Counted from the stretch's first letter, positions 1 through 64,000 are shown. The stretch is DNA of 64,000 bases from Pelagibius sp. (GCF_965227505.1 NZ_OZ245757.1:3822376-3886375); one strand, 5' to 3'. The notes: generated from the letters alone by a model not told the origin. Made by a program: numbers and translations.

Positions 1-1193
1 GGAGCGCCGTTCGAAGGGACCGAGCAAGGGTTCGATCCGGCCGTAGATCTGATGAGAGTAGGTGATCATGTAGGTGGAGACGGCAATGGTGATCAGACCG
101 ACCAGGGTAACCAGACCCAGGGCGTCCTCCGCCACATGGCCGATCGATACCCCCATGGCCATGAAGATCAGCGAGAACTCGCTGATCTGCGCGACGGTCA
201 GGCCGGCGAGGAAGCCGGTGCGCTTGCGGTAGCCCATGGCGCCCATGATCGCCAGCACGATCAAGGGGTTGCCGATGAGGACGAAGAGCGAAAAGATCAC
301 GGCGGCGAAGACACTGGCGCCGAGGACAGAGAGATCCAGGGAGGCGCCCAGTGCGATGAAAAAGAACAGCAGCAGGAAGTCGCGCAGGGAGGCGAGCCGG
401 GCGGAGATCGCCTCGCGGAACGGCGTCGAAGCCAGCGAAACGCCCGCCAGCAGGCCGCCCAGTTCCTTGCCGAATCCCAGGTAGTGGCCGAGGGCCGCCA
501 GCAGCGCTGCCCAGCCGATGGCGAAGGAGACCAGCAGTTCCGGCGCGCGGGACAGCCGCTCGACCAGCGGATTGGCGAGGAAGCGGACGAAGAGGCCCAC
601 TGCGACCAGCATGGCCGCGCCGTAGCCGAAGACCAGCAGCACGTCGGAGAAGGCCGCGTCGCCCCCGGTGCCCACGCCGATGGCCGAGAGCACGATCATC
701 GCCAGCACCACAACCACATCCTGGACGATCAGGAAGCCCAGGGCGATGCGTCCGTGCAGGGAGTCGATCTCCCGCTTGTCGGAGAGCAGCTTCACGATGA
801 TGATCGTTGAGGAAAAGGTGAGCGCGACGGCGACATAGAGGCTCGTCAGGGTCCCGAGGCCGAGCGCCAGTCCGATCAGAAACCCGAAGATGGTCGTGAA
901 GGCGACTTGCCCGAGCCCGGTCATCAGCGCGATGGGCCCCAGGGTGCGCACCAGCTTCAGGTCGAGCTTCAGGCCGACCAGAAACAGCAGGACGGCGATG
1001 CCGAGTTCCGCCAGGAGGTCGATGTGCTCGTCGGACTTGGCAATGTCGAAGACCGAGGGTCCGGCCAGGATGCCCACCGCGATGAAGCTCACGATCAGGG
1101 GCTGGCGCAGCATCAGCCCGACGAAGCCGACGCTGGCCGCCAGCACCAGAAGGGCTGCGATCTCGTAGAAGATGTACCCGCCGATGGCCTCGC

Positions 1194-1197
<4 letters not shown>
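1..1197 (-). CDS. CPA2-family cation:proton antiporter (3' end runs off the left edge)
   Basis: Not in the ORF track. Manual minus-strand translation from ATG 1197 gives MSEAIGGYIFYEIAALLVLAASVGFVGLMLRQPLIVSFIAVGILAGPSVF...LAELGIAVLLFLVGLKLD...VAVALTFSSTIIIVKLLSDKREIDSLHGRIALGFLIVQD, with typical CPA2/Kef transmembrane motifs. ATGA overlap with the upstream ATPase stop. Confidence 0.9.
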
Positions 1198-3965
<2,768 letters not shown>

Positions 3966-4004
3966 GCCGGCCCCGTTCGATCGTCCCGGCCGGGCAGGTC
4001 TGTT

Positions 4005-4214
4005 TCAGCCGTCCTTCGTTTCCTTGCCACAGCTCGGCGCGCGCGTGGCGTGTTCATTCACAAAGGCCTCCAGATCCTTGACTGCCACCCGGAATTCGCG
4101 GCCCAGCCGTATTGCGCGAAGTTCGTTTTGGTGGATCCAAGACCGCACAGTCGCTTCCCGCACCCTGAGGAGCTCCGCAATTTCCTGCGTGGTCATGAAT
4201 GGTTTACTGAGCAT
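4005..4214 (-). CDS. Excisionase-family (HTH_17/MerR-like) small DNA-binding protein
   Basis: 69 aa, FMTTQEIAELLRVREATVRSWIHQNELRAIRLGREFRV matches the xis-type HTH pattern. No integrase nearby. Confidence 0.8.
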   Translation of the reverse strand: MLSKPFMTTQEIAELLRVREATVRSWIHQNELRAIRLGREFRVAVKDLEAFVNEHATRAPSCGKETKDG

Positions 4215-4320
4215 GCTTCGGTCCCACTGAAAATCATATAAGACTGTTATGGGCCGTTCAAAGTGTTTCGGGGCGTTTGGATGCTTTCCAGGCCAGCCCC
4301 TTGGGGCGGCGCCACCGGAT

Positions 4321-4383
4321 CAGTCTGTTGGAGCCCCCAGTCTGTTGGGCCCCAGTCTGTTGGGGCCCCAGTCTGTTGGGGCC
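4321..4383. repeat. Tandem repeat, 4 copies of a 15-17 bp unit CAGTCTGTTGG(G/A)GCCC
   Basis: Units start at 4321, 4338, 4353 and 4369, about 20 bp downstream of the ROK gene stop. Confidence 0.95.
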
Positions 4384-4401
4384 AATGCCTCAGGCCTCCG
4401 C

Positions 4402-5601
4402 TCAGGCGGCGGTTTTCTTCACCAGCAGGTTCTGGTCCGGCGAGAACTGACGGATCAGCGGCAGGATGGCGGCGCCGCAGACCCGTGCCCGCGGACCCAC
4501 GTTGCCGCGGCGGATCTCCAGCGGGCTGGTGCCGGTGAGGTCGATTTCCGTCAGCGCCGCGCGGACGTCTGCGACGAAGGCCTCGACCTCCTCGCTATGG
4601 AGCATAGCATCGATGACGACTCCTTCGAAGTCGATGATGCTGATGGCCGCTGCGATGGCCTGGGCGATGGGCGGGGCCGCGCTGCGCCGCCAGCGGGTGA
4701 AGGCCTCGGCGGCGCGCGGGTCGCGCACCAGATCGGCGATCATGGCGTCGCCGGTTATGCCTGCCTTGCGGAGTTCGTCCGTCAGGCGAAACAGGGAGCC
4801 CTGGCGGATCAACTGTTCGAGATGGCCGTCCCGGGCGGCGACGGGGATGGAGCCGATGGCCCCGGCGTTGCGCCGCGTGCCTTCGAAAAGGCGCCCCTCG
4901 ATGACCACGCCGCCGCCGACGAAGGTGCCGACATAGATGTAGAGCGCGGAGGAAAAGGTGAGCGCACCGCCCAGGGTCATCTCCGCCGCACAGGCGGCCG
5001 TGGCGTCGTTGTGGACCTCCACCGGCAGGCCGGTGAGCTCGGCGACGGCTGCGGCGACGTCGACCTTGTCCCAGTCCGCCAGTTCGCTGGGGTCGAGCCC
5101 CATGACGTCGGTCCAGGCGGAGAGCTGGCCGGGCATGGCGACGCCGACACCGACGATCCGGCCGCGCAGCCTCTCCTCCAGGCCGTCCAGCAGGCCGGTC
5201 AGCTCCCGCCGCAGCAGGGCGGCGACTTCCACCTGGCGCGGGGCGGGGTAGGGAAACTGTCGGTACTCCACCGCCTGGCCGTGGAAATCCACCAACATCA
5301 GTTCCAGGCTGCGGCGGCCGATCTTCACGCCCAGCGAGAGCACGCCCTGGGCGTTCAGGGCGATGGGGGTGTGGGGCTGGCCCACCTTGCCGCGCACCTT
5401 CTTCTCCTTGCGGACCAGCCCTTCTTTCAGAAGGGCATTGACGATCACCGAGACGGCCTGGGCGCTGAGGCCGGTGTGACGGGCGATCTCGGCTTTCGGC
5501 AGGGCTCCCGCCTGGCGGATCAGGTCCAGGATCATCCGCTTGTTGTAGGCCCTGAGCCCGACCTGGTCGCCGCCGCGAATCTGAAAGTCACCCTGGGTCA
5601 T
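4402..5601 (-). CDS. frcR: ROK-family transcriptional repressor (FrcR-like)
   Basis: N-terminal wHTH (AEIARHTGLSAQAVSVIVNALLKEGLV), ROK domain (VHNDATAACAAE, YVGTFVGGGVV, NAGAIG); divergent from frcBCA. Start trimmed to ATG 5601. Confidence 0.85.
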   Translation of the reverse strand: MTQGDFQIRGGDQVGLRAYNKRMILDLIRQAGALPKAEIARHTGLSAQAVSVIVNALLKEGLVRKEKKVRGKVGQPHTPIALNAQGVLSLGVKIGRRSLELMLVDFHGQAVEYRQFPYPAPRQVEVAALLRRELTGLLDGLEERLRGRIVGVGVAMPGQLSAWTDVMGLDPSELADWDKVDVAAAVAELTGLPVEVHNDATAACAAEMTLGGALTFSSALYIYVGTFVGGGVVIEGRLFEGTRRNAGAIGSIPVAARDGHLEQLIRQGSLFRLTDELRKAGITGDAMIADLVRDPRAAEAFTRWRRSAAPPIAQAIAAAISIIDFEGVVIDAMLHSEEVEAFVADVRAALTEIDLTGTSPLEIRRGNVGPRARVCGAAILPLIRQFSPDQNLLVKKTAA

Positions 5602-5767
5602 GATCGCCTTCGCGTCTTGGTCGCCGCCGGGCAGTCCGCCGGTTTCTCGCGTTTCGGCCCATCGCGCTGCGCGGACAGGGCGCTTTGGGGCATCGCACCT
5701 CTGGGCGTCGCCCTTCAGGGGGCGGCAGACTGCCCACACAGAATGGGGATTTCCCCGCTGCGGGGCA

Positions 5768-5788
5768 AATAATTCTTATTGATTTATT
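5768..5788. promoter_or_regulatory. Candidate FrcR operator 1 (AATAATTC-N5-GATTTATT)
   Basis: 21-bp imperfect palindrome (1 mismatch to AATAAATC-N5-GATTTATT) in the AT-rich divergent intergenic region. Confidence 0.6.
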
Positions 5789-5870
5789 ATTTGCGCGCTT
5801 TGCAACCCAAAGGCTTCCTCACTGTCTCCGGGCCGTCGCGCGCAGCATCGGAGCGGCCCAGCGGACAATA

Positions 5871-5922
5871 AAAAACTCAATGTGATTTATTTATTGACAG
5901 CCAGGAAATGCAGGGGTTAAAT
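5871..5922 (+). promoter_or_regulatory. Candidate FrcR operator 2 plus sigma70 promoter of frcB
   Basis: AAAAACTC-N5-GATTTATT (5871-5891) abuts a perfect -35 TTGACA (5894-5899), a 17-bp spacer and a -10-like TTAAAT (5917-5922). Confidence 0.6.
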
Positions 5923-6015
5923 CGGAGAATACGGAGCAAGCTGCGCCGTTTCGGCCGGCCCGACAAGAAGCTCCGAGACAACGAAGTCCAATCGCCTCTA
6001 GGGAGGAGCTCTATC

Positions 6016-7053
6016 ATGAAGTCCGCCATGAAGTATGGTGTCATCGGAACGATCACGGCCGCTGGCGTGATGGCCCTGGCCGGTCTTGCCGCACCGGTCC
6101 AGGCCGAGGATGTCATCGTCGGTCTCATCACCAAGACCAACACGAATCCCTTCTTCGTGAAGATGCGCGAGGGCGCGCAGGCCAAGGCGGGGGAACTGGG
6201 GGCCGAGCTGCGCACCTTCGCCGGCAAGTACGACGGCGACAACGCGGCCCAGATCGAGGCCATCGAGAGTCTTGTCGCCGCCGGCGCCAAGGGCATTCTG
6301 ATCACCCCTTCCGACCCCGCGGGGCTGGCCGACACGGTACGCCGGGCGCGTGAGGCCGGGGTGCTTGTGATCGCCCTCGATACGCCCTTCGATCCGCCGG
6401 AGGTCGCCGACGCGACCTTCGCGACCGACAACTTCCGCGCCGGGGAACTGATCGGCCAGTGGGCCGCCGCCAAGATGGGCGACACGGCCCAGGCCAAGAT
6501 CGCCACCCTGGATCTCTCCGAGGCGCAGATCACGGTGGACGTGCTGCGCAACCAGGGCTTCCTCAAAGGCTTCGGCGTCGATACGAAAAACATCAACAAG
6601 ATGTACGACGAGGACGATCCCCGCCTGGTCGGCGGCGACTCCACCCTGGGGTCCGAGGAAGGCGGGCGCACGGCCATCGAGAACCTGATGCAGAAAGACC
6701 CTGGCATCAACGTCATCCACACGATCAACGAACCCGCCGCCGCGGGTGCCTACGAGGGGCTCAAGTCCTTCGGCATGGCCGGCAAGGTGCTGATCGTCTC
6801 GGTCGACGGCGGCTGCCCCGGTGTGCAGAACGTCAAGGAAGGCATCATCGGCGCCACCTCCATGCAGTTCCCGCTGCGCATGGCCTCGCTCGGGGTCGAA
6901 GCGGTTGTGGAGTTCGCAAAGAGCGGGACGAAGCCGGAGAACACGGAAGGCCTGAGCTTCTTCGATACCGGTGTCGAGCTGGTGACCGACGAGCCGGTCG
7001 ACGGCATCCCCTCGATCTCTTCGGAGGAAGCGCTGGCAAAGTGCTGGGGTTGA
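6016..7053 (+). CDS. frcB: Fructose/ribose/mannose ABC transporter periplasmic binding protein
   Basis: Signal peptide; [53 protein letters not shown] and C-terminal KCWG closely match recalled rhizobial FrcB. RBS GGAGGAG precedes ATG 6016. Confidence 0.9.
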
Positions 7054-7105
7054 AAATACCGGGGTCGAGAATACCGGGATTGAGAGCGCTCGGGATGAAT
7101 GCGCC
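7046..7105. repeat. Degenerate 15-bp tandem repeat (4 units) starting on the frcB stop codon
   Basis: GGGGTTGAAAATACC / GGGGTCGAGAATACC / GGGATTGAGAGCGCT / CGGGATGAATGCGCC. Confidence 0.75.
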
Positions 7106-7129
7106 GGGGCTTCGCCCGTCCTAGTCTTT

Positions 7130-7153
7130 CCCCTGCGCCCTGCGGCGCAGGGG
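7130..7153 (+). terminator. GC-rich hairpin between frcB and frcC (terminator or mRNA stabiliser)
   Basis: CCCCTGCGCC-CTGC-GGCGCAGGGG perfect 10-bp stem; no U-tract on the + strand. Confidence 0.55.
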
Positions 7154-7264
7154 GCGGCGGGCCGGGCGCTTCCCAGAAACCGGAAACCACAGCCCAAAGG
7201 CTGAGCCCCTGACCTTATGATCCGGAGCCGATGATCGGGGCTCAAGATCCGGGAGGAAACCGCC

Positions 7265-8485
7265 ATGGCCGATGACCAGGCAGCGCCGCGCGGGCCGCAG
7301 GATTTCGAGAAGGCCCTCGACAAGAGCGCGACGGAGGTCGCGTCCTTTGCCGCGCGCGACACCTCCGCACTCGCGCGCTTCCACTACTTCCTGCATGCCA
7401 ACCCCACCGCCGCGCCGGTTGTGGTTCTGATGGTGAGCTGCATCGTTTTCGGGATCGTCGCAAACAACTTCTTCTCCGCCTTCAACCTTTCGCTGATCAT
7501 CCAGCAGGTGACGATCATCGGCATTCTGGGCGCCGCCCAGACCCTGGTGATCCTCACCGCCGGCATCGATCTCAGCGTCGCTGCGGTCATGGTGCTGAGC
7601 TACATGGTGATGGCACGCCTGGCGGTACAGGGCGATGTCCCCTCACTGCTTGCCGTCGTCATCGGCCTCGCGGTCGGTCTTGCCTGCGGTCTGTTCAACG
7701 GCAGCCTCGTGACGCGGACCCGCCTGCTGCCGGTGGCCGTGGCGGTGCTCAGCTGGCTCCTGCTGTACAGCTTCGGCGTCCCGCTGATCTATGTCGTGCC
7801 CATCGGCATGGTCGCGGCGCTCGCTGTCGGCTGGTTCAGCCTCGGCCCGGCGGTGGAGGTGCGCCTGCCGCCCTTTATCGTCACCCTCGGGGCGTGGTCG
7901 ATCTTCTTCGCCCTGAACCTCTGGTATTCGGAATCGGAGACCATCCGCAGCCAGGATATCGACGCCACCGCGCCCCTGCTGAAAGTCTTCGGCCTGCGGG
8001 TGGAAGTGCTGGGGGCGCAGTTCACGCTCGGTTCGTTCCTGATGATCGGGATCTTCGCCGTCCTCTGGTATGCCCTCACATGGACCGCCTGGGGGCGTGC
8101 CGTCTATGCCGTCGGCGACGACAAGGAAGCGGCCGAGCTGTCCGGCATCCGCACCGACCGGGTCCTGCTGTCGGTCTACGGCGTTGCCGGCCTGCTCTGC
8201 GCCATCGGCGGCTGGGCCGCCATCGGGCGCGTCGGCTCCGCCTCGCCGCAGTCGTTCTACGAGGCGAACCTGGATGCCATCACCGCCGTGGTGATCGGCG
8301 GCACCTCGCTCTTCGGCGGCAGGGGGGCCATCTTCGGTACGCTCTTCGGCGCGCTCATCGTCGGCGTCTTCCGCTCCGGCCTCAAGCTCGGCGGTGTCGA
8401 CGTGCTCTGGCAGACCTTCGCCGTGGGCCTGCTGATCATCGTCGCCGTTGCCATGGACCAGTGGATCAGGAGGGTCAGCGCATGA
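7265..8485 (+). CDS. frcC: Sugar ABC transporter permease (FrcC-like) with internal insertion
   Basis: LVILTAGIDLSV, LPPFIVTLG, WGRAVYAVGDDKEAAELSGI, NLDAITAVVIGGTSLFGGRG. Confidence 0.9.
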   Translation: MADDQAAPRGPQDFEKALDKSATEVASFAARDTSALARFHYFLHANPTAAPVVVLMVSCIVFGIVANNFFSAFNLSLIIQQVTIIGILGAAQTLVILTAGIDLSVAAVMVLSYMVMARLAVQGDVPSLLAVVIGLAVGLACGLFNGSLVTRTRLLPVAVAVLSWLLLYSFGVPLIYVVPIGMVAALAVGWFSLGPAVEVRLPPFIVTLGAWSIFFALNLWYSESETIRSQDIDATAPLLKVFGLRVEVLGAQFTLGSFLMIGIFAVLWYALTWTAWGRAVYAVGDDKEAAELSGIRTDRVLLSVYGVAGLLCAIGGWAAIGRVGSASPQSFYEANLDAITAVVIGGTSLFGGRGAIFGTLFGALIVGVFRSGLKLGGVDVLWQTFAVGLLIIVAVAMDQWIRRVSA

Positions 8486-9282
8486 GCGTGAAACCCGTTA
8501 TGACCGGCCGCGGCCTGACCAAACGCTATGGCCGCGTCACCGCCATGGACCGGGCCGACTTCGAGCTCTTTCCCGGTGAGGTCCTGGCCATCATCGGCGA
8601 CAACGGCGCCGGCAAGTCGACCATGGTGAAGGCGCTCTGCGGCGCCGTTCAGGTCGACGAGGGAGAGATCCGCCTGGACGGCGAGCCGGTCAAATTCGCG
8701 TCGCCGATGGACGCGCGCGATGCCGGTATCGAGACCGTCTATCAGAACCTGGCGCTCTCGCCGGCGCTGTCGATCGCCGACAACATGTTCCTGGGGCGTG
8801 AGCTCTACAAGGACGGCATCGCCGGCTCGCTGTTCAGGATGCTCGACAAGAAGCGGATGCGCGACTTTGCGCGCGAGAAGCTGACGGAGCTTGGCCTGAT
8901 GACGGTGCAGTCCATCACCCAGACGGTGGAGACGCTCTCCGGCGGCCAGCGCCAGGGCGTGGCCGTGGCCAGGGCCGCCGCCTTTGCGACCAAGTTCGTG
9001 ATCATGGACGAACCGACGGCGGCCCTCGGCGTCAAGGAAAGCCGCCGCGTTCTCGAGCTGATCCAGGACGTAAGGGCACGGGGCATGCCCATCGTGCTGA
9101 TCTCCCACAACATGCCCCATGTCTTCGAGGTTGCCGACCGCATCCATATTCACCGGCTCAGCCGCCGTCATGCCGTGATCCGGCCGCAGGACTTCTCGAT
9201 GTCCGATGCCGTGGCGATCATGACCGGCGCCATGGAGCCGCCCGGCGAAATCGCCCTGCCGGAGGGTGCGGTGATGAGCTGA
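8482..9282 (+). CDS. frcA: Sugar ABC transporter ATP-binding protein (single domain)
   Basis: Walker A GDNGAGKST, signature LSGGQRQ, Walker B VIMDEPT, ISHN; ATGA overlap with frcC. Confidence 0.9.
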   Translation: MSVKPVMTGRGLTKRYGRVTAMDRADFELFPGEVLAIIGDNGAGKSTMVKALCGAVQVDEGEIRLDGEPVKFASPMDARDAGIETVYQNLALSPALSIADNMFLGRELYKDGIAGSLFRMLDKKRMRDFAREKLTELGLMTVQSITQTVETLSGGQRQGVAVARAAAFATKFVIMDEPTAALGVKESRRVLELIQDVRARGMPIVLISHNMPHVFEVADRIHIHRLSRRHAVIRPQDFSMSDAVAIMTGAMEPPGEIALPEGAVMS

Positions 9283-9301
9283 CCGGATCGATCTCCCTGG
9301 G

Positions 9302-9385
9302 GGCGGCCGCGTCAGGCACGGCCGCCAACCTTGTGGGGTGCGAAGTCGGGCGCTGGGGACCCGCCGCTTCGCACCCCTCTTCCTT
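9302..9385 (+). terminator. Two stem-loops between frcA and the kinase; the second is terminator-like
   Basis: GGCGGCCG..CGGCCGCC (9302-9326); GGGGTGCGAAG..CTTCGCACCCC (9335-9377) followed by TCTTCCTT. Confidence 0.5.
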
Positions 9386-9413
9386 GGCCTTCAACATTAC
9401 GGAACGCCGGTTG

Positions 9414-10346
9414 ATGTTTGTTGTATGCGGAGAGGCGCTCTACGACGTCTTCACCCTGGAGGAAACGCCCCGGGGTTTCACCATGGATGCCCGCATCGGC
9501 GGCTCGCCCTTTAACGTGGCGATCGGGCTGGCGCGGCTGGGCTGCGGTGTTGCCTTCTGTGCCGGGCTTTCCAGCGACCCCCTGGGGCGGCGCCTGGAAC
9601 GGCACCTCGAAAGCGAGGGCGTCGACACCCGCTACGTCACACGCAAGGACAATCCCACCACGCTTGCCCTGGTTGCGCTCGGTGGCGCCGGCGAGCCGCA
9701 CTACAGTTTCTACGGCCACGGGGCCGCCGATCGCGCGGTCACACCCGCCGATCTGCCTGACCTGCCGGGGAGCGTGCAGGCAATCCATTTCGGCTCGTTT
9801 TCTCTTGCGGTCGAACCCAGCGGTTCGTCCTTTCTGGAGCTGGCGCGGCGCTACGGCGGGGAGAAGCTGGTCTCCTTCGATCCCAACATCCGGCTGAACG
9901 TGGAACCCGATGCCGCACTGTGGCGCCAGCGAACCGAGGCTTTTACGCAGATTGCCGGACTGGTGAAGGTCAGCATCGAAGACCTGAGTGTCCTGTTTCC
10001 CGAGGAAACCCCGGAAGGGGTCATCGCCCGCTGGCACGCCAACGGCGTCCAGCTGGTGGTGGTGACACGCGGCGCGCAGGGGGCGCTGGTCTCCCTGCGC
10101 AGCGAGGCTTTCGAGGTACCGGGCCGGCCGGTGGAGGTCGTCGACACCGTCGGCGCGGGCGATACCTACCAGGCGGCGCTGCTCTGCGGCCTTGAGCGTT
10201 TGGGCAAGGCGGGCAAAGCCGGGCTTGCAGCCCTGTCGCTCGCGGACTGCAGGCGCCTGGTCGACTTCGCCGGAGCGGCGGCCGCGGTCACCTGTACACG
10301 GCGCGGCGCCGACATGCCGCTGGAATCCGACCTGCCGGAGATCTGA
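9414..10346 (+). CDS. PfkB-family carbohydrate kinase (probable fructokinase)
   Basis: VCGEALYD, GGSPFNVAIGLARLG, FDPNIR, VKVSIED, VVDTVGAGDTY. Confidence 0.9.
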   Translation: MFVVCGEALYDVFTLEETPRGFTMDARIGGSPFNVAIGLARLGCGVAFCAGLSSDPLGRRLERHLESEGVDTRYVTRKDNPTTLALVALGGAGEPHYSFYGHGAADRAVTPADLPDLPGSVQAIHFGSFSLAVEPSGSSFLELARRYGGEKLVSFDPNIRLNVEPDAALWRQRTEAFTQIAGLVKVSIEDLSVLFPEETPEGVIARWHANGVQLVVVTRGAQGALVSLRSEAFEVPGRPVEVVDTVGAGDTYQAALLCGLERLGKAGKAGLAALSLADCRRLVDFAGAAAAVTCTRRGADMPLESDLPEI

Positions 10347-10409
10347 GCCGCAGGTTCAGGCCGCGGTTCTGGGCCTCGGCCGTGATTGAACGGGCCTTCT
10401 TTCCTTTCG

Positions 10410-10466
10410 AGCCGGGACAGCTGTCCCAGAAGCGCAGGGGAAAATCTGGGGTAGCCGGGACAGCTG
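10410..10466. repeat. 14-bp direct repeat AGCCGGGACAGCTG x2 overlapping palindrome GGGACAGCTGTCCC; candidate operator
   Basis: Copies at 10410-10423 and 10453-10466 (43-bp period). The first includes a perfect 14-bp palindrome at 10414-10427. Confidence 0.7.
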
Positions 10467-10654
10467 CCCGATTTCCAGCGCGCCGATGATCGCCGATACC
10501 TCACAGCCGCCGCTTCGCTCCATGTCCGGGTGCTGCGGGGTCTGGGGGCAACCGCGTCGCGGTGACGCGCGTTGCCGATTCACCAGACGCCCGTGAACCC
10601 GGGTCACGCCACCCTCAGGGATGGGATGGAGCAGAGGATCGAAGGCTGAAAACC

Positions 10655-12139
10655 GTGAAGACATGGAAATCCCTGACGCTTTCTGCGGCGGCTCTGCTGG
10701 CTGCGGCGCTGCCGGCTGCACTCCCGCCCGTTGCCGCGGCCGATCCGCTGGCCGGGCTGGCACCGGTCGCCGACAGCGACTTTCATGACGATGGCCGGCC
10801 CGATGCCGCAAAGGTGCGTCTGGGCCGCTTCCTGTTCTTCGACAAGGTGCTGAGCGGCAACCGCAACATCGCCTGCGCGACCTGCCACCATCCGACCCTG
10901 GCCTCGGCCGACGGCGTATCGCTTTCGCTCGGAGAGGGTGCGCGGGGCCTGGGAACGAAGCGCCGCGAAGACCCCGAGACGCCGCTGCTCGGCCGTGTAC
11001 CGCGCAATGCCCCCGCTTTGCATTTCCTGGGCGCGCGGGAGTTTACCGCTCTCACCCACGACGGCCGGGTGGAGGTCGACCCCGCGCGCACCTGGCCCGG
11101 TGGCTTCTGGACCCCGGCGCGCGAGCAATTGCCCGAAGGGCTCGATAGTGCCCTGGCGGCCCAGGCCCTCTTTCCCGTGCTGTCGGACATCGAGATGGCG
11201 GGACACAAGGGCGAGAACGCGGTGGCCGATGCGGTGGCGCTGAACCGCCTCGGCGGCCAGGACGGCGCCTGGGCGATTCTGGCCCGGCGGTTGCAGAAGA
11301 TCCCCGAATACGTCGGGCTTTTCGTCGAGGCCTTCCCGGAGGTGGATCACGCCGACGATATCACGATCGTGCAGGCGGCCAATGCGATTGCCGCTTTCCA
11401 GGCCGCGGCCTTCCGGCCCGACGACAGCCCCTTCGACCGCTATCTGCGCAGCCGCGATCCTGAGGTGCTGTCACCGGCTGCGCGGCGCGGCATGGCGTTG
11501 TTTTACGGCGCTGCCGGTTGCGTCGCCTGCCACAGCGGCAAGTTCCAGACCGACCACCGCTTCCATGCCATTGCCATGCCGCAGATCGGTCCGGGCAAGA
11601 GCGACGGCTGGGACCGCTCCTACTGGCGGGCGACCGGCTATGCCGAACGGGTGGAAGACTTCGGCCGCTACCGCGTGACCTTTCGCCCGGAGGATCGTTA
11701 CCGCTTCCGCACACCCTCCCTGCGCAACGTGGAGCTGACCGGCCCCTGGGGTCATGCCGGCAGCTACGCCAGCCTGGAGGCGGTGGTGCGCCACCACCTC
11801 GACCCGGTGGGCTCCCTTGAACGCTATGACGCCGCGCAGGGCGGCCTTCCCGCCCTGCAAAGAGTGATCGAGCCCCGGGCCACGGGATCGCGCCTCAGCC
11901 ACGACGCGGTCAATCCGGCGCGCCTGGCCGACTACCTGCGCCGCGACAGTTGGGTTCAGGAGACCGCTGCGCTGCGCAGGGAACTGGCGGAGGCCAACGA
12001 ACTGCCGCCGCGCAGGCTGAGCGACGCAGAGGTTGACGACTTACTGGCTTTCCTTGGGGCACTCACCGACCCGCGCAGCCGCGACCAGGCCGCGCTTGTG
12101 CCCAGGCGCGTGCCCAGCGGCCTTTCGGTCCCCGACTGA
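10655..12139 (+). CDS. Periplasmic di-heme cytochrome c peroxidase/MauG-superfamily protein
   Basis: Signal peptide; LGRFLFFDKVLSGNRNIACATCHHP (heme 1), RNAP, GCVACHSG (heme 2), FRTPSLRNVELTGPWGH. Start uncertain (GTG 10655 chosen; the ORF is open from 10562). Confidence 0.88.
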   Translation: MKTWKSLTLSAAALLAAALPAALPPVAAADPLAGLAPVADSDFHDDGRPDAAKVRLGRFLFFDKVLSGNRNIACATCHHPTLASADGVSLSLGEGARGLGTKRREDPETPLLGRVPRNAPALHFLGAREFTALTHDGRVEVDPARTWPGGFWTPAREQLPEGLDSALAAQALFPVLSDIEMAGHKGENAVADAVALNRLGGQDGAWAILARRLQKIPEYVGLFVEAFPEVDHADDITIVQAANAIAAFQAAAFRPDDSPFDRYLRSRDPEVLSPAARRGMALFYGAAGCVACHSGKFQTDHRFHAIAMPQIGPGKSDGWDRSYWRATGYAERVEDFGRYRVTFRPEDRYRFRTPSLRNVELTGPWGHAGSYASLEAVVRHHLDPVGSLERYDAAQGGLPALQRVIEPRATGSRLSHDAVNPARLADYLRRDSWVQETAALRRELAEANELPPRRLSDAEVDDLLAFLGALTDPRSRDQAALVPRRVPSGLSVPD

Positions 12140-12219
12140 GCATTGAGAGGACTGAACGCAAAACTGTTGCCGCTCGTATCCCGCCGCATTCTTTGGACCC
12201 TTTTCAGGAGACGTGATCT

Positions 12220-12957
12220 ATGTCCGTAAAATCTCTTCTTATGACCACCTCGGCCCTTGTGGTGCTGGCGGCCTCCGCAGCGGTTGCCGACAGCAGCGGA
12301 GAGCCGAGCACCCAGGTTGCCTACGACGCCCCGGTCGCGCTGGAGTTCAATTTCAAGCTCCATGTCGAGGACAATCTGGCCGAGCAGGATGTGCTGATCG
12401 AACGCGAGCCCGGCTCCGGCAGGCTCTATCGCCCGACCGCCGGCGACCGGGACCTGAGCCTTCCGCTCTATGCCGCCGCGGAACCGCTGGAGCATCAGCC
12501 CTTCGACGAGACCGCCAATGGTCCCTGGCCCAAGGGCCGTGCCCTGGGCATCACCCTCGGCGACTGGCTGAGCGCCAAGGGTGAGGCAAGCTACAGCTGC
12601 GCGAACGGCGAGGGCAGCCTGACTGCCGACTTCACCGGCCTTGTGCCGGACGGCGTCTACACCATGTGGCATTTCTTCATGGCATCGCCGCCGACCGAGC
12701 CTTTCATCGGTACCCACGATCTCCCGATCGGCACGCGCGACGGCGCCCAGTCGGTCTTCACCGCAGACAAGTCGGGCAAGGCCCGCTTCGAAGCCGCTTT
12801 CAAGCCCTGCCTGCAGCTGACCGGCGAGCATCTGGCGGCCGGGCTGGCCATCGCCTGGCACAGCGACGGGCAGACCTACGGCGCGCTGCCGGGCGACTTT
12901 GCGACGGTGTCCCACGTTCACCTCTACGCCGGCCTGCCCAAGCGCAGCGGGCTCTAA
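12220..12957 (+). CDS. Secreted hypothetical protein
   Basis: Signal peptide (SALVVLAASAAVA), RBS CAGGAG, GC3-biased codons; two Cys and several His (MWHF, AWHSDG, SHVHLY). Confidence 0.85.
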   Translation: MSVKSLLMTTSALVVLAASAAVADSSGEPSTQVAYDAPVALEFNFKLHVEDNLAEQDVLIEREPGSGRLYRPTAGDRDLSLPLYAAAEPLEHQPFDETANGPWPKGRALGITLGDWLSAKGEASYSCANGEGSLTADFTGLVPDGVYTMWHFFMASPPTEPFIGTHDLPIGTRDGAQSVFTADKSGKARFEAAFKPCLQLTGEHLAAGLAIAWHSDGQTYGALPGDFATVSHVHLYAGLPKRSGL

Positions 12958-12989
12958 GAAGCCACCATAACTCGGGGTGGAGGCAGTGC

Positions 12990-13015
12990 AGGGCCGGCGC
13001 AGACGCGCCGGCCCT
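12990..13015. terminator. Hairpin between convergent genes
   Basis: AGGGCCGGCGC-AGAC-GCGCCGGCCCT, 11-bp perfect stem. Confidence 0.65.
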
Positions 13016-13035
13016 CGCTGTGTGAGGATAGGGCG

Positions 13036-13395
13036 TCAGTTGACGATGTTGTAGAGCGCGCGGGCGATTTCGCCTTCCAGCGGGAAGGACAGCATCCCCA
13101 TGACCGAGTATCCCAGCAGCCAGGGCATCAGGTAGAAGCGGATCATGAAGAAGAACCAGGCGACGTAGAGCGGCACCAGGGGTTCCAGCAGAAAGCCCGG
13201 CGTGATCGGCCGGAAGACTCGGATGATGGGATTGGTCCCCTTCACGAAGACCTTCATGAAAAAGAAGTTCGAGTCTTCCGGCAGGAAGAGGTTCATGGCG
13301 ACGCGGCCGATGAGCGTCCACATGATCACGCCCATCAGATAGTCGAACACGATGACCCAGATGGGAAAGACGGCAAGCGGGTCGGTTATCGTCAC
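13036..13395 (-). CDS. Small membrane protein (YggT-like)
   Basis: 119 aa hydrophobic; TNPIIRVFRPITP resembles the YggT D/TPxxxxxR pattern. Confidence 0.65.
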   Translation of the reverse strand: MTITDPLAVFPIWVIVFDYLMGVIMWTLIGRVAMNLFLPEDSNFFFMKVFVKGTNPIIRVFRPITPGFLLEPLVPLYVAWFFFMIRFYLMPWLLGYSVMGMLSFPLEGEIARALYNIVN

Positions 13396-13410
13396 CTGTT
13401 TGCGGGTCCT

Positions 13411-13444
13411 GAATAAAAAGGGTGGCGGAGAAACTCCGCCACCC
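13411..13444 (-). terminator. Rho-independent terminator after the symporter
   Basis: GGGTGGCGGAG-AAA-CTCCGCCACCC stem; the minus strand continues CTTTTTATTC. Confidence 0.8.
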
Positions 13445-13472
13445 CAGTCTACACGCTTTTGCTTGTTTCAGA

Positions 13473-15287
13473 TCAGTGCTTGGCACCGAGGATCGTTTCG
13501 CCCGAAGGAATACGAACCTCGTCCACCATGTCCTGCACTTCCTGGCTTGGCGCCGGGGTCATCAGGCTGACCACGACCATCGCCACCAGGCTGACCGGCA
13601 TGCCGATGATGCCGAAGCGCAGGTGGTCGATGCCCATCCAGGGCGTGCCGCCGTTGTACACGTAGTACAGATAGGCGGAGCCGGCGACGAAGCCGCAGAC
13701 CATGCCTGCAATCGCCCCCTGGGTGTTGGCCCGTTTCCACCAGACCCCCAGCACCAGCGGGAAGAACAGGCCGGAGCAGGCGAAGCAGAAGGCCCAGGCC
13801 ACCGCACCGAGAATACCCGTGAGCTGCAGGCTGGCGATCAACGCGGCGGCCGCGCCGATCACGATGAGCAGCACGCGGGCGACGATGAGCCGATGCTTGG
13901 TGTCCGCCTTCGGGTCGATGATCTTGTAGTAAAGATCGTGGCTCAGCGCGTTGGCGATGGCCAGCAGCAGCCCGTCGGCCGTCGACATGGCTGCGGCCAG
14001 ACCGCCGGCAGCCACCAGGCCCGAGATCACATACGGCAGGCCGGCGATTTCCGGGGTCGCCAGGACGACGATATCCGGCCGCATGAAGAACTCGTTGAGC
14101 TGGACGATGCCGTCGCCGTTGCTGTCCGTCAGGAACAGCATCTCCACGCTTTCCCAGTTCTGCACCCAGGCGAGGTTCTTCACCGCTTCGAAGGACTGTC
14201 CGATGACCGCCGTCGGCAGGGTCGGGTCCAGCAGCTGCAGCTTGGTCAGCGTGGCCAGGGCCGGCGCCGTGAAGTACAGCAGGAAGATGAAGAACAGCGA
14301 ATAGGCGACAGACCTGCGCGCGTCCCGCACCGACGGTGTGGTGAAGTAGCGCATCAGGATGTGCGGCAGCGAGGCGGTGCCCGCCATCATGCAAAGCGCC
14401 AGGGTGACGAACTTCCAGGAGTCCATGCCGCCCTGCGGGTCGTTGTGCGGTGTCGAGAGGATTCTCACGCCGCCGTATGGCGCGCTTTCCGTTGCCGCCG
14501 TTCCCAGCCCGACCAGGGGCTCCAGCTCCTGGATGCGGGCCACCGCATCGCCGTAGGAGAAATGGGGAATGAGGCCGAAGTCCTGCTTGTTCGACATCCA
14601 GATGACCGGCACCAGGTAGGCGATGATGAGGACGATGTACTGAGCCACCTGGGTCCAGGTCACCGCCCGCATGCCGCCGAGCATGGAGCACAGCAGGATG
14701 CCGACCAGGCCGATCCAGACGCCGAACTCGAAGGGAATGTGCAGCGCGCGCGCCGCGATGGTTCCCGAGGCGTTGATCTGCGCCGTCACGTAGGTGAAGG
14801 ATGTGACGACCAGGATCACAACGGCGCAGAAGCGCGCGACGTTGCCGCCGTAACGCGTTCCGATGAAATCCGGCACCGTGTAGCAGCCGAACTTGCGCAG
14901 GTAGGGCGCCATCAGCGAGTTGACCAGCACGTAGCCGCCTGTCCAGCCGACGATGAAGCCCAGATAGCCGTAGCCGCCGAAGTAGATGCCGCCGGCCAGC
15001 GCCACGAAGGAGGCGCCGGACATCCAGTCCGCCGCCGTTGCCATGCCGTTGTAGACCGCCGGCACTTCGCGTCCGGCAACGTAGTAGGCCTCGACCTGCA
15101 TGGTCCGCGACAGCCAGCCGATCAAGGCATAGATTGCCACGGTGAAGGCGACGAAGAGGATGCCGATGGTGTCGGCACCGACACCCATCTGCTCCAAGAT
15201 CGCCATCAGAATGATGAAGACGAGGAACCCGCCGGTGTACATCGCGTACACACGGCCGAGGTTTTCGATGAAGCTCCCTTTGATCAT
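13473..15287 (-). CDS. Sodium:solute symporter (ActP-like)
   Basis: YYVAGREVPAVYNGMATAADWMSGASF, GWTGGY, LRKFGCYTVPDFIG, GTASLPHILMRYFT, GGLAAAMSTADGLLL. Confidence 0.92.
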   Translation of the reverse strand: MIKGSFIENLGRVYAMYTGGFLVFIILMAILEQMGVGADTIGILFVAFTVAIYALIGWLSRTMQVEAYYVAGREVPAVYNGMATAADWMSGASFVALAGGIYFGGYGYLGFIVGWTGGYVLVNSLMAPYLRKFGCYTVPDFIGTRYGGNVARFCAVVILVVTSFTYVTAQINASGTIAARALHIPFEFGVWIGLVGILLCSMLGGMRAVTWTQVAQYIVLIIAYLVPVIWMSNKQDFGLIPHFSYGDAVARIQELEPLVGLGTAATESAPYGGVRILSTPHNDPQGGMDSWKFVTLALCMMAGTASLPHILMRYFTTPSVRDARRSVAYSLFFIFLLYFTAPALATLTKLQLLDPTLPTAVIGQSFEAVKNLAWVQNWESVEMLFLTDSNGDGIVQLNEFFMRPDIVVLATPEIAGLPYVISGLVAAGGLAAAMSTADGLLLAIANALSHDLYYKIIDPKADTKHRLIVARVLLIVIGAAAALIASLQLTGILGAVAWAFCFACSGLFFPLVLGVWWKRANTQGAIAGMVCGFVAGSAYLYYVYNGGTPWMGIDHLRFGIIGMPVSLVAMVVVSLMTPAPSQEVQDMVDEVRIPSGETILGAKH

Positions 15288-15299
15288 GTTGGCCGCCCC

Positions 15300-15611
15300 C
15301 TATTCGTCGCCGACGCCGGCTTCGTCGTCGATGGCGTCCTGCCGCCAGTTCTGGAAGAAAATCAGAACGACGAAGACGAGCAGCGAACCCTGGACGATCA
15401 GGTAGTAGCCCAGCGGAAAGCCCAGGAAGGAGATTTCATTCAGGGCCTTGGCGTTCCAAGGAAGGATGAAGGCAAAGATCGCCCAGACAACCAAAACGCC
15501 GATCGTCAGGTTGCGGGTTCTAGCCCAATGACGCTCCTTTGCTTCCTTGCCAATCCCGGGCGCTGATGTCCCCCCAGCGCCGGGGTCTCTTGTGGCTTCA
15601 GACATTGTCAT
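15300..15611 (-). CDS. DUF4212-type small symporter accessory membrane protein
   Basis: HWARTRNLT...FLGFPLGYYLIVQGSLLVFV...QDAID pattern, directly upstream of the SSS gene. Confidence 0.85.
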   Translation of the reverse strand: MTMSEATRDPGAGGTSAPGIGKEAKERHWARTRNLTIGVLVVWAIFAFILPWNAKALNEISFLGFPLGYYLIVQGSLLVFVVLIFFQNWRQDAIDDEAGVGDE

Positions 15612-15795
15612 TCCCCCAGATGTTTTTTTCGAAAATGCCCCAGTACTTCAACATGGTTGGCGAAGGTTCGCGAGTAGACCATGATTGTACTGGATTGAAA
15701 ACCTTAGTAGTAGCGATTATGACGTTTTCATGCTGTACAACAATCGAATCGATTAGCGTTTCGCTGCAGGTCTACGTGAATCCGCGGGCGAGCGG

Positions 15796-16467
15796 GTGAT
15801 GCAACCTTTGCGTAAAGCCTGGGCGTTTCTGCCCGAGTTCCTGGCGCGTCTGACCGTGCGGCGCGATTCGGGGCCCATCGATTCGACCGATGCGCTCTGC
15901 AGCTTCGTGGCGACGCGCGCGGCCTTCATTGCCCAGAAAACCCTCTACGGCTACCTGAAGGCCCGCATGGGCACACGCTATCCGAGCATGTTCGAAGACG
16001 ATGTCTTCGCGTCGTCGATCGATATCGCCAAAATGCATGTCTTTGCCGCTTGCCTGTCCGATCTGACCCTCTTTGCGGTTTCCCATGCGCTGCAGGACGA
16101 GACTGTCGACGATGTTCTGCGGCGCGAACTGGCACTGCACTGCTTTCGCAAGGGTTTGGCCGATAACGAAGCAGCCGCGCTCAGCACCTCCGCCTTCTCT
16201 TTGCCGGAGGCCGTGGCGGCCTTTGAACGGCGCCTCGCCTTCCACGATTGGCACGACGGTCCGCGCGGCCCGGCGCTGTTCACCGCCAGCCCCGCTGCGC
16301 TGTTCGATTGGGCCCCGATTGCCCCTGCATTGAAGAAGCACGACAAGGAAATCGTCGAGAACTCCATCAAGTTCAAATGGCGGGATATCCGGGACCGCTT
16401 CGAAAAACGCATCCAGGGGGCCGCCGTGGCCGCCGATCTAACCAGCGTTGCCGAATTGCGCCATTGA
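15796..16467 (+). CDS. Conserved hypothetical protein
   Basis: 223 aa, typical codon bias (FVATRAAFIAQKTLYGYLKARMGTRYP); no function assignable. Confidence 0.7.
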   Translation: MMQPLRKAWAFLPEFLARLTVRRDSGPIDSTDALCSFVATRAAFIAQKTLYGYLKARMGTRYPSMFEDDVFASSIDIAKMHVFAACLSDLTLFAVSHALQDETVDDVLRRELALHCFRKGLADNEAAALSTSAFSLPEAVAAFERRLAFHDWHDGPRGPALFTASPAALFDWAPIAPALKKHDKEIVENSIKFKWRDIRDRFEKRIQGAAVAADLTSVAELRH

Positions 16468-16533
16468 TTCTGATCAAGTCCCGCGACGCCGCAATGAGGT
16501 CTAGTGTCGCACCGCGGGAAGGGAGTCGAGTGC

Positions 16534-18696
16534 ATGAGTTTCCAGGGGGCCGAGGCCAGTCTCTCCGGGCTGCCGCTGCGGGCGGTTCCGGCGGTCGTGC
16601 TCGATACAGAAACCACCGGGCTGGACGTCGTCCACGACCATGTCATTGAAATCGGCGGCGTGCGCCTGTCCGGCGGACGGATCGCGGAGGGCGATACCCA
16701 CAGCGTTCTGGTCAATCCTGGTATTCCGATCCCCGGTGATTCGACAGCCATTCATGGCATAACGGATGCCGACGTCGCCTCCGCCGCCAGCTTCGACGAT
16801 GCGATGGCTGGTTTCGTCGACTGGGCCGGGCCATCGGTTGTGATCGGCTATTCCATCGGCTTCGATCTCGCGATCCTCAAGGCCGAGCACGAGCGCAACG
16901 GGCTCGACTGGCAGACGCCCCGCAGCCTCGACGTGCGCCACCTGCTCCATCTGGTCGGCGCCAACCTTCCCAGCCAGTCGCTGGAGACCGTGGCGGGCTG
17001 GCTTGGACTGGCGACCAACAACCGTCACCGGGCCCTGGGGGATGCGATTCTCACAGCCGAGATTTTTCTGGCCCTCGTCCCCAAGCTCGCGGAAGCCGGC
17101 GTTACGACCCTCGCCCAGGCGGAGCGCGCCTGCCGGGCGCTCACCGAGCGTCTCGACGAGGAGGCGCGGGCCGGATGGCAGGGCTTCGATCAACTGGGCC
17201 AGGCGGTTGCCCCCAGCGTGGCGGAGTACGCCCGCGTCGACAGCTTTCCCTACCGCCACAAGGTCGCGGATCTGATGAACAGCCCGCCGCTCACCATTGC
17301 CGGCGACGCGCCGCTGCAGGAGGCGCTGGGCGTCATGGCCGGCAAGAAGGTGAGTTCCCTGTTTCTGCCGCCTCGGGCGGACGCCACCGCCGAGGATGGC
17401 TGGGGCATCATCACCGAACGCGACGTGCTGCGGGCGGTCGACGCTTTGGGCGGTGCGGCGCTGCAGTGGCCGGTGGCGGAGTTCGCAGCGCGCCCCCTGG
17501 TCACCATAAAGGCGGAGGAGTTTGTCTACCGCGCCCTTGCGCGCATGTCGGGCGGCGGCTTTCGCCACCTGGGGGTGACGGATGCGGAGGGCGCGCTGGT
17601 GGGCGCGCTCAGTGCCCGCGACCTCCTGCGCCAGCGGGCGAGCGACGCCGTCTCGCTGGGCGACTGCATCGAGCAGGCGGAAACAGCGGCGGAACTGGGC
17701 CGCATCTGGGCGGACCTCACGGTGGTGGCGCGGGCGCTGGTCCACGAGGATGTGGACAGCCGCGACGTTGCGGCCATCGTTTCGCGCGAGCTGCGCGCGC
17801 TCACGCGCCGCGCCTGCGAGTTTGCGGAGGCGGAGCTGGAAGCGTCGGAGATGGGGCCCGCGCCGCTGCCCTATGCGATGATGGTCCTCGGCTCCGGCGG
17901 GCGCGGCGAGAGTCTTCTGGCCATGGACCAGGACAACGCCATCGTGTTCGCCGGCGACGATGCGGCCTCCGCCGCGGAGCGGAACGGGCGGGACGTCGAC
18001 CCCTGGTTCGCCGCGCTGGGCCAGCGCACCGCCGATATCCTGAACGATGCCGGCGTCTGCTACTGCAAGGGCGGTGTCATGGCCGCCAACGCCGAGTGGC
18101 GTATGGATCTCGCCGGCTGGCGCGACACCGTCGGCACCTGGATCACGCGCTCCAAGCCGGAAGACATGCTGAACTGCGACATCTTCTTCGACGCCGTTCC
18201 GGTCCATGGCGCAAGCGAACTGGCCGAGCGCCTTCATGAAGAGGCGCTGGAGGCGGCCAAGGGCTCGCGATCTTTCCTGCGGCTGCTGGCGCTGAAATCC
18301 GGCCAGCTGGAGGCCCCGGTCGGCTGGTTCGGCCGGCTGAAGCTGGACCACGGCCGCGTCGATCTGAAGAAGGGCGGCATCATGCCGATCTTCTCTGCCG
18401 CCCGGGTGATCGCCCTGCAGCACGGCATCGCCAAGCGCTCGACGCCGGAGCGGCTGGAGGCGGCCCGCAGCCTCGACCTCGTCCCGGCCCGCACCATCGA
18501 CAATCTGATCGAAGCGCACCGCATCCTGCTCGATCTCATTCTGCGCCAGCAACTGCGCGACATCGACCAGGGTCTGCCGCTTTCCAACCGTGTGGCGCCC
18601 GGGGAACTGACCGCCTTTCAGCGCCAGGAGATGCGCTGGGCTTTGGACCAGGTGCCGGCCATCGCGGACCTGCTGGGCATTCCCGCCTTCGCCTGA
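16534..18696 (+). CDS. Fusion: DEDDh 3'-5' exonuclease + CBS pair + DUF294 nucleotidyltransferase-like domains
   Basis: ExoI VLDTETTGLD, ExoII GFDLAIL, ExoIII HRALGDA; CBS (WGIITERDVL, GFRHLGV, VGALSARDLL); NTase GSGGRGESLLAMDQDNA; C-terminal VDLKKGGIMPI...STPERL. Confidence 0.88.
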   Translation: MSFQGAEASLSGLPLRAVPAVVLDTETTGLDVVHDHVIEIGGVRLSGGRIAEGDTHSVLVNPGIPIPGDSTAIHGITDADVASAASFDDAMAGFVDWAGPSVVIGYSIGFDLAILKAEHERNGLDWQTPRSLDVRHLLHLVGANLPSQSLETVAGWLGLATNNRHRALGDAILTAEIFLALVPKLAEAGVTTLAQAERACRALTERLDEEARAGWQGFDQLGQAVAPSVAEYARVDSFPYRHKVADLMNSPPLTIAGDAPLQEALGVMAGKKVSSLFLPPRADATAEDGWGIITERDVLRAVDALGGAALQWPVAEFAARPLVTIKAEEFVYRALARMSGGGFRHLGVTDAEGALVGALSARDLLRQRASDAVSLGDCIEQAETAAELGRIWADLTVVARALVHEDVDSRDVAAIVSRELRALTRRACEFAEAELEASEMGPAPLPYAMMVLGSGGRGESLLAMDQDNAIVFAGDDAASAAERNGRDVDPWFAALGQRTADILNDAGVCYCKGGVMAANAEWRMDLAGWRDTVGTWITRSKPEDMLNCDIFFDAVPVHGASELAERLHEEALEAAKGSRSFLRLLALKSGQLEAPVGWFGRLKLDHGRVDLKKGGIMPIFSAARVIALQHGIAKRSTPERLEAARSLDLVPARTIDNLIEAHRILLDLILRQQLRDIDQGLPLSNRVAPGELTAFQRQEMRWALDQVPAIADLLGIPAFA

Positions 18697-18824
18697 ATCC
18701 GGCTCACCCGTCTCTTGGGTTTGCGTTTCGCGGCCCGCCTCCTATCTTACAGGCCAAGCAATCCTTCGGGCATGCAGCCCAAACGGCGGCCCGTCACACG
18801 ATACAGACTGAAGGGGAGGCCTCT

Positions 18825-19265
18825 TTGCGCTACCTGCACACCATGGTTCGGGTGAAAGACCTGGACGCATCGCTGAACTTCTACTGCAACCTGCTGGGCC
18901 TGAAAGAGGTGCGCCGCTACGACAGCGAGAAGGGCCGCTTCACGCTGGTCTTCCTGGCCGCGCCGGAAGACGAGGGCCGCGCCAAGGAGGAAAAGGCCCC
19001 CTTGGTGGAGCTTACCTACAACTGGGATCCGGAGGACTACCAGGGCGGGCGCAACTTCGGCCACCTCGCCTATCTCGTCGACGACATCTATGGCCTCTGC
19101 CAGAAGCTGCACGACGGCGGCGTGACGATCAACCGCCCGCCGCGCGACGGCCACATGGCCTTCGTGCGTTCGCCGGACGGCATTTCGGTCGAACTCCTGC
19201 AGAAGGGCGACTCCCTGGCGCCGCAGGAGCCCTGGTCCTCCATGGAGAACACCGGCAGCTGGTAG
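18825..19265 (+). CDS. gloA: Lactoylglutathione lyase (glyoxalase I)
   Basis: MRYLHTMVRV, FTLVFL, VELTYNWD, GRNFGHLA, FVRSPDGISVELLQ; TTG start after GGGGAGG. Confidence 0.9.
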   Translation: MRYLHTMVRVKDLDASLNFYCNLLGLKEVRRYDSEKGRFTLVFLAAPEDEGRAKEEKAPLVELTYNWDPEDYQGGRNFGHLAYLVDDIYGLCQKLHDGGVTINRPPRDGHMAFVRSPDGISVELLQKGDSLAPQEPWSSMENTGSW

Positions 19266-19279
19266 GGGTCCGTCCCTCA

Positions 19280-20425
19280 ATGGGCCTGCGATCGGCCAAA
19301 GCGCTTCTGGCTTTGCGCAGCATCGCGTTCGCCTGTGCTGCAGCAGCCTGTCTGGCGGCGCAGGCCCAGGGGGCGGACTGCGATCAGCCGGACCCGGTCT
19401 GCGATGCCCGCGCCGCCGTCTTCGCGATTTCCGCCTTCGATCCCGTCGGCTCGGCGGTGCGCATCGGCCCGGACCGTTTGGTCACCGCCCGCCACGTGGT
19501 TGCCGACCAGCCTGAGGCGACGCTCTTCCTGGCCGACGGGACGCCCCTGACCGCCACGGTCGTGCCCAGCGGCTATGCTGCCGACCTGGTGTTCCTTACG
19601 GTCGAAGGCCTGCCGGAAGGGCCGGCCTTGGAGCCGACGGAAGCTCGCGCGGGGGTCGACTTCTTCACCATCGGGGCCGACGTCGGCCGGCAGCGGATCC
19701 GCGCGTACGACCCCGGCCAGGCACGGGCCCTGCCGGCGGCGGAGCATCCTCTCGCCCGCCTGCATCACGATGCCTACAGCCAGCCGGGCAACAGCGGCGG
19801 CGCGCTGGTCGATGCCGAGGGGCGGCTGGTCGGCATTGTCGCCTCCGGTGGGGAAGGGCGCTTCGAAGCGGTTCCCTCTGCCGCCTTGGCGGTACTGGAG
19901 TCCAAAAGCGGCGCCGGCTTCGCCGAAGAAAGTGCCGAACTCGGCGCTGCGGTGCGCGTCTGCACGACGCTGATCGAAGAGCGTCAGGCGCGACCAGGCC
20001 GGTTGCAGGATCAGGAAGCCAAGGCGATCGCGACCTCCTGCGGCCGGGCCGGCAACCGCCAGCTTCTGGATCTGGCCGGCCAGACCCTGGGGCGCGGCGG
20101 TGCCGCTGCGATGGCGGTGCCTCTCTTTGAGCGCGCCCTGGCGGAGGACCCCAATGCGATCAACACCCGCCTCGGCTTGGTCGTCACCCACCATCTGCTG
20201 CGCGACTACGAAGCCGAGTTGCCGCATCTGCATTGGCTGATGGAACACGCCGGAGAGGACCTTCAGGTCCTGCGTTTTGCGATCCAGGCCGGCACCTGGG
20301 GCGGCGATCCGGCCCTGGCGGCCGAGGCGCTGGCGCGCCTGAAGCGGGTCAACCCGCAGACGGCCCCGGCGGCGGAGCGCTTCATGGCGCAGCCGCCGCC
20401 GCGTCCCCCGAAGCTCGGAAACTGA
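19280..20425 (+). CDS. Secreted trypsin-like (S1) serine protease with C-terminal TPR-like helices
   Basis: Signal peptide; triad LVTARHVV, ADLVFL, QPGNSGGALV; helical repeat (AVPLFERALAEDPNAINTRLGL). Confidence 0.8.
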   Translation: MGLRSAKALLALRSIAFACAAAACLAAQAQGADCDQPDPVCDARAAVFAISAFDPVGSAVRIGPDRLVTARHVVADQPEATLFLADGTPLTATVVPSGYAADLVFLTVEGLPEGPALEPTEARAGVDFFTIGADVGRQRIRAYDPGQARALPAAEHPLARLHHDAYSQPGNSGGALVDAEGRLVGIVASGGEGRFEAVPSAALAVLESKSGAGFAEESAELGAAVRVCTTLIEERQARPGRLQDQEAKAIATSCGRAGNRQLLDLAGQTLGRGGAAAMAVPLFERALAEDPNAINTRLGLVVTHHLLRDYEAELPHLHWLMEHAGEDLQVLRFAIQAGTWGGDPALAAEALARLKRVNPQTAPAAERFMAQPPPRPPKLGN

Positions 20426-20427
20426 TT

Positions 20428-21741
20428 TCAGTTGTCCTCGGCCGGATTGGGGATCCAGCCGCCGGCCACCTTGGGCCGGCCGCGCTCCAGCGGCGGCACG
20501 GCGCGGCCGAGAATGGCCGCTTTCAGCTCGGCAGCCTGCCACTGCGGATTGGCGGCCTTCAGGCGGGCCGCCAGGGCGGCCACGCGCGGCACCGCGTAGC
20601 TGGAGCCGGAGGCCCGGCCGCGCGCCCCGCGGTAGTCGGTCACCTCCAACTGCTCGGCGGGCACCATCAGGTCGACGGACTCCGAACCCCAGTTGGACCC
20701 CGCTGCCAGCCGTCCGAAGGCGTCGGCCGAGGTGACGACCAACATGTTCTCCAGGGCGAGTGCGGCGGGATAGAGGGGCACGGCGTCGATGTCGCGTCCG
20801 TCGTTGCCGGCTGACACGATGAACAGCAGGTCGCTGTGGCGCCGGGCGGCCGCCTCGAAAGCTGTCCAGTCTTCGGCCTCGCGGCTGCCCAGTGGCATGG
20901 CGACGACGCTGCTGCCCGCCGCGGCGGCTGCGTCGATCAGGTCGGCCATGCGCCCCATGTCCGGGCGCGGATAGCGGAAGGGCAGCAGACGGACGGCGGG
21001 CGCCTCCTTGACAAGTAGGCTGGCCACCGGCGTGCCGTGGCGGATCGGGAAAAAGGCCGAGCGCCCGGTATCGCCGTCGAAGGGGCGCGCATCCAGGTCC
21101 CAGAAGTCGTAGCCCAGCGCCCGACCTTCGCCATCGCGTGCCAGGCGCTCTGCAAGGACCGGCAGCAGGTAGTTCACGCCGCTGTCGATATGGGCCACGG
21201 TTACCCCGCCGGGGTCTTCGCCCGCCGGGACCGGCGGGTTGAGGGCTTCGACCTGTTCCTCGCTGGCCAGGTCAGCCGAGAGATGAACGAGTTCCAGGGC
21301 CATGCCGTCGTCATCGTAGCGCAGGGCGCGCGCATGGTGGATCCGGCAGGTGCTATCCGCCAGGGCCGTGATCAGCGGGCGACCGATATCGCCGTCGTAA
21401 AGGGTGAGAGAGATGCGCCGCAACTGGCCGCCCGCGCGCGTCGCCTCCAGACCTAGGTCAGGCGCCCCGACGGGCCCGTCGAGCCGAACCTCTCGGCGGA
21501 CCCATCTGCCCTCGGGGCCGCGGTCGCGCACCGCGCCCAGCCGGTATCCCGCAAGCGGCCCTTCCGTTGCCATCTCCGTGCCTTCGGGATTGAGGAGGAT
21601 GTCCGGGCAGAGTGCCGCGGCACTGGCCTGCAGGATCGCAGCGCCAGCATCCGGCGTGTTTTCAGCGGCTGCTGCGGCAGAGGCGCCGCCGAACATCGCG
21701 GCCACGACAGCGGCGGTCAGAAAAGGCGGGCATCGGCCCAT
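20428..21741 (-). CDS. S8 (subtilisin-like) serine peptidase with signal peptide and N-terminal extra domain
   Basis: VAHIDSGVN (Asp), RHGTPVAS (His), SAGNDG (Asn), GSSYAVPRVAALAA (Ser). Start trimmed to ATG 21741. Confidence 0.85.
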   Translation of the reverse strand: MGRCPPFLTAAVVAAMFGGASAAAAAENTPDAGAAILQASAAALCPDILLNPEGTEMATEGPLAGYRLGAVRDRGPEGRWVRREVRLDGPVGAPDLGLEATRAGGQLRRISLTLYDGDIGRPLITALADSTCRIHHARALRYDDDGMALELVHLSADLASEEQVEALNPPVPAGEDPGGVTVAHIDSGVNYLLPVLAERLARDGEGRALGYDFWDLDARPFDGDTGRSAFFPIRHGTPVASLLVKEAPAVRLLPFRYPRPDMGRMADLIDAAAAAGSSVVAMPLGSREAEDWTAFEAAARRHSDLLFIVSAGNDGRDIDAVPLYPAALALENMLVVTSADAFGRLAAGSNWGSESVDLMVPAEQLEVTDYRGARGRASGSSYAVPRVAALAARLKAANPQWQAAELKAAILGRAVPPLERGRPKVAGGWIPNPAEDN

Positions 21742-21826
21742 AGGTCCATCCGGCGATCTCTGGTTTCGAACGGGGGCGTCACCGCAGAGGTGCAAGCCGC
21801 GCCGGGCAGTGTCGCACGGACGGCGG

Positions 21827-21856
21827 GCAAAAATCAGCCCCGGACCGCGAAGTCCG
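21827..21856. repeat. Direct repeat copy A (degenerate terminator copy)
   Basis: GCAAAAATCAGCCCCGGACCGCGAAGTCCG, 25/30 identical to 24306-24335; 3 bp beyond the AAA stop codon. Confidence 0.75.
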
Positions 21857-21859
21857 TGA

Positions 21860-24010
21860 TCAGCAGTCCCGCAGGGGCGCGTCCTTGAGGCGCCGCTCCC
21901 GCGGTTCCGCGGTGCCGGCGCTGCGCGCAGGGGGGCGAAAGCCGATCGGCGGACGGCCGCCGGTCTTGGCGGCGGCCTCTGCCGCCAGCAGCGCGGCAAT
22001 CTCTACAGCCGGCGCGGGGTCTGCCCGAAACTTCAGCTGACGGGCGACGACCGCGAAGTCCCCGGGGGTGAGCCCGTCGATCTGTTGCAGACGGCGCGGG
22101 GCCTTCAGGCCGAAAAACAACCGGAAAGCCTTTTCCCGCTGGGGCGCCGTCAGCGCCTTGAGCGTGACCTTGAACACAAATCGGCGCATGGCGGCGGGGT
22201 CCAGTTTGTCGGCATGGTTCGTCGCAGCGATGAAGGGCTGGGGATGGCGCTCCATCCAGGTGAGCAGCTCGTTCACCTGGCTCACCTCCCAGCTGCGCAG
22301 CGCGGCGCTGCGGTCGAACAACAGGGATTCGATCTCGTCGAACAGCAGGATGCTGCCCTCGTCCGCCGCTTCGGCGAAGGCGTCGGCGATGTGCTTTTCG
22401 GAATCGCCGATCCACTTGGACAGCAGATCGGACGCGCGCTTGATCACCAGGGGCTGATCGAGCTTCTGCGCCAGGTGAAGGGCGAGGGCCGTCTTGCCGG
22501 TTCCCGGCCGGCCGGTGAGCAACAGCGAGAAGTCGCGCGCCGCGCCCTTGGCCGAAAGCTGGCTGAACAGGCGAGCGACGTTGCGGTCTGCGTGGTAGAG
22601 CGAGAGATCGAGCGCCTGCTCCGCCTGCGCGCCGGGCGCAGGCCGGCGTCCGTAGCGCAGGCCTTCGACCAGTGCCGTCAGGGTCTGCTCGACCTCTTCG
22701 CTGCCCCCGGAGGCAAGCCGGGCGGAGCGTGCCGCTTTGCGGGCCACAGCGGAGACTTCCGGTGCCGTTGCGGCAAGGCGCTCGATCACGTCTTCCTCCA
22801 GCAGCAGGGCCTCATCCGCCAGGACGCGGGTGAGAATGCGCTTGCGCGCCTGCAGGCGCGGCCGGTCCATCTTCACGACGTATGACATGCGGCGCAGAAA
22901 AGCCGCGTCGATGTTCTCGATGTCGTTGGTCGTCCAGAGCGTCGGGACCGGATTGTTCTCGAACAGGCGGTTGACAAAGACCTTCGACCCGCTGCGCCGG
23001 ACGAAACGCCCGCTGTCGCTGCGTTGGGTATCGCCGATCAGATCTTCCATCTCGTCGAACAGCAGCAGGGTGTCGCCGCGACCCGCCAGCACGCGCTGGG
23101 CGAGGGCGAGGGCCGTCACGCGCTCCCAGCGGTTCGGCTCGTCGCCGTATTCGTCGGTCTCGCCGACGGCATAGAGCCGCGCACCGGCGGCCTTGGCCAG
23201 GGTCTTCGCAAGTTCCGTCTTGCCGGTCCCCGGCGGCCCATAGAGCAGTATGTTGACACCTTTGGCCTTGCCGGCGACGGCACCGCTCAGGAGGCGCCGC
23301 AGCAGCTCCGCGTGCTGCAGGACTTCGGGGAAATCGAGGATGCCGAGTTCGGCCGGGGCGCTGCGTCCGACAAGGCATTCGATCAGGTCGTCGTCGCCCG
23401 CCGGCGCGCGGTCGATCACCCGGTCGACCGCATCGCTCAGGTCGAGCGTGACCTCGCCGCCACGGTTGAGCGAGAGCTCGACCAAAGCCAGTTCCACGAC
23501 CGCACTGCGCCGCAATGCCTCGGGGGTCTCGAAGCCGGCGAGCTTGGCTGCGAAGGTTGTGCTGTCCAGGCCGTGGCTGCGCAGACGCCAGTGCAGGGAC
23601 GCGACGCAGCGCAGCCGGTTGATGGCGACGACGATCTGCAGAAGTCGCGTCTCTTCACCGGTAAGGTTCAGAACCTTCCCAAGACGTGCCGCGATCTGCA
23701 GAACCGCCGTGGTTTTGCCGCCCTGCACTTGCGCTGCGGCGGACTCCACCTCGCTCAGCGCCTTGTCGAGCAGACGCCAGGGATCGGTCTGTGCCTTGCT
23801 TCCGGTGCGCTTGGTCTTGGTGGACTTGGACTTTGCGCTGGCCGAGCGTCGTTCTTCCGCCTCGTCGAGCTTGCGCGCAAATCTGCCCAGACCAAGGGTC
23901 TCGGCATTCTGGCGGCACCAGCTCACGATGCCGGCGGCGCGCGGCGTCCCGGGTTCAGTCTCTGTCATGGCCGCGCGCAGGATGCGCAGCAGCAGTGCGT
24001 GCTCGTTCAT
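21860..24010 (-). CDS. Tandem (two-domain) classical-clade AAA+ ATPase
   Basis: D1: GPPGTGKT, LLFDEMED, WTTN..IDAAFLRR. D2: GRPGTGKT, SKWIG pore loop, LLFDEIES, AATN..LDPAAMRRF. Confidence 0.92.
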   Translation of the reverse strand: MNEHALLLRILRAAMTETEPGTPRAAGIVSWCRQNAETLGLGRFARKLDEAEERRSASAKSKSTKTKRTGSKAQTDPWRLLDKALSEVESAAAQVQGGKTTAVLQIAARLGKVLNLTGEETRLLQIVVAINRLRCVASLHWRLRSHGLDSTTFAAKLAGFETPEALRRSAVVELALVELSLNRGGEVTLDLSDAVDRVIDRAPAGDDDLIECLVGRSAPAELGILDFPEVLQHAELLRRLLSGAVAGKAKGVNILLYGPPGTGKTELAKTLAKAAGARLYAVGETDEYGDEPNRWERVTALALAQRVLAGRGDTLLLFDEMEDLIGDTQRSDSGRFVRRSGSKVFVNRLFENNPVPTLWTTNDIENIDAAFLRRMSYVVKMDRPRLQARKRILTRVLADEALLLEEDVIERLAATAPEVSAVARKAARSARLASGGSEEVEQTLTALVEGLRYGRRPAPGAQAEQALDLSLYHADRNVARLFSQLSAKGAARDFSLLLTGRPGTGKTALALHLAQKLDQPLVIKRASDLLSKWIGDSEKHIADAFAEAADEGSILLFDEIESLLFDRSAALRSWEVSQVNELLTWMERHPQPFIAATNHADKLDPAAMRRFVFKVTLKALTAPQREKAFRLFFGLKAPRRLQQIDGLTPGDFAVVARQLKFRADPAPAVEIAALLAAEAAAKTGGRPPIGFRPPARSAGTAEPRERRLKDAPLRDC

Positions 24011-24305
24011 CGATCATTCGCGTGTCTGCGCCTGCTGGTGGAGCCGGCGGCGCACGAACAAGGCGCAGCCGAGCGCCGCCAGAGGCGGTTGTCGTTTGGT
24101 TTCGGTTCGGGATGACAGTGCCGGGGTCGGGGTCCCGGCCGGCGCACTAGCGCAGAGGGAGGACCGCGAAGATCGGCGGTGTCATGCCCTTGAGATCAAT
24201 CCTCGTCATGGGCTTACACCTGATTTGCCGTTAAGCCATATCGCCGCAGTGATATGGGCTGCGGGATGTATCAACTCCCGGGTTTGCTGTCAACCGCGCG
24301 GTCCC

Positions 24306-24338
24306 GCAAAAAAAGACCCCGGACCGTGAAGTCCGGGG
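24306..24338 (-). terminator. Rho-independent terminator of the phytase-like gene (= direct repeat copy B)
   Basis: CCCCGGAC-CGTGAA-GTCCGGGG stem; the minus strand continues TCTTTTTTT. Confidence 0.85.
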
Positions 24339-24368
24339 CCGGCAAAGTTGGCTTAGGGTAAACGCAAA

Positions 24369-26609
24369 TCACTTGGCGGCCAGCACCTCGTTGGCGGCAC
24401 CGAGGCGCAGGAACAGGGTTTCGCCCGGCGAGTCGTCGACACCGTCGTTGTCGGTGACCGCATAGAGCTTTCCGTCGGCGGCGAGGGCCAGACCCTCCAC
24501 CTTGTCCGCCGTCCAGCCGTTGGCCGCCTGCAGCATCGGCAGCAGGTCCATGGCCAGGGTCTTGGTCAGGACCGGCGGGGCCTCGCCCGGGGCGGCCGGG
24601 GTCACAGCCGACAGGTCCACCTGATAGACCCGCTTTATGGCCGCATTGTGGCCGGCCTGGTTGTCCCGCTCGAGGATGGCGAAACGGCCGTTGCCGAGCG
24701 CAGTGATCTCGCTGAGGCCGACCCAGCCGCCGTTGGCGCTTTCCGGCGCGTCCAGCGGGTAGTGCATGACGCCCCAGGTATTGGTGGCCAGATCCATCGT
24801 CAGAATCTTGGTCAGGCCCTTGGGATCGTCGTTCCACTCACGCTGGACGGCGACGTAAAGCCTGTTGTCGTCCAGGGCGACGCCCTCCAGCCCGAAGCGC
24901 TTCTTCGCGGACTCCAGGACCTCCGGCAGGGTGATCTCCCGCGCCACTTCACCGCTCGGCAGGACGTGCAGGATCAGGCTGCTGCGCTCTTTCTCCGGGT
25001 GGCCCTCGGAGGCGAGGTAGAAGCTGCCGTCCGGCGCTGTGGCGATTCCCTCCAGATCCAGGTTCTCGACCGGCGCGCCGTTCTTCATCACCGTGCGCGC
25101 GGCAACGATGCGGGCCGGCTCTGCCGAGACATCGATCGTGTAGATCTTGGGCACGCTGTAGAAGCTGTCGCTCACGGCATAGAGGATTGCGGGGTCGCTC
25201 GGGTTGGCCGCGAGGCCGGAGAGGGCGCCCCAGCCGATGGGCGCGCCATCAGGGCCGTTCACTGAGACGATCTGGATCAGATCGGGCCCTTCGGCGCCTT
25301 GCTGATAGAGCGTGATGGTCGAGCGGATGTGGTCTTCGGCGGCATCGTCTTCGTTGGAGATGACGATCAGGCCACGCTCTCCGATGGTGACGATGCCTTC
25401 GGGCGCAACGCCGCCGGAAGGCAGGGCCTGGACGAAATCCATGCGTCCGCTGGCGCCTTGCTCCGCAGTGCCGTCGCGGTAGAGGCCCACCAGATTGGCG
25501 CGCTCCAGGCCGACCATCACCAGGCGCTCGCCGGCAAAGGTCCCGACGGCCACGCCCTCGGGCTCGCTGCCCTTGTTGCCGGAGCGCTTTTCGGGATAGT
25601 GCCCGACGGAGGCGGCCAGATGCTCGGTCGCGTTGCCCGAGTCGTACAGCACGGCACCCTCGGCGGAGAACACCGAGAAGCCGCGCGATCCCCCCTCATA
25701 GTCGCCCTCGTTGGCGGTGACGAAGCGGGCGTCGTCCAGCCAGGCAACTGCATCCGGTTCGCGCTTCAGGCCCGTCAGTTCGGCGGTCATGGAGATCGTG
25801 CCGTCGCGCTCGTTGTCGATGCCGCTGAGATCGACGCTGCCGGCGGAGAAGTGATTCACCACCGCGTTGGCGGCAAGATCGACGATGACCAGGTGGTTGT
25901 TCTCCTGCAGAGTCACCACCGCGTGGTTCCGCGTGTTGATGGAGACGAACTCCGGCTCCGGATCCTCTGGCGCCACCTCGGCCAGGCCGGTGAGCTCGGT
26001 CACCGTGACGGCATCGCAGTTCGCCAGGCTGCCGTCGCCGCTGACCTGGAAGCTGGCGAGGTAGCCGGCCGGAAGCTGCGGGATGACGCCGTCGTTCAGG
26101 TCCTCGTCGCGCTCGTTCTCGATCGCCACCGCCAGAAAGGCGCCGTCGGGGCTGACAGCCACACTGTCGGGCTGGCCCTTCAGGTCGCAGGTCGCCTTGA
26201 TTTCGTTGGTCGTCAGGTCGATGACCGCGACATGGCCGCCGGGCTCGACGAAGCTCTCGGAGGTGTTGACTCCCGCATAGGCATGATTGCCCAGCACCGC
26301 CACCGAGGTGGGCTCGCCGCCGAGCATGATCACGCCGGCCGGCTTCGGGTCGGCGGGGTCGGCGATGTCGACCTTGCCGATCGCCTCCAGGGCCGAGTCC
26401 GTGTAGACCAGCATGGTCCCGCCCATGGCCGTGGTGACGATCTCGGCCACCGTCTCGGTGGTGGCGTCGGTTCCTTCCGGCAGGTTGAGGAAAACCGGGA
26501 AGGAGGCGACACGGGCGAAGGGCTCGGTTGCCTGGGCCGGCGCTATGGCGCCCGGAACAAGCCACGCGGCCCCGGCCGTCAGGCCAGCGGCAACGACTGT
26601 GCGGAACAT
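24369..26609 (-). CDS. Secreted beta-propeller protein: alkaline-phosphatase-like N-domain + esterase-like phytase domain
   Basis: Signal peptide; PDSVAVSPDG, PEPEFV, VTLQENNH, REPDAVAW, TANEGD, GSEPEG; C-domain WGALSG, DLEGIA, KRFGLEG, VGLSEIT, ERDNQ, DKVEG, TDNDG. Confidence 0.8.
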   Translation of the reverse strand: MFRTVVAAGLTAGAAWLVPGAIAPAQATEPFARVASFPVFLNLPEGTDATTETVAEIVTTAMGGTMLVYTDSALEAIGKVDIADPADPKPAGVIMLGGEPTSVAVLGNHAYAGVNTSESFVEPGGHVAVIDLTTNEIKATCDLKGQPDSVAVSPDGAFLAVAIENERDEDLNDGVIPQLPAGYLASFQVSGDGSLANCDAVTVTELTGLAEVAPEDPEPEFVSINTRNHAVVTLQENNHLVIVDLAANAVVNHFSAGSVDLSGIDNERDGTISMTAELTGLKREPDAVAWLDDARFVTANEGDYEGGSRGFSVFSAEGAVLYDSGNATEHLAASVGHYPEKRSGNKGSEPEGVAVGTFAGERLVMVGLERANLVGLYRDGTAEQGASGRMDFVQALPSGGVAPEGIVTIGERGLIVISNEDDAAEDHIRSTITLYQQGAEGPDLIQIVSVNGPDGAPIGWGALSGLAANPSDPAILYAVSDSFYSVPKIYTIDVSAEPARIVAARTVMKNGAPVENLDLEGIATAPDGSFYLASEGHPEKERSSLILHVLPSGEVAREITLPEVLESAKKRFGLEGVALDDNRLYVAVQREWNDDPKGLTKILTMDLATNTWGVMHYPLDAPESANGGWVGLSEITALGNGRFAILERDNQAGHNAAIKRVYQVDLSAVTPAAPGEAPPVLTKTLAMDLLPMLQAANGWTADKVEGLALAADGKLYAVTDNDGVDDSPGETLFLRLGAANEVLAAK

Positions 26610-26778
26610 CGGAGTCTCCCTGTACGTCTGGATCAGCCTGCGGGTGAGGCGGCGAATGGATACGCTCGCGCACTCTGGCCTCCCTCTGCGACGCCCGGAT
26701 GAAGAATTCATGTCAGAATTATTGCATTGTCCACAGGCGTCATCGCTCGGGCGACCCTGCGCTCCGGTGGCACAGACT

Positions 26779-27471
26779 TCAGCGCTTCAGGTGCGCGGCC
26801 GTCTGATTGAACAGCAGGCTGTTGTTGGAGGCGTTCTGCAGACCGCGGTTCTGCTTGTCCTTGTGCAGGTCGATGGCGCGTCGCACCGCCGGGCGCTGCT
26901 TGATCCGTCCGCGCCAGTCGGCGATGCGCGGGAAGTCATCGAGGGCGGCGCCCAGCGGCTTGGCGATGAAGGCCCAGGGAAAAGCCATCATGTCGGCAAT
27001 GGAATAGGTATCGAGGATGAAGTCCCGGCCTTCGAGCCGGCGCTCCAGGACCGCCAGGTTGCGCTCGTATTCCCCCAGGTAGCGTTTGAAGCCGTAGTCC
27101 TCGCCATCGGGCGCGTAGTTCTTGAAGTGGCTGAGCTGCCCGGCCATGGGGCCCTGGTTGGCGCTCTGCCAGAACAGCCACTCCAGGGTCTCCTTGCGCC
27201 CCAGCGGGTCCGTGGGCATGAAGCGGCCGGTCTTCTCAGCCAGATAGAACAGGATCGCCCCGCTTTCGAAGACCGAAACCGGGTCGCCGACGACGCCGTG
27301 ATCGACGATGGCGGGCATCTTGGCATTGGGGCTGATGGCCAGGTAGTCGGGCTTGAACTGGTCGCCCTCGGCCAGCTTCAGCAGATGGGTGCGGTACTCC
27401 AGGCTGCACTCCTCCAGCATGATGGCGGCCTTCCACCCGTTCGGTGTGGGCGCGTAGTAGAGCTCGATCAT
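26779..27471 (-). CDS. Glutathione S-transferase (YfcG/YghU-like)
   Basis: YYAPTPNGWK, ISPNAKMPAI, VFESGAIL, WLFWQ, YSIADM. Confidence 0.9.
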   Translation of the reverse strand: MIELYYAPTPNGWKAAIMLEECSLEYRTHLLKLAEGDQFKPDYLAISPNAKMPAIVDHGVVGDPVSVFESGAILFYLAEKTGRFMPTDPLGRKETLEWLFWQSANQGPMAGQLSHFKNYAPDGEDYGFKRYLGEYERNLAVLERRLEGRDFILDTYSIADMMAFPWAFIAKPLGAALDDFPRIADWRGRIKQRPAVRRAIDLHKDKQNRGLQNASNNSLLFNQTAAHLKR

Positions 27472-28682
27472 GCCGCGTCCTCATCTGCCGTGGCGCTTTC
27501 GAAGGCCGCACCACCGGAGAGCATGGTGTCGATCTCGTTGGCCGAGAATCCGGCCTCGGACAGGATAGCCCGGGTATGGGCGCCAAGGGCCGGGGCGCCG
27601 CTGCGCTGGGCCGCCGGGGTGTCGGAGAAGACCGCGGGGTTGCGCGCCTGGCGCAGGCGCCCGGCCTGGGGGTGGTCGTGTTCCACGACAATGCCGTTGG
27701 CCTCCACCTGCGGATGGCGGATCGCCTCGCGCCGGGTCAACACCGGGGCGCAGGGCACGCCCGCCGCTTCCAGGCGTTCGATCCACTCCGCTGTGGTGCG
27801 TTCGCGCAGCACCGATTGCGTCAGCTCCAGGCGTGCGTTCTTGTGAGCATCGAGCCCTTCGGAGTTCTGGAAGCGCGGGTCCTCGATCCATTCCGGCCGC
27901 TCCGCCGCCCGGGCCAGGGCGACCCATTCCTTGTGGCGCATCACCGCGACGCTGATGAAGCCGTCCCGGGTTTCGTAGATCAGGTCGATCCAGCTCTGCG
28001 CGACTTCCTTTTCCATCTCGTTGCCGACAAAGGTATGGCCGCCCATGTCGGAGCCCCAGAGGAAGGCCAGCATCGTGTCCAGCATGGAAAGCTGGATGTG
28101 CTGTCCTTCGCCGGTCCGGCTTCTGGCCAACAGGGCGGCGCAGACCGCCTGGGCCAGGGTGAAGCCGGTCAGCTTGTCGGGCAGGATCGTGCGCACGAGC
28201 TTGGGGCGCTCCGCGTCGGAGCCGGCCTGCACGGTGGTCAGGCCGGAAAGCGACTGGATCAGCGGGTCGAAGACCGGCTTCTGGGCGAAGGGCCCCTCGA
28301 AGCCGAAGCCGCTGATGGAGGCATAGACCAGCCCGGGGTTGATCGTCCGCAGGGTCTCGTAGCCCAGCCCCAGGCGCTCGATCACCCCGGGGCGGAAGTT
28401 CTGCGCGAAGACGTCGGCGTCGCGGACCAGCCGCTTCACCGCCTCCAGGCCCTCGGGCGTCTTCAGGTCGAGCGCGATGGAGCGCTTGTTGCGGTTGTTG
28501 TTGAGAAAGGAGGCGGAAAAGCCGTTGCGCCGGGTCGCCACCTGGCGCGTGTGGTCGCCGCCGTTGGGCGCTTCCACCTTGATCACGTCGGCGCCCTGGT
28601 CGGCCAGGATCATGGTGCCGAGCGGCCCGGAGACCATGTTGGTCAGGTCGATCACTCTGAAGCCGTCGAGCGGTCCGGGCAT
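27468..28682 (-). CDS. Family III CoA transferase (CaiB/BaiF)
   Basis: LDGFRVIDLT..VSGP, GADVIKVE, NRNKRSIALDLK, NFRPG, ISGFG; ATGA overlap with the GST gene. Confidence 0.9.
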   Translation of the reverse strand: MPGPLDGFRVIDLTNMVSGPLGTMILADQGADVIKVEAPNGGDHTRQVATRRNGFSASFLNNNRNKRSIALDLKTPEGLEAVKRLVRDADVFAQNFRPGVIERLGLGYETLRTINPGLVYASISGFGFEGPFAQKPVFDPLIQSLSGLTTVQAGSDAERPKLVRTILPDKLTGFTLAQAVCAALLARSRTGEGQHIQLSMLDTMLAFLWGSDMGGHTFVGNEMEKEVAQSWIDLIYETRDGFISVAVMRHKEWVALARAAERPEWIEDPRFQNSEGLDAHKNARLELTQSVLRERTTAEWIERLEAAGVPCAPVLTRREAIRHPQVEANGIVVEHDHPQAGRLRQARNPAVFSDTPAAQRSGAPALGAHTRAILSEAGFSANEIDTMLSGGAAFESATADEDAA

Positions 28683-28787
28683 GGCGGTGCTCCTTATTAT
28701 TGTGCGGGTGCGTGGCCCTGCGGGACTGCAAGGATAGCGCGCGGCGGCTCTGGCCGCCACGTCGGACGCGGGACGGCAAGCAGGGGG

Positions 28788-29558
28788 CTAGAGGGACGCC
28801 GTGATGCCGCCGTCGACGTAGAGGATGTGGCCGTTGACGAAGCTTGCGGAGTCGCCACAGAGGAAGATGGCAGCGCCGACAAGTTCCTCCACCTTGCCCC
28901 AGCGCCCGGCCGGCGTACGCTTGGCGAGCCAGGCGCTGAAGTCGGCGTCGGCCACCAGGGCGGCGTTCAACTCGGTCTCGAAGTAACCGGGCGCCAGGCC
29001 GTTGACCTGCAGGCCGTGCCTGGCCCAGTCGGTGGCCATGCCCTTGGTGAGGTTGGCGACGGCCCCCTTGGAGGCGGTGTAGGGCGCGATGCCCGGGCGG
29101 GCCAGGGCCGACTGCACAGAGCAGATGTTCACGATGCGCCCGCGCCCGCGGGCGATCATATGCCGCGCGACGGCCTGGCCGACGTTGAACACCGTGGTGA
29201 CGTTGGTCTGCATCAGGCGTTCGAAGTCCGCCGGGTCGAAGTCCTCCAGCGGCGTGCGGTGCTGCATGCCGGCATTGTTGATCAGGATGTCGAGGGCGCC
29301 GGTCTCCGCCTCGAAGCCGTCGACGGCGGCCTTGACCGCCGCGTGGTCGGTGGCATCGAAGGGCAGGGTGTGGACCCCGGCGCCTTCGCCCTGCAGCGTC
29401 GACGCTGCTTCCGCCAGGCGCCCGCTGTCGCGCCCGTTCAGCACCACCTCAGCGCCTGCGCCGGCCAGACCGCGCGCCAACGCGTAGCCGATGCCGCGGC
29501 TGGAGCCGGTGATGAGGGCGCGCTTGCCGCTCAGGTCGAAGAGGTCGAGGCAAGGCAT
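28788..29558 (-). CDS. idnO: Gluconate 5-dehydrogenase (SDR)
   Basis: LFDLSGKRALITGSSRGIG, NNAGMQHRTPLEDF, ALARPGIAPYTASKGAV, NGLAPGYF, GHILYVDGG. Confidence 0.85.
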   Translation of the reverse strand: MPCLDLFDLSGKRALITGSSRGIGYALARGLAGAGAEVVLNGRDSGRLAEAASTLQGEGAGVHTLPFDATDHAAVKAAVDGFEAETGALDILINNAGMQHRTPLEDFDPADFERLMQTNVTTVFNVGQAVARHMIARGRGRIVNICSVQSALARPGIAPYTASKGAVANLTKGMATDWARHGLQVNGLAPGYFETELNAALVADADFSAWLAKRTPAGRWGKVEELVGAAIFLCGDSASFVNGHILYVDGGITASL

Positions 29559-29657
29559 GGCTTGGTCCTTGGCGAGGCGGGAATCGGAGGCGGTCCGCCT
29601 TTGTCGGACATGGGGAAGCGGGCGTCAACGCCGCAGCGGCGAAGGACCGGACGGCGG

Positions 29658-30065
29658 CTAGTCGGGATCTTTCTCGTAGGTCGTCGTGCCCGGCGGGAGT
29701 TGAACCCAGGGATGCCGGCGGCAGTCGTAGACGGACTCCTGGGGCGGCGGAAAGGCCGGGTCGGCGAAGGCGCCCACCGCCACGGCGACGCCGCTGTCCT
29801 CGCAGCCCTCTTCGGTGTGGAAGAGGGTCGTCCCGCAGACCGGACAGAAGCGGAACCGGAAGCGGGCACCCTGATCGCCGGTGCGGACGTATTCGGTCGC
29901 CTTGCCGAAGACCTTGTAGGGCGGCGGGAAAGCGGCCAGCGCGGCGAAGACGCTGCCGGTCCGGCGTTGGCAGGCAAAGCAGTGGCACAGGCCGACGGCG
30001 CCGGGTTCTCCCCGGACCTCGACGCGGAGCTGGCCACAGCAGCAGGCGGCGGTTCGAGACTGCAT
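29658..30065 (-). CDS. GFA/CENP-V family Zn-binding protein
   Basis: CCCG, CHCFACQRRTGS, RFCPVCGT motifs. Confidence 0.88.
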   Translation of the reverse strand: MQSRTAACCCGQLRVEVRGEPGAVGLCHCFACQRRTGSVFAALAAFPPPYKVFGKATEYVRTGDQGARFRFRFCPVCGTTLFHTEEGCEDSGVAVAVGAFADPAFPPPQESVYDCRRHPWVQLPPGTTTYEKDPD

Positions 30066-30218
30066 GGGAACCCTCCGTGGATGGTGGTTCGCTTACGCGC
30101 CGGTCATTGACGATGAAGGGAGCCAGGGCGTCAAGGCCGCCGGCTCAGAGCGCAGCCTTGCAAGACCTTCCGTGCTCGGGCAGTCTTTTTGTTTCATACC
30201 GACTTCGGGACATCTTCC

Positions 30219-31250
30219 ATGCGTGCACTCGTTATCCATGCGCCCAAAGATCTGCGCAGCGAAGACTGGCCAATCGAGGCCCCCGGCGCCGGCCAGGTGC
30301 TGATCCACATGGAAGCCGGCGGGGTCTGCGGCTCCGACCTGCACTACTACAATCACGGCGGTTTCGGCCCGGTGCGCCTGAAAGAGCCGATGGTGCTGGG
30401 CCACGAGGTCTCGGGGCGGGTTGCCGCGCTGGGCGAGAACGTTGAGGGGCTGGCGGAAGGCGACCTCGTCGCGATCAATCCCTCGCGGCCCTGCGGCCAC
30501 TGCGCTTACTGTCTGGAAGGCGCCCCCAACCACTGCCTGAACATGCGCTTCTACGGCTCGGCCATGCCCTTTCCCCACATTCAGGGCGCCTTCCGCCAGG
30601 CCCTGGTTGTGGATGCCGGCCAGTGCGTGAAGGCCGGCGGCCTCAGCCCCGGCGAGGCCGCCATGGCGGAGCCGCTCTCGGTGGCGCTGCATGCGACGCG
30701 CCGGGCCGGCGACCTTTTCGGCAAGCGGGTCCTGGTCACCGGCTGCGGACCCATCGGCGTGCTGGCGGTTCTGAGCGCCCGGCGCGCCGGCGCCGCGGAG
30801 ATCGTCGCCACCGACCTGGAGGACAAGGCGCTGTCCTTTGCCGCCGGGGCCGGCGCCGACCGCACCATCAACGTCGCCAAGGACCCCGATGCGCTCGGCG
30901 CCTATGCCGCCGGCAAGGGGTATTTCGACGTGCTCTACGAGGCGACCGGCGCCGAACCGGCGCTGGTCTCCGCCCTTGCGGCGATGCGGCCGCGCGGCGT
31001 CGTCGTGCAGCTCGGCATGGGTGGCGAGATGACCCTGCCGATGCTGCAGATCACGGCGAAGGAACTGGATCTGCGCGGCTCCTTCCGCTTTCACGAGGAA
31101 TTTCCCCTGGCGGTCGAACTGATGGCCAAGGGGTTGATCGACGTGAAGCCGCTCATCAGCCACACCATTGGTTTCGACGAGGCCATCAGGGCCTTCGAGA
31201 TCGCGGGCGACCGCTCCCAGGTGATGAAGGCGCAGATCGCGTTCAACTGA
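30219..31250 (+). CDS. idnD: L-idonate 5-dehydrogenase (Zn-dependent MDR)
   Basis: CGSDLHYYNHGGFG..RLKEPMVLGHE, PSRPCGHCAYC..NHC, MRFYGSAMPFPHIQGAF, KELDLRGSFRF. Confidence 0.85.
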   Translation: MRALVIHAPKDLRSEDWPIEAPGAGQVLIHMEAGGVCGSDLHYYNHGGFGPVRLKEPMVLGHEVSGRVAALGENVEGLAEGDLVAINPSRPCGHCAYCLEGAPNHCLNMRFYGSAMPFPHIQGAFRQALVVDAGQCVKAGGLSPGEAAMAEPLSVALHATRRAGDLFGKRVLVTGCGPIGVLAVLSARRAGAAEIVATDLEDKALSFAAGAGADRTINVAKDPDALGAYAAGKGYFDVLYEATGAEPALVSALAAMRPRGVVVQLGMGGEMTLPMLQITAKELDLRGSFRFHEEFPLAVELMAKGLIDVKPLISHTIGFDEAIRAFEIAGDRSQVMKAQIAFN

Positions 31251-31286
31251 CACCGCGTCCCCCTCACAGCCGCCGCGAGGACCCCG

Positions 31287-31889
31287 ATGACTGAAATCCC
31301 TGCTTTGCGCATGGTCCCCCGGGGCCTGCTGTCCGCCGTCCTCGCCGCCGTGTTCTGCGTTGCCGTGGTTTTCATGCCGGAGACGGCGCCACGGGCCGCG
31401 GACCTGGGGAAGCCTGCCGGGCCCGTCGTGCTGACCGTCGCCGGCGACATCGGGGCGGCCAACCGGCCGGCCTTCGACGACGCCACCGATTCCTTCCTGA
31501 ACTACCACGAGAAGACCTTCCAGTCGGCCGCCGAGTTCGACCGCGCCATGCTGGAATCCCTGGGTATGCAACAGGTGGAGATCGCCTACGAAGGCTGGGC
31601 CCAGCCCTCGACCTTCGAGGGGCCCTGGCTGAAGGATGTGCTCGCCGCTGCCGGGGCGGCCGGCAAGAATGTCACGGTGGTCGCCCTGGACGGCTTCGGT
31701 GCCGAGATCCCGGCTGCCGACATCCAGGCGCTCGACTGGGTGGTCGGCCTGAAGCGCGACGGGCGCTACCTGGGGCTGGGGCAGCGGGGGCCGATTTGGC
31801 TGGTCTACAGCCGCCCCGACGGCGCGGTGCTGACCGCGGAGGACGAGCAGCGTTGGCCCTGGGCGGCCTTCTACATCGAGGTCGAATAG
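31287..31889 (+). CDS. Exported protein, oxidoreductase molybdopterin-binding-like fold
   Basis: Signal/TM segment; LTVAGDI, FDRAML, FEGPWLKDVL, VALDGF, GPIWLVY. Confidence 0.7.
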   Translation: MTEIPALRMVPRGLLSAVLAAVFCVAVVFMPETAPRAADLGKPAGPVVLTVAGDIGAANRPAFDDATDSFLNYHEKTFQSAAEFDRAMLESLGMQQVEIAYEGWAQPSTFEGPWLKDVLAAAGAAGKNVTVVALDGFGAEIPAADIQALDWVVGLKRDGRYLGLGQRGPIWLVYSRPDGAVLTAEDEQRWPWAAFYIEVE

Positions 31890-31899
31890 GATCGGTTGC

Positions 31900-32643
31900 T
31901 TAAGCCGGGATTTCCCGGCCGTCCCAGGCGAAGACCTTGCCGCTGTCTTCGGGGGTCAGCCCATCGACCACCGTCAGCAGATGGCCCGTCGCCGTTGCGG
32001 GTGAGAACAGCTTCTCCGGGGCGACGCCGCGCTGGAACGGCTGCGACAGCCTGCTGTCGACCGTCCCGGGGTGCAACCCGACGCAGACCGTCTGCTTGCG
32101 GTTGCGCGCCGTTTCGATGGCCAGGCAGCGGATCGTCATGTTGAGCGCGGCCTTGGCCGCCCGGTAGCCGTACCAGCCGCCCAGTCGGTTGTCGCCGATG
32201 CTGCCCACGCGCGCGGAGAGCGCCGCGAAGACCGCTTTGCGCTCGCGCTCCAGCAGCGGCAGGAAGTGCTTGGCGACCAGGGCGGGGCCGATGCTGTTGA
32301 CCTGGAAGCTGCGCGTCAGAGCCGCAGCCTCCAGGTGGCGGAAGCTCTTCTCCGGCTGCAGCGCCCCGCCGTCATGGAGCAGGCCGCTGGCGACGATCAC
32401 CAGGCCCAGCGGACCACCGGCGGCCAGCCCCTCGGCGGCCGCCGCGATGGAGGCTTCGTCGTCGGTGTCCAGATGCCCGGGGATCAGCTTCCCGTCGGCG
32501 GGAACCGGGCTGCGGGATAAGGCGAAAACCGCTTCAACCGCCGGGTTCGCGGCAAGCCGGGCTGCCAGAGCCCCGCCTATGCCGCCGGAGGCACCGATCA
32601 CGGCCGCCCGCAGAGGCTGGCCGAAACTGGAGAGGCCGCTCAC
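31900..32643 (-). CDS. SDR oxidoreductase (CsgA/C-factor-like)
   Basis: VIGASGGIG, PEKS, SARVGSIGDNRLGGWYGYRAAKAALNM, LHPGTVDS. Confidence 0.88.
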   Translation of the reverse strand: MSGLSSFGQPLRAAVIGASGGIGGALAARLAANPAVEAVFALSRSPVPADGKLIPGHLDTDDEASIAAAAEGLAAGGPLGLVIVASGLLHDGGALQPEKSFRHLEAAALTRSFQVNSIGPALVAKHFLPLLERERKAVFAALSARVGSIGDNRLGGWYGYRAAKAALNMTIRCLAIETARNRKQTVCVGLHPGTVDSRLSQPFQRGVAPEKLFSPATATGHLLTVVDGLTPEDSGKVFAWDGREIPA

Positions 32644-32776
32644 AGCTGTGTGAGCCCGAGCGTGCGGGGAAAGGGTGGTCTTGGGAACATGCCCCTGAGA
32701 ACTATATTATAAGCCTTGAAAGAAAAGGAGGGGCCGGCCCTCCGCGAGGAAAACGCCCTAAAACTGGGAGAGCCTG

Positions 32777-33748
32777 ATGAGCGAAGGCTACAGGAAAACA
32801 GAAGAGGCGGTGAAGAGCCTCAGTGACGAGCAGTATGCTGTGACCCAGCAGGACGCGACCGAACGCCCCTTCCAGAACGCCTATTGGGACAACAAGGCGC
32901 CGGGACTTTACGTCGACGTGGTTTCCGGCGAGCCGCTGTTCGCCTCCAGCGACAAATACGATTCCGGCAGCGGCTGGCCGAGCTTCGTGCGCCCGGTGGA
33001 ACCGGATCACGTGGTCGAACGCAGCGACGCCAGCCATGGGATGATCCGTACCGAGGTCCGCTCCAGGCATGGCGACAGCCACCTGGGCCATGTCTTCCCC
33101 GACGGCCCGGCGCCGACCGGCCTGCGCTACTGCATCAATTCCGCGGCTCTCCGCTTCGTGCCCCTGGCCGAACTCGAGGCGGCCGGATACGGCGCCTACC
33201 GGGATCTGGTCGATCCGCCCGCGAAGGAGACGGGCGAGGCCCGGGCGGTTTTCGCCGGCGGCTGCTTCTGGGGCATGCAGGACCTCTTCCGCAAGCTGCC
33301 GGGTGTGACCTCGACGCGCGTCGGCTATACCGGTGGCGATCTGGACAACCCGGAGTACCGAGACGTCAAGACGGGCTCGACCGGCCATGCGGAAGCCCTG
33401 GAGATCGTCTACGACCCGGCCCGGGTGGGCTACGAGGATCTTCTGGCCTTTTTCTTCCAGATCCACGATCCGACCACGATGAACCGCCAGGGCAACGATA
33501 TCGGCAGCCAATACCGCTCGGCGATCTTCGTGGCCGATCAGGCGGAGGCGGATGCGGCCGCACGGGTCATCGACGCGGTCAATGCCTCCGGTCTCTGGCC
33601 CGGCCCGGTGGTGACCGAGGTTGTGCCGGCCCGCCCCTTCTACGAAGCGGAGCCGGAGCACCAGGATTACCTGGAACGCTATCCGCACGGCTACACCTGC
33701 CACTTCATCAGGCCCAACTGGCGTCTGCCGCGAACCGAAGTGGCCTGA
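32777..33748 (+). CDS. msrAB: Bifunctional peptide methionine sulfoxide reductase, MsrB-MsrA fusion
   Basis: MsrB: [31 protein letters not shown]. MsrA: [27 protein letters not shown]. Confidence 0.92.
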
Positions 33749-33810
33749 GGCTGGCTGCCGCAACGGACGGGTGCTAGGGTCTCTCGCCGCAAGCAGCGAG
33801 GGGCCCTGCC

Positions 33811-34422
33811 ATGTCGATCATCCGGACCATCGAGGAACTGGAACGCCATTACGACGTTCCCAATGAGAACTCCACGGTCAAGGAAGTCGACTTCATAACG
33901 CCGGAGTATCGGCGAATCATCGAGGTCTCGCCCTTTGCCGCCCTGGCGACGGCGGGCCCGGAGGGCCTGGACTGCTCGCCGCGTGGCGATAAGGCCGGCT
34001 TCGTGCGCATCCACGACGACCGCACCCTCATGCTGCCGGACCGGCGCGGCAACAACCGCATCGATTCTCTGCGCAACATCGTCCGCGACCCGCGCGTTGC
34101 CCTGCTCTTTCTGGTTCCGGGGGCGGGCAACACCCTGCGGGTCAACGGCCGCGCCCACCTCAGCGTCGATCCCGATCTTTTGGAATCCTTCGCGGTCCAG
34201 GACAAGGCGCCGCGCTCGGTCATGGTGATGACGGTGGAGGCGATCTATTTCCAGTGCGCCCGTGCCATCGTGCGCTCCGACCTCTGGAACCCGGATAAGC
34301 ACGTCGACCGCCGCAGCCTGCCCACACCGGGCGAGATCCTCGCCGCCCTCAGCGACGAGCGGATCGGCGGCAAGGCCTACGACGACGCCTGGGAGGCACG
34401 GGCCCAGAAGACCCTGTGGTAG
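33811..34422 (+). CDS. Pyridoxamine 5'-phosphate oxidase-like FMN-binding protein
   Basis: DCSPRGD, LPDRRGNNRIDSLRNI, LRVNGRA, YFQCARA. Confidence 0.85.
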   Translation: MSIIRTIEELERHYDVPNENSTVKEVDFITPEYRRIIEVSPFAALATAGPEGLDCSPRGDKAGFVRIHDDRTLMLPDRRGNNRIDSLRNIVRDPRVALLFLVPGAGNTLRVNGRAHLSVDPDLLESFAVQDKAPRSVMVMTVEAIYFQCARAIVRSDLWNPDKHVDRRSLPTPGEILAALSDERIGGKAYDDAWEARAQKTLW

Positions 34423-34444
34423 AAGACCCGTGGTAGAAGACCCT
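34406..34444. repeat. 14-15 bp tandem repeat (about 2.7 copies) spanning the TAG stop
   Basis: AGAAGACCCTGTGGT AGAAGACCCGTGGT AGAAGACCCT. Confidence 0.9.
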
Positions 34445-34471
34445 CCGGCAGCGCCCTGTGCTAGGCTGTGA

Positions 34472-36594
<2,123 letters not shown>

Positions 36595-36601
36595 GGGTCC
36601 T

Positions 36602-37588
36602 ATGAAGGCACTGGTCTATACCGCCACCAAGGAGACCGCCTACCGCGACGAGGCGGAGCCGCAGCGCGGCCCCGGCGAGGCCCTGGTGGGCATAGAGGCG
36701 GTCGGCATCTGCGGGTCCGACATGCATGCCTGGCACGGCCACGACCCCCGCCGCGTGCCGCCGCTGATCCTGGGACACGAGGCCTGCGGCACGGTGTTGG
36801 AGGGGGCGAGCCCGGGCCAGCGGGTGGTGCTCAACCCCCTGGTGAGCTGCGGCATCTGCAGGTTCTGTACGGAGGGGCGGACCAATCTCTGCCCCGACCG
36901 CGACCTCATCGGCATGCGCCGGCCCGGTGCCTTCGGCGAGCGCATCACGATCCCCGAGCGCAACCTGATCGCGGTGCCGGAGGGGATGGATCCGGCCAAG
37001 GCGGCCCTGACCGAACCCTGCGCCACCGCCTGGCACGCCCTGGCGCTGGCGGCGCGCGCGGCCTGGCGGCCGGTGGCGGAATCGCATGCTTTGGTGATCG
37101 GCGGCGGTTCCGTGGGCCTCTTGGGCGGCTTGATTCTCAAGGCCTGGGGGGCTGCCGAAGTGCGGCTTGCCGAGACCAATGCGCTGCGCCGCGGCACCGC
37201 GGCGGCGGCGGGACTCGACGTCTTCGATCCGCTGCAGTCTTCTGCAGGGGACGGCCGCTACGACCTGGTCTTCGATGCCGTCGGCAGCACCGGCACGCGC
37301 GCCGCTGCCATCGCGGCGGCGGCGCCCGGCGGTGTGATCGCCCATGTCGGCCTGCAGGAGTCGGCGGGCGCCTTCGATGCCCGCACCCTGACCCTCTCGG
37401 AGATTACTTTCGTCGGGGTCTATACCTATACGGAGGTGGACCTGCGCGCCTCCCTGGCGGCGCTCCACGACGGGCGTCTCGGCGCCTTGGAGTGGATCGA
37501 GCAAAGGCCTTTGGCCGAGGGTGGCCGCGCCTTCGAGGACTTGGACGCCGGCCGCACCGCCGCCGCAAAGGTCGTCTTAATGCCCTAG
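36602..37588 (+). CDS. hpsP: Zn-dependent dehydrogenase, HpsP-like
   Basis: GICGSDMHAWHGHDPRR.PPLILGHE, CGICRFC..NLC, EITFVGVYTY; third gene of the operon. Confidence 0.78.
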   Translation: MKALVYTATKETAYRDEAEPQRGPGEALVGIEAVGICGSDMHAWHGHDPRRVPPLILGHEACGTVLEGASPGQRVVLNPLVSCGICRFCTEGRTNLCPDRDLIGMRRPGAFGERITIPERNLIAVPEGMDPAKAALTEPCATAWHALALAARAAWRPVAESHALVIGGGSVGLLGGLILKAWGAAEVRLAETNALRRGTAAAAGLDVFDPLQSSAGDGRYDLVFDAVGSTGTRAAAIAAAAPGGVIAHVGLQESAGAFDARTLTLSEITFVGVYTYTEVDLRASLAALHDGRLGALEWIEQRPLAEGGRAFEDLDAGRTAAAKVVLMP

Positions 37589-39168
37589 GATTCCGGCGGC
37601 GCGCCGCCTTCGCGGGTGCGCCGGGCGATGAAATCGTGCATCGCCGCGCGGCGCGCCGTGTCCAGGGGCGGGGCCTCGAAATCCCGCAGGATCGCCTTCC
37701 ACAGGCCGTTGGCCCGCTGGGTGGCGGTCTTGGCGCCGTCCTCGCTCCACTGGCCGAAGTTGCGCCAGTCGGAGACCAGCGGCGCATAGAAGGCCGACTG
37801 GTAGCGCTGCATGGTGTGCTCTGCCGCGAAGAAGTGACCGCCCGGCGCCACCTCGGCGATGGCCTCGAAACCGATCTCCGCGTCCGAGGCATCCAGGGGC
37901 TGCAGAATCTCGGCGAAGATCTGCAGCATCTCCACATCCAGGATGAACTTCTCCATCGAGGCGGTGAGGCCGCCTTCCAGCCAGCCAGCCGCGTGCAGCA
38001 GCAGGTTGACTCCGCCCAGCACCGAGCCCCAGGCCGACATCAGGAACTCGTAGACCGCCTGCTCGTCCGGCGCGTTGGAGGCCGTGGCCGCAGAGCCGCG
38101 CCAGGGCAGGCCGATGTGGCGCGCCAGTTGCCCGGCGCCGAAGGCGCCCTTGACGAACTCCGGCGTGCCGAAGGCAGGCGATCCGGACTTCATGTCGACG
38201 TTGGAGGTGAAGGAGCCGTAGACCACCGGCGCGCCCGGGCGCACAAGCTGGCTGAGAACGATACCGGCCAGGGCCTCCGCGTGCTGCAGGGTGAGCGCGC
38301 CGGCAATGGTGACCGGGGCCATGGCGCCGGAGAGTGTGAAGGGCGTAATCAGCGAGACCTGGCCGGCGGCGGCGAAGTCGATGATCCCCTGGCACATGGG
38401 AATGTCGAGCTGGCGCGGCGAGTTGGTGTTGATCACCGTGTAGCAGTAGGGGTGCCGGGCGAAGGCCTCTGCGTCCAGGCCGCGCGCCAGGCGCAGCAGT
38501 TCGAAGCAGTCGCGCACCTGGGGCGCCCCGCGGGAGAAGACGAAGATCGGCTTGTCGCTGAGACTGAGCTGGCTCTCGGTGACCTGCAGATGGCGCAGGT
38601 GCGTCGGAACATCGAGCGCTTCGACGTTGATCTGCTGTGTGTGGATGACGTCGAAGTGCTGGGAAAGCCGGATCATGTTGCGATGGTCTTCCAGGCTGCC
38701 GTCGCGCTTGCCCTGGTCGATGTCCGTTATGTGCGGCGGCCCGCCGACCGCGGCAAAGGCGATGTGATCGCCGCCCAGGGTGACGTCGCGCTCCGGCGTT
38801 GCGCCCTTCACGTCGAAGACTCCGGGGGCGCTGGCCAGGCACTGCGCAACGAGGCCACGGTCGAGGCGCACCATCAGGCTGCCTTCGTCGACCGCTGCCC
38901 CGCCGTTGCGGAAGAACGCACGGGCGCCGGGGTGCAGCACCTTGATGCCCAGGTCTTCCAGCACGCGCAGGGCGGCGTCGTGGATCGCCGCGAGGCGGTC
39001 CTCGGAGAACCCCGGCTGGCGCGCCAGCGGGTTGATCAGGCGTCGGTAGCGATGGCTGCGGCCCGCGCCGGTGTCACCACTGCCGGGTGCGCCCGGCCTT
39101 CGCCGCGCGCTTCGGCGCCTCTTCCGGCCGCCGTTCCCGCTCTTCGATCCTTCAACGGTCGCCGCCAT
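37585..39168 (-). CDS. Trimethylamine methyltransferase (MttB) family protein, non-pyrrolysine
   Basis: IHDAALRVLEDLGI, INTNSPRQLD, TPFTLSGAMAPVTIAGAL, SNVDMKSGSPAFGTPE, HAAGWLEGGL; no in-frame amber codon. Confidence 0.92.
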   Translation of the reverse strand: MAATVEGSKSGNGGRKRRRSARRRPGAPGSGDTGAGRSHRYRRLINPLARQPGFSEDRLAAIHDAALRVLEDLGIKVLHPGARAFFRNGGAAVDEGSLMVRLDRGLVAQCLASAPGVFDVKGATPERDVTLGGDHIAFAAVGGPPHITDIDQGKRDGSLEDHRNMIRLSQHFDVIHTQQINVEALDVPTHLRHLQVTESQLSLSDKPIFVFSRGAPQVRDCFELLRLARGLDAEAFARHPYCYTVINTNSPRQLDIPMCQGIIDFAAAGQVSLITPFTLSGAMAPVTIAGALTLQHAEALAGIVLSQLVRPGAPVVYGSFTSNVDMKSGSPAFGTPEFVKGAFGAGQLARHIGLPWRGSAATASNAPDEQAVYEFLMSAWGSVLGGVNLLLHAAGWLEGGLTASMEKFILDVEMLQIFAEILQPLDASDAEIGFEAIAEVAPGGHFFAAEHTMQRYQSAFYAPLVSDWRNFGQWSEDGAKTATQRANGLWKAILRDFEAPPLDTARRAAMHDFIARRTREGGAPPES

Positions 39169-39267
39169 CCCGGCAGGCTAGGGCGCAACGGCCTCCAGGG
39201 TCTATGCCATGCCCGACAGGGACGTCGTCTTCAGGCCAGTGTCCAAAGGCGCGCCAATCATGCCACG

Positions 39268-39309
39268 CCGGTCACGCCACACCGGTCACGCCACACCGGT
39301 CACGCCGCG
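39268..39309. repeat. 14-bp tandem repeat x3 spanning the TGA stop of the minus-strand gene
   Basis: CCGGTCACGCCACA CCGGTCACGCCACA CCGGTCACGCCGCG; a decayed fourth unit lies just left. Confidence 0.92.
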
Positions 39310-40307
39310 CCGACGAGCTTCACCCCGGCCTGCTCCGCCGTCATGGTCTTGTTGAGCAGCATCACGCAGGCGTAGACCGCCTCGATCGCGGGGGCCGGCG
39401 TATCGGTCAGGCGGCCCATTTCCAGGATCGAGCCGATCAGAGCCTCGGTTTCCAGGGACCGGCCCGCCTCCACGTCCTGCAGCATCGAGGTCTTGTGGCG
39501 CCCCACGGACTCCGCACCGGCAATGCGCTTTTCGATCGTATGACGGAAGGTCACGCCAAGCTTTTCGCCGATGGCCTGGGCCTCTGCCATCATGGTTGCT
39601 GCCAGCGCACGGGTCTGGGCGAAGCGGCAGATATCCTCCAACGTTGCGTGGGTCAGCGCGGAGATGGGGTTGAACGAGAGGTTGCCCCAGGCTTTCAGCC
39701 AGATCTCGGAGCGGATGTCGTCAAGAACGCGGGAGCGGAAGCCGGCCTCGACCAGCAGGTCGTGCAGCCTTTGAACGCGCGCGCTCTCGCTGCCGTCCAG
39801 TTCCCCGACGGGAAAGCGGTCCCCCTCGACGTGGTGGATGACACCGGGTCCCGTTACAGCCGCCGCCGGATAGACCACGCAGCCGACGATGCGGTCGCCC
39901 GGAATGTGCCGGGCGAGAAGGCCCGTGGGGTCCAGGGTGTCCAGGCGCCGTCCGTCGAGCGCGCCGCCGAAGTTATGGAAGTACCACCAGGGCATGCCGT
40001 TCTGAACCGTGACGATCATGGTGCCGTCGTCCAGAAGTCCGTCGATGTCGCGAGCGATTTGGTCGAGGAAGTGGGCTTTCACCGCCAGGATCACGAGGTC
40101 CTGCTTGCCGACCTCCGCGGCGGAGGCGACGGCGCGCAGATCGGCCGTCAACGCCGAGCCGTCCTCCCAGATCAGCTTCAGCCCTTGTTTCTGGATCGCG
40201 GCCAGATGGGCGCCCTGGTCGACCACTGTCACTGCATTACCGGCAAGCGCCAGCTTCACCGCCATCAGGCCGCCGATCGCGCCGGCGCCGACCACACAGA
40301 TTCTCAT
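39300..40307 (-). CDS. Ketopantoate reductase (PanE/ApbA) family oxidoreductase
   Basis: MRICVVGAGAIGG, LAVKAH, VQNGMPWWY, IWLKAWGNLSFNP, KTSMLQDVE, LETEAL. Confidence 0.85.
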   Translation of the reverse strand: MRICVVGAGAIGGLMAVKLALAGNAVTVVDQGAHLAAIQKQGLKLIWEDGSALTADLRAVASAAEVGKQDLVILAVKAHFLDQIARDIDGLLDDGTMIVTVQNGMPWWYFHNFGGALDGRRLDTLDPTGLLARHIPGDRIVGCVVYPAAAVTGPGVIHHVEGDRFPVGELDGSESARVQRLHDLLVEAGFRSRVLDDIRSEIWLKAWGNLSFNPISALTHATLEDICRFAQTRALAATMMAEAQAIGEKLGVTFRHTIEKRIAGAESVGRHKTSMLQDVEAGRSLETEALIGSILEMGRLTDTPAPAIEAVYACVMLLNKTMTAEQAGVKLVGAA

Positions 40308-40538
40308 GCGCTTCTGCCTCCCTATTCCGTTCCGCCGGCCACCCGGTGTCTCTTCCGGCCGGTCTCTCCTTACCGGCACTATGAAACAGCGCGTACAGCT
40401 TCGTAAAGCGCCGCGAAAAGGTTTTCCGCATCGTGGAAACGGCACGGGAAGACCGCCCGCGGCGGGTGGCGCCAAAGCTGTGATAGGCTGCCCCTGGGTC
40501 GCAGAAACATCCGTACCGCAACGGGGGGCAAAGACAGC

Positions 40539-41216
40539 TTGCGTCGGGTCTTGGTGATTATCGCAGTGGCCATCGGGCTGGCGGCCTGTGCGGCGCGTCC
40601 GACGGCGCAGCATGCCTTGCTCGACGGGCGTTTGACGGTGCGCTTGCCGCAGGACTATGTATCTTCGGCGCCTGCCGCCGAGACCTTCATCCTCCGCGGT
40701 GCCCGCGCGGCCTTGGCCACCCGGAGGCCGAAGCCTCGTATCCCGTCGGGGCGTTCCGCCGCGTACTTGTTGGGCAAAGACGATATCCGGGCGCAAATCC
40801 ACTTCGATCTTGTGGCGCTGATCGCCACGGACGGAGCGCAGGGCTGGGCCCGCGGGGAGACCGCCCTGCAGGTTGCGCGCGGCGCCTCCGAGCAGGAGAT
40901 CCATGAAGCTCTCTGCAAAGCCTTCTCCGAACGCTGGGGCGGCCTGCGCTACACCTTTGCCAGCTTCGATGCAAAGCGGGGGATCGGGCGCTGCGTGAAC
41001 ATCATCGGGACCTTCACCGCGTTGTTCTCACGGCGCATCGGCGACACGCTGGTGATCGCCGATGCCAAGGATTTTGTGGAGGTAATGATCCTCGAACAGG
41101 AGGGCCCGCCCAAGGCGCTGTTCGATCTGAACGAGGAAGAGCGCTGGGAACTCTTTCAAGCGGCGGCCAATGCGGAGGCGGCCGAACGGGCGCTGCGCAG
41201 CGCGCGGCTGCGCTAA
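40539..41216 (+). CDS. Uncharacterised lipoprotein, paralog 1
   Basis: TTG start; lipobox IGLAAC; clear paralogy to the next ORF supports coding status. Confidence 0.78.
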   Translation: MRRVLVIIAVAIGLAACAARPTAQHALLDGRLTVRLPQDYVSSAPAAETFILRGARAALATRRPKPRIPSGRSAAYLLGKDDIRAQIHFDLVALIATDGAQGWARGETALQVARGASEQEIHEALCKAFSERWGGLRYTFASFDAKRGIGRCVNIIGTFTALFSRRIGDTLVIADAKDFVEVMILEQEGPPKALFDLNEEERWELFQAAANAEAAERALRSARLR

Positions 41217-41321
41217 GCCCTGGTCACTATCCGACTGACAGCCTTGCCATACTCTCGACACAAGCACCGGTAGAATGGGCCGAAGCCACATTCGAAGAAG
41301 GGGAGCCGTGATGAGGTCGCA

Positions 41322-42050
41322 ATGCTCCGGGGCCTGATCTACTTGCTGTCTCTTGGCGCGCTGGCCGCTTGTGTCACGCCGCCACCCGAAGAGGCCCACA
41401 CGTTGCTGGACGGCCGCCTTGAGGTTGCCTTGCCGGAGGCCTACGAGCCATTCGCGTGGCCGCAGCGCAACCTGCGAACGCAATCCAGCACGTCTTCAGA
41501 ATCCGAAGGGCCGGAAGACTTCATTCTGCGTGGTGGGGAGGGCGCGCTTGAGAAGAAGTTTCCGAACCATTCTTACGACCCGGCATTCCTCAGCCGCTTT
41601 CTCGGTGGCGGCGAGGACATTCAAGCGAACATCAGATTTGTTCTTGTCGAATTGAGCTTCGCTAACGATGCGCAGGAATGGACATCGAGTGAAAACACCT
41701 TAGGGATTCCGCGCAGTGCGACCGACCAGGATCTTCATGACCGTCTATGCGAAAGCTTCTCCGCGCAGTGGAGTGGCGACCGCTACACCGTTGCCCACTT
41801 CGATCCCGAATCCGGAATCGGAGGCTGCGTGAACATCATCGGCGCTTTCGCTGCGCAGTTCTCGCGGCGTATCGACGACAAACTGGTCATTGCCGGTGCA
41901 ATGGATTTTGTCGAAGTCTTGATCTTCGAGAAGAGGGGTCCTGGGAAGGCGTTCTTTGGCATGACAGACGAAGAGAAGTGGGACGCTGTCAAGGCCGCCG
42001 CCAATGCGGAGGTGGCGGAACAGGCGCTTCGGAGCGCCCGGCTGCGCTGA
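41322..42050 (+). CDS. Uncharacterised lipoprotein, paralog 2
   Basis: Lipobox LGALAAC; shares LLDGRL, FILRG, CVNIIG, FSRRI and AAANAExAExALRSARLR with paralog 1. Confidence 0.8.
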   Translation: MLRGLIYLLSLGALAACVTPPPEEAHTLLDGRLEVALPEAYEPFAWPQRNLRTQSSTSSESEGPEDFILRGGEGALEKKFPNHSYDPAFLSRFLGGGEDIQANIRFVLVELSFANDAQEWTSSENTLGIPRSATDQDLHDRLCESFSAQWSGDRYTVAHFDPESGIGGCVNIIGAFAAQFSRRIDDKLVIAGAMDFVEVLIFEKRGPGKAFFGMTDEEKWDAVKAAANAEVAEQALRSARLR

Positions 42051-42064
42051 TCGGCTTCCAGTAC

Positions 42065-43387
42065 TCAGTCGCTGTCCCTCAGGGCACGGTCGATGAAGCG
42101 CTCCGCCATGCCCAGATAGCCTGCAGGGTCGCGCAGGCGCGCCCAGTCCACCGGCGCCTCGGTCATCTCCGCAAGAACGTCCATGAGGTGGCGGCCTGAG
42201 GCGGCAGTCTCCTTGCAGGCAACCTTCACCAGCGCCTGGGCCTCGTCGCGGGGCATATGGGCGGAGAGGGCGAAGCTCGCGGCTTCGGCCAGCACCAGTC
42301 CCTTGGCCGCGTCCAGGTTGGCGGCCATGTCTGCGGCGTTGACCCGAAGGTCCTCGATCAGCGCGGTCGTTTGCCTGAGGGCCGCGCCGCAGGCCAGCAG
42401 CATCTGCGGCAGGATCAGCCATTCCTGCTGCCAGGCAGCGCCGTCGCGCTCCAGCGTGTGCAGGGCCGCCGTCTGCATCTGGCCGGCGAGGCCGGCATTG
42501 TGGCGCGCCAGGGCCAGCACGGCGTTGGAGCGCACCGGGTTCGCCTTCTGCGGCATGGTGGAGGAGCCGCCGCCTGTTCCTTCGCTGAGCTCGCCGATGC
42601 CGCTCTGGCTGAGAAGGGCGACGTCGCCGGCGATCTTGCCGAGGCTGCCGGTCACCAGCGCCAGCCAGCCGGCCAGTTCCGCCAGGCCGTCGCGCTGGCT
42701 GTGCCAGGGCAATGGCGGCACCGCCAACCCCAACTCTTCGGCGAGCGCGGCCTCGACCGCAACGCCCTTGTCGCCAAGGGCGGCCAGGGTGCCCGCCGCG
42801 CCGCCGAAGGAGAGGACCTCCAGGCGTGGACGCAGTTCGTCCAGGCGCTTGCGGTGCCGCCGCAGTGGCGCCCGCCAGCCGGCCATCTTCAGGCCCAGGG
42901 TCGTGGGCGTCGCCTGCTGCCCCCAGGTGCGTGCCGCCATGACCGTGCTGCGCTCGGCCCGGGCGCGTTGTGACAGGCTTCGGCACAGCCGGGTCAGCCG
43001 TTCCTCCAGCAGGTCCAGGACGCGCCGCAGGCGCAGCACCAACGCGGTGTCGATGACGTCCTGGCTGGTGGCGCCCCAGTGCACGAAGCCGGCCGCCTCG
43101 CCCCCGACGGCCCGGCGCAGCTCCGCCACCAGACACGGCACCGGAATGCCGTCGCGCGCGGTTGCCTCGGCCAGGACGGCAGGGTCCAGGGTCAGGTTGT
43201 CCGCGGCGGCTGTGATCTGCCTTGCCGCACCCTGCGGGATGACACCGCAGCGGGCCTCGGCGCGGGCCAGGGCCGCTTCGAAAGCCAGCATCGTGCGCAA
43301 CTGTGCGGCGTCGTCGAGCCTGGCCGCGATCTCGGCGTCGGAGAGCAGGCCGCCGTAGAGCCGGCTGTCGAAGGGGAGGGCTGCCAT
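42065..43387 (-). CDS. pcaB: 3-carboxy-cis,cis-muconate cycloisomerase
   Basis: VHWGATSQD, AARTWGQQA, GGSSTMPQKANP, ERDGAAW; pca context. Confidence 0.9.
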   Translation of the reverse strand: MAALPFDSRLYGGLLSDAEIAARLDDAAQLRTMLAFEAALARAEARCGVIPQGAARQITAAADNLTLDPAVLAEATARDGIPVPCLVAELRRAVGGEAAGFVHWGATSQDVIDTALVLRLRRVLDLLEERLTRLCRSLSQRARAERSTVMAARTWGQQATPTTLGLKMAGWRAPLRRHRKRLDELRPRLEVLSFGGAAGTLAALGDKGVAVEAALAEELGLAVPPLPWHSQRDGLAELAGWLALVTGSLGKIAGDVALLSQSGIGELSEGTGGGSSTMPQKANPVRSNAVLALARHNAGLAGQMQTAALHTLERDGAAWQQEWLILPQMLLACGAALRQTTALIEDLRVNAADMAANLDAAKGLVLAEAASFALSAHMPRDEAQALVKVACKETAASGRHLMDVLAEMTEAPVDWARLRDPAGYLGMAERFIDRALRDSD

Positions 43388-43397
43388 CGCTTTCCGT

Positions 43398-44252
43398 TCA
43401 GGCCGCGTCCGGCAGGTTGAGGATCGCCCGGGCCTCGCGGCAGCTTGCCGGATGCCGTCCGTATTCGTCGCAGAGATTGGCGACCCGGGCCACCAGTTCG
43501 GCGTTGCTGGCTGCGAGACGCGACCGGTCGAAGCGGATGTTGTCTTCCAGTCCGGTGCGGCAGTGGCCGCCCATCTCCAGCGCCCAGTGGTTCACCTCAA
43601 GCTGACTGCGGCCGATGCCGGCGGCGGTCCAGGTCGCGTCGGGCTGCAGCGCCTTCAACTGCGCCACCTCGAACTCCAGGATTTCACGCCGCGGCGGCAG
43701 GGCGTTCTTCAGGCCGAAGACGAACTGTACGTGCAGCGGGGTTTCCAGGCGCTCGTCGCCAGCCATTTCGGCGGCGGCGTAGAGCATGGCGAGATCGAAG
43801 ACCTCGACCTCCGGCTTTATCCGGTGGCGCAGCATGGTCTCCGCCAGGCTGTCGATCAGATCGGGCGGGTTCTCGTAGATCATGTTGGGGAAGTTCACCG
43901 AGCCGGTGGCCAGCGACGCCATATCCGGTGCGTGGTGCAGCATCGCACCCCGCTCTTCCGGCGCGCGCCCGCGCCCGCCGGTGGAGAACTGCACGATCAT
44001 GCCCGGGCAGTGCCTGCGCACGCCCTCCTGGAAAGCGGCGAACTTGTCGGGGTCAGAGGAGGCGCGCTGTGCTTCGTCGCGCACGTGAACGTGGACGATG
44101 CTCGCGCCGGCCTCGAAGGCCTCCTGCGTCGACTCGATCTGCTCGGCGACGGTGATCGGTACCGCCGGATTGTCTTCCTTGCGCGGCACCGAGCCGGTGA
44201 TCGCCACGGTGATGATGCAGGGCCCCGCCGTGCCTGTTGCGCTGTCAGACAT
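43398..44252 (-). CDS. Beta-keto acid cleavage enzyme (BKACE/DUF849)
   Basis: IITVAITGS, AGASIVHVHVRD, QFSTGGR, GSVNF, GGHCRTGLEDN. Confidence 0.9.
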   Translation of the reverse strand: MSDSATGTAGPCIITVAITGSVPRKEDNPAVPITVAEQIESTQEAFEAGASIVHVHVRDEAQRASSDPDKFAAFQEGVRRHCPGMIVQFSTGGRGRAPEERGAMLHHAPDMASLATGSVNFPNMIYENPPDLIDSLAETMLRHRIKPEVEVFDLAMLYAAAEMAGDERLETPLHVQFVFGLKNALPPRREILEFEVAQLKALQPDATWTAAGIGRSQLEVNHWALEMGGHCRTGLEDNIRFDRSRLAASNAELVARVANLCDEYGRHPASCREARAILNLPDAA

Positions 44253-44820
44253 CGAAGAACACGGTTTCCCGCTCCCCTTGCATATGAATGTCGAAGCGAT
44301 AGGTGCCGGGCTCCACCGCCTCGGCGATCAGCGTCGCCCGACGTTCGGGCTCGACGGCATTCAGCACCGGGTCTTCGGCGTTGGCCGCGGCTTCGTCGGC
44401 GAAATAGATCCGCGTATAGAGGTGGCTCAAGAGGCCCCGCATGAAGACGATCACGCAGATGTGGGGCGCCTGACTGTCGTCGACGGCACCGGGCTTGTAA
44501 GTGGTGAAGGCGAACTCGTTCTCCGTTCCGCTGCCGGTACCGCAGCGCCCGAAGCCCGTGAAACCGCGATTGCCGCTGTCGCCTGCCCGGAGATAGCGGC
44601 CTTCGGGATCGGCCTGCCAGATCTCCAGCATGGCATCGGGGATCACCGCCCCGGCGCCATCGAAGATCTGCCCGACGATGCGAATCTCCCGGCCCTCGGT
44701 TGCCGGGTCGCGCAGGTCGGCGGAGGCAAGGCTGCGGAAGGTATAACCGTACTGCTCCGGCGTCAGGCCATAGGCAAAGAAGGGCCCCACGGTCTGCGAC
44801 GGCGTCTGGCCCCGGCTCAT
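44245..44820 (-). CDS. pcaG: Protocatechuate 3,4-dioxygenase alpha subunit
   Basis: QTPSQTVGPFF, DAMLEIWQAD, GFGRC, QAPHI, RGLLSHLYTRIYF, ETVFFDV; C-terminal part of track ORF 44245-45636. Confidence 0.92.
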   Translation of the reverse strand: MSRGQTPSQTVGPFFAYGLTPEQYGYTFRSLASADLRDPATEGREIRIVGQIFDGAGAVIPDAMLEIWQADPEGRYLRAGDSGNRGFTGFGRCGTGSGTENEFAFTTYKPGAVDDSQAPHICVIVFMRGLLSHLYTRIYFADEAAANAEDPVLNAVEPERRATLIAEAVEPGTYRFDIHMQGERETVFFDV

Positions 44821-45518
44821 GGTTTCTGCTCCATCGGCGTCTCCTCGCGGCCGCGCAGCACGATGTCGAAACGATAGCCGAGGGCGAAGCCCGCTTCCGT
44901 GGTCGACAGATCGAAAGCCGAAACCAGGCGGTCGCGGACTGGCGCCGGCGTGGACTGAAAGATCGGATCGAGGTCCAGCAGCGGGTCGCCCGGAAAATAG
45001 AACTGCGTGACCAGCCGGGTGGCGATCGAGGGCCCGAAGAGCGAGAGGTGGATATGGGCGGGCCGCCAGGCATTGTCGTGATTGCCCCAGGGATAGGCGC
45101 CCGGCTTGATGGTGACGAAACGGTAGCGCCCTTCGGCATCGGTGACGCAGCGCCCGGCGCCGAAGAAGTTCGGGTCCAGAGGGGCGTCGTGCTGGTCGGC
45201 CTTGTGGACGTAGCGTCCGGCGGCGTTGGCTTGCCAGATTTCGATCAGTATGCCGGCCTGCGGACGTTCGTCCTCGTCCAGCACCCGGCCGGAGACGATG
45301 ATGCGCTCGCCCAGCGGTTCTCCGTCGCGGCGGCCGTTCAGGGTCAGGTCGGCGTCCGCCGGGCTCAGGATCTCGGCGCCGTAAAGCGGTCCGGTCCGTT
45401 CCGAAAGGCCCTGTGGCAGCGCAACCAGGGGCTTTGTCGCACCGCGCAGCGCCGTCGACTTGTAGGCCGGATAGATCAGCGGCGGGTGGCTCGACCAGTC
45501 TCGCGGTTTGAAGCTCAT
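44817..45518 (-). CDS. pcaH: Protocatechuate 3,4-dioxygenase beta subunit
   Basis: IEIWQANAAGRY, PLDPNF, IKPGAYPW, AWRPAHIH, RLVTQFYFPGDP. Confidence 0.95.
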   Translation of the reverse strand: MSFKPRDWSSHPPLIYPAYKSTALRGATKPLVALPQGLSERTGPLYGAEILSPADADLTLNGRRDGEPLGERIIVSGRVLDEDERPQAGILIEIWQANAAGRYVHKADQHDAPLDPNFFGAGRCVTDAEGRYRFVTIKPGAYPWGNHDNAWRPAHIHLSLFGPSIATRLVTQFYFPGDPLLDLDPIFQSTPAPVRDRLVSAFDLSTTEAGFALGYRFDIVLRGREETPMEQKP

Positions 45519-45898
45519 CCGGCCGCTCCCTCGCCCAGGACGCCCTTGGCGATCTTGAAGGCGCGGTTGGCGGCCGGAACGCCGGCGTAGACCGCGACGT
45601 GCAGCAGCGCTTCCTTGATCTCTTCCGGCGTCGCACCTGTGTTGGCGCAGGCGCGCAGATGCATGGCGACCTCCTCGTCGTGTCCGAGCGCGGCGAGCAG
45701 CGCGATGGTGATCAGGCTGCGCTCGCGCCGGCTGAGCCCCGGCCGGGACCAGACACTGCCCCAGGCGCCTTCGGTGATGAAGCGCTGGAAGTCGGCGTCG
45801 AAGTCCGTCGTCGCGGCCTCGGCGCGGGCGACGTGGTCCTCGCCCAGAACCGCCGCGCGGGTGGTCCGCCCTTTTTTCAGTCGATCGTCGTCAGGCAA
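45515..45898 (-). CDS. pcaC: 4-carboxymuconolactone decarboxylase
   Basis: FQRFITEGAWGSVWSR, RSLITIALLAALG, LHVAVYAGVPAAN. Confidence 0.92.
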   Translation of the reverse strand: MPDDDRLKKGRTTRAAVLGEDHVARAEAATTDFDADFQRFITEGAWGSVWSRPGLSRRERSLITIALLAALGHDEEVAMHLRACANTGATPEEIKEALLHVAVYAGVPAANRAFKIAKGVLGEGAAG

Positions 45899-46694
45899 GA
45901 CCGGCCTCCCGCGTGAAGCTCAGGATGTGGTCGCTGACCACCTGCGGCTGCTCGATGCAGGGTAGGTGCCCGGCACCGGCGATGACCTCGCAGCGGGCGC
46001 CGGGAATGAGGGCCGTCAGCTCCTGCATCAGCGCCGGCGGCGTCGAGCCGTCCTCCTCGCCCACCAGGCAGAGCGTCGGCACGGCGATTTCCTTGGCCGC
46101 CTCGGTGAAGTCGGTGTCACGGATCGCGGCCGAGGTGCCGGCATAGCCGCCCGCGGGGGTGCGGGTCAGCATGTTGCGCCAGCCGGCCAGTTCCACCGGG
46201 TCGCCGCTGCGCAACGCCTTGGTGAACCAGCGCCCGAGAATGCCCTCGGCAAGGGACTCGATCCCGGCGGCTTCCACCGCTGCGATGCGGTCGTTCCACA
46301 GCCTGTCGTCGCCGATCCTGTGGGCGGTGTCGCAGAGGATGAGGCCGCGCACCAGCTCCGGCCTGCGGGCGTAGAGCCCCTGGGCGATCAGGCCGCCGAC
46401 CGAGAGCCCGCAGACAACTGCGTTGTCGATCTTCAAGGCGTCCAAGAGCGCCGCAAGATCGCCGACGTGGTCGTCCATCACATAGGGCGTGTTCCCGAGG
46501 TCGGAGAGGCCGTGGCCGCGCTTGTCGTAGCGGATGATGCGGAAGGTGTCGCCGAGTCGCGCCACCACCCGGTCCCAGATTCGGAAGTCGGTGCCCAGCG
46601 AGTTGGAGAAGACCAGCACCGGTTTGGCCGGGTTTCCACTGTCCCCGCTGTCGCTGAAATGCAGCGTCAGGCCGTTCACCGCCATGAAGCGCAT
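45891..46694 (-). CDS. pcaD: 3-oxoadipate enol-lactonase
   Basis: FSNSLGTD, YDKRGHG, GLSVGG, AGHLPCIEQP. Confidence 0.92.
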   Translation of the reverse strand: MRFMAVNGLTLHFSDSGDSGNPAKPVLVFSNSLGTDFRIWDRVVARLGDTFRIIRYDKRGHGLSDLGNTPYVMDDHVGDLAALLDALKIDNAVVCGLSVGGLIAQGLYARRPELVRGLILCDTAHRIGDDRLWNDRIAAVEAAGIESLAEGILGRWFTKALRSGDPVELAGWRNMLTRTPAGGYAGTSAAIRDTDFTEAAKEIAVPTLCLVGEEDGSTPPALMQELTALIPGARCEVIAGAGHLPCIEQPQVVSDHILSFTREAGLA

Positions 46695-46877
46695 GTCCGT
46701 TCGGGCTCCCCTGTTCTTCTTGGTCTTCGATTGCGGCCCCCTTTATTCCACATCTCGGGCTCTATTCAAACGGGCTAGGGACAGGGTCCCAGGCAGGTCT
46801 TCCGAGCGGCCTTGACCGAAGTCTGGCGGTATGCCTAGTGGAGGCCAGGAGATCGATTGCAGAGACGAGGCCGGCCC

Positions 46878-48095
46878 ATGAAGCCCGAAGACCGTTCCGT
46901 CGTGCGCCGCACGACCCCGCCGCCGTCGGAGACGACGCCGCTGGTGACACCGCTTTTTCCCTCGGTGGTCTATTGCGCCGAGGATGCCGATGCCCTGGAC
47001 GCCGTCTACGAGGGGCGGGCCGAGGGCTACAGCTACGCCCGCGAAGGCCATCCCAACGCCTCTGTCCTGGCCGACAAGATCTCCTGGATGGAAGGGGCCG
47101 GGCAGGAGGGCGTTGGGCAGGGAATCATGACCGCTTCGGGCATGGCGGCGATTTCTGCGGTCTTCCTGGCATTGCTGGAGAAGGGGGATCACATCGTCGC
47201 CGGGAACCAGCTCTACGGCCGCTGCCTGCGCCTGCTGAGCCAGGATCTGCCGCGCATGGGCTTCGAGGCAAGCCTGGTCGACGCCTCCGACGTCGCCGCT
47301 GTAGAGGCGGCGCTGAGGCCGGAGACAAAGATCCTGCTGGTGGAGGTGGTGGCCAACCCGACGCTGCGGGTCGCCGACATCAAGGGGCTGGCCCGCCTAG
47401 CCAAGGAGCGCGGGCTGATCTTCGTCGTCGACAACACCTTCACCACGCCGCGCGCCTTCAAGCCCTTCGACCACGGCGCCGATCTCGTTGTGCACTCGGT
47501 CACCAAGCTGCTGGCCGGACACAGCGACGTCACCCTGGGTTACGTCGGGTCGCGCGATCCCGCGCACGCCACCGCGCTCTACGATACGATCACGACCTGG
47601 GGGCTGAACGCCAGCCCCTTCGACTGCTGGCTGGCGGAGCGCGGCCTCAACACCTTCGATCTGCGCTTCCAGCGCGCGCAGGAGAACGCCAAGGCCCTGG
47701 CCGATCACCTGCGCGGTCTGCCGGGTGTGCTGCGGGTGCTCTATCCCGGCGAGCCGGACCACCCCGACGGGGCTCTGGCCCGTGACCTGCTGCAGGGCAA
47801 CTTCAGCCACATGGTGAGCTTCGAGTTGGATGCCGACCGCGCGGGCGTCAACGCCTTCGTGCGCGCCGCCGGCAACATCGCCTTCGCGCCAACCCTGGGC
47901 GACGTCGGCACGACCATCAGCCATCCGGCCAGTTCCTCCCACCGCGGCCTGACTGTCGAGGGCCGGGCCGCGCTCGGCATCAGCGAGGGCTTCATCCGCG
48001 TCTCTGTCGGCGTCGAAGACATCGATCTTCTGACGCGCGAGTTCACCGATGCCGTCGCCGCAGCGCGGCGTGCCGCAACACGAGAGGCAGGATAG
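46878..48095 (+). CDS. Cys/Met metabolism PLP enzyme (cystathionine gamma-synthase/lyase family)
   Basis: YAREGHPN, SGMAAI, VVDNTF, HSVTKLLAGHSD (PLP Lys), LGDVGT, RVSVG. Confidence 0.88.
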   Translation: MKPEDRSVVRRTTPPPSETTPLVTPLFPSVVYCAEDADALDAVYEGRAEGYSYAREGHPNASVLADKISWMEGAGQEGVGQGIMTASGMAAISAVFLALLEKGDHIVAGNQLYGRCLRLLSQDLPRMGFEASLVDASDVAAVEAALRPETKILLVEVVANPTLRVADIKGLARLAKERGLIFVVDNTFTTPRAFKPFDHGADLVVHSVTKLLAGHSDVTLGYVGSRDPAHATALYDTITTWGLNASPFDCWLAERGLNTFDLRFQRAQENAKALADHLRGLPGVLRVLYPGEPDHPDGALARDLLQGNFSHMVSFELDADRAGVNAFVRAAGNIAFAPTLGDVGTTISHPASSSHRGLTVEGRAALGISEGFIRVSVGVEDIDLLTREFTDAVAAARRAATREAG

Positions 48096-48099
48096 CGCC

Positions 48100-49404
48100 A
48101 TGGATCAGAGCTACGATGCCATCATCATCGGCGCGGGGGTGATCGGCGCCGCCGTCGGCCTGGAACTGGCGCGCGGCGGACGCAAGACCCTCAACGTCGA
48201 TGCCCTGCCGGCGGCGGGCTACGGCTCAACGTCCAACTCCTGTGCCATCATCCGGGTGCACTATTCCACCCTGGACGGCACCGCCCTGGCCTACGACGGC
48301 TACTTCTACTGGAAGCACTGGGCGGACTACCTGGATTGCCTCGACGAGCGCGGTTTGGCGGTCTTCCACGACTGCGGCTGCCTGGTGATGAAGACGCAGC
48401 AGAACGACCGCCTCGCCAAGGTGCTGAAGACCGTGGAGGCCCTGGACATTCCGCACGAGCATTGGGATGCGGAGCAAGTCCGAGCGACGCTGCCCGGTTA
48501 TGACCTCGCCTGCCACTGGCCGGCCAGGCTGATGACGGATGCCGACTTCGGCGCCCCCACCGGCGGCGCGCTGGAAGGCGGCGTCTATTTCCCCACCGCC
48601 GGCTACATCAGCGACCCGCAGCTTGCCTCCCACAACCTGCAGCGCGCGGCTGAGGCTACCGGCGGCACCTTCCTCTTCAACAGGCGCGTGGTCGAGATCC
48701 CGGTGTCGCGCGGCCGCGTGGAGGGCGTCGTGCTGGACGACGGCACACGCATTTCAGCACCGGTGGTGGTGAATGTCGCCGGTCCGCACTCGGCCCCGGT
48801 GAATCGCCTGGCCGGCGCAGAGGCCGACATGCGCATCACCACCAAGGCCCTGCGCCAGGAGGTGGTCCACGTGAAAGCGCCGGAGGGTCTGGACTTCGAG
48901 AAGAACGGCCTGGTGATCTCAGACAGCGACATCGCCTGCTACTGCCGGCCGGAGACCGGCAACCACATTCTGGTGGGCAGCGAGGACCCGGACTGCGACC
49001 CGCGGGAGATGGTGGACCCGGATACCTTCAACCGCGACCTCACCGATCAGGCGGTGACCCAGGCCTTCCGCTACGCCCAGCGTCTGCCGGCGCTGAAGGT
49101 CTCGCAGAGCCCCAAGGGGGTCGTCGACCTCTATGACGTGACCGAGGACTGGATTCCGATCTACGACCGCTCCTGCATCGACGGCTTCTACATGGCCGTC
49201 GGCAGCAGCGGCAACCAGTTCAAGAACGCACCGGTCGCCGGTCGCATGATGGCGGCGCTGATCGACTACTGCGAGGGCGGCGGCGATCACGACGCAAAGC
49301 CCCTGCGCTTCAAGCTCAGCAACCTGGACCACAGCATCGACTGCGGCAGCTTCTCGCGCCTGCGCGAGGTCAACCAGGACAGCAGCTTCTCGGTGCTGGG
49401 ATAA
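48100..49404 (+). CDS. FAD-dependent oxidoreductase (DAO/sarcosine oxidase beta-like)
   Basis: IIIGAGVIG, GSTSNS, VVNVAGPHS, YDVTEDWIPI, GSSGNQFKNAP. Confidence 0.88.
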   Translation: MDQSYDAIIIGAGVIGAAVGLELARGGRKTLNVDALPAAGYGSTSNSCAIIRVHYSTLDGTALAYDGYFYWKHWADYLDCLDERGLAVFHDCGCLVMKTQQNDRLAKVLKTVEALDIPHEHWDAEQVRATLPGYDLACHWPARLMTDADFGAPTGGALEGGVYFPTAGYISDPQLASHNLQRAAEATGGTFLFNRRVVEIPVSRGRVEGVVLDDGTRISAPVVVNVAGPHSAPVNRLAGAEADMRITTKALRQEVVHVKAPEGLDFEKNGLVISDSDIACYCRPETGNHILVGSEDPDCDPREMVDPDTFNRDLTDQAVTQAFRYAQRLPALKVSQSPKGVVDLYDVTEDWIPIYDRSCIDGFYMAVGSSGNQFKNAPVAGRMMAALIDYCEGGGDHDAKPLRFKLSNLDHSIDCGSFSRLREVNQDSSFSVLG

Positions 49405-49408
49405 AACG

Positions 49409-50521
49409 ATGGCCACCATCAGCTACCTGACGCGGATCGAGTTCGATTTCGGGCTCGCCGCGAAGCTGCCGGACTTCTGCGCCGAACTTGGCATGAAGCG
49501 TCCCCTGCTGGTGACCGATCCCGGACTGACAGCTCTTGGGTTGATCGCGCCCATCGCGCAGCGCTTCGCCGAGGCCCCGGCGACCTTCGATCGGACGCCG
49601 GCCAATCCGACGGAAGCCGCGGTGATGGCCGCGCTTGCGGTCTACCAGTCCGAGGGCTGCGATGGGGTGCTGGCGATCGGCGGCGGGTCTTCCATTGACC
49701 TGGGCAAGGCGGTGCGGCTGTTGGCCGGGCAGGCGCCGCCGCTGGTGCAGTATGCTGCCGTCGAGGGCGGGGCCGCGCGCATCACCGGTCCGCTGCCGCC
49801 CTTGATCGCAGTGCCGACAACGGCCGGTACGGGTTCGGAGGTCGGGCGCGGCGCCGTCATCGTCATGGACGACGGCCGCAAGCTGGGCATTCTCTCGCCG
49901 CTGATGCTGCCCTCGCTGGCGGTCTGCGATCCTGAGCTGACGCTGGGTCTGCCGCCGCTGCTGACGGCGGCGACCGGCATGGATGCTCTGGCCCATTGCC
50001 TGGAAACCTTTCTCTCCGCCGCCGTCAATCCCCCGGCGGACGCCATCGCCCTGGAAGGACTGGCCCGCGGCTACGCCGCCATTCGGACGGCCGTGACCGA
50101 CGGCCGGGACCGGCAGGCGCGCTGGGACATGATGATGGCTTCGATGGAGGGGGCCATGGCATTTCAGAAGGGCCTCGGCGCCGTGCACTCGCTCTCCCAT
50201 CCGCTGGGCGCGTTGCCTGATTTGATGCTTCATCACGGCACGCTGAATGCCGTGTTGCTGCCGGCGGTGCTGCGGTTCAACCGCCCTGCAGTCGGCGGCA
50301 AGTGGGACCGGCTGGAGGCGATGCTGGGCGGTGCTCCGGACAGTCAGGTCGCTGTGCTGAATCGGGAGATCGGCCTGCCGGCCGGCCTCTCCGCAATGGG
50401 TGTGAGCCGCGACCAGCTACCGGCGATAGCGGCGGCGGCGCTGCTCGACCACTGCCACGCCACCAATCCGCGCGCGGCGAGCGAGGCCGACTATCTGGCG
50501 ATCCTTGAGGAGTCTTTCTGA
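49409..50521 (+). CDS. Iron-containing alcohol dehydrogenase
   Basis: GGGSSID, VPTTAGTGSE, GMDALAHCLE, VHSLSH, HHG. Confidence 0.9.
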   Translation: MATISYLTRIEFDFGLAAKLPDFCAELGMKRPLLVTDPGLTALGLIAPIAQRFAEAPATFDRTPANPTEAAVMAALAVYQSEGCDGVLAIGGGSSIDLGKAVRLLAGQAPPLVQYAAVEGGAARITGPLPPLIAVPTTAGTGSEVGRGAVIVMDDGRKLGILSPLMLPSLAVCDPELTLGLPPLLTAATGMDALAHCLETFLSAAVNPPADAIALEGLARGYAAIRTAVTDGRDRQARWDMMMASMEGAMAFQKGLGAVHSLSHPLGALPDLMLHHGTLNAVLLPAVLRFNRPAVGGKWDRLEAMLGGAPDSQVAVLNREIGLPAGLSAMGVSRDQLPAIAAAALLDHCHATNPRAASEADYLAILEESF

Positions 50522-50528
50522 CCCGCGA

Positions 50529-51743
50529 TCAGCTGCTTTCGCTGAGGCAGTTGCGCAGAGCCTCGGCGTTGCCGCGCATTAGCTTGAAGTACATCTCCGG
50601 GCCGTATCCCAGATCGGCGCCCAGGGGGTCCAGGGTTCCGGTTTTTGCCTGCGTGCCCTCGGCCACCACGCCGACCAGCCGCGGTTCGAACTGCGGCTCG
50701 GCAAAGATGCAGACCGCGCCCAGTTCGGTGATCTTCTCGCGCATCTCTGCCAGGCGCTGGGCGCCGGGCTGGCGTTCCGGGCTGACGGTGATGGAGCCCA
50801 CCGCATTCAGCCCGAACTGCCGTTCCATGTACTGATAGGCATCATGAAAGACGATGAAGGGCTTGTCTTTGACGCTTGCCAGCTCGGACGTCATGTCCCT
50901 GCCGAGCTGATCCAACCTGCGCAGCAGGATCTCGCGATTGGCGCGGTAGACGCCGCTGTTGTCCGGGTCGGCCTCGATCAGGGCCTCGGCAATGGCGGCC
51001 GCCATGGCCCGGGCATTGTCGGGATCGAGCCAGATGTGCATGTCAGTTTCGCCGTGGGCGTGGCCTTCATGACCCTTTGCTTCATGGGCGTGGTCATGGG
51101 CGTGGTCGTGGCCATGCTCCTCGTGCCCGTGTTCACCATGGGCGTGTTCTGCGTGCGCGTGTTCCGCTTCAGCATGCTCTTCGTGGCCATGCTCTTCGTG
51201 GCCGTGTTCACCATGGGCATGGTCTTCATGCGCGTGTTTCGCTTCAGCATGCTCCTCGTGGTCGTGTCCCTCATGGCCGTGCCCACCGTGCGCATGGTCC
51301 TCGTGCGCATGGTCCTCATGACCATGGGCATCGTGGTCTCCATGGTGGTCATGCTCCGCCCAGGGGCCGCCTTCGCGGAACGGCAGCAGCGCGACGTTGG
51401 GCGCCTCGGCGAGAGACAGCACCTTGGTATCTCCGGCCAGGGCTTCTATGGGCCCCTCCAGGAAGACCTCCAACTCGTCGCCCACCCAGAACACGACCGC
51501 CGCTTTCTCCAGTGCCGCGGCATCGGAGGGCCGCAGGCTGTAGCTGTGGGGCGAGCCACCGCCTTTGACGATCAGGTGTGGCTCCCCGACGCCCTGCATG
51601 ATGCCGGCGACCAGGGAGTGAACCGGGGCGATGCTGGTGACCACCACGGGCGCCTCGGCTGCGGCCGCCGGAAGGGCGGCGGAAAACAGGGCGGCGAAGG
51701 CAACGGAAGAGGCCGGAATGCGCATGGCTAAAAGAGTCCTCAT
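50529..51743 (-). CDS. znuA: Zinc ABC transporter substrate-binding protein with about 100-aa His-rich loop
   Basis: SPHSYSLRPS, DMHIWLDP, VFHDAY, FAEPQF, LDPLG. Confidence 0.93.
   Translation of the reverse strand: MRTLLAMRIPASSVAFAALFSAALPAAAAEAPVVVTSIAPVHSLVAGIMQGVGEPHLIVKGGGSPHSYSLRPSDAAALEKAAVVFWVGDELEVFLEGPIEALAGDTKVLSLAEAPNVALLPFREGGPWAEHDHHGDHDAHGHEDHAHEDHAHGGHGHEGHDHEEHAEAKHAHEDHAHGEHGHEEHGHEEHAEAEHAHAEHAHGEHGHEEHGHDHAHDHAHEAKGHEGHAHGETDMHIWLDPDNARAMAAAIAEALIEADPDNSGVYRANREILLRRLDQLGRDMTSELASVKDKPFIVFHDAYQYMERQFGLNAVGSITVSPERQPGAQRLAEMREKITELGAVCIFAEPQFEPRLVGVVAEGTQAKTGTLDPLGADLGYGPEMYFKLMRGNAEALRNCLSESS
51051..51356 (-). repeat. His/Glu/Asp low-complexity coding repeat with a 75-bp internal tandem duplication
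   Basis: 39 His in 102 residues; HEEHAEAKHAHEDHAHGEHGHEEHG followed by HEEHAEAEHAHAEHAHGEHGHEEHG. Confidence 0.9.
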
Positions 51744-51790
51744 TTAGGGGGCGTCGGCTGGCGAGTGGCTTGCGGCAGGGGCGCCAGGAT

Positions 51791-51805
51791 TGTAATAATA
51801 TAACG
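51791..51805. promoter_or_regulatory. Zur box
   Basis: TGTAAT-AAT-ATAACG resembles the TGTTAT-N3-ATAACA Zur palindrome; lies in the AT-rich gap between divergent znuA and znuC. Confidence 0.75.
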
Positions 51806-51844
51806 CTTGGAATTTAGCCTGCAACGGGAAACTCTGGAGAGTTC

Positions 51845-52780
51845 ATGGCAGACGTGACGCCGGCGCCGATGCCGGCGGAGAGCGCCGGTAGCGATACACC
51901 AAAGCCTGCGGCTCAGGCAGCGGAGGCGCCCTTGATCGAAGCACCCTTGATCGAAGCTCAGGGGCTGGGCGTGCGCGGCCGCGACCGCTGGCTGGTGCGC
52001 GGCGTCGATCTGGCCATCCGCCCGGGTGAGATCGTCACCCTGATCGGGCCCAACGGCAGCGGCAAGAGCACCACGGTGAAGGCACTGCTGGGCATTCTTG
52101 AAACGGCAGAGGGAAACCTCACCCGCCGCGACGGCCTGCGGATCGGCTATGTGCCCCAGAAGCTCTCCATCGACTACAGCATGCCGCTGACGGTGCGCCG
52201 CCTGATGACCCTGACCGGACGGCACGGGCGCGCGGAGATCGACAGGGCGCTCGGCGAGGTGGGCATCGCCCATCTCGCCGAACAGCCGGTGCAGCAGCTT
52301 TCCGGGGGCGAGTTTCAACGCGCGCTGCTGGCCCGCGCTTTGATCCGCCGGCCCCAGCTTCTGGTGCTGGACGAACCGGTGCAGGGCGTCGACTTCGGCG
52401 GCGAGATCGCGCTTTACGAGCTGATCAGCGAGATCCGCGACCGACTGGGCTGTGCCATCCTGATGATCTCCCACGATCTGCACATCGTCATGGGGCAGAC
52501 CGACACGGTGATCTGCCTGAACGGCCATGTCTGCTGTTCCGGCACGCCCCAGGCGGTGACCGCCAGTCCGGAGTACCGCGCCCTCTTCGGCTCCCGCGCA
52601 GCAGCGGCCCTGGCCGTTTACCGCCACGACCACGATCACGTGCATCTGCCCGACGGACGGGTGGTCGGTCGCGACGACGGCCACGGCCATCATCACCATC
52701 ACAGCCACCCACATGATCATGAGGCGCCGTCTTCTGAAGAAGGGGCGGCGGCAAAGCGGGACACCCGGGATGCTGGATGA
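51845..52780 (+). CDS. znuC: Zinc ABC transporter ATP-binding protein
   Basis: GPNGSGKST, YVPQK, LSGGEFQR, LDEP, SHDL, CLNGHVCCSG; His-rich tail. Confidence 0.93.
   Translation: MADVTPAPMPAESAGSDTPKPAAQAAEAPLIEAPLIEAQGLGVRGRDRWLVRGVDLAIRPGEIVTLIGPNGSGKSTTVKALLGILETAEGNLTRRDGLRIGYVPQKLSIDYSMPLTVRRLMTLTGRHGRAEIDRALGEVGIAHLAEQPVQQLSGGEFQRALLARALIRRPQLLVLDEPVQGVDFGGEIALYELISEIRDRLGCAILMISHDLHIVMGQTDTVICLNGHVCCSGTPQAVTASPEYRALFGSRAAAALAVYRHDHDHVHLPDGRVVGRDDGHGHHHHHSHPHDHEAPSSEEGAAAKRDTRDAG
51926..51955. repeat. In-frame 15-bp tandem duplication near the znuC 5' end
   Basis: GCGCCCTTGATCGAA GCACCCTTGATCGAA (APLIE APLIE). Confidence 0.85.
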
Positions 52781-53597
52781 CTTTTTCACGAGGGCGCTGA
52801 TCGGCGGCATCGGCGTGGCCCTGGTGGCGGGGCCGCTGGGCTGCTTCATCGTCTGGCGGCGCATGGCCTATTTCGGCGACACCATGGCGCACTCCGCGTT
52901 GCTCGGCGTCGCCTTGGCCCTGCTGCTGGAGGTCAACGTCACCCTGGGCGTCTTCGCCATTGCCGCCGGCGGGGCCATGGCGCTGGTGCTGCTGCAGCGC
53001 CAGGCGGTGCTGCCGACCGACGCGCTTCTGGGAATCCTGGCCCACTCCACCCTGGCGCTGGGGTTGGTGCTGGTCTCCTTCATGGCCTGGTTGCGCATCG
53101 ATCTGCTGGCCTATCTCTTCGGCGATCTGCTGGCGGTGACGCAGACCGACATCGCCCTGATCTACGGCGGCGGTCTGGCCGTGCTGGCGCTCCTGGCTGC
53201 GATCTGGCGGCCGCTGCTGGCCGGCACCGTGAGCGAGGAACTGGCCGCGGCCGAGTCCCTCAATCCGGAGCGCGCGCGCCTCATCTTCATGCTGCTCATG
53301 GCCGCAGTGATCGCCATCGCCATGAAGATCGTCGGCATCCTGCTGATCACCTCTTTGCTGATCATCCCGGCTGCGACCGCGCGGCGCTTCGCGCCGGGGC
53401 CGGAGGCCATGGCTTTCATCGCTTCGGCCCTCGGCATGCTCGCCGTGGTGCTGGGGCTTTTCGGCTCGCTGCAGTTCGACACGCCCTCCGGCCCCTCGGT
53501 GGTGGTCGCGGCGCTGCTGCTCTTCCTGCTGTCTTTGTTGTCTCAAGCGCTGCGGCGCGGCTCGCGCCCTGCGGGGTCTCTGGAGAAGACGTCATGA
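52770..53597 (+). CDS. znuB: Zinc ABC transporter permease
   Basis: MLDDFF, GCFIVWRRMAYFGDTMAHSALLG, YLFGD, KIVGILLI, DTPSGP. Confidence 0.93.
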   Translation: MLDDFFTRALIGGIGVALVAGPLGCFIVWRRMAYFGDTMAHSALLGVALALLLEVNVTLGVFAIAAGGAMALVLLQRQAVLPTDALLGILAHSTLALGLVLVSFMAWLRIDLLAYLFGDLLAVTQTDIALIYGGGLAVLALLAAIWRPLLAGTVSEELAAAESLNPERARLIFMLLMAAVIAIAMKIVGILLITSLLIIPAATARRFAPGPEAMAFIASALGMLAVVLGLFGSLQFDTPSGPSVVVAALLLFLLSLLSQALRRGSRPAGSLEKTS

Positions 53598-53983
53598 CCA
53601 CGGCCAAGCTGACCCGCAACCAGCAGCTCGTGCTCGACCGGCTCGCGGCCAGCCCGGCTGCGCTCTCGGCCTACGAGTTGCTCGATCAACTGCGGGATGC
53701 GGGGCTGCGTGCGCCGGTGCAGGTCTACCGCGCGCTGGAGACCCTCGGGCAAAAAGGACTGGTGCACCGCATCGAGAGCCTCAACGCCTACGTCGCCTGC
53801 TGTGCCCACGACCACCAGGCCGCGGCCGGCTTTGCCATCTGCGACGACTGCGGCGAGGTGACGGAGTTCGCCTTTCCGGCCAGCGAAAAGGGGCTGAAGT
53901 CCGTTGCCGGCGAGACCGGTTTCGAGACCCGCCACATGACCGTGGAACTGCACGGCCGCTGCGCCGCCTGCGCCTCGCACTAA
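53594..53983 (+). CDS. zur: Zinc uptake regulator (Fur family)
   Basis: LSAYELL, QVYRAL, VHRIESLNAYVAC, CDDC, HGRCAAC. Confidence 0.92.
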   Translation: MTTAKLTRNQQLVLDRLAASPAALSAYELLDQLRDAGLRAPVQVYRALETLGQKGLVHRIESLNAYVACCAHDHQAAAGFAICDDCGEVTEFAFPASEKGLKSVAGETGFETRHMTVELHGRCAACASH

Positions 53984-53994
53984 GGGGCGAGCGT

Positions 53995-54318
53995 TTGAAA
54001 CACAGTCCGCATCTGGAGACCTATTGGATCTCCTTTCCACGCGACCCGCATTTGCCGATGGGCATCGGTGTCACCGCGTTTTCGGAGGCGGACGCATTCG
54101 CCCTGATTGAGAGCAAGGGCTTCGACGAATGGTTTGAGGGCGCCGCCGAGATCCGAGTCGAGCGTGGAGTGAGAATTCGCGACCTGGATCAGTCAAACAT
54201 CGCCTCGAACATAGGTCCAATGCAGCTCCGCGGCGTCTGGTATCCAGCGGCGAACGTCGGAATCGGTGCTCCACGGGACAAGATGTATAAGCGGCTGCAC
54301 AAGGAAGGGGACGACTAG
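53995..54318 (+). CDS. Small hypothetical protein
   Basis: TTG start 11 bp after zur; GIGVTAFSEADA..DLDQSNIASNIG..RGVWYP; appears less GC3-biased than neighbours. Confidence 0.6.
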   Translation: MKHSPHLETYWISFPRDPHLPMGIGVTAFSEADAFALIESKGFDEWFEGAAEIRVERGVRIRDLDQSNIASNIGPMQLRGVWYPAANVGIGAPRDKMYKRLHKEGDD

Positions 54319-54415
54319 CCGCAATACCGCCCCGTCTCCGCCACATTGCCGGCCTATCCTGCGTGTCGATCGAGGCTTGCGCCGCCGCCGCATCGGCAAT
54401 CTGGGGAGCAAGGCG

Positions 54416-54940
54416 ATGAAACGCCGGCATTTCCTGCAGGGATCGCTTGCCAGCCTGGCCCTGGCCGGGCTGCCGCTCTACTGGTTCAACCGCTGGGACT
54501 ATCTGACCATTCATCACAGCGCTGGGGCCTCCGGCGACCTGGCGCTGCTGCGCCGTGTCCATCGCCAGCGCCAGGCCGGCGATCCCGTGAACGAGGTGCC
54601 CTATCACTTTCTGGTCGGCAACGGGGAGGGCATCGAGACGGGGGCGGTGGTGCCGAGCGAGCGCTGGTCGCTGCGGCTCTGGGGCGCCCATGTGTCGGCG
54701 CGCAACCCCGACCGCAACTTCCGCAGCATCGGCATCTGCCTGATCGGCAACTTCCAGAACGCCGCGCCCTCCGCCGATCAGTATGACGCGACCATCGCGC
54801 TCTGCCGCGACCTGATGCGCCGCTTCGATATTGCGGCGGAGCGTGTAACCCTGCACGGGGAAACCCCGGGCGAGGCGACCCTCTGCCCGGGGAAGCTGTT
54901 TCCCAGGTCGGAGTTCTTCAAGGACATCGGAAGGACCTGA
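54416..54940 (+). CDS. N-acetylmuramoyl-L-alanine amidase (Amidase_2/PGRP-T7 lysozyme type) with Tat-like leader
   Basis: KRRHFL; TIHHSAG, PYHFLV, WGAHV, SIGICLIGNF, LHGE..TLCPG (His/His/Cys Zn set). Confidence 0.85.
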   Translation: MKRRHFLQGSLASLALAGLPLYWFNRWDYLTIHHSAGASGDLALLRRVHRQRQAGDPVNEVPYHFLVGNGEGIETGAVVPSERWSLRLWGAHVSARNPDRNFRSIGICLIGNFQNAAPSADQYDATIALCRDLMRRFDIAAERVTLHGETPGEATLCPGKLFPRSEFFKDIGRT

Positions 54941-54962
54941 CGCCGTCCTGCCTGCCTTTGGT

Positions 54963-55847
54963 CTAAGGCCGCCCTGCGGTCGAGGGCGCCAGGCGGCGGA
55001 GGCGCAGTCCGGCGAACTGGCTGAGCCAGACGCTGCCCAGAACCGTGACCACCCCGATCATCTGCAGGTCCGTCAGCGACTGGTCGAGCACCAGCCAGCC
55101 CAGGACCACCGCGGTCAGCGGGCTGAGGAAGCCGAGGGTCGAGACGACCGAGGGTTCGATGCGGCTGATGCCGCGAAACCACAGGATATAGGTGAAGGCC
55201 GCGCCGATGAGGCCGAGATAGACCAGCCCCAGGACGTTCTCGGTGGTGAGGGCCGGCAGCGGCGGCTCGAGCCACAGCGCCAGCGGCAGCAGCAGGAGCC
55301 CCCCGGCGGTGAGCTGCCAGGCGGTGAAGGTCAGCAGCGAGACAGGCGGCTGCCACTTGCGGCTCAGCACCGTGCCGGCGGCCATGGAGGCAGCACCGCC
55401 GAGCCCGGCGGCAATGCCGACCGGGTCCAGGGCGGCCTCGGGCGTCAGGATCAGCAGCGCCACGCCGGCCATGCCCGCCAGGGCGGCAACGATGGAAAGC
55501 GCAAGGACGGGCGATCCCAAGGCAATGCGGGCCAGAAAGATCACGATCAGGGGCTGGACCGCGCCGACCGTCGCCGCGACGCCCCCGGGCAACCGGTAAG
55601 CGGCGACGAAAAGCAGCGCCCAGAAGATCGCAAAGTTGAAGGCCCCCAGCAGAAAGACCCGGCCCCACCAGCCGTATTCCGGCAGCCGGCGTGCAATCAG
55701 CAGCAGCAGCAGGCCCGCCGGGAGCGCGCGCAGCAGCGCGACCGTGACGGGGTAGCCGTCCGGCAGGAATTCCGTGGTGACGATATAGGTGCTGCCCCAG
55801 ATCGCCGGGGCCAGGGCCGTGAGGAGCAGGTCTGAAACGCGGGGCAT
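54963..55847 (-). CDS. pecM: EamA/DMT transporter, PecM-like
   Basis: LTALAPAIWGSTYIVTTEFLP, LRALPAG, YRLPGGVAATVGAVQP, TAWQLTAGG; divergent from a PecS-like MarR. Confidence 0.82.
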   Translation of the reverse strand: MPRVSDLLLTALAPAIWGSTYIVTTEFLPDGYPVTVALLRALPAGLLLLLIARRLPEYGWWGRVFLLGAFNFAIFWALLFVAAYRLPGGVAATVGAVQPLIVIFLARIALGSPVLALSIVAALAGMAGVALLILTPEAALDPVGIAAGLGGAASMAAGTVLSRKWQPPVSLLTFTAWQLTAGGLLLLPLALWLEPPLPALTTENVLGLVYLGLIGAAFTYILWFRGISRIEPSVVSTLGFLSPLTAVVLGWLVLDQSLTDLQMIGVVTVLGSVWLSQFAGLRLRRLAPSTAGRP

Positions 55848-55864
55848 GGATGCCTCCCGGGAGA

Positions 55865-55912
55865 TTATCTTGATATCGAGATAAGTATCGTTTCTCTTGA
55901 CGTCAAGATAAA
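55865..55912. promoter_or_regulatory. Two palindromic MarR/PecS operators
   Basis: TTATCTTGAT|ATCGAGATAA (55865-55884) and TTTCTCTTGAC|GTCAAGATAAA (55891-55912), each with one mismatch. Confidence 0.85.
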
Positions 55913-55932
55913 TCTGCGCGACGACTGATGGC

Positions 55933-56448
55933 ATGGACCACGTCGACAGAATCCTCGCCCAGTGGCGGCGCGAACGCCCCGACCTCGATGTCGACCCCAT
56001 GGGGCTGATCGGGCGAACGAAACGACTGGCCCTGTTCCTCACCCGCGGGATGGAGAAGACCTGGGCGGACTACGGCCTGAACGACGCCAGTTTCGATGTC
56101 CTGGCGACCCTGCGCCGTTCCGGGCCGCCCTTCCGCCTGTCGCCGGGCGCGCTGATGGCCTCGACGATGGTGACCTCCGGCACCATGACGAACCGCATCG
56201 ATCAGTTGGAGAAGGCAGGGCTGGTGGAGCGGGCCCGCAACCCCGAGGATGGGCGCAGTTTCCTCATTGCGCTGACTGACAAGGGGTTCGATGTCATCGA
56301 TGCCGCCGTGGCCGCGCATGTGCGCACCCAGGCGGAACTGGTGGCGGGCCTCTCACAGGACGAGCGCCGCCGGCTCGATGCCCTGCTGAAGACCTTCCTG
56401 GCGGATTTCGAAGGTGCCGAGAAGGACGCTGAGGGCGGCGACGCCTAG
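55933..56448 (+). CDS. pecS: MarR-family regulator, PecS/UrtR-like
   Basis: MDHVDRILAQWRRERPDLD, FDVLATLRR, TSGTMTNRIDQLE, NPEDGRS. Confidence 0.82.
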   Translation: MDHVDRILAQWRRERPDLDVDPMGLIGRTKRLALFLTRGMEKTWADYGLNDASFDVLATLRRSGPPFRLSPGALMASTMVTSGTMTNRIDQLEKAGLVERARNPEDGRSFLIALTDKGFDVIDAAVAAHVRTQAELVAGLSQDERRRLDALLKTFLADFEGAEKDAEGGDA

Positions 56449-56451
56449 CGC

Positions 56452-57828
56452 TTACTGCACCGCCACCTCGCCCTCTTCGCCGAGATAGCCGGCCCAGGCA
56501 AACCAGTAGGCGACGTGGCCGGGCAGGCGGGCGAGACGCTCTCCGCCGGGGCCGACCAGGGCTTCTTCGGTGACCTGCCAGGACCCGGCCTCCGACTGCA
56601 GCTCCGCCAGGCTGTCGCCGCGGGAGAAGGTCTGCCCGTCCCGTCGGTAGGCGCGCACGGTGCGCGTCGCCTCGTCGCCGATCAGCACGATGTCGAGGAT
56701 GCCGGCGGCGTCGTTGATCACCTGGCCGCCGGCAAAGCGGGTCAGGGGCCAGGCCTTCTCGGTGCCGCTGGAGCGCAGGGCGAAGACGTAATCCTTGGCC
56801 TGCAGGTCGTCCTGCCGGACCAGGGCCGGGAACATCAGGTCCGGGCTGGAGAAGTAGGCGCCGTAGGGCGCGCCGGGGCTGTAGTCCCGCGTATGGCCGG
56901 TCTCCAGCGACAGTACCCTGGTTTCCGGATTGGCCGCCCGCCAGGCCTGCCAAGAGGTGATGGCCACCGGGCGGGTCTTCAGCTCGATGCCGGAGCCGGT
57001 GAGCGCGCCCACCACCGGCCGCCCGGTGAACTGGTTCCAGAGGGAATGGGTCTCCTGGTCGTACATCAGCTTGTTGGAGCGGTAGAGAAAGCCGGAGGAG
57101 CCGAAGACGAAGGGCGCGTCGCGCCCCTCCACCGTGGTCTCGAAGAGGATGCCGGAGCCGCAGAGCGTGCAGTAGGCGAGGCTGACCGGCACGCCGCCGA
57201 CCACATCGTTGAACATCTCGTGCCAGTCCATGATGCGGAGGGGGTAGGCGCGGGCATCGCCGTTGATCTTGACCCCGAAGACCAGTTCCTCGGCTCCCAG
57301 GTAGTCCGCTTCGTCGGCCGTGATCAGCGCCGGATTGGTGAGCGCCGGAATGCCGTCCTTCACAACACCGCCCCAGACAATCTCCTCCAGGCGGATCTCG
57401 TGCGCCACATCGGGCTGCAGGAAGAAGGCGAAGTTGGGGTCGATGCGCATGTAGAGCGCCGCCTTGAAGATCTCGAAGCCCTCGAAAGGCATGATCTGCG
57501 GGTTGGCCTCCTGCCAGAGCATCCACTCGTGCCAGGAGTCCGCGCCCTCGTGGCCGGTGAGTTCGATCAGCGCCTCTTCGATCCCCGGGACGGTGGTGAG
57601 AAACCGCCGCGCCTGGATCAGGGCCGGAATCATGTCCTTGCGCCCGCTGGCGCGGATCGCCTCCACCGCGGCGCGGCGCGCCTCGGGATTGCCGGCAAAA
57701 AGGCCCAGACTGTGGCCCAGCATCTCTTCATCGGGCTCCGCCGCGGCCTGCGGGGCGGCGGCTGCGGTCAGGGCGAGTGCGGCCCCGAGGGCGAGTGCGG
57801 GGAGCAGAGAGCGGCGGTGCGGCGGCAT
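56452..57828 (-). CDS. Exported DUF3179-type protein
   Basis: Signal peptide; WGGVVKDGIPAL, RAYPLRIMDWHEMFND, YCTLCGSG, SGFLYRSNKLMYD, WNQFTG, YWFAW. Confidence 0.85.
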   Translation of the reverse strand: MPPHRRSLLPALALGAALALTAAAAPQAAAEPDEEMLGHSLGLFAGNPEARRAAVEAIRASGRKDMIPALIQARRFLTTVPGIEEALIELTGHEGADSWHEWMLWQEANPQIMPFEGFEIFKAALYMRIDPNFAFFLQPDVAHEIRLEEIVWGGVVKDGIPALTNPALITADEADYLGAEELVFGVKINGDARAYPLRIMDWHEMFNDVVGGVPVSLAYCTLCGSGILFETTVEGRDAPFVFGSSGFLYRSNKLMYDQETHSLWNQFTGRPVVGALTGSGIELKTRPVAITSWQAWRAANPETRVLSLETGHTRDYSPGAPYGAYFSSPDLMFPALVRQDDLQAKDYVFALRSSGTEKAWPLTRFAGGQVINDAAGILDIVLIGDEATRTVRAYRRDGQTFSRGDSLAELQSEAGSWQVTEEALVGPGGERLARLPGHVAYWFAWAGYLGEEGEVAVQ

Positions 57829-58108
57829 GGCGGGCCCTTCCTTGTGGTCAAAGTCACGCTCTCAGAGATGTGATCATTCGCCGCGGGGGTCGATTCACAG
57901 CTCAACACAGTCGCTTGAGCGCTTTCCGAAAACAGGGATTCCCTGGGGTTTTCTTGCCCCCGCCTCCCTTGCCGCAGGCGCTGCGACCCACGCAGGGCGG
58001 GAAAATTCCGAGGTAGTGTTCGATTTCTTGTGGGAAATGGCACACCGAGGTCCAGGCGGCCTCCCTATATACCCCTTAACGGACTTCGGAACTCACGGGA
58101 TCAAGACC

Positions 58109-58213
58109 ATGTCGGGAAAGATGAACGAGTCGACGACCCGCATCTCGGTGGACCATTTCCTGGCCGGCCTCGCCTTCTGGGTCGTGCTGATGGCCGGGAT
58201 TGCCATCTTCTGA
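58109..58213 (+). CDS. Putative 34-aa single-pass membrane microprotein
   Basis: MSGKMNESTTRISVDHFLAGLAFWVVLMAGIAIF; GC3-biased codons, C-terminal hydrophobic helix, 280-bp upstream gap and downstream terminator. Confidence 0.55.
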   Translation: MSGKMNESTTRISVDHFLAGLAFWVVLMAGIAIF

Positions 58214-58247
58214 GACGGCGCAGGCTCAAAAAGCCAGCATTGCACCG

Positions 58248-58285
58248 GGGCTCAACGGCCAATGGCCGCTGAGCCCTTTGTTGTT
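58248..58285 (+). terminator. Rho-independent terminator after the microprotein ORF
   Basis: GGGCTCA-ACGGCC-AAT-GGCCGC-TGAGCCC followed by TTTGTTGTT. Confidence 0.7.
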
Positions 58286-58356
58286 CCAGCAGCCGCTCCC
58301 TGTTCGACCGCAAATCCACGGTGGTAGCCTGTCAGCTCCCAATCGAGGAGTTGACG

Positions 58357-59226
58357 GTGGCGCGCATCCTTGGCCTTTTGGTTGTTGTTCTGGCCATCCA
58401 GGGCCGTGCCTTGGCGGACGAGCCGCTGCGCTTCACTTCGCTCGACGGCGTTACCGAACTGACCGCCCAGCTCTATCAGCCGGAGGCACAGCCGCCCTTT
58501 CCGGCGCTGGTGCTGCTCCATGGATGCAGCGGTCTGGGGCCCGGCGGTGGGATTCCCGCAATCTATGCGGCCTGGACCAGGGTTCTGGTGGAGCGCGGCT
58601 ATGCCGTTCTGCTTGTCGACTCCGCAGGGCCGCGGGGCTTCGGGGAAACCTGCGGGCGCGGGCCGGAGCGCTCCACCATGTACCGCGACCGTCCGAAGGA
58701 TGCCTACGCGGCGCTTGCCTTTCTGCAGGCCTCCGACTTCGTCCGGCCCGACCGAGTCGGGCTGATCGGGTGGTCCCAGGGCGGCGCCGCCGTGCTGCTT
58801 TCCATCGTCCGCGAGAGCATCGGCCGTCCGGCGCCGCCGCCGCGGCACGACTTCCGCGCGGCGGTCGCCTTCTATCCCGGCGTCTGCGACGAAGCCCGGC
58901 AGTCGGCGCCCTTCACCCGGGTGAAGCCCGGAACCTGGACCACGGAGGTTCCTCTCCTGGTGCTGCAGGGCGAGGCCGACAACTGGACGCCGGCTGCCGC
59001 CTGCAGGGCTTTCATAGCGGCGGCCGCGGAGCGTGGCGCTCCGGTGGCGATCCATCTCTATGCCGGCGCCCTGCACGGCTTCGACGCACCGAACCTGTCG
59101 CGCCGCGCGCTGCCACTGCATCGAATGGCGAGCGGGATCGTGCCCTCGGTCGGCAGCGACCCGGCGGCCAGGGCCGATGCCCTCGAAAGGGTTCCGGCCT
59201 TTCTGGACCGCTGGCTGAAAGACTGA
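58357..59226 (+). CDS. Exported dienelactone hydrolase-family alpha/beta hydrolase
   Basis: GTG after GAGGAG; LLHGCSG, IGWSQGG, FYPG, GEADNWTP, HGFD. Confidence 0.85.
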   Translation: MARILGLLVVVLAIQGRALADEPLRFTSLDGVTELTAQLYQPEAQPPFPALVLLHGCSGLGPGGGIPAIYAAWTRVLVERGYAVLLVDSAGPRGFGETCGRGPERSTMYRDRPKDAYAALAFLQASDFVRPDRVGLIGWSQGGAAVLLSIVRESIGRPAPPPRHDFRAAVAFYPGVCDEARQSAPFTRVKPGTWTTEVPLLVLQGEADNWTPAAACRAFIAAAAERGAPVAIHLYAGALHGFDAPNLSRRALPLHRMASGIVPSVGSDPAARADALERVPAFLDRWLKD

Positions 59227-59230
59227 CGCA

Positions 59231-59260
59231 GTCTAGGTCTGCTCTGTCTAGGTCTGTTCT
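59231..59260. repeat. 15-bp tandem duplication spanning the TAG stop of the minus-strand gene
   Basis: GTCTAGGTCTGCTCT GTCTAGGTCTGTTCT. Confidence 0.88.
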
Positions 59261-60078
59261 GGGACCGGCCTTGGCACCGGGCCGTCGTAGCGCCAGAGGC
59301 GTTCACGCGGCAGCGGGCCCTTGTTGCGCAGGCCCGACTGCGATTCCTCCCAGGCGTGGGCGAGGATGCCGACGGAGCGCGACAGGCAGAAGAGGCCGCG
59401 GGCGAGTGGCGCCGGGAAACCCAGCTCCCCATAGATCACCGCCGTTGCCCCGTCGATGTTCAAAGGGATCGCCTTGCCTTTGCGCGCCGCCAGCGCCGTC
59501 TCCAGGGTGCGGGCGATGGCGGCGAAGCGCCCGCCGACGCTGCCCTGTTCCGCGTAGTGGTCAACCATCTCCAGCAGGCGCGGGGCGCGGGGGTCGACCG
59601 GGTGGAAGCGATGCCCGAAGCCGGGCAGGAAGCGCCCGTCGCCGGCAAAGAAGGCCTCGAGCTCAGCCGCGCAGGCGTCCTCCAGGGTCGCGCCGGCTTC
59701 GATACGCGCAGCGATGCGCTGATAGATCTCCAGCGCCTGTTCGCCGGCACCGCCGTGGACATCGCCCAGCACGTTGACGGCGGAGGCCATGGCGTTGTTC
59801 AGGCCCAGGCCGCAGGTCGCGGCCATGCGGGCGATGGCGATGGAGGGCGCCTGCGGCCCGTGATCGACGGCGGCCATCAGGGCGATGTCCAGAAGCTCGG
59901 CCTGCTCGCGTCCCGGCAGCTCGCCGCGCAGCAGCAGCCAGATCATCTGCGAGAAGGACGCCCGCCCGATCAGCTCCTCGATGGCGTAGCCGCGGTAGCG
60001 GATGACGCCCGGCTCCATCTCGATGATGGCGGTCGACCACCAGTCGGACTCTGCGGTCTTGCTGTCTTCTGTCGTCAT
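59248..60078 (-). CDS. Citryl-CoA lyase / citrate-synthase-like protein
   Basis: WWSTAI, DHGPQAPS, LGDVHGGAGE, PGFGHRFHPVDPR, NIDGA, RSVGILAHAWE. Confidence 0.88.
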   Translation of the reverse strand: MTTEDSKTAESDWWSTAIIEMEPGVIRYRGYAIEELIGRASFSQMIWLLLRGELPGREQAELLDIALMAAVDHGPQAPSIAIARMAATCGLGLNNAMASAVNVLGDVHGGAGEQALEIYQRIAARIEAGATLEDACAAELEAFFAGDGRFLPGFGHRFHPVDPRAPRLLEMVDHYAEQGSVGGRFAAIARTLETALAARKGKAIPLNIDGATAVIYGELGFPAPLARGLFCLSRSVGILAHAWEESQSGLRNKGPLPRERLWRYDGPVPRPVPEQT

Positions 60079-61280
60079 AGCACCTTCTCCTCCGACAGGC
60101 GGTCGATCTCTTCCGCGCCGAGCCCCAGCTCTGCCAGGATGTCCCGGGAGTGTTCGCCGAGGCGCGGCGGCGGCGCGCTCACCGCCGGGGCCGCGCCGTT
60201 GATCTTGACGCCGCTGCGCACCACGCGGATGTCGCGCCCGACGCCCGCCGCGTTTTCGAAAGTGGCGACCATGCCGCGGTCGCGCACTTGCGGCTCATTC
60301 AGCGCTTCCGGCACCGTCAGCACCCGCCCGGCGGGCACACCCTCTGTGTTCAACGCCTGCTGCCAGTCGGCGGCGGAGCGGGCCGCCAGCGCCTCTTCCA
60401 GGATCCGCTTCAGCTCCTGGCGGTTTGCCAGGCGGTCCTGCCGGGCGGCGAAACGCGCGTCTGCTGCAAGCTCGGGGCGGCCCAGCACGCGGCAGACCGC
60501 CTCGAACTGTTCCTGCTTGTTGGCAGCGATGTTGAGCAGGCCCTCGCCGGTTCGGAAGGTGCCGGAGGGGCTGGCGGTGAAGTTCTCGTTGCCCAGCGGC
60601 TCCGGCAGGCGCCCGGCGATCAGGAAGTTGGAAACCACCCAGCCCATGGTGGCCAGCGTCGCCTCCAGCATGGAAACGTCGATGAAGCAGGGCTCTTCGG
60701 CGCCGGCACCGCGCCGGGCGAGGGCCGCCGCAATCGCAAAGGCCGCCGTCATGCCGCCGATGGTATCGGCAATGGGGTAACCCACCCGGTAGGGCGCGGT
60801 TTCCGCGTCACCAGTAATGGACATGACGCCGGACATGCCCTGGATGATCTGGTCGTAGGCCGGCAGGTTGCGCAAAGGCCCCTCCTGGCCGAAACCGGAG
60901 ATGGCGCAATAGATCAGGTTGGGCCGGTCCTGCTTCAAAGTCTCGAAGCCGAGCCCCAGGCGCTCCATGACGCCGGGACGGAAGTTCTCCACCACCACGT
61001 CGGCGGTGGCGGCGAGGCGGCGGAACAGCGCCTTGCCCTCCGCGTGCTTCAGGTTGAGGGTGAGAGAGCGCTTGCCGGCGTTCTGCGCCAGGAAGGAGAC
61101 GCCCATGTGCCGGGCGTTCAACGCCGCATCCGCGCCCAGTTGACGGGCCAGATCGCCGCTGCCCGGCACCTCCACCTTGATCACCTCGGCCCCCAGATGA
61201 GCCAACTGGTGGCAGCAGAAGGGTCCGGCCAGCACGTTGGTGAGGTCGAGCACCCGGACGCCGTGCAAACAGGGGGTCAT
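60075..61280 (-). CDS. Family III CoA transferase (CaiB/BaiF)
   Basis: LHGVRVLDLT..LAGP, GAEVIKVE, NAGKRSLTLNLK, ENFRPG, AYDQIIQG. Confidence 0.9.
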   Translation of the reverse strand: MTPCLHGVRVLDLTNVLAGPFCCHQLAHLGAEVIKVEVPGSGDLARQLGADAALNARHMGVSFLAQNAGKRSLTLNLKHAEGKALFRRLAATADVVVENFRPGVMERLGLGFETLKQDRPNLIYCAISGFGQEGPLRNLPAYDQIIQGMSGVMSITGDAETAPYRVGYPIADTIGGMTAAFAIAAALARRGAGAEEPCFIDVSMLEATLATMGWVVSNFLIAGRLPEPLGNENFTASPSGTFRTGEGLLNIAANKQEQFEAVCRVLGRPELAADARFAARQDRLANRQELKRILEEALAARSAADWQQALNTEGVPAGRVLTVPEALNEPQVRDRGMVATFENAAGVGRDIRVVRSGVKINGAAPAVSAPPPRLGEHSRDILAELGLGAEEIDRLSEEKVL

Positions 61281-61408
61281 CGTTTCCAGCCTTTCTTCGG
61301 CAGCATTCTGCAGGGAGTCGTTGTGCCAGATATTCTGTTCACCGCAACAAAATGCCCTATAATCCACCTTATTTGTTCTGTCAGACAGAACTTCAGGGAG
61401 TATGCGGC

Positions 61409-62089
61409 ATGGCGGCCCAGGACCGCGTGGAGTCGGTGGAACGGGCGCTGACGATCCTGGAGGCCTTTGCCGAGGGGGAGGCGGCGCTGAGCCTCGCCGC
61501 CCTGGCCGAGCGCACGGGCTTCTACAAGAGCACGATCCTGCGTCTCAACGGCTCACTGGAGCGTTTCGGCTATCTGACGCGCGGTGCCGACGGCCGCTAC
61601 CGCCTGGGGCCCAGCCTGGCCCGCCTCGGCGGTCTCTACCGGGACGAGAGCGACCTGGAGGCGCTGCTGCGCCCGGTCCTGCGCCGCCTGCGCGACGACA
61701 GCGGGGAGACGGCGTCCTTCTACGTCCGCAGCGGCCTGACCCGCACCTGCCTCTACCGGGAAAACTCGCTGCGCGAGCTGCGCCACCATCTGGAGGAAGG
61801 CGCGCGCCTGCCGCTTGCTTTGGGGGCGGCGGGCAAGGTGCTGCGCGCCTATGGTGGCGAGGACGACCCGGCCCTGCAGCGGGTGCGCCGCGACGGCTAT
61901 GCCCTCTCGCTCGGCGAGCGCGACCCCCATCTCGCCGCCGTTGCGGTTCCGCTGAGCGACGACGGCGGTCGCCTGCTGGGGGCGCTCTGCCTCTCCGGCC
62001 TCGCCGCCCAGTTCGGCCTGGGGCACCAGCGGCGCTGCCGCGCCCTCCTCAGCGCCGCGGCGGCGGATCTGGAGGCCGCGCTCCGCTAG
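61409..62089 (+). CDS. IclR-family transcriptional regulator
   Basis: VESVERALTIL, KSTILRL, YRLGP, GAAGK, GERD; divergent from the CoA transferase. Confidence 0.9.
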   Translation: MAAQDRVESVERALTILEAFAEGEAALSLAALAERTGFYKSTILRLNGSLERFGYLTRGADGRYRLGPSLARLGGLYRDESDLEALLRPVLRRLRDDSGETASFYVRSGLTRTCLYRENSLRELRHHLEEGARLPLALGAAGKVLRAYGGEDDPALQRVRRDGYALSLGERDPHLAAVAVPLSDDGGRLLGALCLSGLAAQFGLGHQRRCRALLSAAAADLEAALR

Positions 62090-62127
62090 CCGTACTCCAA
62101 AATACGCATGAGAGGCTTCAGGCAGCG

Positions 62128-62233
62128 ATTGACCTCGTACTTCGAGACGCTGCGCTCCTCAGTATGAGGTCAATCCCTTCTATCTCTTTCCTCACCCTGA
62201 GGAGCGGCCCGCCGGGCCACGTCTCGAAGGGTG
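62128..62233. repeat. Inverted pair of REP/MITE-like palindromic units between convergent genes
   Basis: Unit 1 CTTCGAGACG..CTCCTCAGTATGAGG inside stem ATTGACCTCGTAC/GTATGAGGTCAAT; unit 2 CCTCACCCTGAGGAGC-GGCCCGCCGGGCC-ACGTCTCGAAGGGTG is its reverse-complement relative. Confidence 0.8.
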
Positions 62234-62265
62234 ATGCAGTCTTCTTCAACCTCATGCTCGTCTCC

Positions 62266-64000
62266 TCACGCCGCCATGGCCGGCGCCAGCAGCTTCTGGG
62301 CCCCGGCGTAGTCGACCTTGCCGCTGCCCAGCAGCGGAATGGTTTCGACCGGACGCAGCTCGCGTGGCAGGGCGATCTCGGCGAAGCCCTTCTCTCTGGC
62401 ATGGGCGCTGAGGGCCGCGAGCGGGCGCTCGGTGCCGTCGCTTTCCACCAGCAGGACGACCTGCTCGCCCTTGCGCGGGTGCGGGATCGCCAGCGCCACC
62501 AGATGCGCCTCCGGCCAGACTTCCGCAGCCAGCGCTTCGACCGCGGCCAGGGAGACCATCTCGCCGCCCACCTTGGCGAAGCGCTTGGCGCGGCCGCGGA
62601 TGGTGATGAAGCCGTCGTCGTCCAGGGTGACGATGTCGCCGGTGTCGTGCCAGCCGTCCGCCGGCGGCTCCAGCACGCCGGGCGCCTCGGCGCGCAGGTA
62701 GCCCAGCATGACGTTGGGGCCGCGGACCTGCAGACGCCCGCCTTCCTCGATGCCGGGCACCGGGACGATGCGCAGGTCCATGCCCGGCAGCAAACGGCCG
62801 GCGGCCCCCGCGCGGTTCTTCATCGGCGTGTTGACGGCCAGGACCGGCGCCGTCTCGGTGACGCCGTAGCCCTCCAGCAGGCGGACGCCGAACTTCTCCG
62901 ACCAGGTGCGCCGGGTCTCCGGGCGCAGCCGCTCGGCGCCCGCGAAGACGAGGCGCAGGCTGTAGAAGTCGTAGGCGTGTGCCAGGCGCGCGTAGCCGCT
63001 GAGGAAGGTGTCAGTGCCGAAGAGAATGGTGGCATTGGTGTCGTAGGCCACCTCCGGCACGATGCGGTAGTGCAGCGGCGAAGGATAGAGGAAGGTCTTC
63101 ACGCCGGAGAGCAGAGGCAGCAGCGTACCGGCAGTGAGGCCGAAGGAATGGAACATCGGCAGCACGTTCAGCACCCGGTCCTCCCGGCTGAAATCGACCA
63201 TGGCCGAGACCTGATGACGGTTGGCCTGGATATTGGCATGGCTGAGCACCACGCCCTTCGGGAGCCCCTCGGAACCTGAGGTGAACAGCACCACCGCCTC
63301 GTCGTCGGCCTGAACCCGATGCAGGCCGGCCAGACGCAGGGCCAGACGCGGGAAGGTCGCCTTGGCCAGCGCGGCCATCCGGGCCAGCGGGCCGATGGCC
63401 GGACGGATGTCCTCCAGGTAGACGACCTCGGCAAGCTTGGCGATCTCCTCGGCCAGGCCCTCCAGCCGCGCCTTCTGGATGAAGCGCCGCGATGTCACCA
63501 CCGCGCGGATCTGTGCCGCTTCCAGGGCGGCACGCATACCGGCGGCGCCGGCGGTGAAGTTCAGCATGGCCGGCGTCTTGCCGCTGGCGTGACAGGCGAA
63601 GAAGCTGATCACGGCGGCATTGGCGTTGGGCAGCAGCAGGCCCAGGCGTTTCTCTTCCCGAAAGGCCTTCTTGAAGCGGGCGCCGAGGGCAAAGGCGCCG
63701 GCCAGGATGCGGCGATAGCCGAGCGGCCGGCGCTCGATATCTTCCAGCACTTCCAGCTTGCCGTGCAGGTCCTTGGCCTCGATCAGGCTCTGCAGCAGGG
63801 TCTTCTCGCGGGCGCTGGTCTCGAAAACCATCTCGGTCATGATGTCGTGCAGCTGGGTGCCGGCATGGGCGCGGCGCGCGCGCCCGCGCAGGGTCTCCGG
63901 CACGTCGATGCGGCGCGGCGGCAGCACCGAGAGCGAGATCTTCGGCAGCAGACGGCGGCGCAGCTTGCCCTTCAGGCGCGAGAACAGCGTGTACTGGGCG
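62266..64000 (-). CDS. aas: Bifunctional acyl-ACP synthetase / 2-acyl-GPE acyltransferase (Aas-like), 5' part beyond the window
   Basis: LFTSGSEGLPKGV, FHSFGLT, EGYGVTE, WHDTGD, RFAKVGGEMVSL, GSGKVDY; the frame stays open to the right edge (AQYTLFSRLKGKLRRR). Confidence 0.88.
   Translation of the reverse strand, partial: AQYTLFSRLKGKLRRRLLPKISLSVLPPRRIDVPETLRGRARRAHAGTQLHDIMTEMVFETSAREKTLLQSLIEAKDLHGKLEVLEDIERRPLGYRRILAGAFALGARFKKAFREEKRLGLLLPNANAAVISFFACHASGKTPAMLNFTAGAAGMRAALEAAQIRAVVTSRRFIQKARLEGLAEEIAKLAEVVYLEDIRPAIGPLARMAALAKATFPRLALRLAGLHRVQADDEAVVLFTSGSEGLPKGVVLSHANIQANRHQVSAMVDFSREDRVLNVLPMFHSFGLTAGTLLPLLSGVKTFLYPSPLHYRIVPEVAYDTNATILFGTDTFLSGYARLAHAYDFYSLRLVFAGAERLRPETRRTWSEKFGVRLLEGYGVTETAPVLAVNTPMKNRAGAAGRLLPGMDLRIVPVPGIEEGGRLQVRGPNVMLGYLRAEAPGVLEPPADGWHDTGDIVTLDDDGFITIRGRAKRFAKVGGEMVSLAAVEALAAEVWPEAHLVALAIPHPRKGEQVVLLVESDGTERPLAALSAHAREKGFAEIALPRELRPVETIPLLGSGKVDYAGAQKLLAPAMAA

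Follow-up and report, generated by a model that had tools for sequence, protein, structure and literature searches.

The locus lies within a 64,000-nt window of the Pelagibius sp. genome and comprises two divergently oriented operons. On the minus strand, the gene for a DUF4212/TIGR03647 symporter small subunit (103 aa, 15300-15611; TIGR03647, 78.9 bits against a cut-off of 26.05; PF13937, 80 bits) is followed after 12 nt by that for the large subunit of a VC_2705-family sodium/solute symporter (604 aa, 13473-15287, immediately downstream; TIGR03648, 684.2 bits against a cut-off of 320.75; PF00474, 178 bits); no second SSF-family gene was found in this genome of 5.42 Mb. A strong hairpin (13419-13445, minus strand; a 12-pair stem with 9 G-C pairs, then the T-run TTTTATT) separates the symporter stop from the start of the operon's last gene and is a candidate terminator, attenuator, or RNA stabilizer. 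This last gene (13036-13395) encodes a YggT-like small membrane protein of 119 aa, whose PF02325 score (19.7 bits) falls short of the curated cut-off (27); its orthologs are 65-98% identical, and 25/28 of them match YGGT at E <= 0.01 (best E 5e-7). The gene is found downstream of the symporter in 75/75 related loci with enough flank. It falls inside the coordinates of the preliminary description of this locus, which did not mention it; every gene named in that description was confirmed at the position given.

On the plus strand, the first gene of the second operon encodes a 223-aa protein (P2, 15796-16467), and directly downstream lies the gene for a 720-aa exonuclease-CBS-nucleotidyltransferase fusion (16534-18696), an arrangement that matches the preliminary description with regard to both the divergent orientation and the 223-aa gene. 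The AT-rich intergenic region between the two operons (15612-15795) contains a promoter-like element (ATTGTAC, about 17 nt, TA(A/G)TA(C/G)) that is conserved among Kiloniellaceae, being recognizable in the window and seven other loci (L002, L003, L005, L007, L009, L011, and L012); a sigma-70 consensus scan found nothing. The symporter, DUF294, and P2 genes of this locus are the only ones of their kinds in the genome, and no paralogs were found in it.

Domains, active sites, and predicted fold of the fusion protein

The open reading frame of the fusion (16504-18696, plus strand) begins at a GTG at 16504. The true start is likely the ATG at 16534, which is preceded at a distance of 8 nt by a Shine-Dalgarno sequence (GGGAG); the corresponding database protein (P0006) has 720 aa. 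As had been proposed from the sequence, an exonuclease, a CBS pair, and a nucleotidyltransferase are combined in one polypeptide, with all Pfam matches above the curated cut-offs. The N-terminal part is a DnaQ-like DEDDh 3'-5' exonuclease domain (16594-17067, residues 31-188 of P0001), which covers the full 164-position RNase_T profile (PF00929, 100.2 bits against a cut-off of 24) and also matches TIGR00573 (74.4 bits against a cut-off of 71.5). Among proteins of solved structure, the nearest to it in sequence are the PolC exonuclease 2p1j (E 4.5e-22) and Cas2-DEDDh. The Exo I D-x-E, Exo II D, and Exo III H-x4-D motifs are all present, giving an intact DEDDh site (D34, E36, D121, H175, and D180) that is conserved in 85-86/87 fused relatives.

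The central part is a CBS pair, or Bateman module (17263-17643, residues about 254-380), with a two-stretch PF00571 match that starts at residue 254 (58.6 bits; cut-off, 24) and alignable with the solved CBS pairs 2ef7, 3fhm, and 2rif over residues 254-382. Both halves contain a G-h-h-[ST]-x-x-D motif (GIITERD and GALSARD), the usual ribose-phosphate contact in CBS domains. These motifs are only suggestive of an adenosyl ligand, and adenylate sensing by the pair is an inference.

The C-terminal part consists of a DUF294 nucleotidyltransferase catalytic domain (17716-18162, residues 405-553; PF03445, 119.8 bits against a cut-off of 21) and a helical DUF294_C domain (18271-18654, residues 590-717; PF10335, 116.4 bits against a cut-off of 22.5). 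The nucleotidyltransferase motifs named in the preliminary description were located at residues 463-469 (GSGGRGE) and 475-478 (DQDN). They contain the Pol-beta signature, with G463-S464 and D475-Q-D477 spaced by 10 residues and D563 as the third carboxylate, and these five residues are conserved in 68-76/77 relatives. Residue conservation indicates that the exonuclease and transferase active sites are both under selection. The G-x-G-R-x-E ... D-x-D motif is shared by the GlnE/GlnD clade and the fusion. The best 25 of 29 NCBIfam matches, every one of them on the exonuclease domain, included no GlnD or GlnE model.

The structure model of the transferase (pLDDT 95) was superimposed here on both GlnE domains and on DrrA. 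In VIA comparisons it matched the GlnE N-domain (1v4a; Z 26.1, rmsd 3.0 over 311 residues), the GlnE AT domain (3k7d; Z 24.8), and DrrA (6yx5; Z 23.8), with rmsd 3.0-3.9 over 297-311 residues and with both the catalytic and the helical lobes included, at a sequence identity of only 11-17%. Foldseek E-values against the same GlnE, GlnE, and DrrA structures were 3e-7 to 2e-6. High-scoring matches were confined to protein AMPylases and de-AMPylases; the best is the de-adenylylating domain of GlnE, and the next fold, an aminoglycoside transferase, has a Z of 8.5. Therefore, the DUF294 plus DUF294_C module, as modeled, has the protein-AMPylase fold, and the earlier comparison of the transferase with GlnD and GlnE is supported over about 300 residues.

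Genomic association of the exonuclease, transferase, symporter, and P2

The fusion is widespread, with more than 100 near-full-length relatives among the matches listed, and the domain order is the same in all 120 best relatives listed. A survey of fused versus split architectures, as the preliminary description had suggested, yielded a transferase tree with 42 fused and 35 split forms that requires at least eight changes between the two states, at least four of them forced by strongly supported branches. In 8/8 split loci with flank, the exonuclease gene adjoins the transferase gene, and the split exonucleases often have their own PAS or other N-terminal extension, suggesting a regulated activity rather than a housekeeping one. 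Thus, the two activities belong together, being fused or adjacent at every locus with enough flank, and their pairing is obligatory. The DUF294 family comprises 3580 clusters at 50% identity, and its members are almost always paired with an exonuclease. The fused architecture was already present in databases and the split pair has been published (PP_0354/PP_0353, a CrbS/R target); the repeated interchange of fused and split forms with adjacency kept is new here. Taken by itself, this fused version of a broadly distributed gene pair is an unremarkable example of an interesting and unsolved class of system.

The proposed link to the symporter was examined in 251 Alphaproteobacteria genomes. The transferase is present in 45 of them, of which 33 also hold a VC_2705 symporter, and in 28/33 genomes holding both, no more than 10 kb separates the two, which supports the link; in some genomes (L064, L096, and L001) the two share an operon. 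In two further genomes, the transferase adjoins ActP-like symporters. The VC_2705 symporter is absent from 12/45 transferase-bearing genomes and the transferase from 30/63 symporter-bearing genomes. Among related loci with adequate flank, 25/73 have no transferase within about 9 kb of the transporter and P2, and the fused gene was found in unrelated surroundings in 3/5 such genomes checked. Fitness data indicate that DUF4212 is required together with the symporter large subunit and that a neighboring gene is cofit with the DUF4212 and symporter genes (10.1101/072470).

P2 has no Pfam, NCBIfam, or PDB match, and 0/49 of its members match Pfam. It has 666 homologs, with relatives in at least 590 species genomes. 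Its AF2 model (pLDDT 87.8) is all-helical, and fold searches gave no match (best Foldseek E 0.38; best VIA Z 5.9). P2 is restricted to a subset of Alphaproteobacteria. A new observation is that it adjoins the symporter operon everywhere examined (80/80 loci), yet is patchy with respect to the transferase, occurring in only 17/45 transferase-bearing genomes. Because of this distribution, P2, one of the targets named in the preliminary description, cannot be the general target of nucleotidylation, and we reject it in that role.

Comparison with known systems

The closest known relatives are PP_0354/PP_0353 of Pseudomonas putida KT2440, in which the genes for a CBS-DUF294 transferase and an RNase_T-family exonuclease likewise occur together and are linked with genes for monocarboxylate symporters; equivalents are Pflu5625 and its neighbor in P. 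fluorescens, and PA3233/PA3232 next to actP in P. aeruginosa. Protein nucleotidylation by this pair has already been proposed in print (PMC5715377; PMC9927547; preprint 10.64898/2026.09.07.749794). By contrast with PP_0354/PP_0353, the activities here are in a single exonuclease-CBS-transferase chain without a cNMP-binding domain, the transporter is a DUF4212/VC_2705 system that includes a YggT-like third gene, in place of DUF485/ActP, and the 223-aa protein is additional. The window also has no two-component system like CrbS/R (MxtR/ErdR), which consists of an SLC5-type hybrid kinase and an ErdR-type regulator; in 15/80 related loci, a hybrid kinase and a response regulator resembling ErdR adjoin the fusion. 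The sensor part of that kinase has no match in this genome, and the genome's best ErdR-like regulator (167 bits against a cut-off of 390) is located 2 Mb from the locus.

GlnD, like the fusion, holds a Pol-beta-type transferase, an opposing hydrolase, and small-molecule sensor domains in one polypeptide, and its target GlnK is encoded with, and plugs, the transporter AmtB. The two proteins differ in that the hydrolase is a DEDDh exonuclease here and an HD domain in GlnD, the sensors are CBS rather than ACT domains, the domain order is reversed, and the locus lacks a PII-like protein. GlnE and DrrA/SidM, to which DUF294 and DUF294_C show the highest structural similarity, both belong to reversible Tyr-AMPylation systems. 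In GlnE, AMP is removed by a second transferase domain through phosphorolysis, and the DrrA mark is removed by SidD, which has a PP2C-like phosphatase fold; unlike the fusion, neither system uses an exonuclease.

MNT-HEPN pairs such as SO_3166/SO_3165 offer a further comparison, as DUF294_C resembles HEPN (Z 7.8-9.1 to 2hsb, 5yep, and 8xdj), a likeness that is limited to the helical domain and within the range of common helical arrangements; in addition, the fusion locus has no toxin-antitoxin context. On a HEPN tyrosine, the MNT transferase builds up several consecutive AMPs, and the protein-bound oligo(A) that results could be trimmed by a 3'-5' exonuclease; it is a matter of speculation that DUF294 carries out poly-nucleotidylation. 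In the case of SelO and RNase Z, as in the proposed pair, a nucleic-acid nuclease erases protein AMPylation (PMC12663964), but RNase Z, an endonuclease of the metallo-beta-lactamase type, is not linked to its writer, and that writer, SelO, is a pseudokinase.

A possible writer/eraser switch and its alternatives

The fusion probably turns carboxylate uptake on and off, and a writer/eraser reading is plausible. Our leading but tentative proposal, whose likelihood we place somewhat short of even, is that the fusion is a GlnD-style bifunctional signaling enzyme controlling how active the neighboring DUF4212/symporter/YggT-like carboxylate importer is. The C-terminal GlnE/DrrA-fold transferase would put AMP or UMP on a hydroxyl side chain of a protein of the uptake module, and this mark would inhibit transport. 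The N-terminal DEDDh domain would hydrolyze the phosphodiester and release 5'-NMP, the same chemistry as the trimming of a 3'-terminal nucleotide, thereby re-activating transport. The CBS pair would bind an adenosyl-type metabolite and tip the balance between writer and eraser, while P2 may be a lineage-specific transporter accessory, perhaps an adaptor or transducer comparable to GlnK on AmtB.

Published genetics are consistent with an antagonistic exonuclease-transferase pair. During growth of P. putida on pyruvate, a strain without the exonuclease behaves like one without the transporter, and a strain without the transferase does not, as would be predicted for an inhibitory writer and an eraser that lifts the inhibition. 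On propionate, both deletions of the pair lower growth and deletion of actP-I does not; therefore, the transporter cannot be the sole output. For the erasing step, RNase Z, which strips SelO marks, provides a precedent for a nuclease as a genuine de-AMPylase, whereas RNase T, the sole DEDDh enzyme tested in that study, failed to de-AMPylate SelO substrates (PMC12663964). To our knowledge, no nucleotidylated substrate of any DUF294 protein has been described, and removal of a protein-bound nucleotide by a DEDDh domain has never been shown. It should also be considered that, as GlnE shows, the transferase fold can itself catalyze removal and that the best match of the transferase is the de-adenylylating domain, so that a separate eraser is not strictly needed. 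The transporter-P2 loci with no transferase nearby (25/73) and the symporter-bearing genomes that lack it (30/63) likewise count against the proposal.

The same reversible nucleotidylation could instead be directed at the metabolism of short-chain carboxylates, the target being a regulator or an enzyme (an acyl-CoA synthetase or CoA transferase, for example), with proximity to the transporter reflecting co-regulation only. The propionate phenotypes favor such a target, as do the fused genes far from any symporter (3/5 genomes checked), the 12/45 transferase-bearing genomes without a VC_2705 symporter, the position of the P. putida pair near glcB and not actP, and the presence at 15/80 loci of an ErdR-like regulator and hybrid kinase, which are acs/actP regulators in Gammaproteobacteria. 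We nevertheless regard it as rather unlikely, given the proximity of transferase and symporter in 28/33 genomes with both, their shared operons in L064, L096, and L001, the reported cofitness with symporter subunits (10.1101/072470), and the lack of a recurrent adjoining metabolic enzyme gene among the loci examined. A slightly smaller likelihood attaches to a pair acting on nucleic acid, in which the transferase adds untemplated 3' nucleotides to RNA or DNA and the exonuclease trims them, controlling the expression or stability of symporter or carboxylate-metabolism transcripts. The exonuclease sequence is that of an ordinary DnaQ/PolC-type proofreading domain, all characterized members of this family cut nucleic acid, a requirement of the neighboring gene for symporter expression was speculated by Price et al. 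(10.1101/072470), and mRNA degradation by Henriquez et al. However, the transferase model compares poorly with a TUTase (Foldseek E 0.5, TM 0.19) and with the oligonucleotide-making HalB (Z 6.5, against 24-26 for GlnE/DrrA), the locus shows no sign of an RNA element or of an RNA-binding domain, and growth of the P. putida mutants was unaffected by exogenous DNA.

It is also conceivable, if improbable, that the fusion is a CBS-gated second-messenger synthase/phosphodiesterase, in which the transferase makes or nucleotidylates a small molecule, either a nucleotide-derived signal or an O-nucleotidylated metabolite, that the exonuclease degrades. Oligoribonuclease is an example of a DEDDh enzyme that breaks down short nucleotide signals, aminoglycoside transferases, which nucleotidylate small molecules, share the same broad fold (Z 6.8-8.5), and sensor domains (CBS, cNMP, and PAS) occur on both partners, but the likeness to small-molecule transferases is far weaker than that to protein AMPylases, and no receptor or effector domain is evident at the locus. 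Finally, the mild single-deletion phenotypes in Pseudomonas would fit a general repair or turnover nuclease joined by chance to a CBS-DUF294 sensor; recurrent fusion and fission with the partner kept adjacent, a domain order kept in the 120 best relatives listed, and conserved catalytic residues in both halves make this lack of joint function very improbable.

Returning to the writer/eraser reading, a more specific version, which we consider doubtful, is that the DEDDh domain is a protein de-nucleotidylase acting against the GlnE-fold writer on the same chain, and that P2 is a modified transducer docking on a DUF4212/symporter/YggT-like complex. Candidate modification sites in P2 are a conserved, flexible N-terminal R-R-D-S-G-P and a conserved G-T-R-Y-P loop (residues 59-63). 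If this is true, DEDDh domains would be a new eraser class for AMPylation/UMPylation, and the P2 system would be the carboxylate-uptake analog of GlnD-GlnK-AmtB.

DUF294 is a large family with a protein-AMPylase fold and, almost always, an exonuclease partner. The fused form in this window is convenient for biochemistry, as it offers one protein, one candidate transporter, and one accessory, with no paralogs found in this genome. Should the pair prove to be a writer/eraser switch for carboxylate transporters, nutrient uptake would have a new form of post-translational control, and a new de-AMPylase fold would be added.

Organization of the Pelagibius locus

The region consists of two divergent transcription units. 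The reverse strand carries the genes for a DUF4212 small subunit (15300-15611), a VC_2705-family sodium/solute symporter (13473-15287; 684 bits against TIGR03648, cut-off 320.75) and a 119-aa membrane protein (13036-13395). On the forward strand, the 223-aa gene (15796-16467) is followed after 66 nt by the gene for the 720-aa exonuclease-CBS-transferase fusion, which runs from an ATG at 16534 to 18696 and has a GGGAG ribosome-binding site. In the fusion protein, Pfam matches RNase_T at residues 31-188, two CBS motifs from residue 254, DUF294 at 405-553 and DUF294_C at 590-717, all far above the cut-offs. The preliminary description of these genes and domains was correct, with the 119-aa gene as its sole omission. 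The host genome, a single 5.42-Mb contig, contains one SSF-family gene, one true DUF294 gene and one 223-aa gene, all of which are located here. Immediately 3' of the fusion, on the reverse strand, there is also an open frame of 177 aa (18747-19280) with no Pfam match.

DUF4212 is regarded as the small subunit of the symporter by the TIGRFAM curators and by Price et al. (10.1101/072470). The 119-aa protein appears from its sequence to be a divergent YggT-family membrane protein: PF02325 was matched by 25 of 28 orthologues (best E 5e-7), with the window copy scoring below the cut-off. Its gene lies 3' of the symporter in all 75 related loci with enough flank, and this constant placement suggests that the protein is a third component, perhaps a subunit or a partner, of VC_2705-type symporters. 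Within the operon, in the gap that separates the symporter stop codon from the start of the 119-aa gene, a strong G+C-rich hairpin of 12 pairs is followed by a T-run (13419-13445, reverse strand) and could act as an attenuator or an mRNA-stabilizing element.

A conserved ATTGTAC-N17-TA(A/G)TA(C/G) element, probably the promoter of the 223-aa gene, is present upstream of that gene in the AT-rich divergent intergenic region (15612-15795). It was recognized in the window and in related loci L002, L003, L005, L007, L009, L011, and L012 (about 9800-10000). Nitratireductor-type loci have a different motif, a repeated CATTGG/CAATGG. A sigma-70 consensus scan of 12700-19000 returned zero promoters.

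The 223-aa protein and the adjacent transporter

The 223-aa protein has 666 homologues, and at least 590 species genomes contain a relative; it has no sequence match in Pfam, NCBIfam or the PDB, the PDB search being empty even at E 10. None of 49 family members matched Pfam, and in the ESM Atlas only clusters named ‘hypothetical protein’ were found. The structure is predicted with confidence to be all-helical (pLDDT 87.8) and resembles no known fold; against the PDB, the best Foldseek E was 0.38, and the best VIA-align Z among 48,161 chains was 5.9, which is the noise level for helical proteins. Across 49 sequences of 57-92% identity there are 45 invariant columns, including S-T-R-A-A-x-x-A-Q-K-T-L-Y-G-Y-x-K-x-R-M-G-x-R-x-P, and an N-terminal R-R-D-S-G-P is nearly invariant and modeled with low confidence. 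A Rosetta-stone search, which is weak evidence, found no longer homologue or fused form. Of 301 genomes sampled across the phylum, only the Pelagibius host and one more genome of the same class gave a match to the protein.

In all 80 loci centered on the 223-aa gene, the DUF4212-symporter operon adjoins it. The enzymes are less constant: the fusion is directly 3' of the 223-aa gene in 30 loci and within about 9 kb in 13, the exonuclease and CBS-transferase are in separate frames in five (three clear two-gene pairs and two that are possibly frameshifted), neither enzyme is present in 25 with adequate flank, and the flank is too short to judge in seven. Distant relatives of the 223-aa gene are still found immediately upstream of split exonuclease/transferase pairs. 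Among 251 alphaproteobacterial genomes, evenly drawn, the 223-aa protein occurs in 22, always together with the symporter; the transferase is present in 17 of these and absent from five. We read it as a lineage-specific transporter accessory that bridges the symporter to the enzyme operon. The protein is found in only 17 of the 45 transferase-bearing genomes, which excludes it as a target common to all of these transferases; it cannot be a general substrate of DUF294 enzymes, and it could be a local target or adaptor.

Variations on this arrangement were also observed. Loci L016 and L049 each have two tandem paralogous sets of a 223-aa gene with DUF4212-symporter-YggT-like genes. The fusion ends a DUF4212-symporter-YggT-like operon in one genome (L096, G152:C19), whose 223-aa gene is located on a separate contig (L095, G152:C2) with no adjoining symporter, the only such exception seen.

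In 15 of the 80 related loci (L021, at 13772-18223, and L013, L016, L022, L028, L030, L031, L033, L038, L039, L041, L043, L049, L054, and L064), an ErdR-like response regulator and a large hybrid kinase are encoded between the transporter and the fusion. With 239 bits, the regulator falls short of the NF041830 cut-off of 390, and the kinase, with 420 bits, passes the NahK/ErcS-family cut-off of 400; the kinase is 1240 aa long, and its conserved N-terminal region of about 700 aa is not matched by Pfam. The pair resembles an alphaproteobacterial version of CrbS/R (MxtR/ErdR), which ties the alphaproteobacterial module to the controller of the split pair in Pseudomonas. No CrbS/R-type regulator was present in the window or detectable in the host genome with the queries used.

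Structure and evolution of the fused enzyme

The transferase had been called GlnD/GlnE-like from its motif, and comparison of an AlphaFold2 model (residues 385-730, pLDDT 95, pTM 0.93) with the PDB supports this assignment. Using VIA-align against 48,161 representative chains, the model superposed on the N-terminal domain of E. coli GlnE (Z 26.1, rmsd 3.0, 311 residues), the GlnE adenylylation domain (Z 24.8) and Legionella DrrA (Z 23.8), with the GlnE and DrrA matches each spanning the entire model; the next different protein was an aminoglycoside transferase at Z 8.5. Foldseek retrieved the same three (E 3e-7 to 2e-6) and no further chain at E <= 0.001, followed by a shorter DrrA fragment (E 0.04) and kanamycin nucleotidyltransferase (E 0.09). 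Transferases that extend nucleic acids are distant from the model (TUTase TM 0.19; HalB Z 6.5). The substrates of GlnE and DrrA, the nearest solved relatives, are in all cases protein tyrosines. The top match is the de-adenylylating domain of GlnE, and the two GlnE domains are tied within about one Z unit; the modeled fold alone is compatible with writing, erasing or both, and does not choose among them.

Conservation of residues in both halves of the fusion indicates that both are maintained as enzymes. The DEDDh residues D34, E36, D121, H175, and D180 are retained in 85-86 of 87 fused relatives, and the transferase signature (G463-S464, D475, and D477), together with a third carboxylate, D563, is retained in 68-76 of 77 fused and split relatives.

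The four-domain architecture is present in all of the best 120 database relatives (56-100% identity), drawn from Pelagibius, Kiloniellaceae, Devosiaceae, Rhodospirillaceae, and Anderseniella; the databases already list several of them as ‘DUF294 nucleotidyltransferase-like domain-containing protein’. When the transferase portion was used in an exhaustive search without a profile, 3580 clusters at 50% identity were obtained, and the best 150 of these are mainly of two lengths, about 700 aa for the fused form and about 480 aa for the CBS-transferase alone. When the transferase regions of 42 fused and 35 split forms were placed on a maximum-likelihood tree, at least eight state changes were required, at least four of them forced by strongly supported branches, and in split-form genomes the exonuclease gene adjoins the transferase in 8/8 loci with flank. 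Repeated fusion and fission with adjacency retained is strong comparative evidence that the exonuclease and transferase act together. Split exonucleases are often extended at the N-terminus by 260-540 residues of their own, and a PAS domain is present in three of the six extended cases. Two longer exonuclease-CBS-transferase proteins, P0266 (1154 aa) and P0305 (905 aa), have extra N-termini of about 510 and 200 residues, respectively, which are unrelated to the 223-aa protein.

Linkage to the transporter and possible function

Within the 251 genomes, the transferase is found in 45 and a VC_2705-type symporter above the cut-off in 63; 33 have both, and in 28 of these the two are at most 10 kb apart. 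Two additional transferase genes adjoin ActP-like symporters. As 30 genomes have the symporter and lack the transferase, the association is strong but one-directional, and the transporter can do without the enzyme. Fused genes away from the transporter (L081-L083) have no shared neighbor, being flanked by OmpA, ABC ATPase, ketoacyl synthase, SDR, and multicopper oxidase genes.

Like GlnD, the fusion has a writer, a sensor and a hydrolase on one chain. DEDDh sites release a 5'-NMP from a terminal nucleotide with a free 3'-OH by attacking the phosphodiester on its 5' side. If a protein-O-AMP adduct were attacked in this way, the side chain would be freed, and the chemistry would thus be coherent. 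An inhibitory mark that the transferase writes and the exonuclease erases would fit the pyruvate phenotypes of P. putida, in which loss of the exonuclease, not of the transferase, phenocopies transporter loss. The de-AMPylase for SelO substrates is RNase Z, and RNase T, a DEDDh enzyme, is inactive on them (PMC12663964). A literature search turned up no biochemical characterization of DUF294 proteins. The split P. putida transferase PP_0354 was likened to PII uridylylation in a 2026 preprint (10.64898/2026.09.07.749794), and Price et al. found a neighboring ‘COG2905 / RNase T’ gene to be cofit with DUF4212 and guessed that it is required for symporter expression (10.1101/072470). On propionate, growth of P. 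putida is reduced by both pair deletions and not by deletion of the symporter gene actP-I; together with the many unlinked copies, this argues that the transporter is not the sole output.

Overall, it is likely that the fusion has a part in regulating the uptake or metabolism of carboxylates. Whether the substrate is a protein is evenly balanced, and it is rather doubtful that the exonuclease is the eraser. The full proposal, in which a GlnD-style writer/eraser enzyme sets the activity of the adjacent carboxylate importer, is tentative, falling a little short of an even chance. The architecture is already abundant in sequence databases, the split pair has been published, and the hypothesis has been voiced. 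What is new is the quantitative structural placement of the transferase beside GlnE and DrrA, the tally of fusion and fission events, and the recognition of a fixed core, made up of the symporter, 223-aa and YggT-like genes, to which the enzyme is an optional add-on.
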